DNA of 64,000 bases from an uncultured Oscillospiraceae bacterium (GTDB taxonomy: Bacteria > Bacillota > Clostridia > Oscillospirales > Oscillospiraceae). The notes beneath the pieces were generated by a model. That model did no database searches, had not been told where the DNA came from, and saw only the letters and a list, made by a program, of their open reading frames with translations. Shown here in pieces: positions 1 to 64,000 of this stretch; position 1 is the first letter of the stretch; each line of letters opens with the position of its first letter. A program made the position numbers and the translations under genes. The DNA is taken from NCBI GenBank assembly GCA_944385475.1, contig CALWXJ010000003.1:290-64289 (forward strand), in the 5' to 3' direction.

Positions 1-239
1 TCATCACAGCGCGTTGTCACATAGCCGCAGGGCTTGTTAAGCATGATATAAAGATGTTTTTCGGGGGCAGTAAGGGGTTTACCGTCTACCCGGATATCGT
101 CCCGGTCCATGTCTGCCCGCTGTCCCAATTGAGCCTTCCGGCCGTTTACCGTGACCCGTCCGGCAGTAATGTACGTCTCCGAAGCCCGTCGGGAGCAGAT
201 CCCGGCGGCGGAGAGCAGTTTTTGCAATCGTTCTTCCAT
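1..239 (-). CDS. rluB: 23S rRNA pseudouridine synthase RluB family, N-terminal part (runs off the window edge)
   Basis: Hand translation from ATG at 239: MEERLQKLLSAAGICSRRASETYITAGRVTVNG...YIMLNKPCGYVTT = S4 domain plus NKPxG motif; follows dacB. Confidence 0.9.
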   Translation of the reverse strand, partial: MEERLQKLLSAAGICSRRASETYITAGRVTVNGRKAQLGQRADMDRDDIRVDGKPLTAPEKHLYIMLNKPCGYVTTRCD

Positions 240-249
240 GTTCCTGTTC

Positions 250-1350
250 CTATTTTTCTATACTCAGGTGCAGAGTTCCCAGTGCAGAGGCGACCTCCGG
301 AGCCACACTTTGTCCGCACAGAAGGCCTACCCGGCCTATTTCTGTTCCATTCCAGGTAAAAATCATCTCTCCCACCTGATCACCGGCGCTTAAAGGCGCA
401 TGCAGATCCTGGTCCAAGGAGATCTCAGAAGAAAAGTTTTCTCCCTGTGCCACGGGCCAGGAAAAGCTGTCCGCCGCCACCAGCGGCACCGTTCCCCGGC
501 TCCCCCCGATGACGGGGAGCGTGCCGGCAATTTCTCCAACCGCAATTCCCTGGCGGTCAGAGTATGTGGAAAAGCCGTATTCATACAGAGCCTGGTGGTC
601 AGCCCAATCATTGCCATCCTGCAGAGTAACCGCCACCAGCCGCTGTCCATTTCTCTGGGCACAGGTGACCAATGTCCTTCCTGCTGCAATGGTATAGCCG
701 GTTTTAAGTCCCAGACAACCACTGAACGTATTGAGTAGTTTATTGTGGTTGGTCATGGTGCGCCCGCCAATGGTAATGGTACGGGTGGAGGCGATGCGCA
801 GCAAGGTCTCATTATTTGCCGCCGCCGCCGCAAGAAGTGCCATATCCCGGGCTGTGGAATAGTGATCGCCGTTTTCTGTGTGGTCCAGTCCGTGCGGGTT
901 GGTGAAATGGGAGTTTTCCATTCCGATTTCCTGGGCAAGATCGTTCATCCGCTGGGCAAAGGCATCTACCCCGCCGGCAATATGATCGGCAATGGCAACA
1001 GCGGCATCATTGCCCGAGCAGAGCAGCAGGCCATAGAGCAGTGTCTCCAGTGTCAGCTGCTCTCCTGCCTTGAGATACATGGAAGAGCCCTCTGTACCTG
1101 CGGCGTCCCCGCCCACTGTCACGATGTCATCCAAATTTCCGTCCCGCAGTGCCACCAGGGCAGTGAGAAGCTTTGTGGTACTGGCGATCAGCATTTTCTT
1201 ATCGGCGTTTTGCTCATATAAAATACGGCCGCTGTCGACATCCATCAAAACAGCTGCTGTAGCAGATGTGCTGACTGCACGGGCCTGGCCGCACAGGAAA
1301 AACACCAGTATCAACGTCGCTCCAGCGCGGCGCAATACAGAAGGAAACAA
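250..1350 (-). CDS. dacB: D-alanyl-D-alanine carboxypeptidase (S11, DacB/DacF-like)
   Basis: Signal peptide; ASTTK (SxxK), SGN (SxN) and KTG motifs; scpAB-ytfIJ-dacB-rluB context. Confidence 0.9.
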   Translation of the reverse strand: MFPSVLRRAGATLILVFFLCGQARAVSTSATAAVLMDVDSGRILYEQNADKKMLIASTTKLLTALVALRDGNLDDIVTVGGDAAGTEGSSMYLKAGEQLTLETLLYGLLLCSGNDAAVAIADHIAGGVDAFAQRMNDLAQEIGMENSHFTNPHGLDHTENGDHYSTARDMALLAAAAANNETLLRIASTRTITIGGRTMTNHNKLLNTFSGCLGLKTGYTIAAGRTLVTCAQRNGQRLVAVTLQDGNDWADHQALYEYGFSTYSDRQGIAVGEIAGTLPVIGGSRGTVPLVAADSFSWPVAQGENFSSEISLDQDLHAPLSAGDQVGEMIFTWNGTEIGRVGLLCGQSVAPEVASALGTLHLSIEK

Positions 1351-1368
1351 AAGAGCATCACCTCATCG

Positions 1369-1782
1369 TCACATGTCAGTGACGGTAGTATACCCCGCTT
1401 CCTCCTCTACTTCTGCTTCTTTTTTGTCGAAAATTTTTACCACTTTATTGATTACATCCGGTGCCATGTCCACGATCCGTTCCACAGAAGAAGCCGGTGG
1501 GACCGCCGCAGGAAGCACTCTGGCAACCCCATCTTTGATAATCAAAAAAACCACCGGATCAATATTTACGCCTGCAGCGCTGGCTCCGCCAAAATTGGAA
1601 GTGGTTTTCCCATAATCTCCGCCGCCGATGCCGAATCCAAAGTGGACTTTGGAAATCGGAATCAATGTCACGCCATCGGAAGTAACGATGGGCTTTCCCA
1701 CAATGCTGTTTGTGTCTACCATCTCATGAACTTTGTCGATGGTATCCCGCATGAGATCACTCAAAGAACTGTTTTTTTCCAT
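1369..1782 (-). CDS. ytfJ: GerW/YtfJ family sporulation protein
   Basis: VDTNSIVGKPI..LIPISKVHFGFGIGGGD..GGASAAGV signature. Confidence 0.9.
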   Translation of the reverse strand: MEKNSSLSDLMRDTIDKVHEMVDTNSIVGKPIVTSDGVTLIPISKVHFGFGIGGGDYGKTTSNFGGASAAGVNIDPVVFLIIKDGVARVLPAAVPPASSVERIVDMAPDVINKVVKIFDKKEAEVEEEAGYTTVTDM

Positions 1783-1796
1783 GATACTTTCCTTTC

Positions 1797-2438
1797 TCAG
1801 GCGGCAGTACCCTGCGTAAGGGGAGCAGCCTGCTGTTGCTTATGATAGGCTTTCAACCAGCGCAAAACAGGAATTGCAAAAGACAATGCCATGGACACCA
1901 AGCTTCCGATTCTGGCGCTGATGCCAACTTCACCGGTAAGATCCCACGGTTCCTTTTGAAAATCCATTCCAATATGGATCTGGGCATCTGGAATCCGCAG
2001 TCCCTGCTCCAAGAGGGGCATGACGGTCCAAACTCCCATTTGCAGCCATCCGAAGAGCTTGGCAGCCTGGGCAGGGTCTTCCCTGCCCCCAATGATACAG
2101 CAAAGGTGCAATGGATCGATGGTAATGGCCCGGCGCCCCTTGGAAAGTGTTTTTTTTAAAGACGGCCAGAGAACCTGCACTGATTCCCAAAGGAAAGAGG
2201 CTGACACATTCTTTTTCCCTGAAGCGGGTTTTGGGTATTTTTTCTCGTTTGTACCCTCTTTTCCATGAGACTTCTCATCCGTCTTCTCCCGGGGGGAAAT
2301 CTGACGGGTAAGGGGGCCGATTTTTATAAAAAAGGTAATTGCCCCATGAAGGAAATGGACCTTGATTCCAACAGGAAGCATCAAAAGGCAAATTACTATG
2401 GCAAGCATGATGCAAAAAACCCACCATAGGATACCCAT
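1797..2438 (-). CDS. DUF2953/YtfI-like membrane-anchored protein
   Basis: N-terminal TM helix, EDPAQAAKLFG motif, directly upstream of ytfJ; AGGAGG RBS favours ATG 2438. Confidence 0.75.
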   Translation of the reverse strand: MGILWWVFCIMLAIVICLLMLPVGIKVHFLHGAITFFIKIGPLTRQISPREKTDEKSHGKEGTNEKKYPKPASGKKNVSASFLWESVQVLWPSLKKTLSKGRRAITIDPLHLCCIIGGREDPAQAAKLFGWLQMGVWTVMPLLEQGLRIPDAQIHIGMDFQKEPWDLTGEVGISARIGSLVSMALSFAIPVLRWLKAYHKQQQAAPLTQGTAA

Positions 2439-2525
2439 CTTGACCACCCTCCTTTCCTGGCAGATAGCGGTATAACCTGTCTCTCAGGCCTCCGCTTCAG
2501 GCGGATCTTCATGACGCTCTGCCTT

Positions 2526-3116
2526 TCATCCTTCCGCTTCCGCCGCCGGATCTACGATCTTTCCATTTTCATCCAGACACATCTGCCCCTCTCCCGTCAA
2601 ATCCGGCATCTCAGGTAATTCTTCCAGACTGGTGAGATGAAAGGCCCGCAGGAACTGTTTAGTCGTCCGATATAAATGCGGTCTTCCCGGCACCTGTAGA
2701 CGCCCGCACTCTTCAATCAAACCCCGCTCCTGAAGAAGGCTCATGGTATAAGCACTGTCCACGCCCCGCACCTGGTCCACATAAGTTCGGGTGGTGGGCT
2801 GGTAGTATGCGATGATGGTCAACACCTCCAAAGCCGGCTGACTGAGTTTTGCAGGCTTCCGGATCTCAAAGGCCTTGCGAATCACGTCGGCATAATCCGG
2901 TGCGGAGCACAGTTGATAAGTGTCTTCCACCCGCAGCAGACGAACACCGCGGCGCTCATAGGCATAGTGATCAGCCAGCTTCTGCAGCACCTGTTCCATG
3001 GTGGCACGATCCAATTCCAGAGCCAGACAGATGCGGTCTATAGGAATCGGCTCCCCAGAGGCAAACAAAATTGCCTCCGCGGCAGATTCAATCTCTCTCA
3101 TTTCCAGGGACTCCAT
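2526..3116 (-). CDS. scpB: SMC-Scp complex subunit ScpB
   Basis: EAILFASGEP, LSQPALEVLTIIAYYQP, RGVDS, GRPHLYRTT. Confidence 0.97.
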   Translation of the reverse strand: MESLEMREIESAAEAILFASGEPIPIDRICLALELDRATMEQVLQKLADHYAYERRGVRLLRVEDTYQLCSAPDYADVIRKAFEIRKPAKLSQPALEVLTIIAYYQPTTRTYVDQVRGVDSAYTMSLLQERGLIEECGRLQVPGRPHLYRTTKQFLRAFHLTSLEELPEMPDLTGEGQMCLDENGKIVDPAAEAEG

Positions 3117-3137
3117 ATCGCGGCTCCTTCAAAACTA

Positions 3138-3920
3138 TCAAAACTTCAAGTCGTCTGGCAGATTCTCTCCTTGTTGGACAGTGCAATCCAGCGCAGAGCC
3201 CGCTAAATGCAGCACTCTGGCCCGGCACAGCTCCAAAACAGCCAAAAAGGTGGCCACTACCTCGCTCCTGCTGCAGCTTCCCCGAAATAGAAGCAAAAAT
3301 CGGGTGATTCCACCTTCCCGAATGCGACTGATAATCTCCCGGGCCTTATTCTCCACGGGATAGGGCTCTTGACGAACGATCTGAGTAAAGGCCGACTTAG
3401 GGGGAGGCATCAGCCGCTCTGCCCGGCTGCGAATCTCCGCCATGGCGGAAATCAAATCTTCCTTTTCATGGCTGTATTCGTAAGTTTTTCCCCGTTCCAC
3501 AGGTTCCGGGGGCCGGGTGAGGATATTACGCCCAAATTCCTGCATGGGATCCAGCTTTTCGCAAAGAGATTTTACCCGCAGGTAACTCTCATTACGGCGC
3601 CGCTCCTCCAGGGACTGGATCAGAGCGTCCATTTCGCTTTGTGCCTCTTCATCCTCAATCGACAATAGCATCCTGGTCTTCAAATATACCAAGTGAGAGG
3701 CCATGGTGACAAACTCGCTGGCAACCTCCAGGTCCATCTGCTGGCGCTGTTGGATCCAAGATACATACTGGTCGCAGATCATGGAGATGGAAATATCCTG
3801 AATTTCCATCTTATTTTTGCTCAGCAAAAATAAGATGACATCCAAAGGACCTTCAAAGTCCTGCATTTGCGCAGAGGGCGCCCGGACGACTTTTTCCAAT
3901 TTAAATACAGGGTTTTCCAA
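3138..3920 (-). CDS. scpA: Segregation/condensation protein A (kleisin)
   Basis: FEGPLDVILFL, EFVTMASHLVYLKTRMLL, VATFLAVLEL; TTG start. Confidence 0.96.
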   Translation of the reverse strand: MENPVFKLEKVVRAPSAQMQDFEGPLDVILFLLSKNKMEIQDISISMICDQYVSWIQQRQQMDLEVASEFVTMASHLVYLKTRMLLSIEDEEAQSEMDALIQSLEERRRNESYLRVKSLCEKLDPMQEFGRNILTRPPEPVERGKTYEYSHEKEDLISAMAEIRSRAERLMPPPKSAFTQIVRQEPYPVENKAREIISRIREGGITRFLLLFRGSCSRSEVVATFLAVLELCRARVLHLAGSALDCTVQQGENLPDDLKF

Positions 3921-3950
3921 TACGTAGGTCCCACCTTCCTAAGATGGAAA

Positions 3951-4610
3951 TCAGTATATCAGGCGGAACATGGCCTCATACACAAAATAAATGACATTGG
4001 AAATAAGACTGCTGGTCAGACCAAAATAAGATAAAAACAGCAGCAAGACAATGCCATAGCGCTCATAGCGCATACAGGAGATGTACAGTTGATCCGGCAA
4101 AAGGGCTGCCGCGACCTTGAATCCATCCAGAGGAGGAAAGGGCAAGAGATTGAAAAGGCCAAGACCAACGGACATGGGAGCCAAGCAGTACAACAGAAAA
4201 TTGAAGAGAAACCCGGATACAGCGCCATACGGCACAAACCGGTAAATGGCATAGCTTCCTGCAATGGCAAGAAGGGCCAGAATCAAATTAGACACAGGGC
4301 CGGCCAAGGCCGTCAGTGCCATTCCCTGCTTGGGCTTTTTAAAATACCGGGGATCTACCGGAACAGGTTTTGCCCAGCCAAACCCCGCCACAAACATAAA
4401 AAACAGGCCAATCCAGTCAATATGCCTCAGGGGATTCAAACTCAGTCGGTGCATGGACTTTGCAGTGGGATCCCCCAGGGCCAGTGCCGCAAGGCCATGG
4501 CAAGTTTCATGGATCGTGAGGCACAAAAACACAGCCACCAGCCGCGCCAATGCATCTCCAAGGGAGGATAGATCCAGCGCCTGAAACAGGTTTTGCAAAT
4601 AATGAAGCAT
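3951..4610 (-). CDS. Site-2 protease (M50) family membrane metalloprotease
   Basis: HETCH zinc motif, AGPVSN, FNLLPFPPLDG. Confidence 0.93.
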   Translation of the reverse strand: MLHYLQNLFQALDLSSLGDALARLVAVFLCLTIHETCHGLAALALGDPTAKSMHRLSLNPLRHIDWIGLFFMFVAGFGWAKPVPVDPRYFKKPKQGMALTALAGPVSNLILALLAIAGSYAIYRFVPYGAVSGFLFNFLLYCLAPMSVGLGLFNLLPFPPLDGFKVAAALLPDQLYISCMRYERYGIVLLLFLSYFGLTSSLISNVIYFVYEAMFRLIY

Positions 4611-4773
4611 AGCTCTCCCCCACTGCAATTTGTAAAGATAACAATTATATTATACCAGTTTTCGCCTTGCAATACAAGGAAAAATCCGTAGACCGCATGT
4701 CCTCTGATCCGGGCAAACACATCAGATTTCAAAAAAATTTCCCGGAAATATTTTGTGCGGTGCGTTGGCATCA

Positions 4774-4814
4774 AAAATAAGAGGGCCCGGGGAAACAAAT
4801 TTCCTCGGGCCCTT
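4774..4814 (-). terminator. Intrinsic terminator of rpsB-tsf
   Basis: GAGGGCCCGGGGAAA/TTTCCTCGGGCCCTT hairpin followed by a T tract on the minus strand. Confidence 0.75.
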
Positions 4815-4868
4815 TCGGGACATTTTTTAGAGGCAATATGCCTGTTTTGCAGGGGACAAACTCAAAAA

Positions 4869-5786
4869 TTAACCCTTCACCATGGAGGCAATTTCTGCAG
4901 CGAAATTCTCCTCTTTTTTCTCAATGCCCTCGCCCTTTTCAAAGCGGACAGCATCCTTAAAGGTGATCTTGCCGCCCAGAGCCTTGGCCACAGAGGCAAG
5001 GTATCCCTCAACCGTCATGGAGTTGTCCTTTACAAACTCCTGCTGCAGCAGGCAGTTTTCCGCATAGAACTTATTCATCTTGCCCATGACGATCTTTTCC
5101 CGGACATTCTCGGGCTTGTTGGCCATCTTGGGATCATTTTCCATCTGGACCATCATGATCTTCTTCTCTTCATCCAGCACATCCTGGGTGACCTGTGTCT
5201 TATCCCAGAAACGAGGATTCAAGGCGGCGATCTGCATGGCCACATCCTTGCCGGCTTCTTCCACCTTTTCGGCGGGCAGGTCCGTCTCCAGATTCACCAA
5301 AACGCCGATCTTACCGCCGGCGTGGACATAGGCCACGCTGACACCATCAGCAAACCGGGCAAACCGACGCACCTTGATATTCTCACCGATCACCAGGACC
5401 ATCTCCTGCTGCTGCTGGGTGACCGTGAGGTCACTGCCGCAGTATTTGCACGCCATCAAAGCGTCCAAATCCGCGGGATTCTCCTTAGCCACAGTATCAG
5501 CAACACCCTTGACAAAGTCCACGAACTTTTCGTTCTTGCCTACGAAGTCGGTCTCGGCATTCACCTCCACCACAACGCCTACGCCGTCCACTACCGTGGC
5601 ATAGGCCATGCCCTCGGCGGCAATCCGGCCAGCTTTCTTGGCAGAAGCAGCCATGCCCTTTTCGCGCAGCCACTCCACGGCCTTATCCATGTCGCCGTCA
5701 GAAGCGGTCAGTGCCTTCTTGCAATCCATCATACCTACGCCGGTCATCTCACGCAGGTTCTTTACATCAGCTGCGGTAAAAGCCAT
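4869..5786 (-). CDS. tsf: Translation elongation factor Ts
   Basis: LREMTGVGMMDCKKAL, EVNAETDFV; downstream of rpsB. Confidence 0.99.
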   Translation of the reverse strand: MAFTAADVKNLREMTGVGMMDCKKALTASDGDMDKAVEWLREKGMAASAKKAGRIAAEGMAYATVVDGVGVVVEVNAETDFVGKNEKFVDFVKGVADTVAKENPADLDALMACKYCGSDLTVTQQQQEMVLVIGENIKVRRFARFADGVSVAYVHAGGKIGVLVNLETDLPAEKVEEAGKDVAMQIAALNPRFWDKTQVTQDVLDEEKKIMMVQMENDPKMANKPENVREKIVMGKMNKFYAENCLLQQEFVKDNSMTVEGYLASVAKALGGKITFKDAVRFEKGEGIEKKEENFAAEIASMVKG

Positions 5787-5833
5787 TTTACGTTCCTCCA
5801 ATATTTGAATAAGAGCAGATCGTCAAAATGATG

Positions 5834-6583
5834 TTATTCGGCGTCTGCGGCGGCAGACTCTGCCTCAGCGGCCTCGGTATCCTCCACCTGCTCGCCCTGC
5901 TTGCCCTCCAGCACAGCGTTGGCCATGATGGAAGAGATGAGCTTAATGGCGCGAATGGCATCATCATTGCCGGGGATCACATAGTCGATCTCGTCAGGGT
6001 CGCAGTTGGTATCAGCGATCGCCACCACAGGGATGCCCAGCTTGTGTGCTTCTGCAATGGCGTTGCGCTCTTTCCGAGTGTCTACAATGAACAAGGCGCC
6101 GGGCAGACGCTTCATCTCCTTCACGCCGCCCAGATACTTCTCCAGCTTCTCGATCTCACCCAGGTGCTTCATGACTTCTTTTTTGGGCAGCATATCAAAG
6201 GTGCCGTCTTCCTGCATCTTTTTGAGCTGATTGAGGCGATCCACCCGGGTGCGCATGGTCTTGAAGTTGGTCATCATGCCGCCCAGCCAACGGGCGTTGA
6301 CATAGTACTGGCCGCAGCGGGTGGCCTCTTCCTTAATGGCTTCCTGCGCCTGCTTCTTCGTGCCCACAAACAGCAGTGCCTGGCCGCTTTCCGCCAAGGA
6401 GCGGACGAAGGCATAGGCCTCTTCCAGCTTCTTCACGGTCTTCTGCAGGTCCACGATATAAATGCCGTTGCGCTCCGTATAAATGTAAGGAGCCATCTTG
6501 GGGTTCCAGCGGCGGGTCTGGTGACCAAAGTGGACGCCTGCCTCCAGCAGAGCCTTCATGGAAACGACGTTAGAATTTGCCAT
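5834..6583 (-). CDS. rpsB: 30S ribosomal protein S2
   Basis: [29 protein letters not shown]; GGAGG RBS before ATG 6583. Confidence 0.99.
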
Positions 6584-6597
6584 AGTGTTTAATTCCT

Positions 6598-6700
6598 CCA
6601 AAATCAATTTAGTTCTGCCTCTGGCTGCTTCCTCCCCTCTGCCAACCCGGCGTTTTCCCTGCCGGGCACAGACAGAGCGTCCACAGCCATGCGGAATGCT
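6598..6700 (-). promoter_or_regulatory. Probable structured rpsB 5' leader (S2 autoregulatory element), downstream of a sigmaA-like promoter (TTGCAT-N17-TATCAT, 6706-6734)
   Basis: About 115-nt leader with nested pairings (GGCTG..CAGCC, CCCGGC..GCCGGG); rpsB leaders are known S2-binding sites. Confidence 0.55.
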
Positions 6701-6825
6701 GAAATATGATACCATAAGCGGGAGTCCAATGCAAGTATTTTTTCCAAAATCACGCAAAAGACTCCGCCTATTTGGCAGAGTTTTTTCGCATTCTTAAACA
6801 TTTTTATAAAATTAAAAATTAAAAC

Positions 6826-7110
6826 TTAGAACTTTTTCCGCCGCTTGCGCTCCAACTCCGGGCTTCTGCGCTGAAAGGATTTGTCGATGAGGATAATATC
6901 GTCGCCGATCCGCTGGATACAGTCCCAGGGGATGTAATAGTCCTCCCCTCTGCCAAAGAGTCCGAAAAACCGGCAGGGGCCAAATACTATAATGGCAGCC
7001 ACACGCCCTTCCGGGACCTGAATATCCACATCCCCCACAAAACCAAGACGGCAGCCATCGTGGACATTGATCACTTCTTTGTTGCGCAACTCCCGCATCT
7101 GCACCTGCAT
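6826..7110 (-). CDS. ylmC: YlmC/YmxH family PRC-barrel sporulation protein
   Basis: ELRNKEVINVHDGCRLG...IPWDCIQRIGDDIILI. Confidence 0.92.
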   Translation of the reverse strand: MQVQMRELRNKEVINVHDGCRLGFVGDVDIQVPEGRVAAIIVFGPCRFFGLFGRGEDYYIPWDCIQRIGDDIILIDKSFQRRSPELERKRRKKF

Positions 7111-7186
7111 GATAAATCCCTCCCTATCAAAGGCTATGCATGCCAACGCATGTCTCATGCACTGCAAAAAGCGACAAAAGCTGTCC

Positions 7187-7216
7187 GTATAGGAAAAAGA
7201 CGGCCGGGCCATACTG
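7187..7216 (+). promoter_or_regulatory. SigF/SigG-type promoter of sigG
   Basis: GTATA-N15-GGCCATACTG matches the forespore sigma consensus GYATA-N15-GGnnAnAnT. Confidence 0.7.
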
Positions 7217-7253
7217 ATTTTGTCAATACGAAGCAGCAGGAGGCGGCGGATCG

Positions 7254-8024
7254 GTGCAGGGAAAAGTGGAAATTGCCGGGGTCAATACGGCAAAATTAAA
7301 GGTGCTGAAAAGCGATGAGACCTTAGCCCTTCTGCGGCGGGTAAAGGAGGGCGATGAGACCGCCCGGCAACAGTTGATCGAGGGAAATCTCCGCCTGGTG
7401 CTGTCTGTCATCCAGCGTTTCAGCGGCCGTGGCGAAAGTGTGGATGATCTTTTTCAGGTGGGCTGCGTGGGGCTGATCAAAGCCATCGATCATTTTGATA
7501 TCTCTCAGCCGGTAAAATTCTCCACCTATGGCGTTCCCATGATCATCGGAGAAATCCGCCGTTACTTGCGGGACAACAGCGCCATTCGGGTCTCCCGCTC
7601 TATGCGGGACACCGCCTATCGGGTCCTGCAGACCCGAGAACGCCTGCTGCGGGAAAACCAAAAAGAACCCACGGTGGATGAGATCGCCCAGGAGCTGTCC
7701 CTGCCCCGGGAGGACGTGGTTTTTGCCATGGATGCCATCGTGGAACCCATCTCTCTTTATGAGCCGGTCTATTCTGACGGCGGCGACGCCCTTTGCGTAA
7801 TGGATCAGGTAAGCGATGGAAAAAACAGCGACGAACGCTGGACGGAACGCATTGCCCTGAAGGACGCCATAACCCATTTGAACGAGCGGGAGCGGCGGAT
7901 CCTGTCCCTGCGCTTTTATGAGGGCAAGACTCAAATGGAGGTGTCTGCGGAGGTGGGAATCTCCCAGGCACAGGTCTCGCGCCTGGAAAAAGGCGCTATC
8001 AACACCATCCGAAAAAACTTATAA
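7254..8024 (+). CDS. sigG: Sporulation sigma factor SigG
   Basis: KVEIAGVNTAKLKVL N-terminus, DDLFQVGCVGLIKAID, TQMEVSAEVGISQAQVSRLEK; GTG start. Confidence 0.97.
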   Translation: MQGKVEIAGVNTAKLKVLKSDETLALLRRVKEGDETARQQLIEGNLRLVLSVIQRFSGRGESVDDLFQVGCVGLIKAIDHFDISQPVKFSTYGVPMIIGEIRRYLRDNSAIRVSRSMRDTAYRVLQTRERLLRENQKEPTVDEIAQELSLPREDVVFAMDAIVEPISLYEPVYSDGGDALCVMDQVSDGKNSDERWTERIALKDAITHLNERERRILSLRFYEGKTQMEVSAEVGISQAQVSRLEKGAINTIRKNL

Positions 8025-8031
8025 CAGTTTG

Positions 8032-8066
8032 AAAAAAGGCTGTCCGGTAAATCCGGGCAGCCTTTT
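8032..8066. terminator. Bidirectional terminator between sigG and the U32 gene
   Basis: AAAAAAGGCTGTCCGG-TAAAT-CCGGGCAGCCTTTT. Confidence 0.8.
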
Positions 8067-8084
8067 ACACTTTATAGAGAGGCT

Positions 8085-9338
8085 TTATAGGTCATCCTTG
8101 GGGGACAGGGCCACCGCGTGGCGCAAAAATGTATCGGGAGGCACTGCCACAGGCAACTTCATCCGCACTTTCATCTGAGGAGTCCGGGGCTCTTCCACCT
8201 CCCGGCCTTCTTCGTCCCGCATCTGCGGCACTGTCATGGAAAAGGGGCGCAGATCCGGTCCCACCACTTCCACCGTGTCTCCCCGGCGAAATTTGTTTCG
8301 CAGCGAAAGCACTGCATTTCCCACGGAGTCGCATTGAGTGACAAGCGCAACCACTTGCCAGTCTCTCACATAGCGGGAGTTTTTATAATACTGTCCCGGA
8401 GGACCATAGTAAAACCCGGTGGAATAAGGGCGGTGACTCACCTTCTCCACCTCATCACGCCATAGAGGGTCCATTTTCCTTCCAGACAGCACATCATCCA
8501 GGCAATGGCGGTATGCTCCGGTAATGATCGCGGCATAGTACTCTGACTTGGCCCGCCCTTCGATTTTCAAACTGGAAAGCCCCGCCTCCACCAGATCCTG
8601 AAGGTGGTCGATCATGCACATGTCCCGGGAGTTGAGAATATAGGTGCCCATTTCATCTTCCGCAATGGGGAAGTACTCCCCGGGCCGCTTTTCCTCCATC
8701 AGGGCATACCGATAACGGCAGGGCTGGGCGCAGGCGCCGCGGTTGGAGTCCCGTCCCGTCATATAGTTGGAGAGCAGGCACCGGCCAGAGTAACTGACGC
8801 ACATGGCCCCATGGACAAATGCCTCCAATTCCAGCCCCGGAGGTGTATGATCACGGATTTGCCGGATCTCTTCCAGGCTCAGTTCCCGAGCCAAAATCAC
8901 CCGGGAAGCACCTAAATCATACCAAGCGCAGGCGGAGAGGGCATTGCTGACACTGACCTGGGTGGAAATGTGGCGCTGACAACGGGGGGCATATTTCCCT
9001 GCCAGATTGAAAACCCCCAAATCTGCTACGATCAGCGCATCCACCCCTGCCTCATTCAAGAGTTCCAGGTGGGCAGGAAGACGCGGCACCTCGTCTCCCC
9101 GGGGCATAGTATTGACCGTACAGTGGACACGGACACCGTGGCTGTGGGCAAACTCCACTGCCTGGCGAAGCTGTTCCGGGGGAAAGTTCCCCGCAAACGC
9201 CCGCATCCCAAAGCTGGTCCCCGCCAAGTAGACAGCATCTGCCCCGTAGGCCACCGCCATCTTCAAACGGGCCATATCCCCGGCCGGGCAGAGAAGCTCC
9301 GGTCCGGGGTGGCCACGATCCTGTTTTTTATCCTCCAT
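8085..9338 (-). CDS. Peptidase U32 family protein (TrhP-like tRNA hydroxylation)
   Basis: PELLCPAG, GADAVY, HGAMCVSYSGRCLLS, GACAQPCR, SLKIEGRAK; follows mltG. Confidence 0.93.
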   Translation of the reverse strand: MEDKKQDRGHPGPELLCPAGDMARLKMAVAYGADAVYLAGTSFGMRAFAGNFPPEQLRQAVEFAHSHGVRVHCTVNTMPRGDEVPRLPAHLELLNEAGVDALIVADLGVFNLAGKYAPRCQRHISTQVSVSNALSACAWYDLGASRVILARELSLEEIRQIRDHTPPGLELEAFVHGAMCVSYSGRCLLSNYMTGRDSNRGACAQPCRYRYALMEEKRPGEYFPIAEDEMGTYILNSRDMCMIDHLQDLVEAGLSSLKIEGRAKSEYYAAIITGAYRHCLDDVLSGRKMDPLWRDEVEKVSHRPYSTGFYYGPPGQYYKNSRYVRDWQVVALVTQCDSVGNAVLSLRNKFRRGDTVEVVGPDLRPFSMTVPQMRDEEGREVEEPRTPQMKVRMKLPVAVPPDTFLRHAVALSPKDDL

Positions 9339-10506
9339 ATTGGCTGCTGTTTACAAAGGCCAGGTGCTCTTCATAGGTGGCGAAGAAATGGTGCTTTCCG
9401 TCGGTTCCCAAGGCGTAGTAATAATAGCCCGTCTCCTCCGGTTCAAAGGCGGCATTGATAGAGGCCAGGCCCGGATTGGCAATGGGCGTAGGCGGCAGTC
9501 CCGCGTTTTTATAAAGATTGTATGGGGAGTCGGTGGCCTTGTCGGTCTCTGTGATGGGGCCGGTATGATCTGGCAGCGCATACAGAAGAGAGGCGTCGAT
9601 CTGCAAAAGCCCATACGTTCCGGCCTTGTCGCCGCTGCCCTCCAGGCGGTTATAGATCACAGAGGCAATGGTTCCACGGTCTGTTCCGTCAGTCTCCTTT
9701 TCGATCAAAGACGCGATGGTAATGATGTCGTGGAGACTGTATCCCCGCTCTTTAGCCTGGTCCACAAGGGTCATATCCAATTTATTATAGAAATTGTTGA
9801 TCAGCTTATCCAGCGCATCCTCAGGATCGTGGCCAAGGTAGAATTCGTACGTGTCCGGGAACAGATACCCCTCCAGACGGGTGATGTCTTCAGAATCGTT
9901 ATCGATGAAGTCATAATCAAACGTGGCATTTTTCGCCGCATCCATCAGGGCTTCTTCCGTGTTGACCCCATTAGAGGCCAGAAGTTTGATAGTCTGCGTC
10001 ACCGTATAGCCCTCCGGAATGGTGACAGTCACCGTATCGGCGTTCATGTTTCCAGAAGAGCTGTGCATGCCCAGGATCAGCGCCCGGTAATCCATCTCTG
10101 TGTTAAGTTCGTAAGTTCCCAGGCCAATTTTTTCATCGGCATTGGAAAACGCGGCAAACAGGCGGAAAAACCACTTGTACTTAATAAGGCCTGCGTCCTT
10201 GAGCTTCGTGGCAATGGAGCCCATGGTGTCCTCCGCCGTGACTTCCACCGTGGTGGTCAGAGGGTCTTTATTGAATGCGCAAAGGTCCGAGAGCAAAAGC
10301 CAGCCAACTCCTGCTAAGATGGCAGAAGTCACCAGGATGGACAACAGGTAGATTACAGGATTGATCCCCCGTCTTTTGCGGGGGTGGCGTTTTCTCCCCT
10401 GGGCAGGGGGCGTGCTCCGATTGTTTTTTCCCTGGGCCTGTGCCCGGCGGACTTCACCAGCATCCCAGCTGGCAGTTTCCTCTTCTTTTCGGTAGTTTTC
10501 AGACAT
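9328..10506 (-). CDS. mltG: Endolytic transglycosylase MltG
   Basis: TM anchor, TIPEG, LEGYLFPDTY, ASLIEKE, SPYNLY..GLPPTPIANPG. Confidence 0.96.
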   Translation of the reverse strand: MSENYRKEEETASWDAGEVRRAQAQGKNNRSTPPAQGRKRHPRKRRGINPVIYLLSILVTSAILAGVGWLLLSDLCAFNKDPLTTTVEVTAEDTMGSIATKLKDAGLIKYKWFFRLFAAFSNADEKIGLGTYELNTEMDYRALILGMHSSSGNMNADTVTVTIPEGYTVTQTIKLLASNGVNTEEALMDAAKNATFDYDFIDNDSEDITRLEGYLFPDTYEFYLGHDPEDALDKLINNFYNKLDMTLVDQAKERGYSLHDIITIASLIEKETDGTDRGTIASVIYNRLEGSGDKAGTYGLLQIDASLLYALPDHTGPITETDKATDSPYNLYKNAGLPPTPIANPGLASINAAFEPEETGYYYYALGTDGKHHFFATYEEHLAFVNSSQYGG

Positions 10507-10658
10507 GGAAACCTCCATTTCTCCGGCTGCGGCAGCTTGGCCGCGAAAAAACCTAAGGGGGATGATCTTTAAAAATTTATTTTTCCCTGCTGGTCAGGCT
10601 TCCAAACAAGCCTGCGGCGCATAGGATATCTCGAATTCAAGCTGTGAGGTGAACGAAC

Positions 10659-10793
10659 ATGTGCTTTTCCAACGGAGGAAACGACAACTCCTGCATTTGG
10701 CTCATCCTCATCATTCTCTTGGTGATGTGCTGCTGCTGCGGGAACAGCGGGAATGTCTCCAATCGCTGCGGCTGCAACGACAGCTGCTGCTGA
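10659..10793 (+). CDS. 44-aa cysteine-rich small protein, probable spore-associated peptide (not in ORF track)
   Basis: MCFSNGGNDNSCIWLILIILLVMCCCCGNSGNVSNRCGCNDSCC*; GAGGTGA RBS; CATAGGAT -10-like element upstream; hairpin downstream. Confidence 0.8.
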   Translation: MCFSNGGNDNSCIWLILIILLVMCCCCGNSGNVSNRCGCNDSCC

Positions 10794-10853
10794 GCGGGCA
10801 GCAAAGCGGGGCGCGGTAAGCGTCCCGTTTTGCCGGTCCTTCCCGGGACAAGC

Positions 10854-11519
10854 TCACAAGATCCCCTGCAGCCGCTCCCAGATCTCCTGATGGATCTCTT
10901 CTGCCGGACGGACCTGCCCTTCCCTGGCGCAGTCCACCACCCACCAGCGGAGCTCCCTGGCAATCTGCCGGGCACTTTCCCTGCATTGGCGCAAGTAGGC
11001 CTGATCCTGTTCATGGATATCCCCATGGGTCCCTGTGGCGGACTGGCGCTTTTGCAGCATCTGTTCAGAAAGCTCTGTGGGAAGATCCAGATAGATCACC
11101 AGATCCGGCTGAGGCAGCTCCAGACGATGATATTCCAAATCAAAAAGCCAGGTTAAAAACTCCTCCCGCTGCTGCGCCGGGAGCTTTGAGGCTTGGTGCA
11201 CGGCGTTAGAGGTCGTATAGCGGTTAGCCAGGATCAGCATTCCTGCCTGATAGTCCCGCCCCCAGTCCTGCCGAAAGGAGGCATATCGGTCCACGCCGAA
11301 CAAAACAGAGGCAGCATAGGCATTTACATCCCCCGGATGCTGACCCAGAGCCCCTTCCAGATACAGCCGGGCAGGCTCGGCAAAGGGATTGCCATAGCGG
11401 GGGAAATCGATCTGTCGAAAGGCGACCTTCTCCTGCCGCAGGCGCTGCGCCAGCATATGCGCCTGCGTGGCCTTTCCGGATCCGTCCGTTCCTTCAAATA
11501 CGATGAGTCTGCCCTTCAT
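10854..11519 (-). CDS. tmk: Thymidylate kinase
   Basis: FEGTDGSGKATQ P-loop, NRYTTSN, PDLVIYLD. Confidence 0.9.
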   Translation of the reverse strand: MKGRLIVFEGTDGSGKATQAHMLAQRLRQEKVAFRQIDFPRYGNPFAEPARLYLEGALGQHPGDVNAYAASVLFGVDRYASFRQDWGRDYQAGMLILANRYTTSNAVHQASKLPAQQREEFLTWLFDLEYHRLELPQPDLVIYLDLPTELSEQMLQKRQSATGTHGDIHEQDQAYLRQCRESARQIARELRWWVVDCAREGQVRPAEEIHQEIWERLQGIL

Positions 11520-12238
11520 CCGCGCCTTCCCTTCTCCTGCCGTACATGGATCAAAAACAGCGGCAGCTTCATCATCCTACCCAGACGTCTGGGATCTTTA
11601 CATAAGCGATAAAACCATTCCAGCCCATGGTCGGACCAAAACTTCGGAGCCCGCTCCACCACACCGGCGAACACATCCAGGCTGCCGCCCAGCCCGCACA
11701 AAAGCCGGGCGCCGGTGGCCGGCCCGTTTTTTCGCATCCAAAGTTCCTGCTTGGGCGCCCCCAGGCACACAAACACGCACTGGGCGCCGCTGCGGCGGAT
11801 CTCCGCAATTACAGGCCCGTCATCCTGGAAATACCCATCGTGTGTACCGGCGATCACAAGCCCCGGATATTGCCGAGTCAGCTTTTGGGCAGCAATCTCC
11901 GCAACCCCCGGCTTCGCTCCCAATAAATAAAGGGACTTCCCCGCTTTGGCCATCTGCTCCATCAATCCGGCCGCAAATTCAACCCCAGGGACACGGCCTT
12001 TCAGGGGCGTTTTCAAGATGGCGGCTCCCTTTACAACGCCGATCCCATCGGCAAGCACCAGGTCTGCTTTGTTGACAGCTTCCCGGGCCTCCCCATTCTC
12101 TCTGCAGATCTCCACAATCTCCGGATTGGGCGTCACAACGTAATGGCAGCCCTCCGTATCCAGAAGGTCCATTCCCCGCTGCACTGCCTGCTCCATGGTC
12201 AGATTGTCAAATCCAACGCCTAAAATCTCGATCCGCAT
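11516..12238 (-). CDS. tagA: WecB/TagA/CpsF family glycosyltransferase (ManNAc transferase)
   Basis: VVTPNPE, ADGIGVV, HDGYF, LGAPKQE, GLGGSLD, GLEWFYRL; GGAGG-type RBS before ATG 12238. Confidence 0.93.
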   Translation of the reverse strand: MRIEILGVGFDNLTMEQAVQRGMDLLDTEGCHYVVTPNPEIVEICRENGEAREAVNKADLVLADGIGVVKGAAILKTPLKGRVPGVEFAAGLMEQMAKAGKSLYLLGAKPGVAEIAAQKLTRQYPGLVIAGTHDGYFQDDGPVIAEIRRSGAQCVFVCLGAPKQELWMRKNGPATGARLLCGLGGSLDVFAGVVERAPKFWSDHGLEWFYRLCKDPRRLGRMMKLPLFLIHVRQEKGRRG

Positions 12239-12397
12239 GTTACCACCTCGCCTGCCTGCCACATACTCATACAGTTTAGGATTATACCATACGCCCAGCT
12301 TCTTGTCCAACCCTAAAATGTGAATTCCGTCGTCCATAAAAAACAGGGCGGAGACCGTACGATCCATACGGCCTCCGCTCCACCTGCGATAAAATTC

Positions 12398-13312
12398 TCA
12401 AGCGGTTTTTTCCTTCGCGCTCTTTTTCTTCTGGGGGGACGGAAGCTGTGCCAGCATGACTGCCGCCAGCATCAGCGCGCACCCCACATATTCCCGGGTA
12501 CTCATGCGGTCATGGAGCAGCAGGGCTCCGGCAATCGTCGCGAATAATGCCTCCAGACTCAAAAGCAGGGATACCACCGTGGGATTGGATCCCTTCTGCG
12601 CCAGGATCTGCAGTGTATAGCCCACGCCGCTGGCAAAGACGCCCAGATACAAAATCGGCAAAAGGCACTGGGCAAAGCCGGAGGCAGTGACACTTTCCAT
12701 CGCCAGGCTTCCAGCTCCGGAGAGAATGGCCTGCACCAAAAACTGCACGCAGGAAAGATCTGTGCCATCCACCCGCTGTCCGAAATAATCCACCACCAAG
12801 ATATAACCGGAATAGCAAAATGCACATAAGAGGATATAGAAGTCTCCTCTGGTGATGGAAAACCCCTCTGTGACGCAAAGGCAGTAAAGACCCACCACAG
12901 CCAGGGCAACGCCCATCCAGACAGTCTTATTGACCCGTCTGTGGAAGAACAATCCCACAATGGGCACAATGACAATGTACAGCGCTGTGATAAACCCTGC
13001 CTTTCCGGAGCTGGTGGTCTCCATCCCCTTTTGCTGAAGATAGGCGGCAATGGTCAGCGCTGCCCCGCAGAAAAAGCCGCCCAACGCCAATTCCTTCCAG
13101 TTTGTAGAGCGTCTCATCCCTTTGTGCCGCTCCACTCCCCTGCGCCCCAAGCACAAAATCAGCAAAGAGAAAAACGCCACGACGGAACGCGCGGTATTGA
13201 TGGCAAAGGGGGGCAGATATGCAGCGCTGACGCTCTGCGCCGCAAAAGCGCCCCCCCAGATAGCAGCGGCAACAACCGGCAGCACATTTTGCCGAACGTA
13301 ACTAACTTTCAT
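12398..13312 (-). CDS. DMT/EamA family transporter
   Basis: About 10 TM helices in two EamA repeats (IWGGAF, GKAGFITALY, SLLLSLEALF); start position approximate. Confidence 0.9.
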   Translation of the reverse strand: MKVSYVRQNVLPVVAAAIWGGAFAAQSVSAAYLPPFAINTARSVVAFFSLLILCLGRRGVERHKGMRRSTNWKELALGGFFCGAALTIAAYLQQKGMETTSSGKAGFITALYIVIVPIVGLFFHRRVNKTVWMGVALAVVGLYCLCVTEGFSITRGDFYILLCAFCYSGYILVVDYFGQRVDGTDLSCVQFLVQAILSGAGSLAMESVTASGFAQCLLPILYLGVFASGVGYTLQILAQKGSNPTVVSLLLSLEALFATIAGALLLHDRMSTREYVGCALMLAAVMLAQLPSPQKKKSAKEKTA

Positions 13313-13391
13313 ACCTTGTCTCATAACCTTCTCTATGATATACTTCATTAAACACACATTACGGCACATTCTATCATAGGTGGTGGGGGGC

Positions 13392-14009
13392 ATGTCAATA
13401 CTGGGCCCGGAATTTTATGTCAGGGATACTGTGGAGGTTGCCCAGTCCCTGTTGGGCAAGTATCTTGTGCGCAGCTGGCAGGGTGCCCTCCTGGCAGGCC
13501 GCATTGTGGAGACAGAGGCCTATATCGGGCGGTGTGACAAGGCCTGCCATGCCTATCAATACCACCGAACAAAACGGACGGAGACGCTCTTTTCCTCCCC
13601 GGGACATGCCTACATCTATCTCATTTACGGCCTTTACCACTGCCTCAATTTTGTGACCGAGCCGGAGGGAGAGCCTGCCGCAGTTCTGATCCGGGGTCTG
13701 GAACCTATGGCCGGAGTAGAGGAGATGGCCCGTCTGCGCTATGGGGAAAAGCCCTTGACTCCCGCCCGCCTGAAGAGGATGCTGGACGGCCCTGGCAAGC
13801 TGTGCCAGGGCCTTGCCCTGACCCGGGAAGAAAATGGCATTCCGTTATTTGCCCCTCCCCTGCTGGTGTGTGATGACCTTGGGGACGCCGGGCTTCCCGC
13901 CCCTTCTCCGCCGCCCCCCCGGCAGATCGCATCCGGCCCCCGGGTGGGCATCGACTATGCCCAGGAAGCACGGGATTTCCCCTGGCGGTTTCGCCTGCTT
14001 CCCCTGTAA
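13392..14009 (+). CDS. DNA-3-methyladenine glycosylase (MPG/Aag)
   Basis: GRIVETEAY, GHAYIYLIYG, AVLIRGLEP, GPGKLCQ, GPRVGI. Confidence 0.95.
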   Translation: MSILGPEFYVRDTVEVAQSLLGKYLVRSWQGALLAGRIVETEAYIGRCDKACHAYQYHRTKRTETLFSSPGHAYIYLIYGLYHCLNFVTEPEGEPAAVLIRGLEPMAGVEEMARLRYGEKPLTPARLKRMLDGPGKLCQGLALTREENGIPLFAPPLLVCDDLGDAGLPAPSPPPPRQIASGPRVGIDYAQEARDFPWRFRLLPL

Positions 14010-14048
14010 CTATCCGCCATTTTCATGGAAAACGCCAGGAGGTGCGCA

Positions 14049-14708
14049 ATGTTTTTATTTGATATGGATGGGACGCTGATCGACTCCAACGGCATTTGGA
14101 AAGATGTGGACCGCACTTTCCTCTCACGGCGGGGAATCCCCTACACTCACGCCTATTACGAAGGCGTTGCCCATACCATCTTCCCTATGGCGGCCCAGTT
14201 CACAAAGGAGTACTGCCACCTTTCCGAGAGTTGTGAGGAAATCATGGCGGAGTGGATGGAGCTGGCTGGGGACATGTATGCCCACGTATCCATCAAGCCG
14301 GGGGTGCGTGCCTACCTGAAGCAATGCCGGGGAGAAAACCGCCGCATGGCTCTGGTGACTTCCAGCACCCCCACCCACTGCCGTACCGCCCTGCGCCACC
14401 TGGACCTGGAAAAGTATTTTGAACATATCACCTTTGCCCAGGAATTAGGGCTGGAAAAGCGGTCTCCGGAGCTGTGGCAGGAGGCGGCTCGGCGCTCTGA
14501 TGTCCCGCCGGAGAACTGCACGGTATTTGATGACAGCCTGGCCGCCTGTCAGGGAGCCAGGAAGGCCCGCATGCGGGTGGTGGGGGTGTACGACGGTTTT
14601 TTCGCCCAGGATGAACGGGAGATGCGGAATTTTTGCGACGTCTATATCAAAAGCTTTGAACAACTCCTCTACTCACCTGAGGAAAAGGCGCAAAAAAGCG
14701 GAACCTGA
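14049..14708 (+). CDS. HAD family phosphatase
   Basis: FDMDGTLIDS motif I, VTSS, K..P, FDDS motif IV. Confidence 0.92.
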   Translation: MFLFDMDGTLIDSNGIWKDVDRTFLSRRGIPYTHAYYEGVAHTIFPMAAQFTKEYCHLSESCEEIMAEWMELAGDMYAHVSIKPGVRAYLKQCRGENRRMALVTSSTPTHCRTALRHLDLEKYFEHITFAQELGLEKRSPELWQEAARRSDVPPENCTVFDDSLAACQGARKARMRVVGVYDGFFAQDEREMRNFCDVYIKSFEQLLYSPEEKAQKSGT

Positions 14709-14737
14709 TGGGCTTTTTTGAAGTTGCCTTTCCTTGG

Positions 14738-14785
14738 AAAGAGCCGCGGGGCATGTCCTGACAGGACGTGCCCCGCGGCTCTTTT
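14738..14785. terminator. Bidirectional terminator between the HAD gene and pcrA
   Basis: AAAGAGCCGCGGGGCATGTCCTG-A-CAGGACGTGCCCCGCGGCTCTTT long hairpin. Confidence 0.8.
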
Positions 14786-17253
14786 CACAGCTTTTTCATA
14801 TGTTTTCCCGCAGATTTCAGCATGAGCTTTTTTGTGCCCACCTGATCAAAAGCTACTTCCACCAAGGCGTCACCCCCCATGGGGCGGACAGAGAGTACCA
14901 TTCCCTTTCCAAAGGCAGTGTGCTCCACCATCTCCCCCTGGGCAAGCTGCATCAGGGGCTGAGAAGATGCCGCCTCTCTCCGACGGATGGAGGAAGGACC
15001 AGCCTTTGGGGTGGGCGCTGCGGATTGGCCATAGGTCCCAGAGGCAGCAAATCCCCCTCTGCCCCCGGCGGACTGGGAATCTCCCCAGGCCCCGTACCCA
15101 CTCCAGGAAGGCTCCTCCCATCCCGCTGCTGCGCAGCGCTTCTCCGGCCGGCCAAACCAGTCCCGGTTCTCCTCCGGGATCTCTTCCAAAAATCGGGAGG
15201 GCGGATTGGTGCTGGTGCGGCCATAGAGCATTCGCTGACGGCAGTTGGTCAGCGTCAGCTTTTCCTTGGCCCGGGTCATCGCCACGTAGCACAAGCGTCG
15301 CTCCTCCTCCAGCTCCTCCTGGTCGTACTGGGAGGCGGCACCGGGGAAGATCCCCTCCTCCATGCCCACCACATACACCACAGGAAACTCCAGGCCCTTG
15401 GCTGAGTGAATGGTCATGAGGGTAACACAGTTGTCGCCGCCGTCCACGCTGTCTAAGTCCGTATAAAGGGCGATCTCATTGAGGAAGCCGGACAGCGTGG
15501 CATCCTCCGGATCCTGTTCCAAAAAACTCAGGATATTGGATTTGAGCTCCTGGACGTTTTCTATACGGCCCCGGCTCTCCATGTCGTTTTTCTCCTCCAG
15601 GGCCTTGAGGTATCCTGTCTGGTCACAGACGGCATCGTAAAATTCCGGCAGGGCCAACTGCCCCCCCAGCCGCCGCAGAGCATCGATGAGGTCCGCAAAT
15701 TTCAAGAGCTTCGCTGCGGCGCCTTTGAGCGGGGGGAAGAGGTCGGCGTTGCGGAGGATCTCGTACAGGGATGCCCCCTGCTCTCCCGCCAGGGCCTCCA
15801 CCCGCTCTATGGTGGTGGTGCCGATGCCCCGGGGGGGATTGTTGATGATCCGCCGCAGGCGCAGGTCATCCAGAGGGTTACTCAGCACGCACAGATACGC
15901 CAGCATGTCTTTGATCTCCGCCCGGTCAAAAAACTTCACGCCTCCCACCACTTTATAGGGGATGGCGTTGCGCTTCATGGCGTATTCCAGGGCATTGGAC
16001 TGGGCATTCATGCGGTAGAGGATGGCGGCATCCCGAAAATTCCGTCCCCGGCCCACTTCTGTCATCACGTCCCCCGCCACATAGTTGGCCTCGTCGCTTT
16101 CATTGAAGACGGTTTTTACCACCACCTTATCGCCGTTTCCGTTGTCTGTCCAAAGCGTCTTTCCCTTGCGGCCCAGATTGTTGCGGATCACAGCATTGGC
16201 TGCGTCCAGAATATTTTGCGTAGAGCGGTAATTCTGCTCCAGCCGGATGGTCCGGGCGTTTTTGTATTGCTGTTCAAAGTTCAGGATATTTTCGATGTTC
16301 GCACCCCGGAAGCGATAGATGGATTGGTCGTCATCCCCCACCACGCAGAGATTGTTCCTCCCCCCCGCCAGAAGACCGGTGAGCAGGTACTGCAGATGGT
16401 TGGTGTCCTGATACTCATCTACCAAAACATAACGGAATTTATTTTGGTAGTAGGCGAGCACCTCTTTTTCCTGCCGCAGCAGTGTCACGGTGTGATAGAT
16501 GATGTCGTCAAAGTCCAGCGCGTTGGCGCTTCGCAGTTTCTTTTCATAGGCGGCGTAGATTTTGGCGATGCGGGCCATTTTCCAGTCATTTTCATTGCTG
16601 TGGGCCTTGGCAAAGTCCTCGGGGCTCTCATAGCGGTCCTTGGCGCCGCTGATAACACCCAGGACGCTTCTGGGGGCAAAGGCCTTCTCGTCCAGATTCA
16701 GCTCTTTTAAAATATCCTTGATGACCCGTTTGGAGTCCTCCGTATCGTAGATGGTAAAATTTTTGTCAAATCCGATCCGGTCGATATCCCGCCGCAGGAT
16801 CCGCACACAGGCGGAGTGAAAAGTGGAGGCCCAAATCTCATTGGCAGCCGGCCCAAGCCTGGCCGCCAAGCGGTCTTTCAGCTCCCCTGCCGCCTTATTG
16901 GTGAAGGTGATGGCGATGATCTCCCAGGGGCGGGGGGGATCCACGGCGCACAGCTGACGGGCCCGGTGGATATCCTCTGCCTGGGGCTGCTGGGGAAATT
17001 GCTCCAAAAACAGCAGATCTTCCTCCGTGGCCTGGGGGGGTACATCCTGGCAGTCGCTGCCCCGGCCATAGGTCAAGAGGGTATAGATCCGCTGGATCAG
17101 GACGGTGGTTTTGCCGCTGCCGGCGCCTGCCAGGAGCAAAAGCGGCCCTTCCGTGGCCATGGCGGCCTGACGCTGCATAGGGTTTAGCTGCTGCAGATCC
17201 CGGGCAATCACCGCTTTGCGGGCTTTGATAAATCGCGCTTGAAAATCCTTCAT
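14785..17253 (-). CDS. pcrA: ATP-dependent DNA helicase PcrA/UvrD
   Basis: AGAGSGKT, TFTNKAA, DEYQD, GDDDQSIYRFRGA, LEQNYRS, HSAKGLEF, EERRLCYVAMTRA; C-terminal Tudor-like domain. Confidence 0.98.
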   Translation of the reverse strand: MKDFQARFIKARKAVIARDLQQLNPMQRQAAMATEGPLLLLAGAGSGKTTVLIQRIYTLLTYGRGSDCQDVPPQATEEDLLFLEQFPQQPQAEDIHRARQLCAVDPPRPWEIIAITFTNKAAGELKDRLAARLGPAANEIWASTFHSACVRILRRDIDRIGFDKNFTIYDTEDSKRVIKDILKELNLDEKAFAPRSVLGVISGAKDRYESPEDFAKAHSNENDWKMARIAKIYAAYEKKLRSANALDFDDIIYHTVTLLRQEKEVLAYYQNKFRYVLVDEYQDTNHLQYLLTGLLAGGRNNLCVVGDDDQSIYRFRGANIENILNFEQQYKNARTIRLEQNYRSTQNILDAANAVIRNNLGRKGKTLWTDNGNGDKVVVKTVFNESDEANYVAGDVMTEVGRGRNFRDAAILYRMNAQSNALEYAMKRNAIPYKVVGGVKFFDRAEIKDMLAYLCVLSNPLDDLRLRRIINNPPRGIGTTTIERVEALAGEQGASLYEILRNADLFPPLKGAAAKLLKFADLIDALRRLGGQLALPEFYDAVCDQTGYLKALEEKNDMESRGRIENVQELKSNILSFLEQDPEDATLSGFLNEIALYTDLDSVDGGDNCVTLMTIHSAKGLEFPVVYVVGMEEGIFPGAASQYDQEELEEERRLCYVAMTRAKEKLTLTNCRQRMLYGRTSTNPPSRFLEEIPEENRDWFGRPEKRCAAAGWEEPSWSGYGAWGDSQSAGGRGGFAASGTYGQSAAPTPKAGPSSIRRREAASSQPLMQLAQGEMVEHTAFGKGMVLSVRPMGGDALVEVAFDQVGTKKLMLKSAGKHMKKL

Positions 17254-17405
17254 ATCCGCACCTTAGTTTTCTCAATTTTAAACACCATTTTACGGCAAAA
17301 TTTCATGCCGGTCAACGGAAGATTTTCCTCCCGCCTCTCCCCCGTCCTCCCTGCTCACAGACACTGCCTTTTGGGAGATGTTTCCCATTTGTAATCAAAT
17401 TATGG

Positions 17406-17459
17406 TTGACAAATGTCTACCTCTTTGCTATGTTCAAGGTACAGAAGGTAGACGTTTGT
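17406..17459 (+). promoter_or_regulatory. sigmaA promoter of blaI-M56 overlapped by an inverted-repeat BlaI-type operator
   Basis: TTGACA(17406)-N17-TATGTT with TG extension; ACAAATGTCTACCT (17409-22) / AGGTAGACGTTTGT (17446-59) match 13/14 as an inverted repeat; GACAnnTGTC resembles the BlaI/MecI/CopY box TACAnnTGTA. Confidence 0.75.
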
Positions 17460-17481
17460 ATACCACTTGGAGGTGACGCCT

Positions 17482-17859
17482 GTGAAAATGAACCTTTCCG
17501 ACAGTGAGTGGAAGCTGATGAACCGCCTGTGGGAGTTTGCTCCCCGCACCATTACAGAGCTGACGGCCGCTGTGAAGGCGGAGACGGGCTGGAGCAAAAA
17601 TACCGTCATCACGATGCTCTCCCGTCTGGAGGCCAAAGGGGCCATCCGTCATGAGGAGGGAGTGCGGGCCAAGCAATACTTTCCCGCCATTCCCCGGGAG
17701 GACGCCGCCATCGCAGAGACAGAGAGCTTCCTGTCCAAGGTCTACGGGGGCAGCCTGGGCCTGATGGTGAGCAACCTGGTAGAAAACCGGGCTTTGACAG
17801 AGGCGGACATTGCAGAGCTTTCCGCGATCTTGGAACGCGCAGGAGGTGAAGAGGCATGA
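17482..17859 (+). CDS. BlaI/MecI/CopY family transcriptional repressor
   Basis: LSDSEWKLMNRLW, WSKNTVITMLSRLEAKG, FLSKVYGGS; ATGA overlap with the M56 gene. Confidence 0.95.
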   Translation: MKMNLSDSEWKLMNRLWEFAPRTITELTAAVKAETGWSKNTVITMLSRLEAKGAIRHEEGVRAKQYFPAIPREDAAIAETESFLSKVYGGSLGLMVSNLVENRALTEADIAELSAILERAGGEEA

Positions 17860-20800
17860 AGGAGATCCTGGTGACATCCTCTGTGCTGATTTTGGCGCTT
17901 TTGGCCCTGCGGACGCTGTTCCGCAAGACCATCTCCCGCCGGGCGCAGTATGCCCTGTGGCTTTTGGTGCTGGCTCGGCTTTTGATCCCGGTGAACTTGC
18001 CGGCCATGGACCACAGCGTTCTCACTGTGGCAAACCCGGTGGTCAGCCGGATGGATGCCTCTTTCTACATCACCCCTGTCCAGGAGGAGGTCCTGTCTCC
18101 AGGGTACGTTCCCGTCCATGACCGCCATCCGGCACCCTACCAGGCGGTGGCAGTGGATGTCCCCTCCTGGGACAATACCCGGACCGTCACCGATACGTAC
18201 GATGTGATCCATAAACTCCATTACGAAAAGCAGATCCCTGTGGATCAGCTGCTGCTGCCCATCTGGTGGGGCGGCATGGCGGTGATGGCTGCGTGGTTTA
18301 TCTTCAGCAATCTCCGCTTTTGGACAAAGCTGCGCAAGGCACGTATCCCCTATGCTGTGCCTTCTTGCCCCTATCCGGTCTATCTTGTGGAAGAAGGCCT
18401 GCCCTCCCCCTGCCTCTTTGGCCTCGTCCGCCCCGCAGTCTACCTCACCCCCGCCTCCGCCGTGCCGGAGCGGGTAGAATATGTCCTGGCGCATGAGACC
18501 ACCCATGCAAAGCACGGTGATCCTCTGTGGTCGCTGCTGCGCAGCGTCTGTTTGGTGATATACTGGTTCGATCCGCTGGTGTGGACGGCGGCCATCCTCT
18601 CCCGCAATGACGAGGAGCTGGCCTGTGATGAAGGAGCCCTGAAGCGCCTGGGAGAACAAAAACGCATTGCTTACGGACAGACGCTTTTGTCTTTGATCCC
18701 GATCCGCAAGGGCCCTGGCAATCCTCTGCTCTCTGCCACCACCATGACAGCGGGCAAGCGCCAGATGAAAGACCGCATCACCCGTATTGCGCAAAAACAT
18801 GAAACCCGCGTCATCGTCCTCTTTTTGGCTCTGGTACTGGCCCTGGGGGTATGCGTGGTGACCTTTACCGGTGCCAGCATCAAGCAGGACCCCACTGTCC
18901 CCCTGACAGAGGAGGAACTGGCATATTTCAACCAAGAATATTTTAACGGCGAGGACTTCAATATCCGAAACCAGTTCCTCTCCTCCCTGTATGCAAGCCC
19001 GGAGGAGATCGACCTCTTTGAACTCTTCTATTGCGGAGTCACCGGAGAGGAGCCTGACAGCATCAAATCCCCCAGTGAGGAGGAAGAGCGCCTAATCTAC
19101 GGAGACGCTCTGCCGGACTGCCCGCGGTACAAGGCCACCACCGCTGATTTTGACGCCATTTTACAGCCCCACACCGGTTTGATCCTGTCCCAGACCCAGC
19201 ACGTCGGCATGGAGAACTTCGTATACCTCCCGGAATATGACGCCCACTATTGGGCCCACGGAGACACCAACTACCGCGGCAGCATCACCTTTTCCTCCGG
19301 AGAGCGGCAGGGGGATCTCATCCGTCTTTATTATGACGACACCTTTCTGGTCGATGGAGCCAAATGCCTGACCCTCTCCGCCCAGTCGGACGGAAGCTAC
19401 TGGTTCGTCTCCAACCAGTGTCTTCCCTCCCGTCCTGCCTATGAGCCGGACGCCACCATCGACCTCAGAGAAGCCCCTCTCTACGAAGAGCCGGAAGTGA
19501 CCATGGAAGGGCCGGACTTTGATCTGGAAGAGATCATCCTCTCTTCTTCCGCCCGCACATACCCCGGAGATGTGGAACACTCCATCGTCGTATACCGGAC
19601 AACGGGCGGAGCCCTCTGCGCCGGCATCACGGAATCTGCAAAGGATCTTTTCGAGGCGGAGCGGTTTTTGACTCTGGACAGCGCAGCCCTGGAGGGAGCT
19701 ATCCAGATCTCCTCTTTCTCCAATGTCTTGGGCCATGATGGTTTCACCCTGCACTTTTACACGCCGGAAAATGTTTTTGAAACCTGGTATTACTACTTCG
19801 ATGACGACGGCGCTGTACACCTGCTGGCCCAGGCCAGCGATATCGTCTGGGAGGCGGATCTGGACGACGACGGGACCCAAGAACTGCTCTGGCGCACCCC
19901 GGGTTCCAATGAAGAACAAAAGACCAATTTCCTGTTTTCTTACGACGGATATCTTCACCTATCAGACCTCAACAGCCTCATCCGGGAGACTTATCCCCAG
20001 TGCGACTATCTCAATCTCTACTGCTGGGGACAGGATCCGGACCACATCATCATGGAGGCCAGCACCCGCCCCATCTCTGAACAGGGGAACATCCTGGAAA
20101 TGCCCCGGAATCTCTACTATAAAGACGGCATCCTGGACCTCTACCGCGTGGGACAGGTCTCCTATAACGACCATGTGGCAGAAGGAATCAACGTGCCGGA
20201 TTACGCCTTGTCTGTAGCCCGCCAGGAGGTAATGGCGGCACTTTCCTGGTGGCAAAGCCATACCGGTGCCTGGGGCATGGTGGACGGCCAGGAGCAGCAG
20301 GTGGGCACCCAAGCCCAGTGGGACGACTGGCGCATCACAGGTCTTTCCCAGGTGGATCTGGGGCAGCCCTATACATCCCTGGGACTGGAAATCTACTCCT
20401 ACTCCTATGAGCTCCACGCCTCCACGCCGGAGCTGGTGGAATCCGCAGGAGGCATGTATATCCAGGAGGACGGCTGGGTAGGCGGCTTTTATGTGGAATC
20501 TCCCTTCCTGGTCTTTCTCCAGGGAGAGGACGGTGAGGTCACTCAGCTGGAAGCCAGCATCCCTGGTGACGTGGGGCAGGAGATGTCCTCTCCCATGTTC
20601 GCCGCCGCTGTTGCCCAGGTGGCCATGGACTATGGCCTTCTTGTCCCCTCCAAGACGGACCCTGAGACGCTTTTGAATCTCTTCTATGCCAACGGGACCT
20701 CTTTTTTAAACGCTGCAGCTACCTTCCCAGAGGCAGAGCAGACCGCCGTGGTGGAGGCCCTGGCCTCCTTCCATAACCAGGGACTTTTTCAGCAGGAGGC

Positions 20801-21812
20801 TGATCTGCGCCATACCATGCAAAACGTCGTCTGGACCCAACGGAACCTGACAGAGGGCGGCAAGGTGGTTTGGCAGGCGCTTTTAAACCGCACCGGCATC
20901 CAGGCCGGAGGCATCGGCGGATCGTACGATGATTTGGACGAGGCCATCCTCCAGTCCATTCTGGATCACCGCCGCAGCGCCTCCGCCCACAAAGACGACT
21001 TCTATGCCGCCGCCTATGACATCCTGGCCACCAATCCCTCCGGCAACACCCAGACGGTCTATCTCTACATCTGCTTTGGCTCCTATGACCTGACGGAGGA
21101 CGGGTATGCCATCCAGACCGGCGGGGAAGAGCCGGCGGCCCTGACCTTTGCCACTGTCAACGGCCTTTATCAGCTCACTGAGTACTGGACGCCTGGCGGC
21201 GGCGCTCACTATGACAGGGATTTGCGTACCGTCTTCCCGGAAGAGGCCGCAGAGCGGGTCCTCTCCCGGGAGGGGTGGGAGGACCTTTCCGCCCGGTGCG
21301 ACCAGATGGCCCAGGAGCAGTATTCCACCCTTCAGGAGGAGGCGGCTCTGGCCGCCCAGGCCCAGGAGGTGGAATTTACCAACCAGCCCCTTGAGATCTC
21401 TGAGATAGATCCCATGACCTACCAAGAGCGCCTGGAATGGTGCCAGGGCAGTTGGCGGGATACGGAGGAATCCGTGATGTATGTCCCCTCTTCCGCTCAG
21501 GCAGACGGCACCTATATCGCCTACACCGGCAATATGGCGGGGGGATCGCCGGGTGCCTCCGCCTGGAAATCTCTCTACCTCCGCTTTCCTGACGGGGCCC
21601 TGGCCAATCTCCCCCTGCCCCACAACGCTCTTTACAGTACCGCCGCCCCGGACACCATGAATCTTGCAGGAGACGTGTTCACTTATGCCGTCACCTTCCA
21701 GGAGGAACTGATAAACCAGGACGATGGGAGCCTGATCCACCTCAAGGGCAAATATCAATACACTGTAAATCTGGAATCACGAACCGTCAGCCTGCAGATC
21801 CTCCCGTCGTGA
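17856..21812 (+). CDS. M56 family (BlaR1/MecR1-like) membrane metallopeptidase with a ~980-aa acidic extracellular region
   Basis: N-terminal TM helices, LPSPCLFGLVRP, AHETTH zinc motif, EELACDE, MKDRITRI then a TM helix; the C-terminal part does not resemble a penicillin-binding domain. Confidence 0.92.
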   Translation: MKEILVTSSVLILALLALRTLFRKTISRRAQYALWLLVLARLLIPVNLPAMDHSVLTVANPVVSRMDASFYITPVQEEVLSPGYVPVHDRHPAPYQAVAVDVPSWDNTRTVTDTYDVIHKLHYEKQIPVDQLLLPIWWGGMAVMAAWFIFSNLRFWTKLRKARIPYAVPSCPYPVYLVEEGLPSPCLFGLVRPAVYLTPASAVPERVEYVLAHETTHAKHGDPLWSLLRSVCLVIYWFDPLVWTAAILSRNDEELACDEGALKRLGEQKRIAYGQTLLSLIPIRKGPGNPLLSATTMTAGKRQMKDRITRIAQKHETRVIVLFLALVLALGVCVVTFTGASIKQDPTVPLTEEELAYFNQEYFNGEDFNIRNQFLSSLYASPEEIDLFELFYCGVTGEEPDSIKSPSEEEERLIYGDALPDCPRYKATTADFDAILQPHTGLILSQTQHVGMENFVYLPEYDAHYWAHGDTNYRGSITFSSGERQGDLIRLYYDDTFLVDGAKCLTLSAQSDGSYWFVSNQCLPSRPAYEPDATIDLREAPLYEEPEVTMEGPDFDLEEIILSSSARTYPGDVEHSIVVYRTTGGALCAGITESAKDLFEAERFLTLDSAALEGAIQISSFSNVLGHDGFTLHFYTPENVFETWYYYFDDDGAVHLLAQASDIVWEADLDDDGTQELLWRTPGSNEEQKTNFLFSYDGYLHLSDLNSLIRETYPQCDYLNLYCWGQDPDHIIMEASTRPISEQGNILEMPRNLYYKDGILDLYRVGQVSYNDHVAEGINVPDYALSVARQEVMAALSWWQSHTGAWGMVDGQEQQVGTQAQWDDWRITGLSQVDLGQPYTSLGLEIYSYSYELHASTPELVESAGGMYIQEDGWVGGFYVESPFLVFLQGEDGEVTQLEASIPGDVGQEMSSPMFAAAVAQVAMDYGLLVPSKTDPETLLNLFYANGTSFLNAAATFPEAEQTAVVEALASFHNQGLFQQEADLRHTMQNVVWTQRNLTEGGKVVWQALLNRTGIQAGGIGGSYDDLDEAILQSILDHRRSASAHKDDFYAAAYDILATNPSGNTQTVYLYICFGSYDLTEDGYAIQTGGEEPAALTFATVNGLYQLTEYWTPGGGAHYDRDLRTVFPEEAAERVLSREGWEDLSARCDQMAQEQYSTLQEEAALAAQAQEVEFTNQPLEISEIDPMTYQERLEWCQGSWRDTEESVMYVPSSAQADGTYIAYTGNMAGGSPGASAWKSLYLRFPDGALANLPLPHNALYSTAAPDTMNLAGDVFTYAVTFQEELINQDDGSLIHLKGKYQYTVNLESRTVSLQILPS

Positions 21813-21826
21813 AAGGAGTGCTCTCC

Positions 21827-21994
21827 ATGGAACAAGCATCTCCGCCGGTGCCCTACCGCTTTTGGGTAGACACTGCACAAAGAGTCGTCTCCTTCCATCC
21901 TGTGGAGGGAGCACAGCTGATAGAGTTCTGGGACAGATCCTTGTTTTTACAATGTGTTGACAACTATGCCCGGCAGTGCTATCGCTATCAATAG
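21827..21994 (+). CDS. 55-aa hypothetical protein co-transcribed with blaI-M56
   Basis: AAAGGAG RBS overlapping the M56 stop; MEQASPPVPYRFWVD...CYRYQ; followed by a terminator. Confidence 0.7.
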   Translation: MEQASPPVPYRFWVDTAQRVVSFHPVEGAQLIEFWDRSLFLQCVDNYARQCYRYQ

Positions 21995-22008
21995 GATCCC
22001 CCACAAAG

Positions 22009-22050
22009 GGCGGCGCGCGGCAAACCATACGGTTTGCCGCGCGCCGCTTG
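22009..22050. terminator. Hairpin between the blaI operon and the ilvD-like gene
   Basis: GCGGCGCGCGGCAAACC-ATAC-GGTTTGCCGCGCGCCGC. Confidence 0.75.
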
Positions 22051-22103
22051 CTATCTTCATATTCCCAAAGAGGGATCAAAGCATTTCCTTCCGTTTTTTA
22101 TGT

Positions 22104-23810
22104 TCAACGATTCCACCGAAGCGCCGCACCTGTTGCGGCATTGCCTGCCAGGCGCATATACCGGGCCATATATCCCTTCACCTGCTTGGGGGTGTAGGAC
22201 CACTCGGCCTTGCGCTTTGCCAGTTCCTCTTCATCCACCAAAAGATCAATGCGCTTGTTCTCCACGTCGATGGAGATCATATCGCCGTCATGGATCAGGG
22301 CAATGGGGCCGCCCTCTGCCGCCTCCGGAGAGATATGTCCCACAAAGCAGCCGTTGTTGGTGCCGGAGAAGCGGCCGTCAGTGATCAGAGCCACGGAATC
22401 TCCCAGGCCGATCCCCACCAGGAATTTCAGCACATGGCACATCTCCCGCATGCCGGGTTCTCCCTTGGGGCCGCCGTAGCGGATGACCACCACATCGCCG
22501 GGCTTGATCTTCATGGCGTGGACGGCCACCTCTGCCTCAGCCTCGCTGTCAAAGCACACGGCCGGGCCCGTAAACTTCCACATGTGCTTGGGGATGCCCG
22601 CCGGCTTGCATACCGCAGACTCCGGGGCCAGGTTCCCATAGAGGATGGAAAGCGCCCTTCTGCCGAAGGGATTGGAAAGCGGACGAATCACATCTTCATT
22701 GATAGTAGGTCTCCAGTAGAGGTGGTTGTCCAAATTCTCCCGCAGAGTGTGCCCTGTGCAGGTAAGTACATCAAGGTTCAAAAGCTCCCGCAGATTTTCC
22801 ATGGTCCGGGGAACACCACCGGCAAAATAGAAGTCCTCCATCACGTTTTGATCCGTACCGGAGGGATAGATCCGCACGATCTGCGGCACCAAATCGCTCA
22901 GGCGGTCAAACTCCGCCATCACCATCTGGGGATCCAAATCCAGCTCACAGGCCAGCGCTGTGAGGTGCAAGATGGCATTGGTGCTGCCACCGGTGGCCAT
23001 GGTAAAGATCATAGCGTTTTGCAAAGACTCCCAGGTAAGAATATCCCGGGCACGGACCCCCTGCTTCACCATCTCCACGATCCGCACGCCGGAGGCCTTG
23101 GCAATGCGCAGCCGGTCGGCGTATACCGCCGGAATGGCGCCGCCGTTGGGCAATTGCAATCCAATGGCCTCACTGATACAGCTCATCGTGTTGGCAGTTC
23201 CGTAGTAGTTGCAGGAACCCACGGTGGGCTTTGCCGTCATAGTGACCCGAAGCACCTCATCCAAGCTGAGCTTTCCCGCCTGATACATGCCCCAGGCCTC
23301 ATAGCTGGCGGTATTTTCCGTCTTGGGTCGGTTCAGGAAGGGGGCGCCTCCCAGCATGGGACCACCCGTCACCATGATGGTGGGGATATTGCATCTGGCA
23401 GCGGCCATCAGCATGCCCGGGACGATCTTGTCGCAGGAGCCCAAAAGGACCAGGCCGCCGAACTTGTGAGCTCCCTGCATCAGCTCAATGCCATCGCAGA
23501 TCACATCTCTGGAGGGCAGAACATACCCCTCCTCAGACACATCGCAGATACCGATGCTGCCGAATTCCACCGGCACGCCGCCCGCCTGGGCGATCCCGTT
23601 TTTCACCGCATCCGCCACCTGCCGCAGATTGGCATGTCCGGGGCAGATTTCACTCCAGGCATTGGCAATGGCAATCATCGGCTTTCCGGCCACGTCATCC
23701 ACACTCCACCCCAAAAGGCTCAGCATCTGCCAGTTCCCCTTCAGGGCCTTTACCGCGCGTTCTTTGTCCTCATCGCTCATTTTCGAGGTCAGGTACTCAA
23801 AGTCCTCCAT
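22104..23810 (-). CDS. IlvD/Edd family dehydratase (divergent dihydroxy-acid dehydratase)
   Basis: [61 protein letters not shown]. Confidence 0.93.
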
Positions 23811-23860
23811 AATAGCCTCCTCCATGACATATTTTGCGGTACTTGTGCGAAGGTGCCTTT

Positions 23861-23962
23861 ATTATAGTCATGAGGATCTCTCGATTCAAGGCAAACCCCG
23901 GTTTGTATATTATATTATATTATATTAAATTCTACAAATCCCACATTATATTGTATACAATA
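23861..23962 (-). promoter_or_regulatory. sigmaA promoter (TTGAAT-N17-TATAAT) of the ilvD-like gene, with an upstream AT-rich operator region
   Basis: -10 at 23861-66 and -35 at 23884-89; (TATAT)4 tract; perfect 14-bp palindrome TATTGTATACAATA at 23949-62, GntR/FadR-like. Confidence 0.7.
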
Positions 23963-24027
23963 CACAAATTTCCGGGAGTATCAGCGGTTCATCAAACAGT
24001 GCGGTCTGATGAGAGCGCTACTTCCCG

Positions 24028-25143
24028 TCACTGCGTCAACAGCACCACATTGCGGTCTGCGATAAAATTCTGGACGCTGTACAGCACCACGATATCTTCA
24101 ATGCCGTTGTCCTGCACGTATTGCGCTACAGAGGCCCGATAATAGCGCAGATCCAAGAGATGGACCTCGGAAAAGCGCTGCGTCAGAAATGGAGCCATGG
24201 CATCCGCATAGGAATCCCGAATCAAAAGGACCTTGCTTCCATCGGTGATCTTGGTGTTTTTGATGACGCATAGGGGCTGGTTTCCTCCCAGGAAAGAGGA
24301 GTACTTGTCTTTTTTCTCCAGATAGCTGCGGTCGTAGAGCACCCCTTTTTCCGCCGTGCCGGTTCGATAGGTGGTGATATCCAGGCCCGTATCCTCCACC
24401 CAATATTCCATCGTGTCCGGCGTCAGCCAATGGATACCGGAGGTGGAATAAAGAGTGCCGTTAAAGTTTTCCGATACAATTTCAGGTGTAAAGTCTTCTT
24501 GGTTTAATGTCTCCATGCCCAAGCTCTCCAAAACCGCGTTGGCGCCATAAAAAGCCCCCAGTGTCGTCCAGTGGTGGTCTGTGCGGTAAAAAATGGGCTC
24601 TTCCTTATGGGCAGACAGCGCCGACTCCAGGTCTGCCATGGGAAGCCCCAGTTCTCCCGCAAGCTCCAAAAAGTGCGTCTGGTCATAAGAGGCAGCACCG
24701 GTGGGGAGTTTTTCCTTCCAGATCTCCGCGGCAGAGGGAATAAAGCCCAAGGTCACGGCAGCTTGGGTTTTTTCTGCCAGGCGCTGAAGATAGGTGAGGT
24801 TTTTCCCCACCAGGTCCATGTCCGGCTCCTCCACCTTGGAAATCAGCGTATCACCGCACAGGTAGACATCGTGGAAGCACTCCCTTCCCAAAAGCTGTTC
24901 CAGCCGGGCCTTCAACCCTGTCCAGTCATCCCGCAGAGGAAATTGATCGGCAAAATATTTCTCCACCGCCTGACCAAAACTCCCGTCTTTCAGTGTCTGC
25001 CAGGAAAGCTGGGGCACCTGGGCAAGGGTGCGGTTTTCTGTCTCCGATTGCGCCCGGTCTGGCAGGAGAAGATGCCACACAAATAATCCGCCCAAAAACA
25101 GGCAAAACAGCGATGTGATAAAGCGGGTATAGGCTTTGCTCAT
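24028..25143 (-). CDS. DHHW-family (AlgJ/PatB-like) extracellular acyltransferase
   Basis: N-terminal TM, SETENRTLA, FYRTDHHWT, IRDSYA. Confidence 0.9.
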   Translation of the reverse strand: MSKAYTRFITSLFCLFLGGLFVWHLLLPDRAQSETENRTLAQVPQLSWQTLKDGSFGQAVEKYFADQFPLRDDWTGLKARLEQLLGRECFHDVYLCGDTLISKVEEPDMDLVGKNLTYLQRLAEKTQAAVTLGFIPSAAEIWKEKLPTGAASYDQTHFLELAGELGLPMADLESALSAHKEEPIFYRTDHHWTTLGAFYGANAVLESLGMETLNQEDFTPEIVSENFNGTLYSTSGIHWLTPDTMEYWVEDTGLDITTYRTGTAEKGVLYDRSYLEKKDKYSSFLGGNQPLCVIKNTKITDGSKVLLIRDSYADAMAPFLTQRFSEVHLLDLRYYRASVAQYVQDNGIEDIVVLYSVQNFIADRNVVLLTQ

Positions 25144-25158
25144 ACAGCTCTCCTCCTT

Positions 25159-26589
25159 TCAAAACCGGAAATACAAAAAGGGGTTGTAACTGCCGTCCAC
25201 CAGATAGGCCGTGGAAAGCAAGAGGCTTGCCATCATCAGCAAAGGCGTCAATACCGCCTGTGCCCGGGAGGGCAGACGGTGCCACGCCTTTTTGCCCACG
25301 GCGGTGGCGCTGACCGCCAGGATTAAAAATGTCAGCATATAGTTATGCAGAACATACAAATCAGAGGCGTTCCACAGCGCACCCCTTCCGAAGCAAAGCG
25401 CCAGATAGCTTCCGCAGGCGGAGAGGTCCTCTATGGCAAAGATCCCCCAGCCCACCAGTACCACCAGCAGGGTATAGAAATGCTTCAAACCTGCCGGCAG
25501 GTGGTCCAGCGCCCCCCGCAGGACATATTTTTCAAGAATGAGCCAGGCGGCAAAATACATGCCCCAGATCAGGAAGTTCCAGCTGGCACCATGCCAAAAG
25601 CCCGTGCAGAACCAAACGATCAAAATATTGCGCAGCGTCTTGGCCTGACCGTGGCGATTGCCCCCCAAGGGGATATACAGGTACTCCCGGAACCAGGAGG
25701 TCATGGACATGTGCCACCGGCGCCAAAAATCCGCCACTGAGGAGGCAAGATAAGGGTAGTTGAAGTTCTCCTCAAAATGGAAGCCGAAGATGCGTCCCAG
25801 GCCGATGGCCATATCCGAATAGCCGGAAAAATCAAAGTAGATCTGAAAGCCATATGCCATCAGCCCCAGCCAGCTCCCTACCGCAGAGAGCTCCCCTGCT
25901 CCTTGGGCGGTCAGCTGCTGATCCCACAAAGCGCCGATGGAGTTGGCCAGCAGTACCTTTTTCGCAAGGCCCACACAAAACCGCCGGGCTCCCAAAGCAA
26001 AATTTTCCGTATTGTGGCTGCGGTGGTTTAACTCCTCCGCCACGGTTTTATATTTGACGATGGGTCCCGCGATCAGCTGGGGAAACATGGTGACATAGGC
26101 CCCGAATTTAATGAGATTACGCTGCACCGTGGCATCTTTGCGATAGACGTCAATGGTGTAGCTCATGGTCTGGAAGGTGAAAAAGGAAATCCCGATGGGC
26201 AGCGGGACATTTTGCAGAGGGATCACCATCCCCGGCCAAAGTTCCACGCTCTGGGGGATCTGAATTCCTGTGAGCAGGTACAGATTTTCCGCCAGAAACG
26301 TCCCATATTTAAAAAAGCCCAGCAGCAGCAGGTTGAATACCACGCTCTGGCCCACAAACCAGCGGGCGAGCTTGTCCCGGCTGCGGAATCTTTCCACCAA
26401 CATCCCATGGGTGTAGTCAATGAGGGTGGAAAGGATCATAATGCTGATATAAACCGGTTCACCCCAACCATAAAAAAACAGGCTGACCAGCAGCAGCACC
26501 AAGTTTCGCAGCCGCAGCGGAGCCAAAAAATAAATCGCCAGGGTCAGCGGCAGATAGGCAAAGAGAAACGGCAGACTGCTGAAAACCAA
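25159..26589 (-). CDS. MBOAT family O-acyltransferase (AlgI/PatA-like)
   Basis: LPIGISFFTFQTMSY, FPQLIAGPI, DFSGYSDMAIG, FWRRWH, GFWHGA; C-terminal FLYFRF; TTG start inferred. Confidence 0.96.
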   Translation of the reverse strand: MVFSSLPFLFAYLPLTLAIYFLAPLRLRNLVLLLVSLFFYGWGEPVYISIMILSTLIDYTHGMLVERFRSRDKLARWFVGQSVVFNLLLLGFFKYGTFLAENLYLLTGIQIPQSVELWPGMVIPLQNVPLPIGISFFTFQTMSYTIDVYRKDATVQRNLIKFGAYVTMFPQLIAGPIVKYKTVAEELNHRSHNTENFALGARRFCVGLAKKVLLANSIGALWDQQLTAQGAGELSAVGSWLGLMAYGFQIYFDFSGYSDMAIGLGRIFGFHFEENFNYPYLASSVADFWRRWHMSMTSWFREYLYIPLGGNRHGQAKTLRNILIVWFCTGFWHGASWNFLIWGMYFAAWLILEKYVLRGALDHLPAGLKHFYTLLVVLVGWGIFAIEDLSACGSYLALCFGRGALWNASDLYVLHNYMLTFLILAVSATAVGKKAWHRLPSRAQAVLTPLLMMASLLLSTAYLVDGSYNPFLYFRF

Positions 26590-26624
26590 AATTTCCACTC
26601 CTTTCCTGCGGAGTCAAAATCGAA

Positions 26625-26660
26625 GAAAACAGCCGCGGCAATGGCGCTGCGGCTGTTTTC
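26625..26660 (-). terminator. Intra-operon hairpin after the lipoprotein gene
   Basis: GAAAACAGCCGCGGCAATGGCGCTGCGGCTGTTTTC. Confidence 0.6.
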
Positions 26661-26673
26661 AAAATATGCCCTA

Positions 26674-27213
26674 TCAGGCAAAGAGATTGTCAAACGCCTC
26701 CACGATCTCCGCCTGATGCTCAGCGGAAGCCACCATGGCCACATAAGTGCCATGCTGCACCACCTGCGCACTCTTCCAGCTCTCAATGGACTCGGGATAC
26801 CAGGCGCCGCCGGGATTGTTCTCGTCGCCCACCTGATAGTCGATGCGGTCCTGGAAGATCTCCGCAACCGTGGCGGCGTCCTCCTCCGACTCGCACTGGA
26901 CAAAGATCATCTCATTGACAATGGAGCTCATCATGGGCATTTTAGCCACCACCTGCGTAAGGGTCAGATCGCTCAGGCCGGGATAATACATCTCCAGCAT
27001 CTCCCCTTCAATGGGAGTCATCAGGACATCCCCTTCTTCGCTGTTTTCCGCGTCCTCTGTCCAGTGATATTCCTGGGCAAGTCCGTCGTAAAAGCTGTTC
27101 AGGGAGATGTCGCTGTTTTCTGCCTGATTCTGATCATCCTCCGTGCTGCCGCAGGCAGTGAGCAACGCCAGCAGCGTCAAGGTGGAAAGTGCCAGTAACA
27201 TCAGTTTTTTCAT
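26674..27213 (-). CDS. DUF4358-like lipoprotein
   Basis: MKKLMLL..LLTAC lipobox; acidic; GAWYPE..VVQHGTYVAMV; typical first gene of MBOAT-DHHW clusters. Confidence 0.8.
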   Translation of the reverse strand: MKKLMLLALSTLTLLALLTACGSTEDDQNQAENSDISLNSFYDGLAQEYHWTEDAENSEEGDVLMTPIEGEMLEMYYPGLSDLTLTQVVAKMPMMSSIVNEMIFVQCESEEDAATVAEIFQDRIDYQVGDENNPGGAWYPESIESWKSAQVVQHGTYVAMVASAEHQAEIVEAFDNLFA

Positions 27214-27249
27214 GTGTTTTATTCTCCTTTTGTTTGTTCCGTGTTCTAT

Positions 27250-27276
27250 GACGAAGCGCTTTTTTGAAAAGTTCCC
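27250..27276 (-). promoter_or_regulatory. ECF-sigma-type promoter of the lipoprotein-MBOAT-DHHW operon
   Basis: GGGAAC-N17-CGTC on the minus strand, about 35 nt before the lipoprotein start. Confidence 0.6.
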
Positions 27277-27405
27277 AGACGCGTGAAAAAACCAAAAAAC
27301 TTCTTCTGGTTCTTTTTTCCTTCCCATCTTGCTTTTATACAAGAAACGCAGTATGATTTCAACATCAATTTGTTACTTTTATTTTGGAAAAGGCGGTGTG
27401 ATTTT

Positions 27406-28425
27406 ATGTACAGTTTTCGGAATGATTACAGCGAGGGTGCACACCCCAAAGTCCTGCAGGCCTTGGTGGATACCAATCTCGTCCAGACTTGCGGATATGG
27501 TCTTGACAACTACTGCGAACAGGCACGCCAGGTGATCCGTTCCCTTACCCAGGCGCCCCAGGCAGATGTCCATTTCCTTGTGGGTGGGACCCAGACCAAC
27601 TATGTGGTAATCCAGTCCCTGCTGCAGCCCTATGAGGCCGTCATCGCTGCTCAAAGCGGCCATATCAGCGTCCACGAGACCGGCGCGGTGGAGGCTACCG
27701 GCCACAAGGTCTGCACCGTCTCCTCCCAAGACGGCAAGGTCACCCCCCAGATGGTGGAATCTGTGGTAAAAGGTCACAGCTCTGAACATATGGTGTCTCC
27801 CAAGCTGCTCTACATCTCTGACACCACAGAAGTGGGCACCATCTATACCAAGGCGGAGCTGGAGGCCCTGCGCCGCTGCTGTGATGAACACGGGCTCTAT
27901 CTTTTCCTGGACGGTGCCCGCCTCGGCAGCGCTCTCACCGCCCCGGGAAATGATCTGACCCTGCCGGATCTTGCCCGTCTTACCCACGCCTTCTCCATTG
28001 GCGGGACGAAAAACGGTGCCCTTTTCGGCGAGGCCGTGGTGATGACCGTTCCCAATGAACACTTCCGCTGGCATATGAAGCAGCGGGGCGCTATGCTGGC
28101 CAAGGGCCGACTCCTGGGCGTCCAGTTCCTGGCCCTTTTCCAAAATGATCTCTACTTCGATATGGCCCGCCACGCAAATGAGATGGCCCTGCGCCTGCGG
28201 GACGGTATGGCTGCTCTGGGTCTTTCCTTCTCTGTTCCCTCCCCCTCCAACCAGCAGTTTGTCATCATGCCCAATCAGGTATCCCAGCGTCTCATCGCCA
28301 AGGGTTATCCCCTGGAGCCGGATCCCTTGGACGCCTCCTGCGGCATCGTGCGCTTTGTCACCAGCTGGGCAACTCCTCCAGAGGCAGTGGAGGAATTCCT
28401 GCGGGACTTGAAGGATTGCCTGTGA
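27406..28425 (+). CDS. Low-specificity L-threonine aldolase (PLP)
   Basis: SFRNDYSEGAHP, GGTQTN, HETGAVE, LDGARL, GGTKNG, RFVTSW. Confidence 0.92.
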   Translation: MYSFRNDYSEGAHPKVLQALVDTNLVQTCGYGLDNYCEQARQVIRSLTQAPQADVHFLVGGTQTNYVVIQSLLQPYEAVIAAQSGHISVHETGAVEATGHKVCTVSSQDGKVTPQMVESVVKGHSSEHMVSPKLLYISDTTEVGTIYTKAELEALRRCCDEHGLYLFLDGARLGSALTAPGNDLTLPDLARLTHAFSIGGTKNGALFGEAVVMTVPNEHFRWHMKQRGAMLAKGRLLGVQFLALFQNDLYFDMARHANEMALRLRDGMAALGLSFSVPSPSNQQFVIMPNQVSQRLIAKGYPLEPDPLDASCGIVRFVTSWATPPEAVEEFLRDLKDCL

Positions 28426-28441
28426 TCTCTTTTCTTCCTTT

Positions 28442-28473
28442 GCCGGACGGTCAAAAACCGTCCGGCGTTTTTT
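28442..28473 (+). terminator. Terminator of the threonine aldolase gene
   Basis: GCCGGACGGT-CAAAA-ACCGTCCGGC followed by a T tract. Confidence 0.8.
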
Positions 28474-28486
28474 CGCTTTTTGAGTA

Positions 28487-28556
28487 GAACAAAAATTCGA
28501 TTTTTCCCTTGACAAGAACGCTTGTTCGAGTTAAAGTATAGACAGAACAACAGTTC
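28487..28556 (+). promoter_or_regulatory. SOS promoter: three Firmicute LexA boxes over a sigmaA promoter
   Basis: GAACaaaaATTC 28487-98, GAACgcttGTTC 28516-27 and GAACaacaGTTC 28545-56, all followed by GA and spaced 29 bp apart; TTGACA 28509-14, N17, TAAAGT 28532-37. Confidence 0.9.
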
Positions 28557-28573
28557 GATTCGGAGGGATATGA

Positions 28574-28696
28574 ATGAATATTTGGATGTTTCTTTTTGTT
28601 CTGGTGGGTGTTGCGTTTACCACCTCTCAGCTATTTCGCCTGGTGGACCTGATTGAACGTCCCGCTCGCCCCCGGCGGCGGACCGCACAGCGCTGA
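28574..28696 (+). CDS. 40-aa single-TM small protein, first gene of the SOS operon (not in ORF track)
   Basis: GGAGG RBS 7 nt upstream; MNIWMFLFVLVGVAFTTSQLFRLVDLIERPARPRRRTAQR*; ends 12 nt before the radical SAM gene. Confidence 0.7.
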   Translation: MNIWMFLFVLVGVAFTTSQLFRLVDLIERPARPRRRTAQR

Positions 28697-28708
28697 TGGG
28701 GCCGTCCC

Positions 28709-29965
28709 ATGGATGTACTGGAGAAGCTGACGATCCTGACAGATGCTGCCAAATATGATGCCGCATGCACCTCCAGTGGGGCCAGCCGCCCCGCAAAGGC
28801 AGGCTATGTGGGCAATACCACTTCCACAGTAAGCGGCTGCTGCCACAGTTTTTCCGCAGATGGCCGCTGTATTTCCCTCTTAAAAGTCCTGATGACAAAT
28901 TTCTGCGTGTACGACTGTAAGTACTGCGTCAATCGCCGCAGCAATGATACCCGACGTACGATGTTCACGCCCCGAGAACTGTCAGAGCTGACACTTCAGT
29001 TTTACCGAAGGAATTACATTGAAGGACTGTTTCTCTCTTCCGGTGTCCTGCGCAGCCCTGATTACACCATGGAGCAGATGATCAAAACACTGCGCCTTTT
29101 GCGAGAGGAGTATCGTTTTAATGGATACATCCATGCCAAGGCGATTCCCGGCTCTTCTCCGGAGCTGATAGAACAGCTGGGGCTTTTGGCAGATCGGCTG
29201 AGCGTCAATATCGAGCTTCCCTCTGAGGCAGGGCTGCGCTCCCTGGCCCCGGATAAAACAAAGGGCGCCATTCTGGCACCTATGAGACAGATCACGCAGC
29301 GAAATCTCCAGGCGAGGGAAGAACTGATGAAATACCGGCACGCTCCCCGGTTCGCTCCGGCGGGGCAAAGCACGCAACTCATTGTGGGTGCCACGGCGGA
29401 TTCCGATCTCCACATTCTGCGGCTGACCCAGGGGCTGTACGACCGATATCGTCTCAAACGGGTATTTTACTCAGCCTATGTGCCGGTGGTGGAGCATGCG
29501 CTCCTGCCTGCCCGGGATGTGAAACCTCCTCTGCTCCGGGAACACCGCCTGTACCAGGCTGACTGGCTACTTCGTTTTTACGGCTTCCGGGCCGAGGAAC
29601 TCTTTGGCCCGCAGCAGGAAAATTTTGATCTCCGTCTGGATCCCAAATGCGGCTGGGCCATCACCCATCCGGAGTTCTTCCCGGTAGAGGTGAATACGGC
29701 GGACTACGAAATGCTGCTGCGGGTGCCGGGCATCGGCGTGACCTCCGCCCGGCGGATCCTCCGGGCCCGGCGCAGCGGCGCTTTGCGGATGGAGGAGCTG
29801 AAAAAGTTAGGGGTCGTCATGAAGCGGGCGCAATATTTTTTGACTGCCTCCGGCCGTATGACCCAGGGGCTGCGCTTTTCCCGGGAAAGCCTTCTCTCCG
29901 GTCTCATTGCCGCAGAAAATGCCTCTTTGCCGCAAGCGGAAGGTGTGCAGCTATCTTTATTCTGA
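28709..29965 (+). CDS. Putative DNA modification/repair radical SAM protein (TIGR03916-type)
   Basis: AKYDAACTSSG, CHSFSADGRCISLLK, CVYDCKYC (CxxxCxxC), REHRLYQADWLLRFYGF, HhH motif LLRVPGIG. Confidence 0.93.
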   Translation: MDVLEKLTILTDAAKYDAACTSSGASRPAKAGYVGNTTSTVSGCCHSFSADGRCISLLKVLMTNFCVYDCKYCVNRRSNDTRRTMFTPRELSELTLQFYRRNYIEGLFLSSGVLRSPDYTMEQMIKTLRLLREEYRFNGYIHAKAIPGSSPELIEQLGLLADRLSVNIELPSEAGLRSLAPDKTKGAILAPMRQITQRNLQAREELMKYRHAPRFAPAGQSTQLIVGATADSDLHILRLTQGLYDRYRLKRVFYSAYVPVVEHALLPARDVKPPLLREHRLYQADWLLRFYGFRAEELFGPQQENFDLRLDPKCGWAITHPEFFPVEVNTADYEMLLRVPGIGVTSARRILRARRSGALRMEELKKLGVVMKRAQYFLTASGRMTQGLRFSRESLLSGLIAAENASLPQAEGVQLSLF

Positions 29966-29992
29966 ATCAGGTTTTGACAGGAAAACAGGCAA

Positions 29993-30850
29993 ATGAAGGA
30001 AATCACCTATTGCTATGACGGAAGTTTTGACGGATTCCTCTGTTGTATTTTTGAAAGCTATGTCCGAAAAGAGATCCCCACCGCGATTTTCTGCGATGGG
30101 GATCCCTTTCCTGCACTTTTTCCCTCTTGCTTTATTGAGACAAACGCGCATCACGCACGGCGCGTGTTCTGTAAAGTAAAATACCTTTCCCCTTATGCCG
30201 GCAACATCCTTCAGCGGGCCTTCCTCACCTGCATGCCGGAAAAAGAAATTTTTCTGTACCGTCTGGTGGAAAGGCTTCTGCGGGAGGGCCCTTCCTTCCT
30301 GCGCCGCCAAACAGACAACACCCTCTACCCCCTTTTGACTGCCATCCGGCATCTGCAAAACGAAGCGCATCTTTTGAAAGGATTCCTGCGCTTTTCGGAC
30401 TTGAACGGTGTTTTGGGAAGTGAGATCCAGCCCAAAAATCAGGTCTTACCCCTTCTGCAAGGACATTTTTGCGCCCGATATCACCAAGAGCGTTTCTTCA
30501 TTTATGACCGTACACATCACCAGGCCCTTTTCCACGTTCCCGGAAAAAGCGTCCTTCAGCCTCTGTCCTTTTTTGAAATGGCACCCCCAGATTCCCAGGA
30601 GGCGCACTATCGCCTCCTTTGGAAGCGTTTTTTTGACACAGTGGCCATCCGGGAGCGGGAAAACCCCGTCTGTCAGCGCACGCATCTGCCCAAACGATAC
30701 CGGGGCACCATGACGGAATTTCAAGAGGCCACAGAATTCAAATCTCCAGGCTCTCCCGCAGCCGTGCCAGCCCCCGGCGTTCCAGGCGGGATATCTGCAC
30801 CTGAGAGACTTTTAGGATCCGAGCCGTCTGTTCCTGGGTCATCCCCTTGA
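29993..30850 (+). CDS. TIGR03915/DUF4130 putative DNA repair partner protein
   Basis: YDGSFDGFLCCIF, EAHLLKGFLRF, HFCARY, IYD, LWKRFF..IRERENP..HLPKRY. Confidence 0.9.
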   Translation: MKEITYCYDGSFDGFLCCIFESYVRKEIPTAIFCDGDPFPALFPSCFIETNAHHARRVFCKVKYLSPYAGNILQRAFLTCMPEKEIFLYRLVERLLREGPSFLRRQTDNTLYPLLTAIRHLQNEAHLLKGFLRFSDLNGVLGSEIQPKNQVLPLLQGHFCARYHQERFFIYDRTHHQALFHVPGKSVLQPLSFFEMAPPDSQEAHYRLLWKRFFDTVAIRERENPVCQRTHLPKRYRGTMTEFQEATEFKSPGSPAAVPAPGVPGGISAPERLLGSEPSVPGSSP

Positions 30851-31442
30851 AATACCGCAGCAAAATGGTCATCCTCTCCTTTTCCGGAAGATGGTCAATG
30901 GCTTCTCGCAGGGCGATCCGCTCCACCATTCCCTCCTCCGGGGCCTCTGTTCCCAAAAGCCCTTCCAGCGTCAGCCCATCCGCGGTTTCCTGCTGCAGCG
31001 ATTCCGGCGCCTCTGTGGCCAAGTCGATTTTTGCGATGTCCTCCACGCTCCACCCCGTACTCTCTGAAAGTTCTGACAGAGCTGGCTCTCTCCCCAGGGT
31101 GTGCCGGAGCCGCTCCCGGAGGGTATAGAGGGTGTTGGCCTGCTCTTTTATGGTCCTGCCCACCTTCACCGCTCCATCGTCCCGTAGAAATCGCCGGATT
31201 TCTCCGGCAATTTTGGGAACGGCATATGTGGAAAAACAGGTCCCATAGGAAAAGTCAAATCCCTGTACAGCTTTTAGAAACCCAAGGCATGCCAGCTGAT
31301 AGAGATCGTCTGTCTCCACGCCTCTCCCGTAGTACCGCCTTACTACGCTCCAGATCAGTCCGCTGTTTTCCACCACCACCTGCTCCCGGGCCTGGGGATC
31401 CCCCGCCTGGGCTGCCCGCAGCAGATCCAACGTCTCCGTCAT
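30738..31442 (-). CDS. sigF: Sporulation sigma factor SigF
   Basis: Third gene of spoIIA; FSTYAVPKIAGEIRRFLRDDG, TQEQTARILKVSQVQISRLE. Confidence 0.95.
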   Translation of the reverse strand: MTETLDLLRAAQAGDPQAREQVVVENSGLIWSVVRRYYGRGVETDDLYQLACLGFLKAVQGFDFSYGTCFSTYAVPKIAGEIRRFLRDDGAVKVGRTIKEQANTLYTLRERLRHTLGREPALSELSESTGWSVEDIAKIDLATEAPESLQQETADGLTLEGLLGTEAPEEGMVERIALREAIDHLPEKERMTILLRYFKGMTQEQTARILKVSQVQISRLERRGLARLRESLEI

Positions 31443-31882
31443 TTTTTCACTCTGGGGGCGATCCGCTTGCGCATTACCACAGTGGTGCCCTTTCCGGGGG
31501 TGGAACGGACACTCAGGCGGTCCATGAAGCTTTCCATGATGGTAAATCCCATGCCGCTGCGTTCTTCTCCCCCTGTGGTAAACATAGGCTGGCGTGCCTG
31601 CTGGACGTCCTGGATCCCTCTTCCCCGGTCCTTTACCATCACTTCCAGCACACTGTCCGGATAGATCCGCATCCGCAGGCTTACTTTTCCCAGGCTCTCA
31701 GGGTAGGCATGTACAATGGCATTGGTCACCGCTTCGCTGACGGAGGTCTTGATATCCTCCACCTCGTTAAGGGTGGGGTCCATCTGCGCGGCAAAACAGG
31801 CCGCAGCAGACCGGGCAAAGCTCTCGTTGCTGCTGCAGCTGAGAAATTCAATGACTGCCTCATTGATGAATTTCCTTTTCAT
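31439..31882 (-). CDS. spoIIAB: Anti-sigma F factor
   Basis: NESFAR, SEAVTNAIVHAY, ERSGMGFTIMESFMD. Confidence 0.97.
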   Translation of the reverse strand: MKRKFINEAVIEFLSCSSNESFARSAAACFAAQMDPTLNEVEDIKTSVSEAVTNAIVHAYPESLGKVSLRMRIYPDSVLEVMVKDRGRGIQDVQQARQPMFTTGGEERSGMGFTIMESFMDRLSVRSTPGKGTTVVMRKRIAPRVKK

Positions 31883-31894
31883 ATGTACTCCTCC

Positions 31895-32200
31895 TTATTT
31901 AATAGTCACCAGACGGCTGATCCCGGCGGCATCCAGGACCCGCCGCGCCTGGGGGGGGACGCCCCGAACCATAAGACTTCCATCCAGCAGCTGCATTCTC
32001 TGCTGCGTACGCAGGATCAGGGCGATCCCGGAGCTGTCCATAAATGTCACCCCGCTAAAATCCAGGACCAGGCGTTTCGGCAGGGCTGCGTCAATGGCCC
32101 GCTCCGCCTGGTGCAGGGCATCCCGCGCCCCATGATGGTCCAGATCCCCCAAAAATTCCAAAAGCAGATTCCGATCTGCAGCGGTCTCTCGAATTTCCAT
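31895..32200 (-). CDS. spoIIAA: Anti-sigma F antagonist
   Basis: GDLDHH, FMDSSG STAS motif. Confidence 0.95.
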   Translation of the reverse strand: MEIRETAADRNLLLEFLGDLDHHGARDALHQAERAIDAALPKRLVLDFSGVTFMDSSGIALILRTQQRMQLLDGSLMVRGVPPQARRVLDAAGISRLVTIK

Positions 32201-32258
32201 AAGCATTCCCTTTCTGAAGAGTCCTTGACATAAGGCCTGCATTTGAGGCGTTGCTTTT

Positions 32259-32292
32259 ATTATAAAAGCTTGTCCCCTTGCTTTTTGTCGGA
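32259..32292 (-). promoter_or_regulatory. spoIIA promoter: TATAAT with a Spo0A-like box 21 bp upstream
   Basis: + strand ATTATA at 32259-64 and TGTCGGA at 32286-92 (one mismatch to TGNCGAA). Confidence 0.55.
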
Positions 32293-32591
32293 TTTCTTCC
32301 GCAGCTGCAAAAAGTCTCCCTTTTGTGCCCGTTTGCCTTTGAAAAGGGCGCACTGCGTCTTGTAAATTATTTGGATCTTTGTGTTCTTGGCAGCGGTCTT
32401 CTTTCCTGTATGGTCAAAATACGGGGCGACCCCCTATAAATTTCCCGCGTTTCTTTGTGTTTTGACTCTTTTCTGGAAGTTTACCCATATTTTCCAGGCC
32501 TATCCCCTTGTGCTTTCAAAATTCGTCATGCATTTCTTTTTTCCCTCTCTTTTCTTTAAAGGGGGGGATTTTGTGGAGGCTCTCCTGACGC

Positions 32592-32631
32592 AAAAAAAGC
32601 GTGTCACCTTTTTCAGGTGACACGCTTTTTT
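32592..32631 (-). terminator. valS terminator
   Basis: AAAAAAGCGTGTCACC-TTTTTC-AGGTGACACGCTTTTTT. Confidence 0.85.
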
Positions 32632-32642
32632 CAAAAGGGCCG

Positions 32643-35279
32643 TCAGCCCTCCATGGCTTTTGCGGACTCCTCCAGCTTTGTGATCAATTCTCTCAGCTTG
32701 GCGGCTTTTTCCCGTTCAGCGTTGACCACTGCCTCCGGGGCCCGGGAGACAAACTTCTCATTGGAGAGTTTCTGTTCCACGATCCGAAGGCCGTTTTCCG
32801 CCTTCTCCTTTTCCTTTGCGATACGTTCCCGCTCGGCGTCCAGATCCACCAGCTCGCTCAAGGGCAGATATGCAGTGGCATTATGCGTCACCACGGTCAC
32901 CAGCCCGGAAACGTTGGCAGGTGCTTCTTTCGCCAGCTTCACCTCACTGGCGTAAGCCAGGCGCTGGATAAAATGCGTCCCCTGGGCATAAAGCTCCGGA
33001 CTATCCGTCACAATCAGCACCTCTGCTTTTTTGGAGGGGGCCACGTTCATCTCACTACGGCGGGCGCGGATGGCCTTGATAGTGTCCATAACAGCTTCCA
33101 GATTGGACTCTTCCTTGGGGAAGTTGAGGTTCTGCCGGTATTCCGGCCAATGGGCCGTCATGATATAGGCCTCCTCATGGGGCAGGGCCTGATAGATCTC
33201 CTCTGTAATAAACGGCATAAAGGGATGCAAAAGCTTTAAAAGCTCCGTGAGAACATAGCAAAGGACATTCTGCGCCACCAGCTTGGCACCCTCGTCCGTG
33301 CCGCTCAAGCGGGTCTTGGTAAGCTCAATATACCAGTCGCAGTAGGTGTCCCACAAAAAGTCATAGACTTTTGCAGAGGCCACACCGATCTCATAGCTGT
33401 CCAGGTTTTCCGTGACCTCTTTCACCAAGGTGTTGAGCTTGGAGAGAACCCACTTATCCTCTGGGGCCAGCTGCTCCGCCGCAGGCAGAACACACTGCTC
33501 AATGGTGAGGTTCATCATCACAAAGCGGCTGGCGTTCCAGATCTTATTGGCAAAGTTGCGCATCGCCTCGCACTTTTCCGTGTAGAAGCGAGTATCATTT
33601 CCGGGGGAGTTGCCGGTGATAAGGTTGAAGCGCAGGGCGTCGGCGCCGTACTTCTCCGCCATCTCCAGGGGATCGATGCCATTGCCCAGAGACTTGGACA
33701 TCTTGCGGCCCTTATCGTCCCGGACCAAGCCATGGATCAGCACGGTGTGGAAGGGGATCTTCTTCATCTGCTCACAGCCGGAAAAGATCATCCGCGCCAC
33801 CCAGAAGAAGATGATATCATAGCCGGTAACCATGACAGACGTGGGATAATAGAAGTCCAGATCCTTGGTTTTTTCCGGCCAACCCAAGGTAGAGAAGGGC
33901 CACAGAGCGCTGGAGAACCAAGTGTCCAGCACGTCAGGATCCCGAGTCAGGTGGGTACAGCCGCACTTTTCACACACCGTGGGATCCTCCCGGGAGACGT
34001 TGATATGGCCGCACGCATCGCAGTACCACGCGGGGATCTGGTGGCCCCACCACAGCTGGCGGGAAATGCACCAGTCATGGACATTTTCCATCCAGTTGAT
34101 ATAGGTTTTGGAGAAGCGATCGGGGACGAACTTCACCTCGCCCTCTTTCACCACCCGCAAAGCCTCTTTAGCAAGAGGCTCCATCTTCACAAACCACTGG
34201 GCGGAGATCAGCGGCTCCACATCGTTGTGGCAGCGATAGCAGGTGCCCACGTTATGGTTATAGGGCTCCGTCTTCACCAGGTAGCCCTGCTCCTCCAAGT
34301 CCTTGACGATCTGCTTGCGGCATTCATAGCGGTCCATCCCATTGTAGGGGCCGCCGTTTTCGTTGATCTTTCCGTCGTCGCCAATGCAGCGGATGATGGC
34401 CAAATTGTGGCGCTGTCCCACCTCAAAGTCGTTGGGATCGTGGGCGGGGGTCATCTTCACCGCACCGGTACCGAAGCCTAACTCCACATAGTCGTCTGCC
34501 ACAATGGGGATCTCCCGGTTCATAATAGGCAGGATGCAGGTCTTGCCCACAAGGTGCTTGAACCGCTCATCCTCAGGGTTCACGGCAACGCCCGTGTCCC
34601 CCATCATGGTTTCAGGCCGGGTGGTGGCAACCACCAAATCGCCGGATCCGTCGGCAAGGGGATACCGGATATACCACAGGTGGCCGGGCTTGTCCTGATA
34701 CTCCACCTCCGCGTCAGAAAGGGCCGTGACGCAGTGGGGGCACCAGTTGATGATACGGCTTCCCTTGTAAATGAGCCCTTTGTCATAAAGCTCACAGAAC
34801 GTCTCCCGCACGGCCTTGGAGCAGCCTTCGTCCATAGTAAAGCGGGAGCGGCTCCAGTCACAGGAAACGCCCAGCTTCTTCTGCTGTTCCACGATGCGGC
34901 CGCCGTACTTCTCCTTCCACTGCCACACGCGCTCCAAAAACTTCTCCCGGCCCAGATCGTAACGGGTCAGGCCCTCTTTGGTCCGCAGCTCCTCCTCCAC
35001 CTTGATCTGGGTGGCAATGCCGGCGTGGTCTGTTCCGGGGAGCCACAGGGCGGAGTATCCCTGCATCCGCTTGAAGCGGGTCAAAATATCCTGCAGTGTG
35101 CAGTCCAGCGCATGCCCCATATGGAGCTGGCCCGTGACGTTGGGTGGCGGCATCACAATGGAAAAGGGCTTTTTCTTGGGATCGGGGTCCCCCTTAAAGC
35201 AGTCGGCCTCTTCCCACATCTGATAAATGCGGCTTTCCACCTGCTGGGGTTCATACGTTTTGGGAAGTTCTTTTCTCAT
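32643..35279 (-). CDS. valS: Valine-tRNA ligase
   Basis: [31 protein letters not shown]-terminal coiled coil. Confidence 0.99.
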
Positions 35280-35363
35280 ATGCATTCTCCTGTTCTCTCA
35301 AAGAGATCGTTATTGCGTGATCTGTGGCCACAGCTTTTCCCGTTTTCTCCTCCATAAAACGGC

Positions 35364-35615
35364 AAAAAAACGCCCTGGGCCTTCTGGCTCAGGGCGAACG
35401 ATTGTCCGTGGTACCACCTGGATTCGTGTCAAACACGCACTCAGCGGGCGCTTTTGCACCCATTCCCAGATAACGGCGGGAACCGCCGCAGCTTACTGAT
35501 CCTTCAGCTCCGGTGCTCCAGGGCGACTTCCCCAGCGGCTTCACGGAAACTCTCACCTGCCGTTCCCTCTCTTGGCATCCGCCTGCTGGATACTGCTCCC
35601 CTTCTTTGCAATCTC
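35364..35615 (-). promoter_or_regulatory. T-box riboswitch (Val specifier) in the valS leader
   Basis: Minus strand: AGTA, AGAGA and GGTGAGA elements, specifier loop GAA-GTC (Val), CCGTTA, T-box CAGGTGGTACCACG, terminator CGCCCTGAGCC..GGCCCAGGGCG-T7; promoter TTGACA-N17-TATACT at 35628-35656. Confidence 0.92.
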
Positions 35616-35707
35616 ATATATGCAAAGAGTATATAATAGCGGCAAAATTTTGTCAAGTCTGCCGGGAACCCTCCGGCGGAAAATTTCCCCTCACTTTTTA
35701 TATTGGA

Positions 35708-36409
35708 TCAGCTCAAGCGGCAGATCTCCCGCTTTAAACGCTGAATAATGCGCTTTTCCAACCTGGAAATATAGGACTGGGAAATGCCCAGGCGGTCTGC
35801 CACCTCCTTTTGGGTTTGGCCGCTGTTTCCCCCCAGGCCGAAGCGCAGTGTAATGATCTCCCGCTCCCGGGGGGAGAGGGTCTTCAAAGCCGCCGCCAGC
35901 AGATCCCGGTCCACATCCTCCTCAATGGGACGCACCACGATATCGGGCTCCGTCCCCAGTACATCGGATAAAAGCAGTTCATTGCCGTCCCAGTCCGTAT
36001 TCAGCGGCTCATCCAAGGACACTTCGCTGCGGCGGTTGGCAGTCTTGCGCAGGTGCATCAAGATCTCGTTTTCAATGCACCGGGAGGCATAGGTAGCAAG
36101 CTTGATGTTCTTGTCCGCTTGATAGGTCCCCACGGCTTTGATCAGACCGATGGTTCCGATGGAGATAAGGTCTTCCATACCGACCCCGGTATTTTCATAC
36201 CGCCGGGCAATGTACACCACCAGCCTCAAATTATGTTCGATGACCTCCTGTCGGGCTTCCAGCTCATCCAGCCGGCCCAGTAGCTCTGCCTCCCGCTCTT
36301 TGCTCAGAGGCTGGGGCAGGGTGTCACTGCCGCCAATGTAATGAACTTCTTCACAGGGAAGAATCCCTGCTTTTTGCAGGATGCTCAGACACCAACTTAA
36401 AATTTGCAC
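35708..36409 (-). CDS. sigE: Sporulation sigma factor SigE (pro-sigmaE)
   Basis: Pro-sequence then [58 protein letters not shown]. Confidence 0.97.
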
Positions 36410-37286
36410 CGCGCACACGCTCCTCTCTTACCGCGCCGCCCCAAAGGGCGCTGTAGTCTGTTCCCACCTCTGTGGGTGACAGCGCAAAGCGCTGCCCTGT
36501 ATAGGACCTTCCTCCGACTTCCATCCAATCGCTTCGCAGTGTCAGCATCAGCCCCCGCTCTTTCCCAACGGATCGATACGGCAAAAGCCGGGGAGCCAGA
36601 GCTGGTGCTTTTTTCAGGATCGACTGGAGCAGCTCATCCGGTGCAGCCAGGGCCTCCGGCGTCAAAAGCTCCTCCACCTCCCGGGGAAGCGCACTCTTAG
36701 CCACAGAGGGCGAAAGCACCAGAACAGGGCGGTCATCCAGGGGATCCCGCAAACCGTTTCCGGTATCGTGCAGAGCGGTACAGGTGGTTACCCGGCCTGA
36801 CACACAAAGGCGCACCGGAAATCGGGTCCCTTCCACCCCATGACGTAAGATTCCCCGTAAGAGGAGCCTGGTGAGAAAGTACGCTGCGGCGGCGGCTGTC
36901 AAGAGCACGGTGCCATCCACATCTGTATAGAAAATGCCCTGCTGCACCGGCACCCTGCTCCCGGCCACCAGGCTCAAGGTCAAAACGCAACCCGCCATGG
37001 CGCAGGATACCGCGGCAAACAGCAAGGTCAGCCGCAGCATCCTCTGCTGTCGGCCATAGGCAGCTACCGCCATCACCACCAGGACGGCTGCCTTTACCGG
37101 CGGTTCTCCCAACCAGTGCAACCCCGGCAAAAAGACTCCCACCGCGTAAACGGCCCCCACCAGCGCCCCCAGAACATAACGCCTGCGGCACAAGGGAATC
37201 CCCGCTATCCGGGCCGCCACCAGCAGCAATAAGTAATCCATTAATCCATTTAAAAAAAAGACGCTGTCCAGATACACCGTTGGCAT
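36351..37286 (-). CDS. spoIIGA: Pro-sigmaE processing aspartic peptidase
   Basis: [18 protein letters not shown], multiple TM helices, DTGNGLRDP; upstream of sigE. Confidence 0.93.
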
Positions 37287-37314
37287 CCTCAGGCCCCCTT
37301 TCGTCCACGCAGTC

Positions 37315-37348
37315 ATTATAGGCCGGTCCTGCCGGAAAACCCGTCGGA
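37315..37348 (-). promoter_or_regulatory. spoIIG promoter: TATAAT with Spo0A-like boxes
   Basis: + strand ATTATA at 37315-20, TGCCGGA at 37330-36, CGTCGGA at 37342-48 (21 bp from the -10). Confidence 0.55.
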
Positions 37349-37399
37349 AAAAAGGAGGGTGGCAGCGGCACCCTCCTCTTGTTCTCCCAGATTCATGTA

Positions 37400-37492
37400 T
37401 CACACAAACGGGACCACCATGCTGGCCACCAGCGCCACGATCATAACAATCACCAACGCCAGCGCCAGAGCCCGGGCAGCTTTTTTACTCAT
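37400..37492 (-). CDS. 30-aa single-TM small protein (not in ORF track)
   Basis: MSKKAARALALALVIVMIVALVASMVVPFV*; GAAGGAG RBS; ATGA overlap with the DUF951 stop; terminator follows. Confidence 0.7.
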   Translation of the reverse strand: MSKKAARALALALVIVMIVALVASMVVPFV

Positions 37493-37680
37493 GTTATCGT
37501 CTCCTTCGGTATGATTTTACGAATGCTTTTTTCCACCTTACTCCGGGGCAGCATCAGCTCGTGGCCGCACCCCAGGCAGCGCAGTTTGATGTCCATACCC
37601 ACCCGCAGGATCTCCCAACGGCAGCTGCCGCAGGGATGGGTCTTTTTTAATTCCACGATGTCGTTGAGATGCAGTTCCAT
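37489..37680 (-). CDS. DUF951 family protein
   Basis: DIVELKKTHPCG..WEILRVGMDIKLRCLGCG. Confidence 0.92.
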   Translation of the reverse strand: MELHLNDIVELKKTHPCGSCRWEILRVGMDIKLRCLGCGHELMLPRSKVEKSIRKIIPKETIT

Positions 37681-37764
37681 CCTGTCCTCCTGTCAATCCC
37701 TTTTAAAAAGTTGCATATCATAGAGTATTACCGCCGCCTCTGCGGCAGATGGGATGCGATAGAA

Positions 37765-38700
37765 ATGCCTGAAAATAAACGATATCCACCGGAGGGGTCG
37801 TCGTCTCTTCATACCTATACGGTGCAGCAGCTGCGAGAAGCCCAAGCTCTGGGTACCGTCCTGGAGGGATATGTCCAGCGGTGTGACCCGCAGCGAACGC
37901 TGCACCTTTCCCTGGGCGGGGCCATGGGAGAGATCGCCCCCAACGAGGCGGTAGCCCCCTGGATCAGCGGGGCTGAGAGAGATATTTCAATATTATCAAG
38001 AGTGGGCAAGTTAATTTGCTTTACAGTCTTGTCGGTGCAAGCAGATGAAAAGGGCACGGTTGTGGCCCAGTTATCCCGCCGGGCGGCCCAGGAGCAGGCT
38101 ATGGAGTGGTTCCTTGCGAATCTGCGCCCCGGCTCTGTCCTCTCCTGCCGGGTGCTTCGCTCTGAGCCTTTCGGCGCGTTTTTGGACATCGGATGCGGGA
38201 TCGTAGCCCTGCTGCCCATTGAGCGGATCTCTGTTTCCCGGGTGGAACATCCCGGACAGCGGTTCCTCCCTGGTCAGAAGATCCTTGCCGTGGTACAGGA
38301 GATGGACCCCCAGCGCCGGCGCTTCACCATGACCCACCGGGAACTTCTGGGAACCTGGATGGAAAATGCCAGCCGCTACGCTCCCGGAGAAACTGTGCGG
38401 GGAATCGTCCGGGGAGTCCAAGACTATGGCTGCTTTGTGGAGCTCGCCCCCAATCTCTCCGGTCTTGCGGATAAGACCCAGGATGTGTCTCCCGGCAGCG
38501 CTGTATCTGTTTACATCAAGTCCATCCGCCCCGAGAAAATGAAAATCAAACTCCAGATCATTGAAACGCTTCCCCCGGCTGAAGCGCCGGAACCCCTGCA
38601 CTACCAAATCACAGACGGATGTCTGGATCACTGGGTGTATTCTCCTCCGGACTATATCCGCGATCCGGTGGAAACGGTGTTTACACAGGACCGCCCTTGA
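37765..38700 (+). CDS. S1 RNA-binding multi-domain protein (three S1-like repeats)
   Basis: LSRRAAQ, EPFGAFLDIGCGIVALLP, YGCFVELAPNLSGLA. Confidence 0.85.
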   Translation: MPENKRYPPEGSSSLHTYTVQQLREAQALGTVLEGYVQRCDPQRTLHLSLGGAMGEIAPNEAVAPWISGAERDISILSRVGKLICFTVLSVQADEKGTVVAQLSRRAAQEQAMEWFLANLRPGSVLSCRVLRSEPFGAFLDIGCGIVALLPIERISVSRVEHPGQRFLPGQKILAVVQEMDPQRRRFTMTHRELLGTWMENASRYAPGETVRGIVRGVQDYGCFVELAPNLSGLADKTQDVSPGSAVSVYIKSIRPEKMKIKLQIIETLPPAEAPEPLHYQITDGCLDHWVYSPPDYIRDPVETVFTQDRP

Positions 38701-39949
38701 TCTTTTCCCAATACGCTCTGGCGGCCTGTTCCGTCTTGTTGTCGCCCCACTCATAGTATTTGGCGTTCTTCAAGGCATCCGGCAAATACTGTTGGTGGAC
38801 CCAATGGCCCGGGAACTGGTGAGGATAGAGGTACCCTTGGTCCCGCTCCTGTCCTGTGGAATCCACGTGAACATTCTGTAATTCCCGGGGAATATCCCCG
38901 GTGCGGCCTGTTTTGACATCCTTCCAGGCTCTGGAGATCCCCTCCACCACGCTGTTGGACTTTGGGGCCGTGGCCAACAGGATCGCCGCCTGCGCCAGGG
39001 GCAGCTGCGCCTCCGGCAGCCCCAGCTGCATGGCGGTGTCCACGCAGGCTTTTACAATGGCGATGGCCTGGGGATAGGCCATGCCCACGTCCTCACTGGC
39101 AGAACACAGCAGCCGGCGGCAGGGCGTGATCAGATCTCCCGCCTCTAAAAAGCGGGCCAGGTAGTGCAGCGCTGCATCCGGGTCACTGCCCCGCAGAGAT
39201 TTCATCAGGGCAGAGGCCATATCATACATGGCATCTCCGCCCTTGTCGTAGCGCATGGCGCTGCGCTGTGCCACCTGAAGGGCATCCTCCTTTTTTAAAT
39301 GGACACTGCCTGTTTCACCGGGGGACGCCTGGCAAAGCAACTCCACCGCATTGATAGCCTTGCGGACATCGCCGCCGCAGGCTGTGGCGATCTGAAGGGG
39401 CACTCCTTCCTCCCAGCTCAGGGGAAGGGTGCTCCTCTTCTGTTCCACCTCCAACGCTCGGAGGACGGCCTTCTGAGCTTCCTCGGGGGAAACTGGCTTA
39501 AATTCAAACACTGTGCTGCGGGATAAAAGCGCACCGTACACATAAAAATAAGGATTCTCTGTGGTGGAGGCGATGAGGGTCAAAGACCCGTTCTCCATAA
39601 ATTCCAGGAGGCTTTGCTGCTGCTTTTTATTGAAATACTGGATCTCATCCAGATAGAGCAGGATCCCTCCCGGGGCCAGAAGCGTGCCCATATCCGCAAT
39701 AATGTCCTTGATATCTTGAAGCGTAGCGGTTGTGGCATTCAACCGATAGAGGGTTTTGCGGGTCCGCTCCGCGATGATATTGGCGATGGTGGTCTTCCCG
39801 GTGCCGGGAGGGCCGTAAAAGACCATGTTGGCCTCGGTCCCGTTTTCAATCAGCCGCCGCAAAAGTGCGCCGGGGGCCAGCAAATGCCGCTGCCCCACCA
39901 CTTCCTCTATGGTCTTGGGACGGATCTCGTCTGCCAAGGGGCGGTTCAT
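38681..39949 (-). CDS. rarA: Replication-associated recombination protein A
   Basis: PLADEIRP, GPPGTGKTT, DEIQYFNKKQQ, TTENP, KSLRGSDPD, SEDVG, YLYPH. Confidence 0.96.
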   Translation of the reverse strand: MNRPLADEIRPKTIEEVVGQRHLLAPGALLRRLIENGTEANMVFYGPPGTGKTTIANIIAERTRKTLYRLNATTATLQDIKDIIADMGTLLAPGGILLYLDEIQYFNKKQQQSLLEFMENGSLTLIASTTENPYFYVYGALLSRSTVFEFKPVSPEEAQKAVLRALEVEQKRSTLPLSWEEGVPLQIATACGGDVRKAINAVELLCQASPGETGSVHLKKEDALQVAQRSAMRYDKGGDAMYDMASALMKSLRGSDPDAALHYLARFLEAGDLITPCRRLLCSASEDVGMAYPQAIAIVKACVDTAMQLGLPEAQLPLAQAAILLATAPKSNSVVEGISRAWKDVKTGRTGDIPRELQNVHVDSTGQERDQGYLYPHQFPGHWVHQQYLPDALKNAKYYEWGDNKTEQAARAYWEKIKGGPV

Positions 39950-40144
39950 CCCACCACCTCCCTTTTGAAAAGATAAGCTCTATATGGATTTTACATGGAA
40001 TGTCCCATAATTTCCAGATGCTGTGAGAAAAAACTTTTAGATCTTCTTTTCCAAAGGGAAACGCAGAACAGGCCTTGAAGTTTTTCTCGCCAAATGTCGA
40101 ATTTTGTGGTATGCTGTTGCCATTCCACAAATGAGGTGACTGCC

Positions 40145-40783
40145 ATGAAATCCAAGGCCGCCGTCAAGCGCATCATTGAGACTTTGAAGGGCCTCTATCC
40201 CGACGCGCTTTGCTCCCTGCAATATGAAAAGGACTATGAGCTTTTGTTTGCTGTGCGGCTCTCCGCCCAGTGTACCGATGAGCGGGTGAATAAAGTGACG
40301 CCGGCTCTCTATCAGCGGTTTCCCACCCTGGAGAGCTTTGCCCAGGCTGACCCAAAAGAAGTGGGAGAGTACATCCACTCCTGCGGCTTTTTCAACGGAA
40401 AGGCCCGGGATATCGTGGCTTGTGCGCAAAAGCTGCTGGCAGAGTACGGGGGTAAGGTCCCGGACCGGATGGAAGACCTGGTATCCCTGCCGGGTGTTGG
40501 CCGGAAGACCGCCAACCTCATTCTGGGAGACGTCTATCACCAGCCCGCCTATGTGTGTGACACGCACTGTATCCGGATCACGGGCCGGCTGGGGATCACT
40601 GACGGGTCCAAGGATCCCCTCCAGGTGGAACGGCAGCTGCGGGAGAGCATCCCCCCAAAAGAATCCTCTGATTTTTGTCATCGGTTGGTGCTTTTCGGCC
40701 GGGATATCTGCACTGCCCGCAGCCCCAAGTGCCGGGGCTGCCCCCTTCAAAAAGACTGTTCTACCGGCAAAAAAGTTTTTTGA
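40145..40783 (+). CDS. nth: Endonuclease III
   Basis: LSAQCTDERVN, HhH motif LPGVGRKTAN, DTH, 4Fe-4S motif C-X6-C-X2-C-X5-C. Confidence 0.97.
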   Translation: MKSKAAVKRIIETLKGLYPDALCSLQYEKDYELLFAVRLSAQCTDERVNKVTPALYQRFPTLESFAQADPKEVGEYIHSCGFFNGKARDIVACAQKLLAEYGGKVPDRMEDLVSLPGVGRKTANLILGDVYHQPAYVCDTHCIRITGRLGITDGSKDPLQVERQLRESIPPKESSDFCHRLVLFGRDICTARSPKCRGCPLQKDCSTGKKVF

Positions 40784-40878
40784 AATTCTGCTTGTGCCTG
40801 CGCCGTAGTGCAGGCACTTTTTTCTTTTTTTGCGCATATGCTGGTTTGAAACCTGCTGCGGCGAATAAGGAGGACACT

Positions 40879-41136
40879 ATGGACGAGAAGATGGCACGCA
40901 TGATGGAACAGATGAAGAAGAACCCCGCCGCCCTGCGGGCCCTGATGAACTCCCAGGACGGTCAGGCGCTTATGAAAATGCTGACAGGCCCGGACCAGGG
41001 CGCCCGGCTGCAAAAAGCCGTGCAGGCGGCCGCGGGGGGAGACCCCAGTCAGCTGGCGGAAATGATCAACCAAATCACCGCCAGCTCCGGCGGAGCGGCA
41101 CTTGTGGACCGGCTGCAGAAGTCGGCCCAAAAATGA
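40879..41136 (+). CDS. Hypothetical 85-aa helical protein
   Basis: AAGGAGG RBS, typical codon usage; first gene of a 3-gene unit. Confidence 0.75.
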   Translation: MDEKMARMMEQMKKNPAALRALMNSQDGQALMKMLTGPDQGARLQKAVQAAAGGDPSQLAEMINQITASSGGAALVDRLQKSAQK

Positions 41137-41157
41137 TGAAGACAGGAGGTGGTCTCC

Positions 41158-41565
41158 GTGGCCGAATTTGACGAGCAGCTCAACTCCATTCTCTCCAACC
41201 CGGAGGCCATGTCCAAAATCATGCAGCTGGCTCAGTCTCTGGGGGGTGGTGAATCCGCGCCCAAATCAGAAGATCCGCCGCATACTCCCCCTGCACAAGA
41301 GCAGCCTTCCCACATCCAGCCGCCTACCCCCGGGGAAAAGGATATCCTGTCCTCGCTGGCCGGCAGTCTGGATCCGGCGCTCTTGACTCGCCTGCTTCCC
41401 CTGGCAGCAGAGCTTGGAGGAAACCGAAACAACAGCGCCCGCCAGCTTTTGTTTGCCCTGCGCCCCTATTTAAAGCCAGAGCGGCAGGAAAAGATCGAAC
41501 GGGCGCTGCAGCTTGCAAGGCTCTTTCACGTAGGGCGGAAATTCCTAAAGGAAGGGGGCGGATAG
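41158..41565 (+). CDS. Hypothetical protein (ILSNPEAM...LLFALRPYL motif)
   Basis: AGGAGGT RBS plus GTG; Pro-rich linker between helical blocks. Confidence 0.75.
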   Translation: MAEFDEQLNSILSNPEAMSKIMQLAQSLGGGESAPKSEDPPHTPPAQEQPSHIQPPTPGEKDILSSLAGSLDPALLTRLLPLAAELGGNRNNSARQLLFALRPYLKPERQEKIERALQLARLFHVGRKFLKEGGG

Positions 41566-41568
41566 GCC

Positions 41569-41916
41569 TTGTATAACCGATATATCCGGGGAGATAGCGG
41601 CGCCTACACCCGGATCTCAGAAGATGAGCCGCGTTCCCAACCGCCCCCTTCCCCCTCCTTTTCTTCTGATCCACCCCCCAGGCAGGAGCCTCCCCCTTCT
41701 TCTGGAGGTGGATTCTTTGAGGCAAGATCCGCTCCCCCTCCTCCCGGAGAAGACCGGGACGGCATCTCCCACCTTCTTCGCAAGGTACTGGATCAGCTAC
41801 ATCTGGATCACATCGATACGGGAGACCTTCTTTTACTGGGTCTTTTATTCTTTTTGTTTCGGGAGGGAGCAGATGACGAACTTCTGGTGGCACTGGGGCT
41901 GCTGCTGATTCTATGA
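41569..41916 (+). CDS. Hypothetical Pro-rich protein with a hydrophobic C-terminus
   Basis: TTG start MYNRYI..., tail DTGDLLLLGLLFFLFRE..LLVALGLLLIL; terminator at 41957-41987. Confidence 0.75.
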   Translation: MYNRYIRGDSGAYTRISEDEPRSQPPPSPSFSSDPPPRQEPPPSSGGGFFEARSAPPPPGEDRDGISHLLRKVLDQLHLDHIDTGDLLLLGLLFFLFREGADDELLVALGLLLIL

Positions 41917-42001
41917 GGATAAGCCTTCGAAAATAGAGAAGGTACTCTTTGCTGGAAAAAGCCGGCGGGAAATTCCCGCCGGCTTTTATTGGCTTTCGAT
42001 C

Positions 42002-42751
42002 TCACGCCACTTCAATCAAAATGGTTCCATCGGGAAGGGTAAAATCCTCCGTAGCAGGGGCATCGGCATCCACGCTCAAAGCTGCCATCCGGTAGACCAC
42101 TTCCCCCTGGTATGCCTTTTCCGCCGCCACCAGCAGGCCGCTGTCTACACTGACCCAATACCGCATCTGATAGCCCGCCTCATCCTGCACAGTTTCCACA
42201 TGGATGCAATTTACATCTGAAACCGCCTGATAGTCGGCATTTGCAATGGACTCCACCGGCAGCTGAAGCACCTCTTCATAGGTGGGAATCGTCTGTTCCG
42301 TATCAGCGGAAATACCGCCAGCAAGGCCAGAGAAATAGCTCTGCTCGTTGTTATACCAAATGTAGGTCTTTTCCCCATCTGTAATGGTGTGGCGCACTTG
42401 TCCGTCCGCCATGCTCCGGTCCATTCTGGTCCAGCCTCCGTAGACCACCGTGGAGATCTCCGTTGTCCCGCTGCCGCCGCTCCAGATCTGCTCTACCGTC
42501 ACTGTGCGGCGATAGGAATCCAGGCGGCGCAAAGTGGCAATGGCCGCCTGCACAGTGTCTGGCCGGATATCCACTATTTCCATGGCCCCGTCCTCTATTG
42601 TACCATCCACCTGCGCATTGTCAGGTGGCGTGGTATCCGGAAGCGTAATGAAGGAGGTCCTGCGCAAATTCCCGGAGAGCATCAGGGTAACAATCAGAGC
42701 CGTCAGCCCCACAAAAACCCATGTGATATAGCGCAGTTTTTGCCGATCCAC
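42002..42751 (-). CDS. Membrane-anchored hypothetical protein, possible LolA/RseB-like beta fold
   Basis: N-terminal TM, beta-rich ectodomain, YWVSVDSGLLVAAE and DFTLPDG; last gene of the trpS-tagO-mnaA unit. Confidence 0.7.
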   Translation of the reverse strand: MDRQKLRYITWVFVGLTALIVTLMLSGNLRRTSFITLPDTTPPDNAQVDGTIEDGAMEIVDIRPDTVQAAIATLRRLDSYRRTVTVEQIWSGGSGTTEISTVVYGGWTRMDRSMADGQVRHTITDGEKTYIWYNNEQSYFSGLAGGISADTEQTIPTYEEVLQLPVESIANADYQAVSDVNCIHVETVQDEAGYQMRYWVSVDSGLLVAAEKAYQGEVVYRMAALSVDADAPATEDFTLPDGTILIEVA

Positions 42752-42784
42752 ACGCTCTCCCTCCTTCCTCTCCATCTATATCCT

Positions 42785-43930
42785 TTAGGGCAGGTAATCC
42801 TCCGGCAGAGGGCCCCGGCCAAAGTACCACAAAATAGCATCTGTGATCCGCCGGCAGGCGTGTCCGTCTCCATATGGATTCACCGCATGAGCCATAGCGG
42901 CATACGCCGTCGGGTCCCGGATGAGCTCCTGGGCCATGGCAACAATCTCCTCCTGCGCCACACCGCAGATCTTCACCGTTCCAGCCTCCACCGCCTCGGG
43001 CCGCTCTGTCTCCCGGCGCATCACCAAAACCGGTTTTCCCAGGGCAGGCGCCTCCTCCTGCAGTCCGCCGGAGTCTGTCAATACCATATAGCACCGGTCC
43101 ATCAAGTTGTGCATCTCGTCCGCAGGCAGAGGGTCAATGAGATGTACCCGGGGAGTCCCCCGGAGATACTGGTCCACTGCCTCCCGTACCACGGGGCTGA
43201 GATGGACGGGATACACCAATTCTACATCCTCGTTCTCCTGGGCGATCTGCCGCAGGGCCAGCATGATGTTTTTCATGGGCTGGCCGTAGTTTTCCCGGCG
43301 GTGGCAGGTCACCAAGATCACTTTTTTCTCTCTATAGGGAAGGTGGTTGAGACCGTCTGTGGCGAAGTGGTAGTCCTGCCGGACAGTAGTCTTCAGCGCA
43401 TCGATCACGGTGTTGCCGGTAACAAATAATCCCTTTGTGATGTTCTCCTTCAAGAGGTTGTTTTTATTGTTCACCGTAGGACAAAAAAACAAATCTGCAA
43501 TGGAAGAGACCAACTTCCTATTCATTTCTTCTGGAAAGGGAGAATACTTGTCATACGTTCGGAGTCCGGCCTCTACATGTCCCACAGGAATCTGGTGATA
43601 AAAAGCGGACAGTGCCCCGGCAAAGGTGGTAGAAGTATCCCCGTGGACCAGGATCATATCCGGTTTCAAAGCATCGATGGCCGCATCCATCCCGGTGAGG
43701 CACTTGCTGGTGATGGCGGAAAGGGTCTGCCGGGGGGTCATAATGTCCAGGTCCCAATCCGGGCGGACATGAAAGACCTCCAGCACGCTGTCCAGCATCT
43801 GCCGGTGCTGAGCGGTGACGCAGCAAAGACTCTTGATCTCCTGGCGCTGCCCCAGCTCTTTGACCAGAGGACACATCTTAATGGCCTCCGGCCGGGTGCC
43901 GAACACGCTCATAATGCGCAGCTTTTCCAT
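42785..43930 (-). CDS. wecB: UDP-N-acetylglucosamine 2-epimerase (non-hydrolysing)
   Basis: FGTRPEAIKM, HGDT, HVEAGLRT, PEEMNR, TDSGGLQEEAP. Confidence 0.98.
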   Translation of the reverse strand: MEKLRIMSVFGTRPEAIKMCPLVKELGQRQEIKSLCCVTAQHRQMLDSVLEVFHVRPDWDLDIMTPRQTLSAITSKCLTGMDAAIDALKPDMILVHGDTSTTFAGALSAFYHQIPVGHVEAGLRTYDKYSPFPEEMNRKLVSSIADLFFCPTVNNKNNLLKENITKGLFVTGNTVIDALKTTVRQDYHFATDGLNHLPYREKKVILVTCHRRENYGQPMKNIMLALRQIAQENEDVELVYPVHLSPVVREAVDQYLRGTPRVHLIDPLPADEMHNLMDRCYMVLTDSGGLQEEAPALGKPVLVMRRETERPEAVEAGTVKICGVAQEEIVAMAQELIRDPTAYAAMAHAVNPYGDGHACRRITDAILWYFGRGPLPEDYLP

Positions 43931-43932
43931 CC

Positions 43933-45102
43933 TCAGGCCTCCTTGTCTTTCTCCTTCTGCTGTTGCGCGGGCTTGTCCTGCGCCGGATGGTCCCGGTGAT
44001 TGTGATCCTTTAATTCCTCCATCTCCTCGTGGAGCTCCTCTTGGATCTCCTCCCGGAGCTCCTTGGGAAACACCACCCGGCCGGCCACCACCGCCACGAT
44101 GCACAGTGCCACCAGAAACAGCATGGCCTTTTGCTCTCCCCCGGTGGTCAGCACCACGGCGGAAAGGCCTAAAATAGCGGAGATCACGTAGAGGGTCGCC
44201 ACAGCCTGCTTTTGATTGAGGCCCATATCAATCAGTCGGTGATGGATATGTCCCCGATCCGCATGCATAGGGCTTTGCCCATGGACGATGCGCCGGATAA
44301 ATGCAAAAGACGTGTCAAAAATGGGCAGCCCCAAAATGAGAAAGGGCACCACAAAGGAGACCACGGCATAGTACTTAAAAAGGCCCTGGATGGACATGGT
44401 GGCCAGGATATAGCCCAAAAAGGTGGCGCCCGTGTCCCCCATGAACATCCGGGCAGGGTTAAGGTTATATGGCATAAAGCCCACGCAGGCTCCCACTAAG
44501 GCCGCCATGACAATGGCCACCTGGGATTCCGACGCAATCAGAGCAATGACCAGCACCGTGGTGGCGGAGATGGCGGACACGCCGTTGGCAAGACCGTCCA
44601 GGCCGTCAATCAAGTTTACGGAGTTGGTGATGGCAACGATCCACAAAACCGTGATGGGCGTAGACAGCCATCCCAAAACCCAGTAGGGATTGTCAGAAAA
44701 GATATTGGGGTTGGACAGCGCCTCGATGGAAACGCCGTTCAAAGCCGGGATCAGCGCCGCCACGATTTGCACCACGAACTTCAGTAGCGCCGGCAAAGCC
44801 ATAATGTCATCCACTACGCCCAAAACCACAATGATGACGGCCCCCAGCAGTACGCTTTGCATCTGCTGGTTACCCCGGATGGGCAAAAACAGCAAAATGC
44901 TCACCATGAAGCCGATAAAGATGGCCAAGCCACCCAGCCGGGGAATAGGAACCTTATGCATCCGCCGTTCGTCCTTGGGCACATCGATGGCACCGACTTT
45001 ATAGGCAAAGCTCTTTACCACCGGCGTCATCAAAAAGCTGATCACAAGAGCTGTTAAAAGGGCCAGGACCACATAGGCAATCAGCTGATTTTCTAATAGC
45101 AT
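43933..45102 (-). CDS. tagO: Undecaprenyl-phosphate GlcNAc-1-phosphate transferase (TagO/WecA)
   Basis: PRLGGLAI, GVVDD, NLIDGLDGLA, FMGDTG, DRGHIHHRL. Confidence 0.95.
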   Translation of the reverse strand: MLLENQLIAYVVLALLTALVISFLMTPVVKSFAYKVGAIDVPKDERRMHKVPIPRLGGLAIFIGFMVSILLFLPIRGNQQMQSVLLGAVIIVVLGVVDDIMALPALLKFVVQIVAALIPALNGVSIEALSNPNIFSDNPYWVLGWLSTPITVLWIVAITNSVNLIDGLDGLANGVSAISATTVLVIALIASESQVAIVMAALVGACVGFMPYNLNPARMFMGDTGATFLGYILATMSIQGLFKYYAVVSFVVPFLILGLPIFDTSFAFIRRIVHGQSPMHADRGHIHHRLIDMGLNQKQAVATLYVISAILGLSAVVLTTGGEQKAMLFLVALCIVAVVAGRVVFPKELREEIQEELHEEMEELKDHNHRDHPAQDKPAQQQKEKDKEA

Positions 45103-45114
45103 AACCGCCCTCCA

Positions 45115-46128
45115 TCACCGTGCCAGGAACCCGATCTTTTTATAGACTTTATTCAAGGTCTTTCCCGCAACATGCCCTGCTTTTTCAGCGCCGGCGCGGT
45201 AGACACTCTCCAAATAGGCTTTCTCTGCCAGAAGCCGCTCTGTCTCCTCCCGAATGGGGCGCAGAAGTTCCACAACAGCCTCCCCCACCGCGGTTTTAAA
45301 CGCGCCGTATCCCTGGCCGTCAAACTCCCGCTGAATAGCGTCAAAGTCGCGGCCCGTGGCCACGGAATAGATCTGCATGAGATTGGAAACCCCGGGCTTT
45401 CCCGCGGGATCATACCGAACACAGGCATCGGAATCCGTCACGGCCTTTTTAAATTTGCGCATGATGTCCTCTGGCCTTTCCAGCATATAGATGCAGCCAT
45501 TTTGATCCTTATCTGACTTGGACATCTTATTTTCCGGAGAGGTCAGACTCATAATCCGTGCCCCCACCGGAGGGATATAGGGCTCAGGAATCTTAAATAC
45601 CTCCCCATAAATGCCGTTGAAACGGTTGGCGATGTCCCGGCAAATCTCCACATGCTGCTTTTGATCGCCTCCCACTGGTACAAGATCCGCCTGATAGAGG
45701 AGAATGTCCGCAGCCATCAGGGCCGGATAGGTAAAGAGCCCAGCGTTGATGTTATCTGCATTTTTGGCAGATTTGTCCTTAAACTGCGTCATCCGGGAGA
45801 GCTCGCCAAACATGGTATAGCAGTCCAACACCCACCCAAGCTGGGCATGAGCCGGCACATGGGACTGGACAAATAAGACATTCTTTTCCGGATCCAGGCC
45901 ACTGGCAATGTATGTGGCCAGCTGTGTAATGGTGTGACGGCGCAGGTCTGCGGGGACCTGGCGCACTGTGATGGTGTGCATATCCGCCAGCATATAATAG
46001 CAGTCATATTCGTCCGCCAGGGCCGCCCAGTTTCGGATGGCACCTAAATAAGAACCTAAGGTCAAATCTCCAGAGGGCTGAATTCCGCTGAGGATCCGTT
46101 TTTTTTCATTTTGGCTCATGTTTTCCAT
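45115..46128 (-). CDS. trpS: Tryptophan-tRNA ligase
   Basis: SGIQPSG..TLGS, YPALMAADIL, VGGDQKQH, KMSKS. Confidence 0.98.
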   Translation of the reverse strand: MENMSQNEKKRILSGIQPSGDLTLGSYLGAIRNWAALADEYDCYYMLADMHTITVRQVPADLRRHTITQLATYIASGLDPEKNVLFVQSHVPAHAQLGWVLDCYTMFGELSRMTQFKDKSAKNADNINAGLFTYPALMAADILLYQADLVPVGGDQKQHVEICRDIANRFNGIYGEVFKIPEPYIPPVGARIMSLTSPENKMSKSDKDQNGCIYMLERPEDIMRKFKKAVTDSDACVRYDPAGKPGVSNLMQIYSVATGRDFDAIQREFDGQGYGAFKTAVGEAVVELLRPIREETERLLAEKAYLESVYRAGAEKAGHVAGKTLNKVYKKIGFLAR

Positions 46129-46318
46129 ACCCTGCACCTCGCGTTTTTTTCTCGTCTCGGCAAATTACCAAGAAGGGCACAATTTAATCAATGTAGTATA
46201 ACACGGAATGTAGAAAAGTGCAATCCGTTCTTGACATTCCCCATGGAAATAGCCATAATAAACACTATTGAAATAAGAGCAATTTCATTTGAAATTATAG
46301 TACATTGGAGGCATCATC

Positions 46319-47809
46319 GTGGCAGCAGATATGAACTATTTTGCGGAGATGGAGTCCCGGATCCCCAAGGGGAAAGTCCGCACCCGCTTCGCTCCCTCCC
46401 CCACCGGCTATATGCATGTGGGGAACCTGCGCACCGCGCTGTACACCTGGCTCATCGCCCGTAAGGCAAACGGCACCTTTATCTTCCGACTGGAGGATAC
46501 CGACCAGACCCGGCAGGTAGAGGGTGCCACGGAGATTATTTACCATACTCTTGCCGAATGTGGGCTTGACCACGATGAGGGCCCCGATGTGGGCGGCCCT
46601 GTGGGCCCCTACGTCCAGACTCAACGGCGGGATATCTATGAAAAATACGCCCAATTACTGGTAGAGAAGGGCGCTGCTTACTACTGCTTTTGTGAAAAGT
46701 GTGAGTCTGAGGAGGACAGCGGAGAATTCAACCGCGCTGACGATCCCTGCCGCAATCTGACGGCGGAGCAGATCCAATCCAACCTCAGTGCCGGCAAGCC
46801 CTATGTCATTCGCCAGCGGATCCCCCATGAGGGAACCACTACTTTCCACGACGTCTCCTATGGAGATATTACGGTGGAAAATAAGGATTTGGATGATCAG
46901 GTACTGCTTAAGCGGGATGGCCTGCCTACCTATAACTTTGCCAATGTGGTGGACGATCATCTGATGGGGATCACCCATGTGGTACGGGGCAGCGAATACC
47001 TCTCCTCTGCCCCTAAATATAATCTGCTTTACGAGGCCTTTGGCTGGGAGATCCCCACCTATGTCCACTGCTCCCCTGTTATGCGGGATCAGCAGCACAA
47101 GATGAGCAAGCGCCATGGGGATCCCTCTTATGAGGATCTGAAGGCCCAGGGCTATCTCACGGAGGCCATTTTAAACTATGTGGCGCTGTTGGGCTGGTCC
47201 CCAAAGGGCGCCCAAAGTGAACAGGAGGTCTTCTCCCTTCCGGAATTGGTACAGGCCTTTGACATCTCCGGTATTTCCAAATCCCCTGCCATCTTCGACC
47301 TGGCCAAGCTGGATTACTTCAATGCCACATATCTCCGGGCCATGTCTCCGGAGGACTTTGCCAAGGTGGCAGAGCCCTATATCCGTCAGAGCGTAAAAAA
47401 TCCTGCCATCGACTCTGCTGCAGTGGCAGGGCTGCTGCAGGCCCGGTGTGAAAGACTCACCGAGATTCCGGAAAAGGTAGATTTCTTTGATGCACTTCCG
47501 GATTACGATGTTGCTTTCTTCACCAATAAAAAGTCCAAGACGGACGCCCAGATCTCCAGGGTGATGCTGGAATCTGCGATCCCTGCTCTGGAGGCTCTGG
47601 AATCCTGGACCATGGACACCGTCCACGATACCCTCATTTCCCTGGCGGAGACTCTGGGAGTGAAAAACGCCACGCTCATGTGGCCGGTTCGCATCGCCGT
47701 GGCTGGTAAGCTGGTAACTCCCGGCGGCGCTGTGGAGCTTTGCTGCATTCTGGGACAGGAGGAGGCGCTGCGCCGCCTGCGTCTTGGCCTTGAAAAATTA
47801 AGTCGCTGA
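46319..47809 (+). CDS. gltX: Glutamate-tRNA ligase
   Basis: RTRFAPSPTGYMHVGN, ITHVVRG, KMSKRHG. Confidence 0.98.
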   Translation: MAADMNYFAEMESRIPKGKVRTRFAPSPTGYMHVGNLRTALYTWLIARKANGTFIFRLEDTDQTRQVEGATEIIYHTLAECGLDHDEGPDVGGPVGPYVQTQRRDIYEKYAQLLVEKGAAYYCFCEKCESEEDSGEFNRADDPCRNLTAEQIQSNLSAGKPYVIRQRIPHEGTTTFHDVSYGDITVENKDLDDQVLLKRDGLPTYNFANVVDDHLMGITHVVRGSEYLSSAPKYNLLYEAFGWEIPTYVHCSPVMRDQQHKMSKRHGDPSYEDLKAQGYLTEAILNYVALLGWSPKGAQSEQEVFSLPELVQAFDISGISKSPAIFDLAKLDYFNATYLRAMSPEDFAKVAEPYIRQSVKNPAIDSAAVAGLLQARCERLTEIPEKVDFFDALPDYDVAFFTNKKSKTDAQISRVMLESAIPALEALESWTMDTVHDTLISLAETLGVKNATLMWPVRIAVAGKLVTPGGAVELCCILGQEEALRRLRLGLEKLSR

Positions 47810-47845
47810 TACCATCCCGAAATTGAGAAAAGAAAGGCTGGTTTT

Positions 47846-48853
47846 ATGAGCAAACTGTATATTCCCGATGGCTACAAGATGAAGCTGACCAATAACGAAT
47901 TGCAACGGGCAATTGAGCTGATCCATGAGGACTTTCAGCACAATTTGACGGTACGTCTGAATTTGCACCGAGTCTCCGCTCCCCTGTTTGTTGATGGGAA
48001 AACCGGCCTGAATGACGACCTCAACGGTGTGGAGCGCCCTGTGTCCTTTGACATTCCCGATGTGGGTACAGAGGGACAGGTAGTGCACTCTCTTGCAAAA
48101 TGGAAACGCCTGGCTCTTAAACGCTATGAATTCAAGGCTGGCGAGGGCCTTTTTACGGATATGAATGCCATCCGTCGTGACGAGGTAGTGGATAACCTCC
48201 ACTCCATTTATGTGGACCAGTGGGACTGGGAAAAACATATCCGGGAAGAAGACCGAAACATTCAGTATCTTAAAGACACGGTGCGGGATATTGTGGGCTG
48301 CCTGTGCGATACTGCCACAGCTCTGCGCAACGCCTATCCTGTTTTGACCTGCCGACCTGACCGGGATGTGTATTTCATCACCACGCAGGAGCTGGAAGAC
48401 CGCTATCCCGACCTGACTCCCAATGAGCGGGAGAGGGAGATCTGCCGGAAACATCACACCGTATTCCTCATGCAGATCGGAAAGACTTTGAAATCCGGCA
48501 TCAAGCACGACGGCCGTGCCCCGGACTATGATGACTGGGATCTCAACGGGGATATCCTCATGTGGAACCCGGTGCTGCAGGATCGCTTCGAAGTATCCTC
48601 CATGGGCATCCGGGTCAACGCCGAATCCCTGGACCGGCAGTTGACCATGGCAGGGTGTGACAATCGCCGCCAACTGCCGTTCCATCAGATGCTTTTGAAC
48701 AATCAGTTGCCCTTGTCCATTGGCGGCGGTATTGGTCAGTCCCGGGTCTGCATGCTGCTGTTGGAAACCTGTCACATCGGCGAAGTGCAGGCCAGCCTCT
48801 GGGATGAAGCAACGGTAAAGGGCTGCGAAGCTGCCGGGATTACACTGCTGTAA
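47846..48853 (+). CDS. asnA: Aspartate-ammonia ligase
   Basis: NDDLNGVERPV, SLAKWKR, YVDQWDWE, RAPDYDDW, SIGGGIGQSR. Confidence 0.98.
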   Translation: MSKLYIPDGYKMKLTNNELQRAIELIHEDFQHNLTVRLNLHRVSAPLFVDGKTGLNDDLNGVERPVSFDIPDVGTEGQVVHSLAKWKRLALKRYEFKAGEGLFTDMNAIRRDEVVDNLHSIYVDQWDWEKHIREEDRNIQYLKDTVRDIVGCLCDTATALRNAYPVLTCRPDRDVYFITTQELEDRYPDLTPNEREREICRKHHTVFLMQIGKTLKSGIKHDGRAPDYDDWDLNGDILMWNPVLQDRFEVSSMGIRVNAESLDRQLTMAGCDNRRQLPFHQMLLNNQLPLSIGGGIGQSRVCMLLLETCHIGEVQASLWDEATVKGCEAAGITLL

Positions 48854-48964
48854 TTGCTCCCCTTTTAAAAATCATGGCAGGCCCTTTTGATAAGGGCCTG
48901 CCATTTTTTAATCAATGAAAAAATCCGCAGCCGATTCCTCGGCTGCGGATTTTGTTTGAATAAA

Positions 48965-50170
48965 TCAGCCCAGAAGATCCTTGGCGATGGCATCCGCCAA
49001 AGCCACCAGATCCCCCACCTGATCACAGCTCACAGAAGAGCGCAGTGTCACCGTCTCCCCAATGACCCGCATGCCCTTCATAGACTCCACGATCTCCTTC
49101 ATCAGCTTGCCGCTTTGCGGAGACCAACTGCCGTTTTCAATGAAGGAAACTCCGCGATTTTGCAGGTTATGCGCCTTCAGATCCAGCAGCAGGGTCTCCA
49201 TAGGTGTATAAATCCCGTTGTTATAAGTCACGGAGGCAAACACCAGATGGCTGCGGCGGAAGGCCTCTGCCACCAAAGTGGAAACATGAGTATGCGAGGC
49301 ATCATATACCGCCACGTTCTTCACGCCCCGCTCCGCCAATTTGGCGGCCAGGATCTCGCAGGCGGTCTCTGTATGGCCATACACGCTGCCGCAGACGATC
49401 ATCACCGACTGCTCCTCCGGGGTATAGGTGCTCCACTGCTGATACTTATTCACAAACCACCCGATATTCTCCCGCCAGATGGGACCATGAAGCGGGCAGA
49501 TCCTGGCAATTTCCAGTCCTGCCGCTTTTTTCAGAAGGGCCTGTACCTGCGGACCATACTTGCCCACAATGTTGGTATAATAGCGGCGGGCATCATCCAG
49601 CCACTCCGTCTCAAAGGGAACCTCGTCAGCAAAGAGGTTGCCATTCATAGCGCCAAAAGTTCCAAAGGCGTCGGCGGAAAACAGGGTCTTGTCTGTGGTA
49701 TCATACGTCACCATCACCTCCGGCCAATGGACCATAGGGGCCATAACAAAGGCAAAGGTGTGCCGTCCTGTGGTAAGCGTATCCCCTTCCTTCACCACCA
49801 GGCTGCGGCCCTGGAGGTCGATGTGGAAAAACTGCTGCACCATAGTCAGTACCTTGGCGTTTGTAACCACTTGCACGTCAGGATAGCGCAGCAGCAGTTC
49901 CCCCAGGGTGGCGGCGTGATCCGGTTCCATATGGTTCACCACCAGATAATCCAACCCCCGCCCATTCAGGGCACACTCCAGATTTTCAAAAAAGCGCTCG
50001 CTGATGGCCTTATCCACAGTATCCATCAATACGGTCTTTTCATCCAACACCAAATAGGCATTATAAGAAACGCCTCTGGGAATGGGATAAACATTTTCAA
50101 ACAGGGCCAGCCGGCGGTCCGATCCCCCCAGCCACATAACATCCGAAGTCACAGGGATTACGCAGTGCAT
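48965..50170 (-). CDS. fprA: FprA family flavodiiron protein (O2/NO reductase)
   Basis: GVSYNAY, NHMEPDH, HWPE, SADAFG, PLHG metallo-beta-lactamase core plus flavodoxin SVYGHT. Confidence 0.95.
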   Translation of the reverse strand: MHCVIPVTSDVMWLGGSDRRLALFENVYPIPRGVSYNAYLVLDEKTVLMDTVDKAISERFFENLECALNGRGLDYLVVNHMEPDHAATLGELLLRYPDVQVVTNAKVLTMVQQFFHIDLQGRSLVVKEGDTLTTGRHTFAFVMAPMVHWPEVMVTYDTTDKTLFSADAFGTFGAMNGNLFADEVPFETEWLDDARRYYTNIVGKYGPQVQALLKKAAGLEIARICPLHGPIWRENIGWFVNKYQQWSTYTPEEQSVMIVCGSVYGHTETACEILAAKLAERGVKNVAVYDASHTHVSTLVAEAFRRSHLVFASVTYNNGIYTPMETLLLDLKAHNLQNRGVSFIENGSWSPQSGKLMKEIVESMKGMRVIGETVTLRSSVSCDQVGDLVALADAIAKDLLG

Positions 50171-50380
50171 ATGTAAATTCCTCCACTCAAATTCTTGATC
50201 TTGCCAGTCTATTACACACAATTTTCCACAAAATTTCTGTTGTAAATACAACATTTTATCGTATTTATAAAAATTGTGGGAAAAAACGCCTTTTTTATTA
50301 TAGTGCTGCTGTTTGGCCTTGTCAATGTAAATTCAGCCGCCTCCCCAGGGTTCTGGACACCTGCTGCTGTCTTTTATTAT

Positions 50381-50413
50381 AAAAAAGATGCCGCTAAAAG
50401 CGGCATCTTTTTT
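50381..50413 (-). terminator. V-ATPase operon terminator
   Basis: AAAAAGATGCCGCT-AAA-AGCGGCATCTTTTT. Confidence 0.85.
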
Positions 50414-50423
50414 ATAATAGTCG

Positions 50424-51131
50424 TTACGACTGCGTCTCTCCCGCTGTGGAAAATGCCTCAATGGCCTTGGCATTTGCCGCCTGGCGCTCCTCAATGGCTT
50501 CCTTCAAAAGCATATCCTTCACCTTCATCAATCGGGTGGTGGTGGAGCGGTCATTCTCATCCAACTTCATAGTAATATAGCGGATAGACTCCTGGGTGTT
50601 GGGGATCATGACATATTCCAGAGCGTTGACACGGCGGCGGGTCTTTTCGATTTCCTCCGCCATCAACTGGGCAGATTTTTCAATCTCCGCCAGCTTCAGC
50701 ATCTTTTGAAAGACCTTCCCCAAAGCCTCCACGGCCGTATCCAACTCACCGGAGGTTCCGGCAAAGCCATACGGGTAGATGTCAGCGTCAGATTTGGTCT
50801 TCGTCTGAAAGTGGTAGATGGGCACGTTCACCGACATGATGTTTTGAAAACTCATGGTCAGCTCCACGCTCTGCTTAGGATAGAGCAGAGCTTGCTCCAA
50901 CGCCTCAGAGCTCATCAATGCAGAGGCCACCGTAAACGAGCCGTGTACGGCCAACAATTCCTCTTCCACCTCGGCGCGAAGGCTTCTCACCTCCCGCACC
51001 GTGTCCAGGAACTGTTTCATCAGCTCATCCCGCTTGTCTTTAAGCAGCTTGTGTCCCCGCTGAGCGGTGCGCAGCTTGCCTTTGAGGCGGGTGAGCTCCA
51101 TTCTGGTAGGGCTTACCGTGATATTCGCCAT
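50424..51131 (-). CDS. ntpD: V/A-type ATPase subunit D
   Basis: PTRMEL, GHKLLKDKRDEL, EIEKTRRRVNALE. Confidence 0.97.
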   Translation of the reverse strand: MANITVSPTRMELTRLKGKLRTAQRGHKLLKDKRDELMKQFLDTVREVRSLRAEVEEELLAVHGSFTVASALMSSEALEQALLYPKQSVELTMSFQNIMSVNVPIYHFQTKTKSDADIYPYGFAGTSGELDTAVEALGKVFQKMLKLAEIEKSAQLMAEEIEKTRRRVNALEYVMIPNTQESIRYITMKLDENDRSTTTRLMKVKDMLLKEAIEERQAANAKAIEAFSTAGETQS

Positions 51132-51144
51132 GGCTCACCCCTCC

Positions 51145-52530
51145 TTATTCCTGATCTTTTTTCGGCCAGTATTTCTCAATCAGCTCCGGTTTGATCCGTT
51201 TCAGCTCACTCTTAGGCAGGATGCTCAAAAGCTCCCAGCCCAGGTTCAGCGTCTCTTCGATAGAACGGTTTTCCTCATATCCCTGGTTGACATAGCGCCG
51301 TTCAAATTCATCGGCAAACTTGGCGTACAGCAAATCCGTGGGGGTAAGTGCCGCCTCGCCCAGAATGCTCATGAGTTCTTTGTTATCTTTGCCGGTTGCA
51401 TAAGCGGCAAAGAGCTGGTTCATGGTGCCGGCATGATCTTCCCGGGTCTTGCCCTCGCCGATGCCCTTATCCTTCAGACGGGAAAGGCTGGGCAGCACGT
51501 CCACCGGAGGATGGATTCCCTGGCGGTACAGCGCGCGGCTCAAAATGATCTGGCCCTCGGTGATATAGCCTGTCAGGTCAGGAATGGGATGGGTCTTATC
51601 ATCTTCCGGCATGGTCAAAATGGGGATCAGAGTAATGGAGCCCTTCTTCCCCAGCTGACGGCCGGCCCGCTCATAGAGGGTGGCCAGGTCGGTATAGAGG
51701 TAGCCAGGGAAGCCGCGGCGGCCGGGGACTTCCTTCTTTGCGGCGGAAACTTCCCGCAGTGCCTCAGCATAGTTGGTGATATCCGTCATGATGACCAGCA
51801 CGTGCATATCCTTTTCAAAGGCCAGATACTCCGCGGCGGTCAGTGCCATACGGGGCGTGGAGATACGCTCAACCGCAGGGTCATTGGCCAGGTTGGAGAA
51901 CATCACAGTACGGTCAATGGCGCCGGTGCGGCGGAACTCACTGACGAAGAACTCCGACTCCTCAAAGGTAATGCCGATAGCGGCAAAGACCACGGCGAAG
52001 TTGGCACTCTCGTCGCCCAGCACCTTGGCCTGCCGGGCAATCTGGGCAGCCAGATTGGCATGGGGCAGGCCGGAGCCGGAGAAAATAGGCAGCTTCTGGC
52101 CACGGACCAGAGTATTCAATCCATCGATGGTGGAGACACCGGTCTGAATGAACTCGTTGGGATAGTCCCGGGCAGCGGGGTTCATGGGCAGGCCGTTGAT
52201 ATCCTTATACTCCTCCGGCAGAATTTCAGGACCGCCGTCAATGGGCTGGCCCATGCCGTTGAAGACGCGGCCCAGCATATCGCCGGAGACACCCAGCTGC
52301 AGCGGGTGGCCCAGGAAACGGACCTTGGCATCCGCCAGGTTAATGCCGGCAGCGGACTCAAACAGCTGCACCACAGCGGTATCACCGTTGACCTCCAGCA
52401 CCTTGCCCCGGCGGATGGAGCCATCGTGCAGCTCCACTTCCACCAGCTCATCGTAGGTGACGTTTTCCACCATACGGACCATCATCAGAGGGCTGACGAT
52501 CTCCTCTACGGTTTTATATTCACGAATCAT
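51145..52530 (-). CDS. ntpB: V/A-type ATPase subunit B
   Basis: [44 protein letters not shown]. Confidence 0.98.
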
Positions 52531-54299
52531 TCCTGGTCACCTCCCTTGGCCGCGATCTCCTGGATCTGCTGCTCCATCTCGCTGCGGATCTGCTCATAGA
52601 CCTGAGGATATTCCTCCGCAGGCACACTCTTGGCACGCCCGATCTTTTCCCGGGCGGGAATCTGGAACAGCTCTGTCACATTGGCCCCCTGGCCGATGGC
52701 ATAACGGCAGCTCTTATCATAGCTGAGGATAATATCCAGCAGCTCTTTTTGCCGGCCATAGTCGGAGAAGCTGTCCACATCCATGAACGCGTTTTGCTGC
52801 AGGAAGTCCTCCCGGATCATCCGGGCCACTTCCAGCGTCAGCTGGTCATTGGGAGAGAGCGCGTCTTTACCAACCAGCTGCACGATTTCGTTGAGGCTGG
52901 CCTCATTTTGCAAAATGCCCATGGCCTTGGTGCGGTCCTGCATAAAGGTCTCTCCCAGATTCTCATCAAACCAGGGCTTGAGAGAATCGAGATACAACGA
53001 GTAGGAGTTCAGCCAGTTAATCGCCGGGAAATGGCGCTTATAGGCCAAAGAGGCATCCAGAGCCCAGAACACCTTGACAATCCGCATAGTGGCCTGGGAA
53101 ACGGGTTCGGAGAGGTCGCCGCCCGGAGGGGACACGGCGCCCACAGCCGTCAGGCTGCCCCGGCGCTCGTCGGAGCCAATGCACTGCACACTGCCGGCCC
53201 GCTCATAGAACTGGGCAAGACGGGAGGCAAGATACGCGGGATAGCCCTCTTCGCCGGGCATCTCTTCCAGACGGCCGGACATCTCGCGCAGTGCCTCGGC
53301 CCAGCGGGAGGTGGAGTCTGCAATAACAGCCACGTCATAGCCCATGTCCCGGAAGTACTCCGCGATGGTGATGCCGGTGTAGACACTGGCCTCACGGGCG
53401 GCCACAGGCATATCGGAAGTGTTTGCGATCAGCACCGTCCGCTTCATCAAGGACTCGCCGGTGCGGGGGTCTTTCAGTTCGGGGAATTCCCGCAGAACGT
53501 CTGTCATCTCGTTGCCGCGCTCGCCGCAGCCGATGTAGACCACGATGTCCACGTCGGACCACTTGGCCAGCTGGTGCTGCACCACCGTCTTGCCGGAGCC
53601 GAAGGGGCCGGGAACAGCGGCGGTGCCACCCTTGGCAATGGGGAACAGCGTGTCGATGATCCGCTGACCGGAGCAGAGAGGACGCTTGGGCGGGAATTTC
53701 TTGGCATAGGGCCGTCCCACACGGACCGGCCACTTTTGCAGCATGGTCAGGGGGACTTCTTTTCCGTCATCCGTCTTCAGCGTGGCTACCGTCTCCATCA
53801 CGGTGAAGGAGCCGCTCTTGATGTCCGTAATGGTGCCGCTCATATTGGGGGGTACCATGATCTTATGCAGCACCACAGGAGTCTCAGGGACGGTGCCGAT
53901 GACATCGCCCCCTACTACATGGTCTCCCGCTTTCACAGTGGCAGTGAATTCCCACTTCTTCTCATGGGCCACAGCGGGGACTTCCACACCGCGGGTGATG
54001 TTGGAGCCCACCTTCTCCACAATTTTTTCCAAGGGGCGCTGGATCCCGTCATAGATCCCCTCGATCATGCCGGGGCCCAGTTCCACACTCATGGGTGCCC
54101 CGGTGGTTTCCACCTCTGCCCCAGGGCCCAGGCCGGAAGTCTCCTCATAGACCTGGATGGAGGCAGTGTCGCCTTTCATTGTCAGAATTTCACCGATCAG
54201 GCGCTGGGGGCCCACACGGACCACGTCGGACATGTTGGCGTCCGACAGGCCCGTAGCCACTACCAGCGGCCCGGAAACTTTCACAACTTTACCGCTCAA
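52527..54299 (-). CDS. ntpA: V/A-type ATPase catalytic subunit A
   Basis: [26 protein letters not shown]; no intein. Confidence 0.98.
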
Positions 54300-54377
54300 A
54301 TAAACAACCTTCTTTCAGGATAGATTCGCAGAAAGGGTCTTCTTGTGCCTGAAGCAACAAGACTCCAGCCGCCGGAC

Positions 54378-54695
54378 TCAGAGAATATCCGCGCCCACGG
54401 CCCGTTCAATGGCCCGCTGGATATTGGCCTTGCCGATACCCAAAGAGCCGTTTCTTCCGGGAATCAGGATGATGGCGGGACGAAGCTCGTCCTTATACCG
54501 GGAGAGCACATCCTCCATCCCCTTGGCCAGGGTCTCTGTGAGATAAATCACCGCACAGTCCGTCTTTGCCAGTTCCCGCACCGTCTCTTTGGCCTCTTCC
54601 ACAGAGGTGACCGGATAGGTATCCAGGCCCAAGGCACGAAAGCCCATAACAGATTCCCAGTCGCCAATTACGGCAATTCGATATGTTGCAGCCAT
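54378..54695 (-). CDS. V/A-type ATPase subunit F
   Basis: IAVIGD..VMGFRALG, IERAVGADI. Confidence 0.95.
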   Translation of the reverse strand: MAATYRIAVIGDWESVMGFRALGLDTYPVTSVEEAKETVRELAKTDCAVIYLTETLAKGMEDVLSRYKDELRPAIILIPGRNGSLGIGKANIQRAIERAVGADIL

Positions 54696-54707
54696 GCCTT
54701 CACCGCC

Positions 54708-55712
54708 TTATACATAACCGGCCCGCAGACGGGAGCGGAGCACATCGGCGCTCAGCCCGGCGCTCCGTCCCATCAGCAGGATCCGCAGATTTGTATACTC
54801 CGTCTCCCGCGCCGCCAAATATCCCAGCAAGGGCGCTTCGCCAAAGGGAATGCGCTGTGCGCCGGAGAGATAGGTCCCCACAGCGTCGTCACAAAGCCTT
54901 TCAAAATTGGTCAGGCTGCCGCCCTGGAGCGCTTCCTGCCCCGCTTCAGCCGCAGATTGGAAATCCGTATTGACATAGACTTCCGCAAGGCCCGCGCCGC
55001 CTTCTCCGCCGACTTTTTCCAGCTGCTCCGGAGGAAAGTCTCCGCCGGGCAGCAGCGCGTTTTTCAGGAAGTCGCCGCCCTTGCCCATCCGAATGACCCG
55101 CACCACCGTGCGCAGATTGGCGGCGTCGATTTGGGCGCGGACGTAGCCCTGCAGAAAGCTGCTCCTGGTCTTTTGGGCCAGCTCCGTCAAATCTTCATAC
55201 ATCCGCCGGTCCACCGCCATATCACTCAGCTGGGGATCCCGGGTGGTCTCCAGGATCTCCCTGCCTTCGGCAATGGTGGCCTGAAGCCGGGGAGGCAGAT
55301 TTTCCAAATCGTTTTCCAGCACAGCCTTTTTTACCGCCTCGGCGCTGACGCGGCCCATGTCGATCATCATATGGATGGGATCGGTGCCCATCGCCTGGGC
55401 CTTCAGTGCGGTTTTGATGTTGTGGTAGTCGTATTTTACCTTAAAAATGTCGATATATCTGGTGTCCGGAACCCCTGCGGAGGCATCCGCCAGATCCCGC
55501 TCCCGCACCTTCGCGATAGCGGCATCCATTGCCTCAGGCCGCTGGGCATCCAACTCCGGATACCCGCACTCTTGAAGGACCTTTTCCAGTTCCTCCTCCG
55601 TACGCGCTTCCAGCAGCTGTTCCATACGGCTTTTGGTCAGGAGGCTGTTCTCCATGGCCCGGATCCGTCCGGAGACCGGCAGATAATCGGTGTCTTTGAT
55701 TCTTTTAGCCAA
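54708..55712 (-). CDS. ntpC: V/A-type ATPase subunit C
   Basis: RIRAMENSLL, YDYHNIK, E..NLRIL..G; operon position. Confidence 0.93.
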   Translation of the reverse strand: MAKRIKDTDYLPVSGRIRAMENSLLTKSRMEQLLEARTEEELEKVLQECGYPELDAQRPEAMDAAIAKVRERDLADASAGVPDTRYIDIFKVKYDYHNIKTALKAQAMGTDPIHMMIDMGRVSAEAVKKAVLENDLENLPPRLQATIAEGREILETTRDPQLSDMAVDRRMYEDLTELAQKTRSSFLQGYVRAQIDAANLRTVVRVIRMGKGGDFLKNALLPGGDFPPEQLEKVGGEGGAGLAEVYVNTDFQSAAEAGQEALQGGSLTNFERLCDDAVGTYLSGAQRIPFGEAPLLGYLAARETEYTNLRILLMGRSAGLSADVLRSRLRAGYV

Positions 55713-55727
55713 GGCACTTCCTCCTTG

Positions 55728-56312
55728 TCAGTCGAACAGCTTTTTCGCCACAGCTCCTGCCGTCTGCGCCTTTTGCAGACGTACCAGTGTGTCAAATGCG
55801 CAGTTGACCTCCACGTTGCCGTCTTTCAAAATGAAGCCGCCGCGGATGGGACGCGTCTCATCGCAGAGGGTCAGGGCACCGCCCCCGGCCGCATTGGCCT
55901 TGGCCACCGCCGCCGCTCCCACGCTCTTGCGGTCCTCCTCCGAAAAAATCACCTCGCCCCGCCCGTTGGGTGCCGCCTGCGCCAACAGATCGGCCAGCAC
56001 GGAAATGTACTGCTCCTGAGGCAGTGCGCAAAGCTTTTCCAGCGCCCGGACATAGACGGCTTCCACCATCTCCTGTCTGGCAGCCAGCACGGTCTTTTTG
56101 GCCTCCATTTCGGCGGCGCTGATCAACCGCTGTTCCCGTTCGGCGGCGGCCTTTTCATTCTTCCCCGCCAGTTCCGCAGCCTCCTGCTGAGCCTGCGCCC
56201 CATATCTGGCGGTGATCTGCTCAGCTTCCTCCTGCGCCGCACCCAGGATGCCATTGATCTCCGCCTGGGCCTGCTCTGTCAGACGCTGCGCAATTTTATC
56301 AATTCCATTCAT
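55728..56312 (-). CDS. ntpE: V/A-type ATPase subunit E
   Basis: Coiled-coil N-terminus, GGFIL..VEVNCAFD. Confidence 0.92.
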   Translation of the reverse strand: MNGIDKIAQRLTEQAQAEINGILGAAQEEAEQITARYGAQAQQEAAELAGKNEKAAAEREQRLISAAEMEAKKTVLAARQEMVEAVYVRALEKLCALPQEQYISVLADLLAQAAPNGRGEVIFSEEDRKSVGAAAVAKANAAGGGALTLCDETRPIRGGFILKDGNVEVNCAFDTLVRLQKAQTAGAVAKKLFD

Positions 56313-56350
56313 TGAACATTACCGCCTTTCCTGTTGATCTGTGAACCGCA

Positions 56351-56842
56351 TCACAGCGCGTTCATCAGCAGCAGGATGGTGGCCAGCAAAGACAAGATGG
56401 CGTAGAACTCAACGATACCGCAGAGGATGATGCCCTTGGTGGCCTCATCCGGACGCTTTGCCACGATATTGATGGAGGCGGCAGCCACGCGGCCCTGGAA
56501 GATAGCAGACAGCCAGCCACCCAGTGCGATGGGCAGGCAGGAGACAAAGATGGTAAGGCCCTGGGTGACGCTCAGGTCCACCATGCCGCTTCCGCCGAAG
56601 ACGCCCATGGTCAGCAAAACGAAGAACCACGCCACCATGCCGTACAGGCCCTGAGTGCCGGGCAGCACCTGCAGAATCAAGCACTTGGAGAAGTTTTCAG
56701 GAGCCATGCTGATGACGCCGGTGGCGGCTTCGCCCACCATTCCAGTACCCTTTGCAGAGCCAACGCAGCACAGGCCCACTGCCAGTGCTGCACCTAAAAA
56801 TGCCAGGCCGGTGCCACCGAATAATTCAAAAAAAGCTGCCAT
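56351..56842 (-). CDS. ntpK: V/A-type ATPase rotor subunit K, Na+-binding type
   Basis: 4-TM proteolipid with LPGTQGLY, SAIFQG and VEFYA, matching the Na+ ligands of Enterococcus hirae NtpK. Confidence 0.95.
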   Translation of the reverse strand: MAAFFELFGGTGLAFLGAALAVGLCCVGSAKGTGMVGEAATGVISMAPENFSKCLILQVLPGTQGLYGMVAWFFVLLTMGVFGGSGMVDLSVTQGLTIFVSCLPIALGGWLSAIFQGRVAAASINIVAKRPDEATKGIILCGIVEFYAILSLLATILLLMNAL

Positions 56843-56843
56843 G

Positions 56844-58796
56844 TTACTGTTCCTCCTTAATTACATCTACATATTTTGTTTGAATGGACAAAGGTTGATA
56901 AGGCCGTCCGCCTTCTTGATAAAACCGGTTGAAAAACTCCAGGCACTGCAGACGCAGATCGTGGACATAGCAGCCCAACAGGTTCAGCGCCAGGTTCAGC
57001 GCGTTTCCGATCATGGAGATGATTACAAACAAGATCACGTTGCCAAACGTGGCCCCCAGCGTGTTGAACACCGAGGCGATCACGCTGCCGGAGAGCATCA
57101 GGGCCATCAGCCGGACATAGGACAGCGCATCGCTGAAAAACCCTGTAACACCGTTATACACAAGGCCCACCAGCTTCGTCAGCTTGCCAAAGCCCTTGGC
57201 TTCCCGGGTACCGCCGAACACCAGCATCAAACCGCCGATCACCAGCACCACCGGCACACCGGCCACCGTGCCGATGCCGAAAATCGCAAGGGCGATGCCC
57301 CCCAGGATAATCCACCATGTGATCTCATCGAACAGCGCATCAATGAAATTGCCGGTCTGGATCTTCCTGACGATACTCACCGTCATACCGGTGAAGATCT
57401 GCACGCAGCCCAAAACGATGGAGCCCAACATGATGGCCACTGTATCGTTCAGAGGCGTAAACAGCGCCGGCATCTCAAAAGTGCTGGCAGGATTAATGAC
57501 CTTGAGCAGCTGGGGAATAAAGTCTCCGAAAAAGCCGCCGCTCATGGCGCCCACGATCAAAGTGCTGATACCGCACCAGAAAACCAGCTCCATGAAATTG
57601 CGGGTCCCCTCCTGGGGCTTCTTCCGCAGGACGAACAGTGCCCCCAGGATCATCAAGATCCCATAGGCCATATCCGCCATCATGATCCCAAAGAACAAGA
57701 TGAAAAACGGCGCCATCAAGGGGTTGGGATCCACCGTGCCGTACGCGGGGAGAGAGTACATCTCCGTCACCACGTTCATGCAGCGGCTGAAGAAACTGTT
57801 CTTTAGCTTCACCGGCACACTGGGATACTCCTCTTCCGTGGGATCGGAAGCCTCCCATGCACAACCATTTTCCCGCAGGATCTTTTCCGCCTGGGCCAGG
57901 TTCTCTGCAGGGACCCATCCTTCAAAGAGGACGATCTGCCCGTCCGTCAGCAGACGGCCGGCATTGGTCTCCTTGGCAGCCTCGGCGTTCAGCCGGTCGG
58001 CATAGGCCCGAAGGGCATCCCGGTCACCGGCACTTTTCACGATGGCGGCGGTGGCCGCCTCCTGACGGCTGCGGTTTTCCTGAAGCTGCTTTGTCAGCTG
58101 GCGTATATTCTCCTCTGCCGTTCCATGCATTCCCTGGAATGTGGTGGCACTGAATCCATAGGTGGAAAGCACCTGTTGGACAGCCTCTTCATCATCCCGG
58201 TGGAAAATGACCAGGCAGTATCTCTGGAGCTTATCCGCGCTGATCTCATAAAATTCCGCCGCCGCGCCGGAGGCGGACAAGTCTGTTTTGACGGCGCCCA
58301 CATCCACGCCGGAGGGGCAAACGCCCATGCGAAACACAACATGGCTGCTGCCCTCCAGCTCCAACGGCATGTCCAACCCCTGCCAGGGCTGCAACCCCGC
58401 CATTTTGGATGTGAGGCGATTTTCCTCTCCCTGCAGGCGGGCGATCTCCTCCAGAGCCTGACCCACCCGGCGACTGGCCTCCTGGGCCTTTTCCACCATC
58501 CGGGAGCCCAAAAACTCTTTTTCGGAAATGGGATGGCGCTGCAAAAACATGCCGTCTTTCAATTGCGCATAATGCTTGATGGCGTTCAGCGCCGTATTGA
58601 CATCTGTGATTTCGCTTTTTGTCTCCGTCAGTCGAGAGGATTCCCGCGTGAACAATGCCGCCCACTTCGGATCATCCAATCGCGCGTCCGGCTCACTGAT
58701 CTCCACACAGCCGGAAAGCAGCAGGTCCTCCAAAAGGTCCTCCCGACAACTCGCCATTGCGATGACACGGAGCTTTTTCATTTTTACAATGGCCAT
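56844..58796 (-). CDS. ntpI: V/A-type ATPase subunit I
   Basis: MAIVKMKK, YSLP..VDP, SYVRLMAL (essential Arg), HDLRLQCLEFF. Confidence 0.96.
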   Translation of the reverse strand: MAIVKMKKLRVIAMASCREDLLEDLLLSGCVEISEPDARLDDPKWAALFTRESSRLTETKSEITDVNTALNAIKHYAQLKDGMFLQRHPISEKEFLGSRMVEKAQEASRRVGQALEEIARLQGEENRLTSKMAGLQPWQGLDMPLELEGSSHVVFRMGVCPSGVDVGAVKTDLSASGAAAEFYEISADKLQRYCLVIFHRDDEEAVQQVLSTYGFSATTFQGMHGTAEENIRQLTKQLQENRSRQEAATAAIVKSAGDRDALRAYADRLNAEAAKETNAGRLLTDGQIVLFEGWVPAENLAQAEKILRENGCAWEASDPTEEEYPSVPVKLKNSFFSRCMNVVTEMYSLPAYGTVDPNPLMAPFFILFFGIMMADMAYGILMILGALFVLRKKPQEGTRNFMELVFWCGISTLIVGAMSGGFFGDFIPQLLKVINPASTFEMPALFTPLNDTVAIMLGSIVLGCVQIFTGMTVSIVRKIQTGNFIDALFDEITWWIILGGIALAIFGIGTVAGVPVVLVIGGLMLVFGGTREAKGFGKLTKLVGLVYNGVTGFFSDALSYVRLMALMLSGSVIASVFNTLGATFGNVILFVIISMIGNALNLALNLLGCYVHDLRLQCLEFFNRFYQEGGRPYQPLSIQTKYVDVIKEEQ

Positions 58797-58797
58797 C

Positions 58798-59112
58798 TCA
58801 GTGATTCACGATCCTTCCGACGATAAACTCCGCGGCCTCATCCAGCCGCCGGGCAGCTTTTTCCCGCTGGGCGGCGCACTCTGCCTGTGCTGCCTTCTGA
58901 ACTTCTTCAACCTGCCGCTGCGCTCTTTGCTCCGCCTGCTGCAGCAGCTCTCTGCCGGATTGCGCCGCATCGTCCCGCGCCTGCTGGACCAACGCCACGC
59001 CGGCCCGCTCTGCGTCTGCCGTGATTCGCCGGGCCTCCGCCTCCGCAGCACTCTTGCGCTCTTGATTGCTGCTTTCCGTCTGCAAGACCTTTTCGATTCC
59101 TTCCAAAGACAT
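58798..59112 (-). CDS. V/A-type ATPase peripheral stalk subunit G/H
   Basis: 104-aa Ala/Glu/Gln coiled coil, first gene of the operon. Confidence 0.85.
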   Translation of the reverse strand: MSLEGIEKVLQTESSNQERKSAAEAEARRITADAERAGVALVQQARDDAAQSGRELLQQAEQRAQRQVEEVQKAAQAECAAQREKAARRLDEAAEFIVGRIVNH

Positions 59113-59252
59113 CCGATCTCACCTTCTCTCCTTTTCCCAGATTCAGAGGGTTTCAGGCGTTTTTCCATCCTTTGCAGGTGTTTTAAACGCAAAAATCCGC
59201 CGCCTGAGAACCACCACATTTTGTGTAATGCCGAATGTTATCCGCAATTTAA

Positions 59253-59282
59253 AGTATAGGTCAATAAATGCCCCATTTGCAA
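59253..59282 (-). promoter_or_regulatory. sigmaA promoter of the V-ATPase operon
   Basis: TTGCAA-N18-TATACT on the minus strand. Confidence 0.6.
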
Positions 59283-59496
59283 GGGAATTTTGCCAGAAAC
59301 AGGGCATTTCTTCCTTTTGCACAAAAAAGTGCCGCGAATTCTCTATCCCAGCTAATTGCAGGTTTTCAGAGGGAATTATCGCATTTTGTTTGAACTTTAA
59401 CAATCTCACTCCTCTCAATACGCCCCCCGTTCTATCCTGGTCCGGGCATTATTGTTAAAAACAAAACAGGAACCGGCGATGCCGATTCCTGTCTTA

Positions 59497-60114
59497 TTAA
59501 CTCTCTTCTTTTTTCCCCATACGGGAGAGCAGCGCTGCCAACTCCTCCATTTCCCCGGAGGAGGGGTCCATTGCCCTGGGCAGCTGGGAGAGATTTACCT
59601 CCACTTTCCGCAGCTCTCCGTTGACATAATTTGCGGTGGAGGTAAAGGTGGCCATCAGGGATGTATATTGGGTGCGGAAGCGTTCCAGGGTGCGGCTCAT
59701 CTGTTCCACGGTGCGCTCTTCGATCTCAGCCGCCCGTTTGCGGGCGTCGCACTCAATGTTGCCCACCCGTTCCCGCAGGTGCTCATATGCCTGAGCGTCA
59801 GGCCGCAGAGAGGCCACCTCCTGGCGCAGGCTCTTCACTTCCTCTTCCAGGGGCTCCAGCGCCACCCGGCGGCTTTTCTCCTGCTCCAGTTCCTGCTGCA
59901 GGGCGTCCCGGGCCACAGAGAGCTCCCCGGCCTGTCCCCGCAGGTCAGTGGCCTCTTCCTGCAGGGCGGCCAACTGCTTTTTCAGGTCCTCAACTTCCTC
60001 CTGCAATTCCTTTTGGACGGAAGCGGCTTTCCGCGCTGCTTCTTCAATATACCGGACCACGTCCTCCTTATCAAAACCGCCGAAGGCAACGCTTTTAATG
60101 GCATACTGATCCAT
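59497..60114 (-). CDS. DivIVA-domain-like coiled-coil protein
   Basis: N-terminal FGGFDKEDVVRYIE resembles the DivIVA/GpsB membrane-binding motif; the rest is coiled coil. Confidence 0.7.
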   Translation of the reverse strand: MDQYAIKSVAFGGFDKEDVVRYIEEAARKAASVQKELQEEVEDLKKQLAALQEEATDLRGQAGELSVARDALQQELEQEKSRRVALEPLEEEVKSLRQEVASLRPDAQAYEHLRERVGNIECDARKRAAEIEERTVEQMSRTLERFRTQYTSLMATFTSTANYVNGELRKVEVNLSQLPRAMDPSSGEMEELAALLSRMGKKEES

Positions 60115-60293
60115 GGACTCACCGCTTTCTTATAATCTGGAAGGTAGTATACCAAAATGCGACTGCTTTTACAAGTGCCTGTCTGCGGCCTTCAAAAAAA
60201 AGTGCAAAATTATGAAAAAAGGCTTGCTTTTTCAAATTAGTTGTGATAAGCTAATTAAGCTGTTTGATGGTGCTGAAAAGCAGTGTCTGGCAT

Positions 60294-60370
60294 GCGCCGT
60301 TAGCTCAGCTGGATAGAGCGTCTGGCTACGGACCAGAAGGCCGGGGGTTCGAATCCCTCACGGCGTACCA
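60294..60370 (+). tRNA. tRNA-Arg(ACG)
   Basis: GCGCCGT acceptor stem, D arm, TCTGG-CTACGGA-CCAGA anticodon arm, GGTTCGAATCC T loop, encoded CCA; terminator at 60371-60405. Confidence 0.97.
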
Positions 60371-60451
60371 AGAAGACCGGAAGCTTTTGTTTCCGGTCTT
60401 CTTGTTTTATGTCTTTTTCCTTGAACTTACGATTTGAAAAGGGGCGGTTTT

Positions 60452-61579
60452 ATGAGGGGTCTTCTCTCCAGGCTCTCTACCTTCTGCCGGAGAGAGGCGG
60501 TATTGTCCATCGCCTTTTTATGCGCGGTGGCATCCATGTTTGCGGTGCCGCCGGATATCGCTTACGCCGGGTACATCGATCTGCGGGTGCTGTGCCTTTT
60601 GTTTTGTTTGATGGCCGTGGTGACGGGACTGCAGCAGTGCGGGCTGTTCTCCGTTCTGGCACAGTATCTGCTCAGCGGAAGAAAACAGCTGCGTCTTTTG
60701 TTCCTCCTCTTGGTGCTCCTGCCCTTTTTCACCTCCATGCTGGTGACCAATGATGTCTCGCTTTTGACCTTTGTCCCCTTTTCTATCTTGGTATTAAGCC
60801 GCATTGGCTGCACCGATGCTCTGATCCGGATCGTGGTCCTGCAGACCCTGGCGGCAAATCTTGGCAGTATGGCAACGCCGGTGGGAAATCCCCAAAATCT
60901 CTTTTTGTGTTCCTACTACGATCTGCCCATGGGCTCGTTTCTCCTGGTGGTGCTCCCCATCGCTCTGATCAGCCTCCTGGCGCTCTCCGCCGCCTCATTG
61001 GCCACAAAGAGCCGTACCATCGAGATCCTCTTCCCTGCGCGAGAGCACATCACCTCCCCGCGCCTATTTGGCCTTTTGTGTGTCCTCTTTGTATTGTGCC
61101 TGCTCTCCGTGGCCCACATCCTTCCTTATGGGATCCTCACGGGGATCGTCATCCTCGCCTTGGCGTTTTGTGCTCCCGGTCTTTTCCGGCAAGTGGATTA
61201 CGCTCTTCTGGCCACCTTTGTCTGCTTTTTCGTCTTCTCCGGAAATCTTGGCCGCATAGAGTGGGTACGCCGGACGCTGGAGCAGCTGATGGACTCCAGC
61301 ACCTACTGGACCAGCCTTCTGACCAGCCAGGTGATCAGCAATGTGCCTGCAGCCGTTCTCCTCAGCGGTTTCACAGAAAACTGGAGATCTCTTCTCGCCG
61401 GCGTCAACGTGGGAGGGCTGGGCACCCCCATCGCCTCCCTTGCCAGCCTCATCTCCATGAAGCTCTATCTCCGCACAGAGCATGCCACACCAGGCCGGTA
61501 CCTGCTGGTCTTCACCGGGGCGAATCTGGCGGGGCTTGCGATCCTCTCCGTTCTCACGGCCCTGATGGGTCTTTGGTGA
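60452..61579 (+). CDS. Ion transporter superfamily permease (CitMHS/ArsB/NhaD-like)
   Basis: SMLVTND, AANLGSMATPVGNPQN, SQVISNVPA, GGLGTPIASLAS; about 11 TM helices. Confidence 0.88.
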   Translation: MRGLLSRLSTFCRREAVLSIAFLCAVASMFAVPPDIAYAGYIDLRVLCLLFCLMAVVTGLQQCGLFSVLAQYLLSGRKQLRLLFLLLVLLPFFTSMLVTNDVSLLTFVPFSILVLSRIGCTDALIRIVVLQTLAANLGSMATPVGNPQNLFLCSYYDLPMGSFLLVVLPIALISLLALSAASLATKSRTIEILFPAREHITSPRLFGLLCVLFVLCLLSVAHILPYGILTGIVILALAFCAPGLFRQVDYALLATFVCFFVFSGNLGRIEWVRRTLEQLMDSSTYWTSLLTSQVISNVPAAVLLSGFTENWRSLLAGVNVGGLGTPIASLASLISMKLYLRTEHATPGRYLLVFTGANLAGLAILSVLTALMGLW

Positions 61580-61646
61580 GAGGCTTTGGGGTCTGCTCCC
61601 GCGAAAAGCTCCGGGAAATTTTCCTGCTCCAGAAAATCCCTTCTTA

Positions 61647-61682
61647 AAAAGCGCCTGCGCAAAATTGCGCAGGCGCTTTTTG
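61647..61682. terminator. Bidirectional terminator
   Basis: AAAAAGCGCCTGCGCAA-AA-TTGCGCAGGCGCTTTTT. Confidence 0.85.
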
Positions 61683-61712
61683 CCGGCAGGGCATTCCTTC
61701 CCTGCCTCTTTT

Positions 61713-62348
61713 TTATCTTTCCGGGCAGGGATCCGGAAGGATCACCTCTCCCGCCGCTGTCAGATGGATTGCTCCGGCGGACAGCTCTGTGACTCTGGCG
61801 GAGAAAGCCTCTGCATCAGGGGGCAAAAAGGCGGCCCGAACCGTAACGGCCTCACCGTACTCCACATCCCGGATCATGCCGCCGCAAGCGGCCACTTCCA
61901 GCTTCACCCGTTCAAAAAGCGGATAGCTGCAGGGGATATCCCACAGTGTCCAGCGGCGCATCCGGGCAATTCCGGAGGCATTGAGCACGTCTTTGGCGCC
62001 CCGGGCATAGGCCCGGGTCAAACCGCCAGCCCCCAATAGGATCCCCCCGAAATACCGGGTCACCACGCAGCACGCATCTGTGACCCCCTCCCGCTGGAGG
62101 ACCCCTAACATGGGCTGCCCCGCGGTGCCCTGGGGCTCTCCGTCATCACTGTAGCGCACCACCCCGCTTTGCCGCAGCAAATAGCACCAGCAGTTATGCC
62201 GGGCATCATAATAGCGCTTTTTGAGCTGCTCGATCCATCTCCGGGCCTCCTCTTCTGTCTCTACCCGGCAGATATGGCTGATAAAACGGGAACGCTTTTC
62301 CGTAAATTCGCTCTCCGCCTCTTTCAGCGGCACCAGATACCCGTCCAT
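61713..62348 (-). CDS. yigZ: YigZ/IMPACT family protein
   Basis: EKRSRFI, ARHNCW, SDDGEPQGTAG, VTRYFGGILLGAGGL. Confidence 0.95.
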   Translation of the reverse strand: MDGYLVPLKEAESEFTEKRSRFISHICRVETEEEARRWIEQLKKRYYDARHNCWCYLLRQSGVVRYSDDGEPQGTAGQPMLGVLQREGVTDACCVVTRYFGGILLGAGGLTRAYARGAKDVLNASGIARMRRWTLWDIPCSYPLFERVKLEVAACGGMIRDVEYGEAVTVRAAFLPPDAEAFSARVTELSAGAIHLTAAGEVILPDPCPER

Positions 62349-62463
62349 GTTTTCTCTCTCCTCTGCACCTTTTTTGCAGTCTGCGTGCGATATGCCCGGA
62401 CATCGGCTTTTTCCAGGCGGTTTACCTATAAAGTAAATTTGCAATACATATCTTGGAAAACAT

Positions 62464-63762
62464 TTATTCCCAATCTTCTTTGGGCTCTACCCAGCCTTCC
62501 ACATACGCTTTCATCTGCCCCAGTGTCCGAGGGCCGCACACCGCCACCACATCGATGGTCTGGCCATATTCCACCGTCTCCACCCGGGCCTCCCGATAGA
62601 GTACATCCAGCAAAGCTGCTTTATCATAAGGCAAGTGCAGCACGCAGCGGCGGGTACCCTTGTCCAGCTGCCGGTCGATCATCTCCAGTAAGCGTTCAAC
62701 CCCCTCGCCGGTACGGGCAGAGATGGAGCAGATCTGCCGGCCGTGGGGCATGATCTCCCCCGCGGGCACCCGGTCGCATTTGTTGAACACATCGATCCGG
62801 GGCAGGTCTCCGGCTCCCAATTCGCCGATCAGACGCTCCACCACCTGGGCCTGCTGCTGCCACTCGGGGTTGGAGACGTCGATGACATGGAGCAGGAGGT
62901 CTGCGTATTCCAGCTCTTCCAGGGTGGCTTTAAAGGCCTCCACCAGCTGGTGGGGCAGCTTCCGGATGAACCCCACCGTATCCGAGATCACCACATCCAG
63001 CGTATCGCTGACGTGCAGCAGGCGGCTGGTGGTATCCAATGTGTCAAACAATCGGTCATTGGCGGAGATCCCCGCCCCTGTCAGGCGGTTTAAAAGGGTG
63101 GATTTTCCCGCGTTGGTATAGCCCACGATGGCCACTACGGGGATCTCATTCTTCCTGCGCTGCTGGCGCTGCGTCCCCCGGACCCGGCGCACCTCCTTCA
63201 AGTCCGCCCGCAGCTTGTCGATCTTACGGTGGATATGGCGGCGGTCCGTCTCCAGCTGGGTCTCACCGGGACCCTTGGAGCCAATGGGGCCCTTGCCGCT
63301 GGTGCCTGCCTGGCGCTCCAGATGCGTCCACATACCTGTCAGACGAGGCAGCAGATACTGGTACTGAGCCAGTTCCACCTGCAGACGCCCCTCCCTGGTC
63401 TGGGCCCGCTGGGCGAAAATATCCAGGATCAGGCCGCAGCGGTCCAGAACCTGCACCTTTAAAAGGTCCGTCAGCACCCGCATCTGAGAGGGGGAGAGGT
63501 CGTTGTCAAAAATGACCATGGTGGCCTCGTTGTTGCGGCAGCAGGCCAGGACCTCCTCCACCTTTCCCTCTCCAATAAACGTCCGGGGATCCGGGGAGGC
63601 TCTGTTTTGCAGGACGATGCCCACCGTTTCCCCTCCGGCGGTCTCCACCAGGGCGCTCAGTTCCTCCAGTGTCTCCTCGTCGGCATTCTCCTCTTTTTTC
63701 AGTACCGGAGAGTTCAGGCCCACCAGCACCACACGATCGCGAATTTCCTTTGTCTCTTGCAT
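62464..63762 (-). CDS. hflX: Ribosome-splitting GTPase HflX
   Basis: ILDIFAQRA, GPGETQLETDRR, GYTNAGKST, DTVGF, NKCD. Confidence 0.98.
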   Translation of the reverse strand: MQETKEIRDRVVLVGLNSPVLKKEENADEETLEELSALVETAGGETVGIVLQNRASPDPRTFIGEGKVEEVLACCRNNEATMVIFDNDLSPSQMRVLTDLLKVQVLDRCGLILDIFAQRAQTREGRLQVELAQYQYLLPRLTGMWTHLERQAGTSGKGPIGSKGPGETQLETDRRHIHRKIDKLRADLKEVRRVRGTQRQQRRKNEIPVVAIVGYTNAGKSTLLNRLTGAGISANDRLFDTLDTTSRLLHVSDTLDVVISDTVGFIRKLPHQLVEAFKATLEELEYADLLLHVIDVSNPEWQQQAQVVERLIGELGAGDLPRIDVFNKCDRVPAGEIMPHGRQICSISARTGEGVERLLEMIDRQLDKGTRRCVLHLPYDKAALLDVLYREARVETVEYGQTIDVVAVCGPRTLGQMKAYVEGWVEPKEDWE

Positions 63763-63880
63763 GTTTGCTCCTCTCGCTCAGATAAAGCTGTCCCATTCTC
63801 AGATGGATATAGGATACTCACCCAGCGGAAAAAATAAAGAAAGAAAAAGGGTCTGCCTCAGCAGACCCTTTCGCAGCAAC

Positions 63881-64000
63881 TTACTTGTCCAAACCGAACT
63901 TCTTGTTGAACTTGGCAACGCGGCCGCCGGTATCCACCAGCTTCTGCTTGCCCGTGAAGAAGGGGTGACACTTCGAGCAGACTTCCACCTTGATATCCTT
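63881..64000 (-). CDS. rpmE: 50S ribosomal protein L31, C-terminal part (Zn-binding type)
   Basis: Hand translation [39 protein letters not shown]; terminator at 63846-63872. Confidence 0.95.

What the first reader, a model, noticed from the sequence alone, without database searches (positions are those of the whole stretch)
28487..30850. Triple-LexA-box operon: uncalled 40-aa membrane peptide plus radical-SAM repair pair
Seen: three GAAC-N4-(G/A)TTC boxes at exact 29-bp intervals cover the upstream region, spacer and start of a TTGACA-N17-TAAAGT promoter. The first cistron, with a good GGAGG RBS, is not the radical SAM gene. It is a 40-aa ORF (28574-28696) with an N-terminal hydrophobic helix and an Arg-rich tail. 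Known: GAAC-N4-GTTC is the Firmicute LexA box; the TIGR03916/TIGR03915 pair is biochemically uncharacterised; small SOS-induced membrane proteins elsewhere are division inhibitors (YneA, SosA, SidA) or toxins (TisB, DinQ). Inference: a tightly repressed damage-response module that couples a new checkpoint or toxin peptide to an unknown repair chemistry. The uracil-DNA-glycosylase partner found with this pair in other taxa is absent.
Basis: partly seen in the sequence, partly recalled or inferred. Interest (0 to 1): 0.75.

Follow-up and report, generated by a model that had tools for sequence, protein, structure and literature searches.

The report
SOS-operon membrane micro-protein with phage relatives
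A real, conserved 40-residue membrane peptide gene, related to peptides of temperate phages, is the first gene of a DNA-damage-controlled radical-SAM repair operon in Oscillibacter-type gut bacteria; the repair enzyme now depends on it for translation, but what the peptide does is untested.

Summary
Three GAAC-N4-RTTC boxes lie 29 bp apart over a TTGACA-17-TAAAGT promoter. They are the only such sites in the 64-kb window.

The 40-codon ORF (28574-28696) is a real gene. It is present upstream of the TIGR03916 gene in 32 of 32 species examined and found in 109 of 121 genomes of the genus. Core dN/dS is about 0.18. It always has a GGAGG ribosome site.

- **Clade-specific insertion.** Most Oscillospiraceae have the same LexA-boxed radical-SAM/DUF4130 operon without the peptide.
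- **Translational coupling.** Where the peptide is present, the radical-SAM gene has lost its own Shine-Dalgarno. Its ATG lies within 12 nt of, or overlaps, the peptide's stop.
- **Phage relatives.** The family has 184 clusters. Many copies sit in temperate-phage early operons, between an HTH_3 regulator and the replication initiator.
- **Not uncalled.** RefSeq lists homologues as hypothetical proteins.

LexA control of the enzyme pair is already known from comparative genomics.

The peptide's function is untested. I favour an autonomous damage-induced membrane effector, most likely a division brake. A membrane tether for DNA enzymes or a toxin remain open.

This scan found the same family before in another genome (e1-1974771).

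The parts
28441..28477 (+). Intrinsic terminator of the upstream PLP-enzyme gene; it insulates the operon
   Evidence: 11-bp stem with 8 GC pairs followed by a T run
28487..28498 (.). LexA (Cheo-type) box 1, GAACAAAAATTC, just upstream of the -35
   Evidence: An upstream box at the same offset is present in 12 of 37 peptide-bearing promoters, including other genera
28509..28537 (+). Sigma-70-type promoter TTGACA-17-TAAAGT
   Evidence: The -35 and -10 are conserved in relatives
28516..28527 (.). LexA box 2, GAACGCTTGTTC, perfect palindrome arms, inside the promoter spacer
   Evidence: PWM 18.8 bits. Conserved in nearly all relatives
28545..28556 (.). LexA box 3, GAACAACAGTTC, just downstream of the -10 (around the inferred transcription start)
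   Evidence: PWM 17.9 bits. Conserved in relatives
28562..28566 (+). Shine-Dalgarno GGAGG of the peptide gene, 7 nt before the ATG
   Evidence: A GGAGG-type site precedes the ORF in all 32 species
28574..28696 (+). 40-aa single-pass membrane peptide gene: helix over residues 3-28, conserved F-R-x-[IV]-D-x-I-E-R-P motif, Arg-rich tail
   Evidence: Conserved in 32/32 species, dN/dS 0.18. Found in 109/121 genus genomes. AF2 gives one helix over residues 3-28. C-terminal net charge is +2 to +8
28709..29965 (+). TIGR03916 radical-SAM/HhH enzyme gene. It has no Shine-Dalgarno of its own, starts 12 nt after the peptide stop, and ends in QLSLF
   Evidence: Radical_SAM, HHH_3. Shine-Dalgarno loss. Clamp-type C-terminal motif in nearly all family homologues
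29993..30850 (+). TIGR03915 / DUF4130 partner gene. Its last 113 nt overlap the 3' end of convergent sigF
   Evidence: The overlap with sigF is conserved in the genus

Best explanation
Well supported, about 0.85-0.9. The locus is a LexA-repressed three-gene operon: peptide, TIGR03916 radical-SAM/HhH enzyme, DUF4130 partner. The enzyme pair with its LexA-boxed promoter is ancestral in the family. In an ancestor of the Oscillibacter/Dysosmobacter clade, a small ORF of a family shared with temperate phages came to lie between the promoter and the radical-SAM gene. It took over the strong ribosome-binding site. The radical-SAM gene lost its own, so it is now translated by termination-reinitiation after the peptide.

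The product is one helix. It has a 3-residue outside stub, a membrane span of about 18 residues with an invariant Gly, a charged juxtamembrane turn (F-R-x-x-D-x-I-E-R-P) and a disordered Arg-rich tail in the cytoplasm.

DNA damage leads to RecA-stimulated LexA cleavage. Up to three operators over the promoter are cleared, and peptide and enzymes are then made together.

Inferred, about 0.35-0.4. The peptide acts on its own in the membrane as a damage-induced brake on septal or envelope growth, by helix-helix contact with a division protein, as SidA, SosA and YneA do. The phage copies would do the same to the host early after induction. It is not part of the radical-SAM chemistry.
For: LexA operator: three boxes over the promoter. 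Boxes are conserved before orthologous operons across the family at about 20-40 times background density. The same motif sits before lexA in five relatives, and in this genome about 50 nt before a DUF1385-prmC-recA gene string and before an HTH_3+S24 gene.

Real gene: 32/32 species. Codon-position entropy is 0.68/0.38/1.27. dN/dS is 0.18, against 1.0 and 2.3 in the other frames, which carry stops. It is found in 109/121 genus genomes and 55/59 high-quality ones.

Insertion: the peptide is absent from 8 order-level and about 24 family-level LexA-boxed operons. All peptide-bearing operons fall in one 42-row clade of the radical-SAM tree.

Coupling: anti-SD duplex energy before the radical-SAM ATG averages -2.9 kcal/mol with the peptide (n=37) and -8.8 without (n=32). 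Stop-to-ATG distance runs from +12 to -22 nt.

Autonomy and phage link: 184 clusters at 50% identity. 40 of 121 genus genomes carry extra copies. 15 of 19 non-operon copies lie between an HTH_3 regulator and an HTH_36 replication initiator, and most are followed by a DnaB-type helicase. All five IMG/VR pattern hits are true members, on contigs with terminase and portal, or tape-measure and tail genes. S24 CI-type repressors lie next to at least two elements.

Topology: one helix, positive charge only on the C-terminal side.

Precedent: small integral membrane proteins that block late division are a widespread SOS device (PMC13396833). In five relatives the gene divergent from lexA is secG-like, not yneA-like.
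Against: No experiment bears on the function. The peptide has no sequence similarity to YneA, SosA, SidA, ChiZ or any Pfam, NCBIfam or PHROG family. It lacks the extracellular domain that YneA and SosA need, and its predicted topology is the reverse of theirs.

In phages it is tightly linked and often translationally coupled to the replication initiator. In the host it is coupled to a DNA enzyme. Both facts fit a DNA-transaction role as well as a division role.

A potent division inhibitor made at or above the level of a repair enzyme would be unusual.

lexA is not in this 86%-complete assembly. recA has no box directly upstream.

The genomes compared are related, so counts and p-values overstate independence. 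The radical-SAM tree is a quick tree with weak support at the key forks. The direction of exchange between phage and host is not resolved.
Confidence: 0.4

Rival explanations
1. Membrane tether or organiser for DNA-processing machines. The helix anchors, and the juxtamembrane motif plus Arg-rich tail recruit, the protein encoded just downstream: the radical-SAM/DUF4130 complex in the host, the replication initiator in phages. Repair or replication would then take place at the membrane, as with the phi29 membrane proteins p1 and p16.7 (own knowledge).
For: In both settings the peptide immediately precedes a DNA-binding protein and is translationally coupled to it. The regulator-peptide-initiator order persists even where the flanking proteins are only about 30% identical. 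The Arg-rich tail could bind DNA or acidic lipid. The long-form extension that runs into the radical-SAM start is under purifying selection, pN/pS 0.39.
Against: One 8-10-residue cytoplasmic motif would have to bind two unrelated partners. Many phage copies end right after it, at 29-30 aa. The only peptide-radical-SAM fusion among billions of proteins is a frameshifted singleton. The enzyme already carries a clamp-type QLSLF docking tail. Most of the family runs the same operon without the peptide.
Confidence: 0.2
2. Membrane-damaging toxin of the TisB/DinQ type or phage host-takeover type. Oligomers of the helix lower the membrane potential and put damaged or induced cells into growth arrest.
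For: Size, hydrophobic helix and LexA control match. Peptide-bearing promoters carry more operators, 2.35 against 1.31.
Against: There is no antisense promoter, no known RNA family and no unusual mRNA fold, which type I systems use for control. It is co-translated with enzymes that need an energised cell (radical-SAM chemistry). Charged residues lie only at the C-terminal end, so a TisB-style charge zipper is not possible. Phages would poison their own host at the start of replication.
Confidence: 0.12
3. Superinfection-exclusion or other anti-phage membrane factor, made when damage signals that prophages nearby are being induced.
For: The family has phage relatives, and small early membrane proteins can block incoming phage DNA.
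Against: No PADLOC-type context was examined and no defence genes are adjacent. Exclusion genes usually sit in the lysogeny module and are expressed in the lysogen, not in the early lytic operon. No direct evidence.
Confidence: 0.08
4. Purely cis-acting translated leader. Only the act of translating the ORF matters, to load ribosomes onto the SD-less radical-SAM gene, and the peptide itself has no role.
For: Loss of the Shine-Dalgarno and tight stop-start spacing in 37/37 operons.
Against: There is strong amino-acid-level constraint (dN/dS 0.18, with invariant G12, F21, R22, I27). The same peptide sequence is kept in phage operons upstream of unrelated genes.
Confidence: 0.05

Closest known systems
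LexA-regulated COG4277 (TIGR03916 radical SAM/HhH) with DUF4130 and/or COG1573 family-4 UDG operon
   Same: Same two enzymes, scoring far above the curated cut-offs, and a LexA operator on the promoter. This pair is reported as a putative SOS operon in several phyla (PMC8565304; PMC3765255). A DUF4130-radical-SAM complex is predicted (bioRxiv 10.64898/2026.08.19.745780).
   Different: Here and in a small clade of Oscillospiraceae an extra first cistron encodes a membrane peptide, and the enzyme's translation has become dependent on it. There is no UDG domain. There are up to three operators.
SidA of Caulobacter crescentus (29-aa SOS-induced inner-membrane division inhibitor)
   Same: LexA-controlled, very small, essentially one hydrophobic helix with no extracellular domain. 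Such proteins act through helix contacts with FtsW or FtsN (PMC13396833; PMC4211646).
   Different: No sequence similarity. SidA is a stand-alone gene, not the leader of a repair operon, and no phage relatives are known to me. Division inhibition is untested here.
YneA (B. subtilis), SosA (S. aureus), ChiZ (M. tuberculosis)
   Same: SOS-induced single-pass membrane proteins of Gram-positive bacteria. yneA is also under multiple LexA boxes (own knowledge).
   Different: They have an N-terminal TM with an extracellular C-terminal effector part (LysM in YneA and ChiZ), which YneA needs for activity (PMC13396833). The present peptide has almost nothing outside and a cytoplasmic Arg-rich tail. yneA is divergent from lexA, whereas in this genus that position holds a secG-like gene.
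TisB / DinQ type I toxins of E. coli
   Same: LexA-boxed promoters and hydrophobic peptides of 27-29 aa.
   Different: Those are monocistronic, have long structured leaders and are controlled by antisense RNAs. None of that was found here.
Unnamed small membrane peptides in early operons of Oscillospiraceae temperate phages (this family; no Pfam, NCBIfam or PHROG entry)
   Same: True homologues by profile (E 1e-9 to 1e-15 per genome), with the same helix and F-R-x-I-D-x-I-E motif.
   Different: Mostly 29-32 aa without the Arg-rich tail. They are placed between an HTH_3 regulator and the replication initiator, behind CI-type S24 repressors rather than LexA boxes.

Membership tests
Firmicute LexA (Cheo) operator | Palindrome CGAAC-N4-GTTCG overlapping a promoter | tested here: met
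   Boxes 2 and 3 have perfect GAAC/GTTC arms and box 1 has one mismatch. All three overlap or flank the -35/-10
Firmicute LexA (Cheo) operator | Conserved at orthologous promoters and present at core SOS genes of the same lineage | tested here: met
   1-3 boxes before the operon in 65 of 69 loci, against a background of 0.058 per 330 nt. The same motif lies before lexA in 5 relatives and before the recA-containing gene string of this genome
Firmicute LexA (Cheo) operator | A lexA gene in the same genome, and LexA binding | tested here: inconclusive
   lexA and its neighbour secG are both missing from this 86%-complete assembly. lexA is present in 5 of 5 near-complete relatives. Binding cannot be tested here
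TIGR03916 radical SAM DNA modification/repair protein | Score above the curated cut-off, CxxxCxxC cluster motif, HhH domain | tested here: met
   648 bits against a cut-off of 343.5. C-V-Y-D-C-K-Y-C is seen in the translation. Radical_SAM and HHH_3 hits
TIGR03915 / DUF4130 | Score above the curated cut-off, adjacent to TIGR03916 | tested here: met
   194 bits against a cut-off of 112. PF13566 at 144.7 bits
SOS-induced membrane division inhibitors (YneA/SosA/ChiZ/SidA) | Damage-inducible promoter and a single transmembrane helix | tested here: met
   LexA boxes, one helix over residues 3-28, hydropathy. Induction itself is inferred
SOS-induced membrane division inhibitors (YneA/SosA/ChiZ/SidA) | Sequence or domain homology (LysM or an extracellular effector segment) | tested here: not met
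   No family hit in NCBIfam or PHROGs. The outside segment is about 3 residues and the tail is predicted cytoplasmic. The resemblance is an analogy only
SOS-induced membrane division inhibitors (YneA/SosA/ChiZ/SidA) | Blocks septation when expressed; binds a divisome protein | not testable with these tools
   Needs expression, microscopy and interaction assays
Type I toxin (TisB/DinQ) | Antisense or overlapping RNA antitoxin and a structured leader | tested here: not met
   No minus-strand promoter-like site. No Rfam match above threshold. Fold z-score 0.54
RiPP precursor with radical-SAM maturase | Peptide always paired with its maturase; maturase with a peptide-recognition or SPASM domain | tested here: not met
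   Many homologues sit in phage operons with no radical-SAM gene. The enzyme has an HhH DNA-binding domain and a clamp-type tail

The most novel reading that the evidence does not exclude
A peptide exchanged between temperate phages and their hosts has become the obligatory translational gatekeeper of a clamp-docking radical-SAM repair enzyme. It would also physically link damaged or replicating DNA to the membrane, tethering the radical-SAM/DUF4130 complex in the host and the replication initiator in phages. That would be one shared membrane-anchoring device for DNA transactions, used by both virus and cell.
Probability: 0.15. Interest if true: 0.75.

Novelty: new variant of a known kind. Interest (0 to 1): 0.55.

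Why it matters
No SOS-induced small membrane protein is described, to my knowledge, for Oscillospiraceae, a major group of gut anaerobes. This family is a concrete candidate, and cultured hosts exist (Oscillibacter, Dysosmobacter).

Its double life, in phage early operons and in a host LexA operon, is a clear case of a micro-protein shared between virus and cell under two different damage-sensing repressors.

Because the radical-SAM gene has lost its own ribosome site, any genetic study of the still-uncharacterised TIGR03916/DUF4130 repair system in these bacteria must take the peptide into account. The family also has no Pfam, NCBIfam or PHROG entry, so it could be defined as one.

Tried and rejected
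- **Chance ORF or wrong frame:** rejected by codon-position entropy, dN/dS and stops in the other frames.
- **Alternative ATG at 28570, other frame (28 aa):** not conserved in relatives.
- **Known families:** NCBIfam and PHROGs gave nothing significant for the peptide. ESM Atlas gave only unnamed clusters below 0.9. tblastn against deposited phage genomes gave no match.
- A degenerate DNA pattern was used instead and worked.
- **RNA element or riboswitch in the leader:** no Rfam match above threshold and no unusual fold.
- **Stable peptide-enzyme fusion (Rosetta stone):** only one frameshifted singleton. The other 'long' hits are over-extended gene calls through the promoter.
- **RiPP precursor:** rejected; see the membership test.
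- **LexA boxes at the phage copies:** none above background.
- **recA directly LexA-boxed:** no. The nearest box is 2.1 kb upstream, ahead of DUF1385-prmC-recA.
- **Automatic labelling in the tree script failed** (the regex found nothing). Presence or absence was assigned by hand.
- **The careful tree did not finish,** so the quick tree was used.
Full report
**1. Observation**

I read window 28200-31200.
- The three boxes are GAACAAAAATTC (28487-28498), GAACGCTTGTTC (28516-28527) and GAACAACAGTTC (28545-28556). Their starts are exactly 29 bp apart.
- A pattern search for GAACNNNNRTTC finds only these three sites in 64 kb.
- In the whole 1.73-Mb assembly this is the only place where two or more such sites lie together.
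- The only sigma-70-like promoter hit in 28000-31500 is TTGACA (28509), 17 nt, TAAAGT (28537). Box 1 lies just upstream of the -35, box 2 fills the spacer, and box 3 lies just after the -10.
- A strong terminator (28441-28467) closes the upstream gene.
- GGAGG (28562-28566) precedes the ATG at 28574 by 7 nt. The ORF 28574-28696 encodes 40 aa.
- The next genes are TIGR03916 (648 bits) and TIGR03915/DUF4130 (194 bits).

**2. Is the motif the LexA box here?**

- lexA itself is not in this assembly. The assembly is 86% complete, and secG, which neighbours lexA in relatives, is missing too, so this is probably an assembly gap.
- Five near-complete genomes of the genus all have lexA above the curated cut-off. 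Each has a GAAC-N4-GTTT/C box upstream.
- I built a weight matrix from 84 boxes of orthologous promoters and scanned this genome. Besides the three boxes, the top hits in AT-rich stretches lie before:
  - a YspA/SLOG gene,
  - a DUF1385-prmC-recA gene string, with the box about 50 nt before the first gene,
  - an HTH_3+Peptidase_S24 gene.
- recA has no box directly upstream.
- LexA control of this enzyme pair (COG4277 with COG1573/DUF4130) is already reported from comparative genomics (PMC8565304; PMC3765255).

**3. The ORF is a real gene**

- I located the radical-SAM gene in 33 of 36 genomes of the genus and read the upstream DNA of 32 species.
- All 32 have an intact ORF in the same place, each with a GGAGG-type site. 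The consensus starts M-T-G-W-T-F-F-F and contains L-T-A-Q-L-F-R-x-I-D-x-I-E-R-P, followed by an Arg-rich tail.
- Over the gap-free 30-codon core, column entropy is 0.68, 0.38 and 1.27 for codon positions 1, 2 and 3.
- Median pairwise dN/dS is 0.18. The same nucleotides read in the other two frames give 1.0 and 2.3, and those frames contain stops in 32 and 19 of the sequences.
- A profile of the 32 peptides finds the gene in 109 of 121 genomes of the genus, and in 55 of 59 high-quality ones.
- Two of the three genomes that lacked the radical-SAM gene (G004, G023) also gave no peptide match. The third, G021, has only a phage-type copy.
- A subclade has a 58-62-aa form whose 3' end overlaps the radical-SAM start by 22 nt. 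The non-overlapping part of that extension is under purifying selection (pN/pS 0.39). The Arg-rich segment keeps its composition but evolves faster (0.5-1.0).

**4. It is called in databases**

- A profile search of 5.8 billion proteins returned 509 hits. They are named 'hypothetical protein' in Oscillibacter and Dysosmobacter.
- The exact 40-aa sequence is in the NCBI-derived collection. Homologues have RefSeq accessions: WP_274531944.1 (Oscillibacter ruminantium) and WP_325227666.1 (Dysosmobacter sp.).
- No Pfam, NCBIfam or PHROG family covers it.

**5. A clade-specific insertion**

- In eight other families of the order, and in about 24 other genera of the same family, the radical-SAM gene follows directly after a LexA-boxed promoter. 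The boxes lie 26-87 nt before its start, and there is no small ORF.
- Outside the genus the peptide precedes the radical-SAM gene in four further genera.
- On a quick maximum-likelihood tree of 69 radical-SAM proteins, all peptide-bearing operons fall in one clade of 42 rows: 37 with the peptide and 5 without (labels assigned by hand). None of the 27 rows outside has it.
- One gain with a few losses is the simplest reading. Support at the relevant forks is weak.
- The multi-box promoter therefore predates the peptide. Even so, peptide-bearing promoters carry more boxes: mean 2.35, with 12 of 37 having three, including other genera. Promoters without the peptide average 1.31. Background is 0.058 per 330 nt.
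- These genomes are kin, so the contrast is suggestive only.

**6. Translational coupling**

- In peptide-less operons the radical-SAM start has a strong Shine-Dalgarno: mean anti-SD duplex energy -8.8 kcal/mol (n=32).
- In peptide-bearing operons it has essentially none: -2.9 kcal/mol (n=37) (Mann-Whitney p about 1e-10, not corrected for relatedness).
- The peptide's stop lies 0-12 nt before the radical-SAM ATG, overlaps it (TGATG), or in the long form lies 22 nt inside the gene.
- The enzyme is therefore most likely translated by ribosomes that have just finished the peptide. This is inferred, not shown.

**7. Phage relatives**

- 40 of the 121 genus genomes have further, weaker matches to the peptide profile.
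- Ten such loci were fetched. All encode clear homologues of 29-38 aa with the same helix and the F-R-x-I-D-x-I-E motif, a strong GGAGG-type site, and no LexA boxes.
- An exhaustive profile search of 1.84 billion cluster representatives gives 184 clusters with E ≤ 0.001 and 39 with E ≤ 1e-10. Many are 29-32 aa and end at ...I-E-R-G.
- Gene calls around two of them show a classic temperate-element layout:
  - integrase, then a CI-type HTH_3+S24 repressor on one strand;
  - on the other strand a cro-like gene, an HTH_3 regulator (phrog_6499) and the peptide;
  - then, sometimes after a 63-aa ORF, an HTH_36 replication initiator (phrog_270), a DnaB-type helicase and ParA/ParB.
- Of 19 non-operon copies, 15 sit in the order regulator, peptide, initiator, even where the flanking proteins are only about 30% identical.
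- A degenerate DNA pattern for the motif found five IMG/VR viral contigs. All five translate to full family members. One contig carries terminase and portal genes, another tape-measure and tail genes.
- The phage and host forms occur in the same few genera. I cannot tell which way the gene moved.

**8. The product**

- AlphaFold2 with the 32-sequence alignment gives one continuous helix over residues 3-28. Mean pLDDT by block of ten residues is 94, 97, 82 and 57, and the tail after Pro30 is unstructured.
- Hydropathy peaks over residues 1-21. The C-terminal side carries a net charge of +2 to +8 in all 32 sequences, and the N-terminal stub has no charged residues.
- By the positive-inside rule the N-terminus is outside and the tail is in the cytoplasm.
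- Invariant or near-invariant positions are G12, F21, R22, D25, I27, E28 and P30.

**9. What it does**

Nothing here tests function. The following facts constrain it.
- It is made when DNA is damaged in the host (LexA). In phages it is presumably made on induction, behind S24 repressors. The phage timing is inferred.
- Homologues work without any radical-SAM gene, so it is not a dedicated part of that chemistry, and it is not a RiPP precursor.
- Its amino-acid sequence is constrained, so it is more than a translated leader.
- There is no antisense promoter, no known RNA family and no unusual fold, which a type I toxin locus would have.
- There is no robust fusion to the enzyme.
- The enzyme ends in QLSLF, a clamp-binding-type motif, in nearly all family homologues. 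It therefore already has a way to reach DNA.

My ranking:
- I favour, at about 0.35-0.4, an autonomous membrane effector that holds back septal or envelope growth. Small integral membrane proteins are the usual SOS device for this (PMC13396833), and phages also profit from arresting division early. In this genus the gene divergent from lexA is secG-like, not a yneA-type gene.
- The main rival, at about 0.2, is a membrane tether for the DNA-binding protein encoded next. It fits the tight linkage to the initiator in phages and to the enzyme in the host.
- Toxin, exclusion factor and pure leader follow.

**10. Comparison and novelty**

- The enzyme pair and its LexA control are known. DUF4130 is predicted to bind the radical-SAM enzyme (bioRxiv 10.64898/2026.08.19.745780), and the chemistry is still unknown.
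- New here are the peptide cistron, the enzyme's dependence on it for translation, and the family's presence in phage early operons.
- I found no paper on it. Searches for DUF4130/LexA, TIGR03916, COG4277 and Oscillibacter/LexA gave nothing relevant to the peptide.
- An earlier report of this scan (e1-1974771, another genome) reached the same reading for a 37-aa member. I re-derived each point independently here.

**11. Limits**

- All comparisons are among related genomes.
- The tree is a quick one.
- lexA is missing from this assembly.
- Induction, translation, topology and function are all inferred from sequence.

Noticed in passing
window 29948-29965 (C-terminus of the radical-SAM protein): The TIGR03916 protein ends in Q-L-S-L-F, the consensus of beta-sliding-clamp binding motifs. 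The motif lies at or within about 10 residues of the C-terminus in nearly all homologues from the family, but not in the more distant order-level ones. This suggests the enzyme is recruited by the clamp.
   Followed up: partly
window 30738-30850: The DUF4130 gene and convergent sigF overlap tail to tail by 113 nt with no terminator between them. The same neighbourhood and overlap are seen in most of the 30 genus loci, and the DUF4130 family model ends about 40 residues before the stop. This matches another note on this window (e1-5452067). No test of antisense interference was made.
   Followed up: partly
G000:C19:60454 (outside the window; L110:2155): recA has no LexA box directly upstream. 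A strong box (19.1 bits) lies about 50 nt before a DUF1385 gene that is followed by prmC and recA on the same strand. recA may therefore be SOS-controlled only as the third gene of that string.
   Followed up: partly
G000:C38:289 (L041:289) and G000:C28:5098 (L109): Two further strong LexA-type boxes. One lies about 110 nt before an HTH_3+Peptidase_S24 (CI/LexA-like) gene. The other lies inside a TTTACA-17-TATAAT promoter of a YspA/SLOG-family gene followed by an HTH_3 gene. The predicted SOS regulon of this organism looks small and unusual.
   Followed up: partly
L095:12656-14906 and L103:10322-11113: The phage-like elements that carry the peptide also encode ParA/ParB-type partition proteins next to the replication module, as well as an integrase. 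They may be able to persist as plasmid-like episomes.
   Followed up: no
L031 (G052:C46), upstream of its radical-SAM gene: In one order-level relative the radical-SAM gene follows directly (21 nt) after a gene whose product ends like an S24 LexA/CI-type peptidase, and no LexA box was seen. This is a possible repressor-enzyme operon.
   Followed up: no
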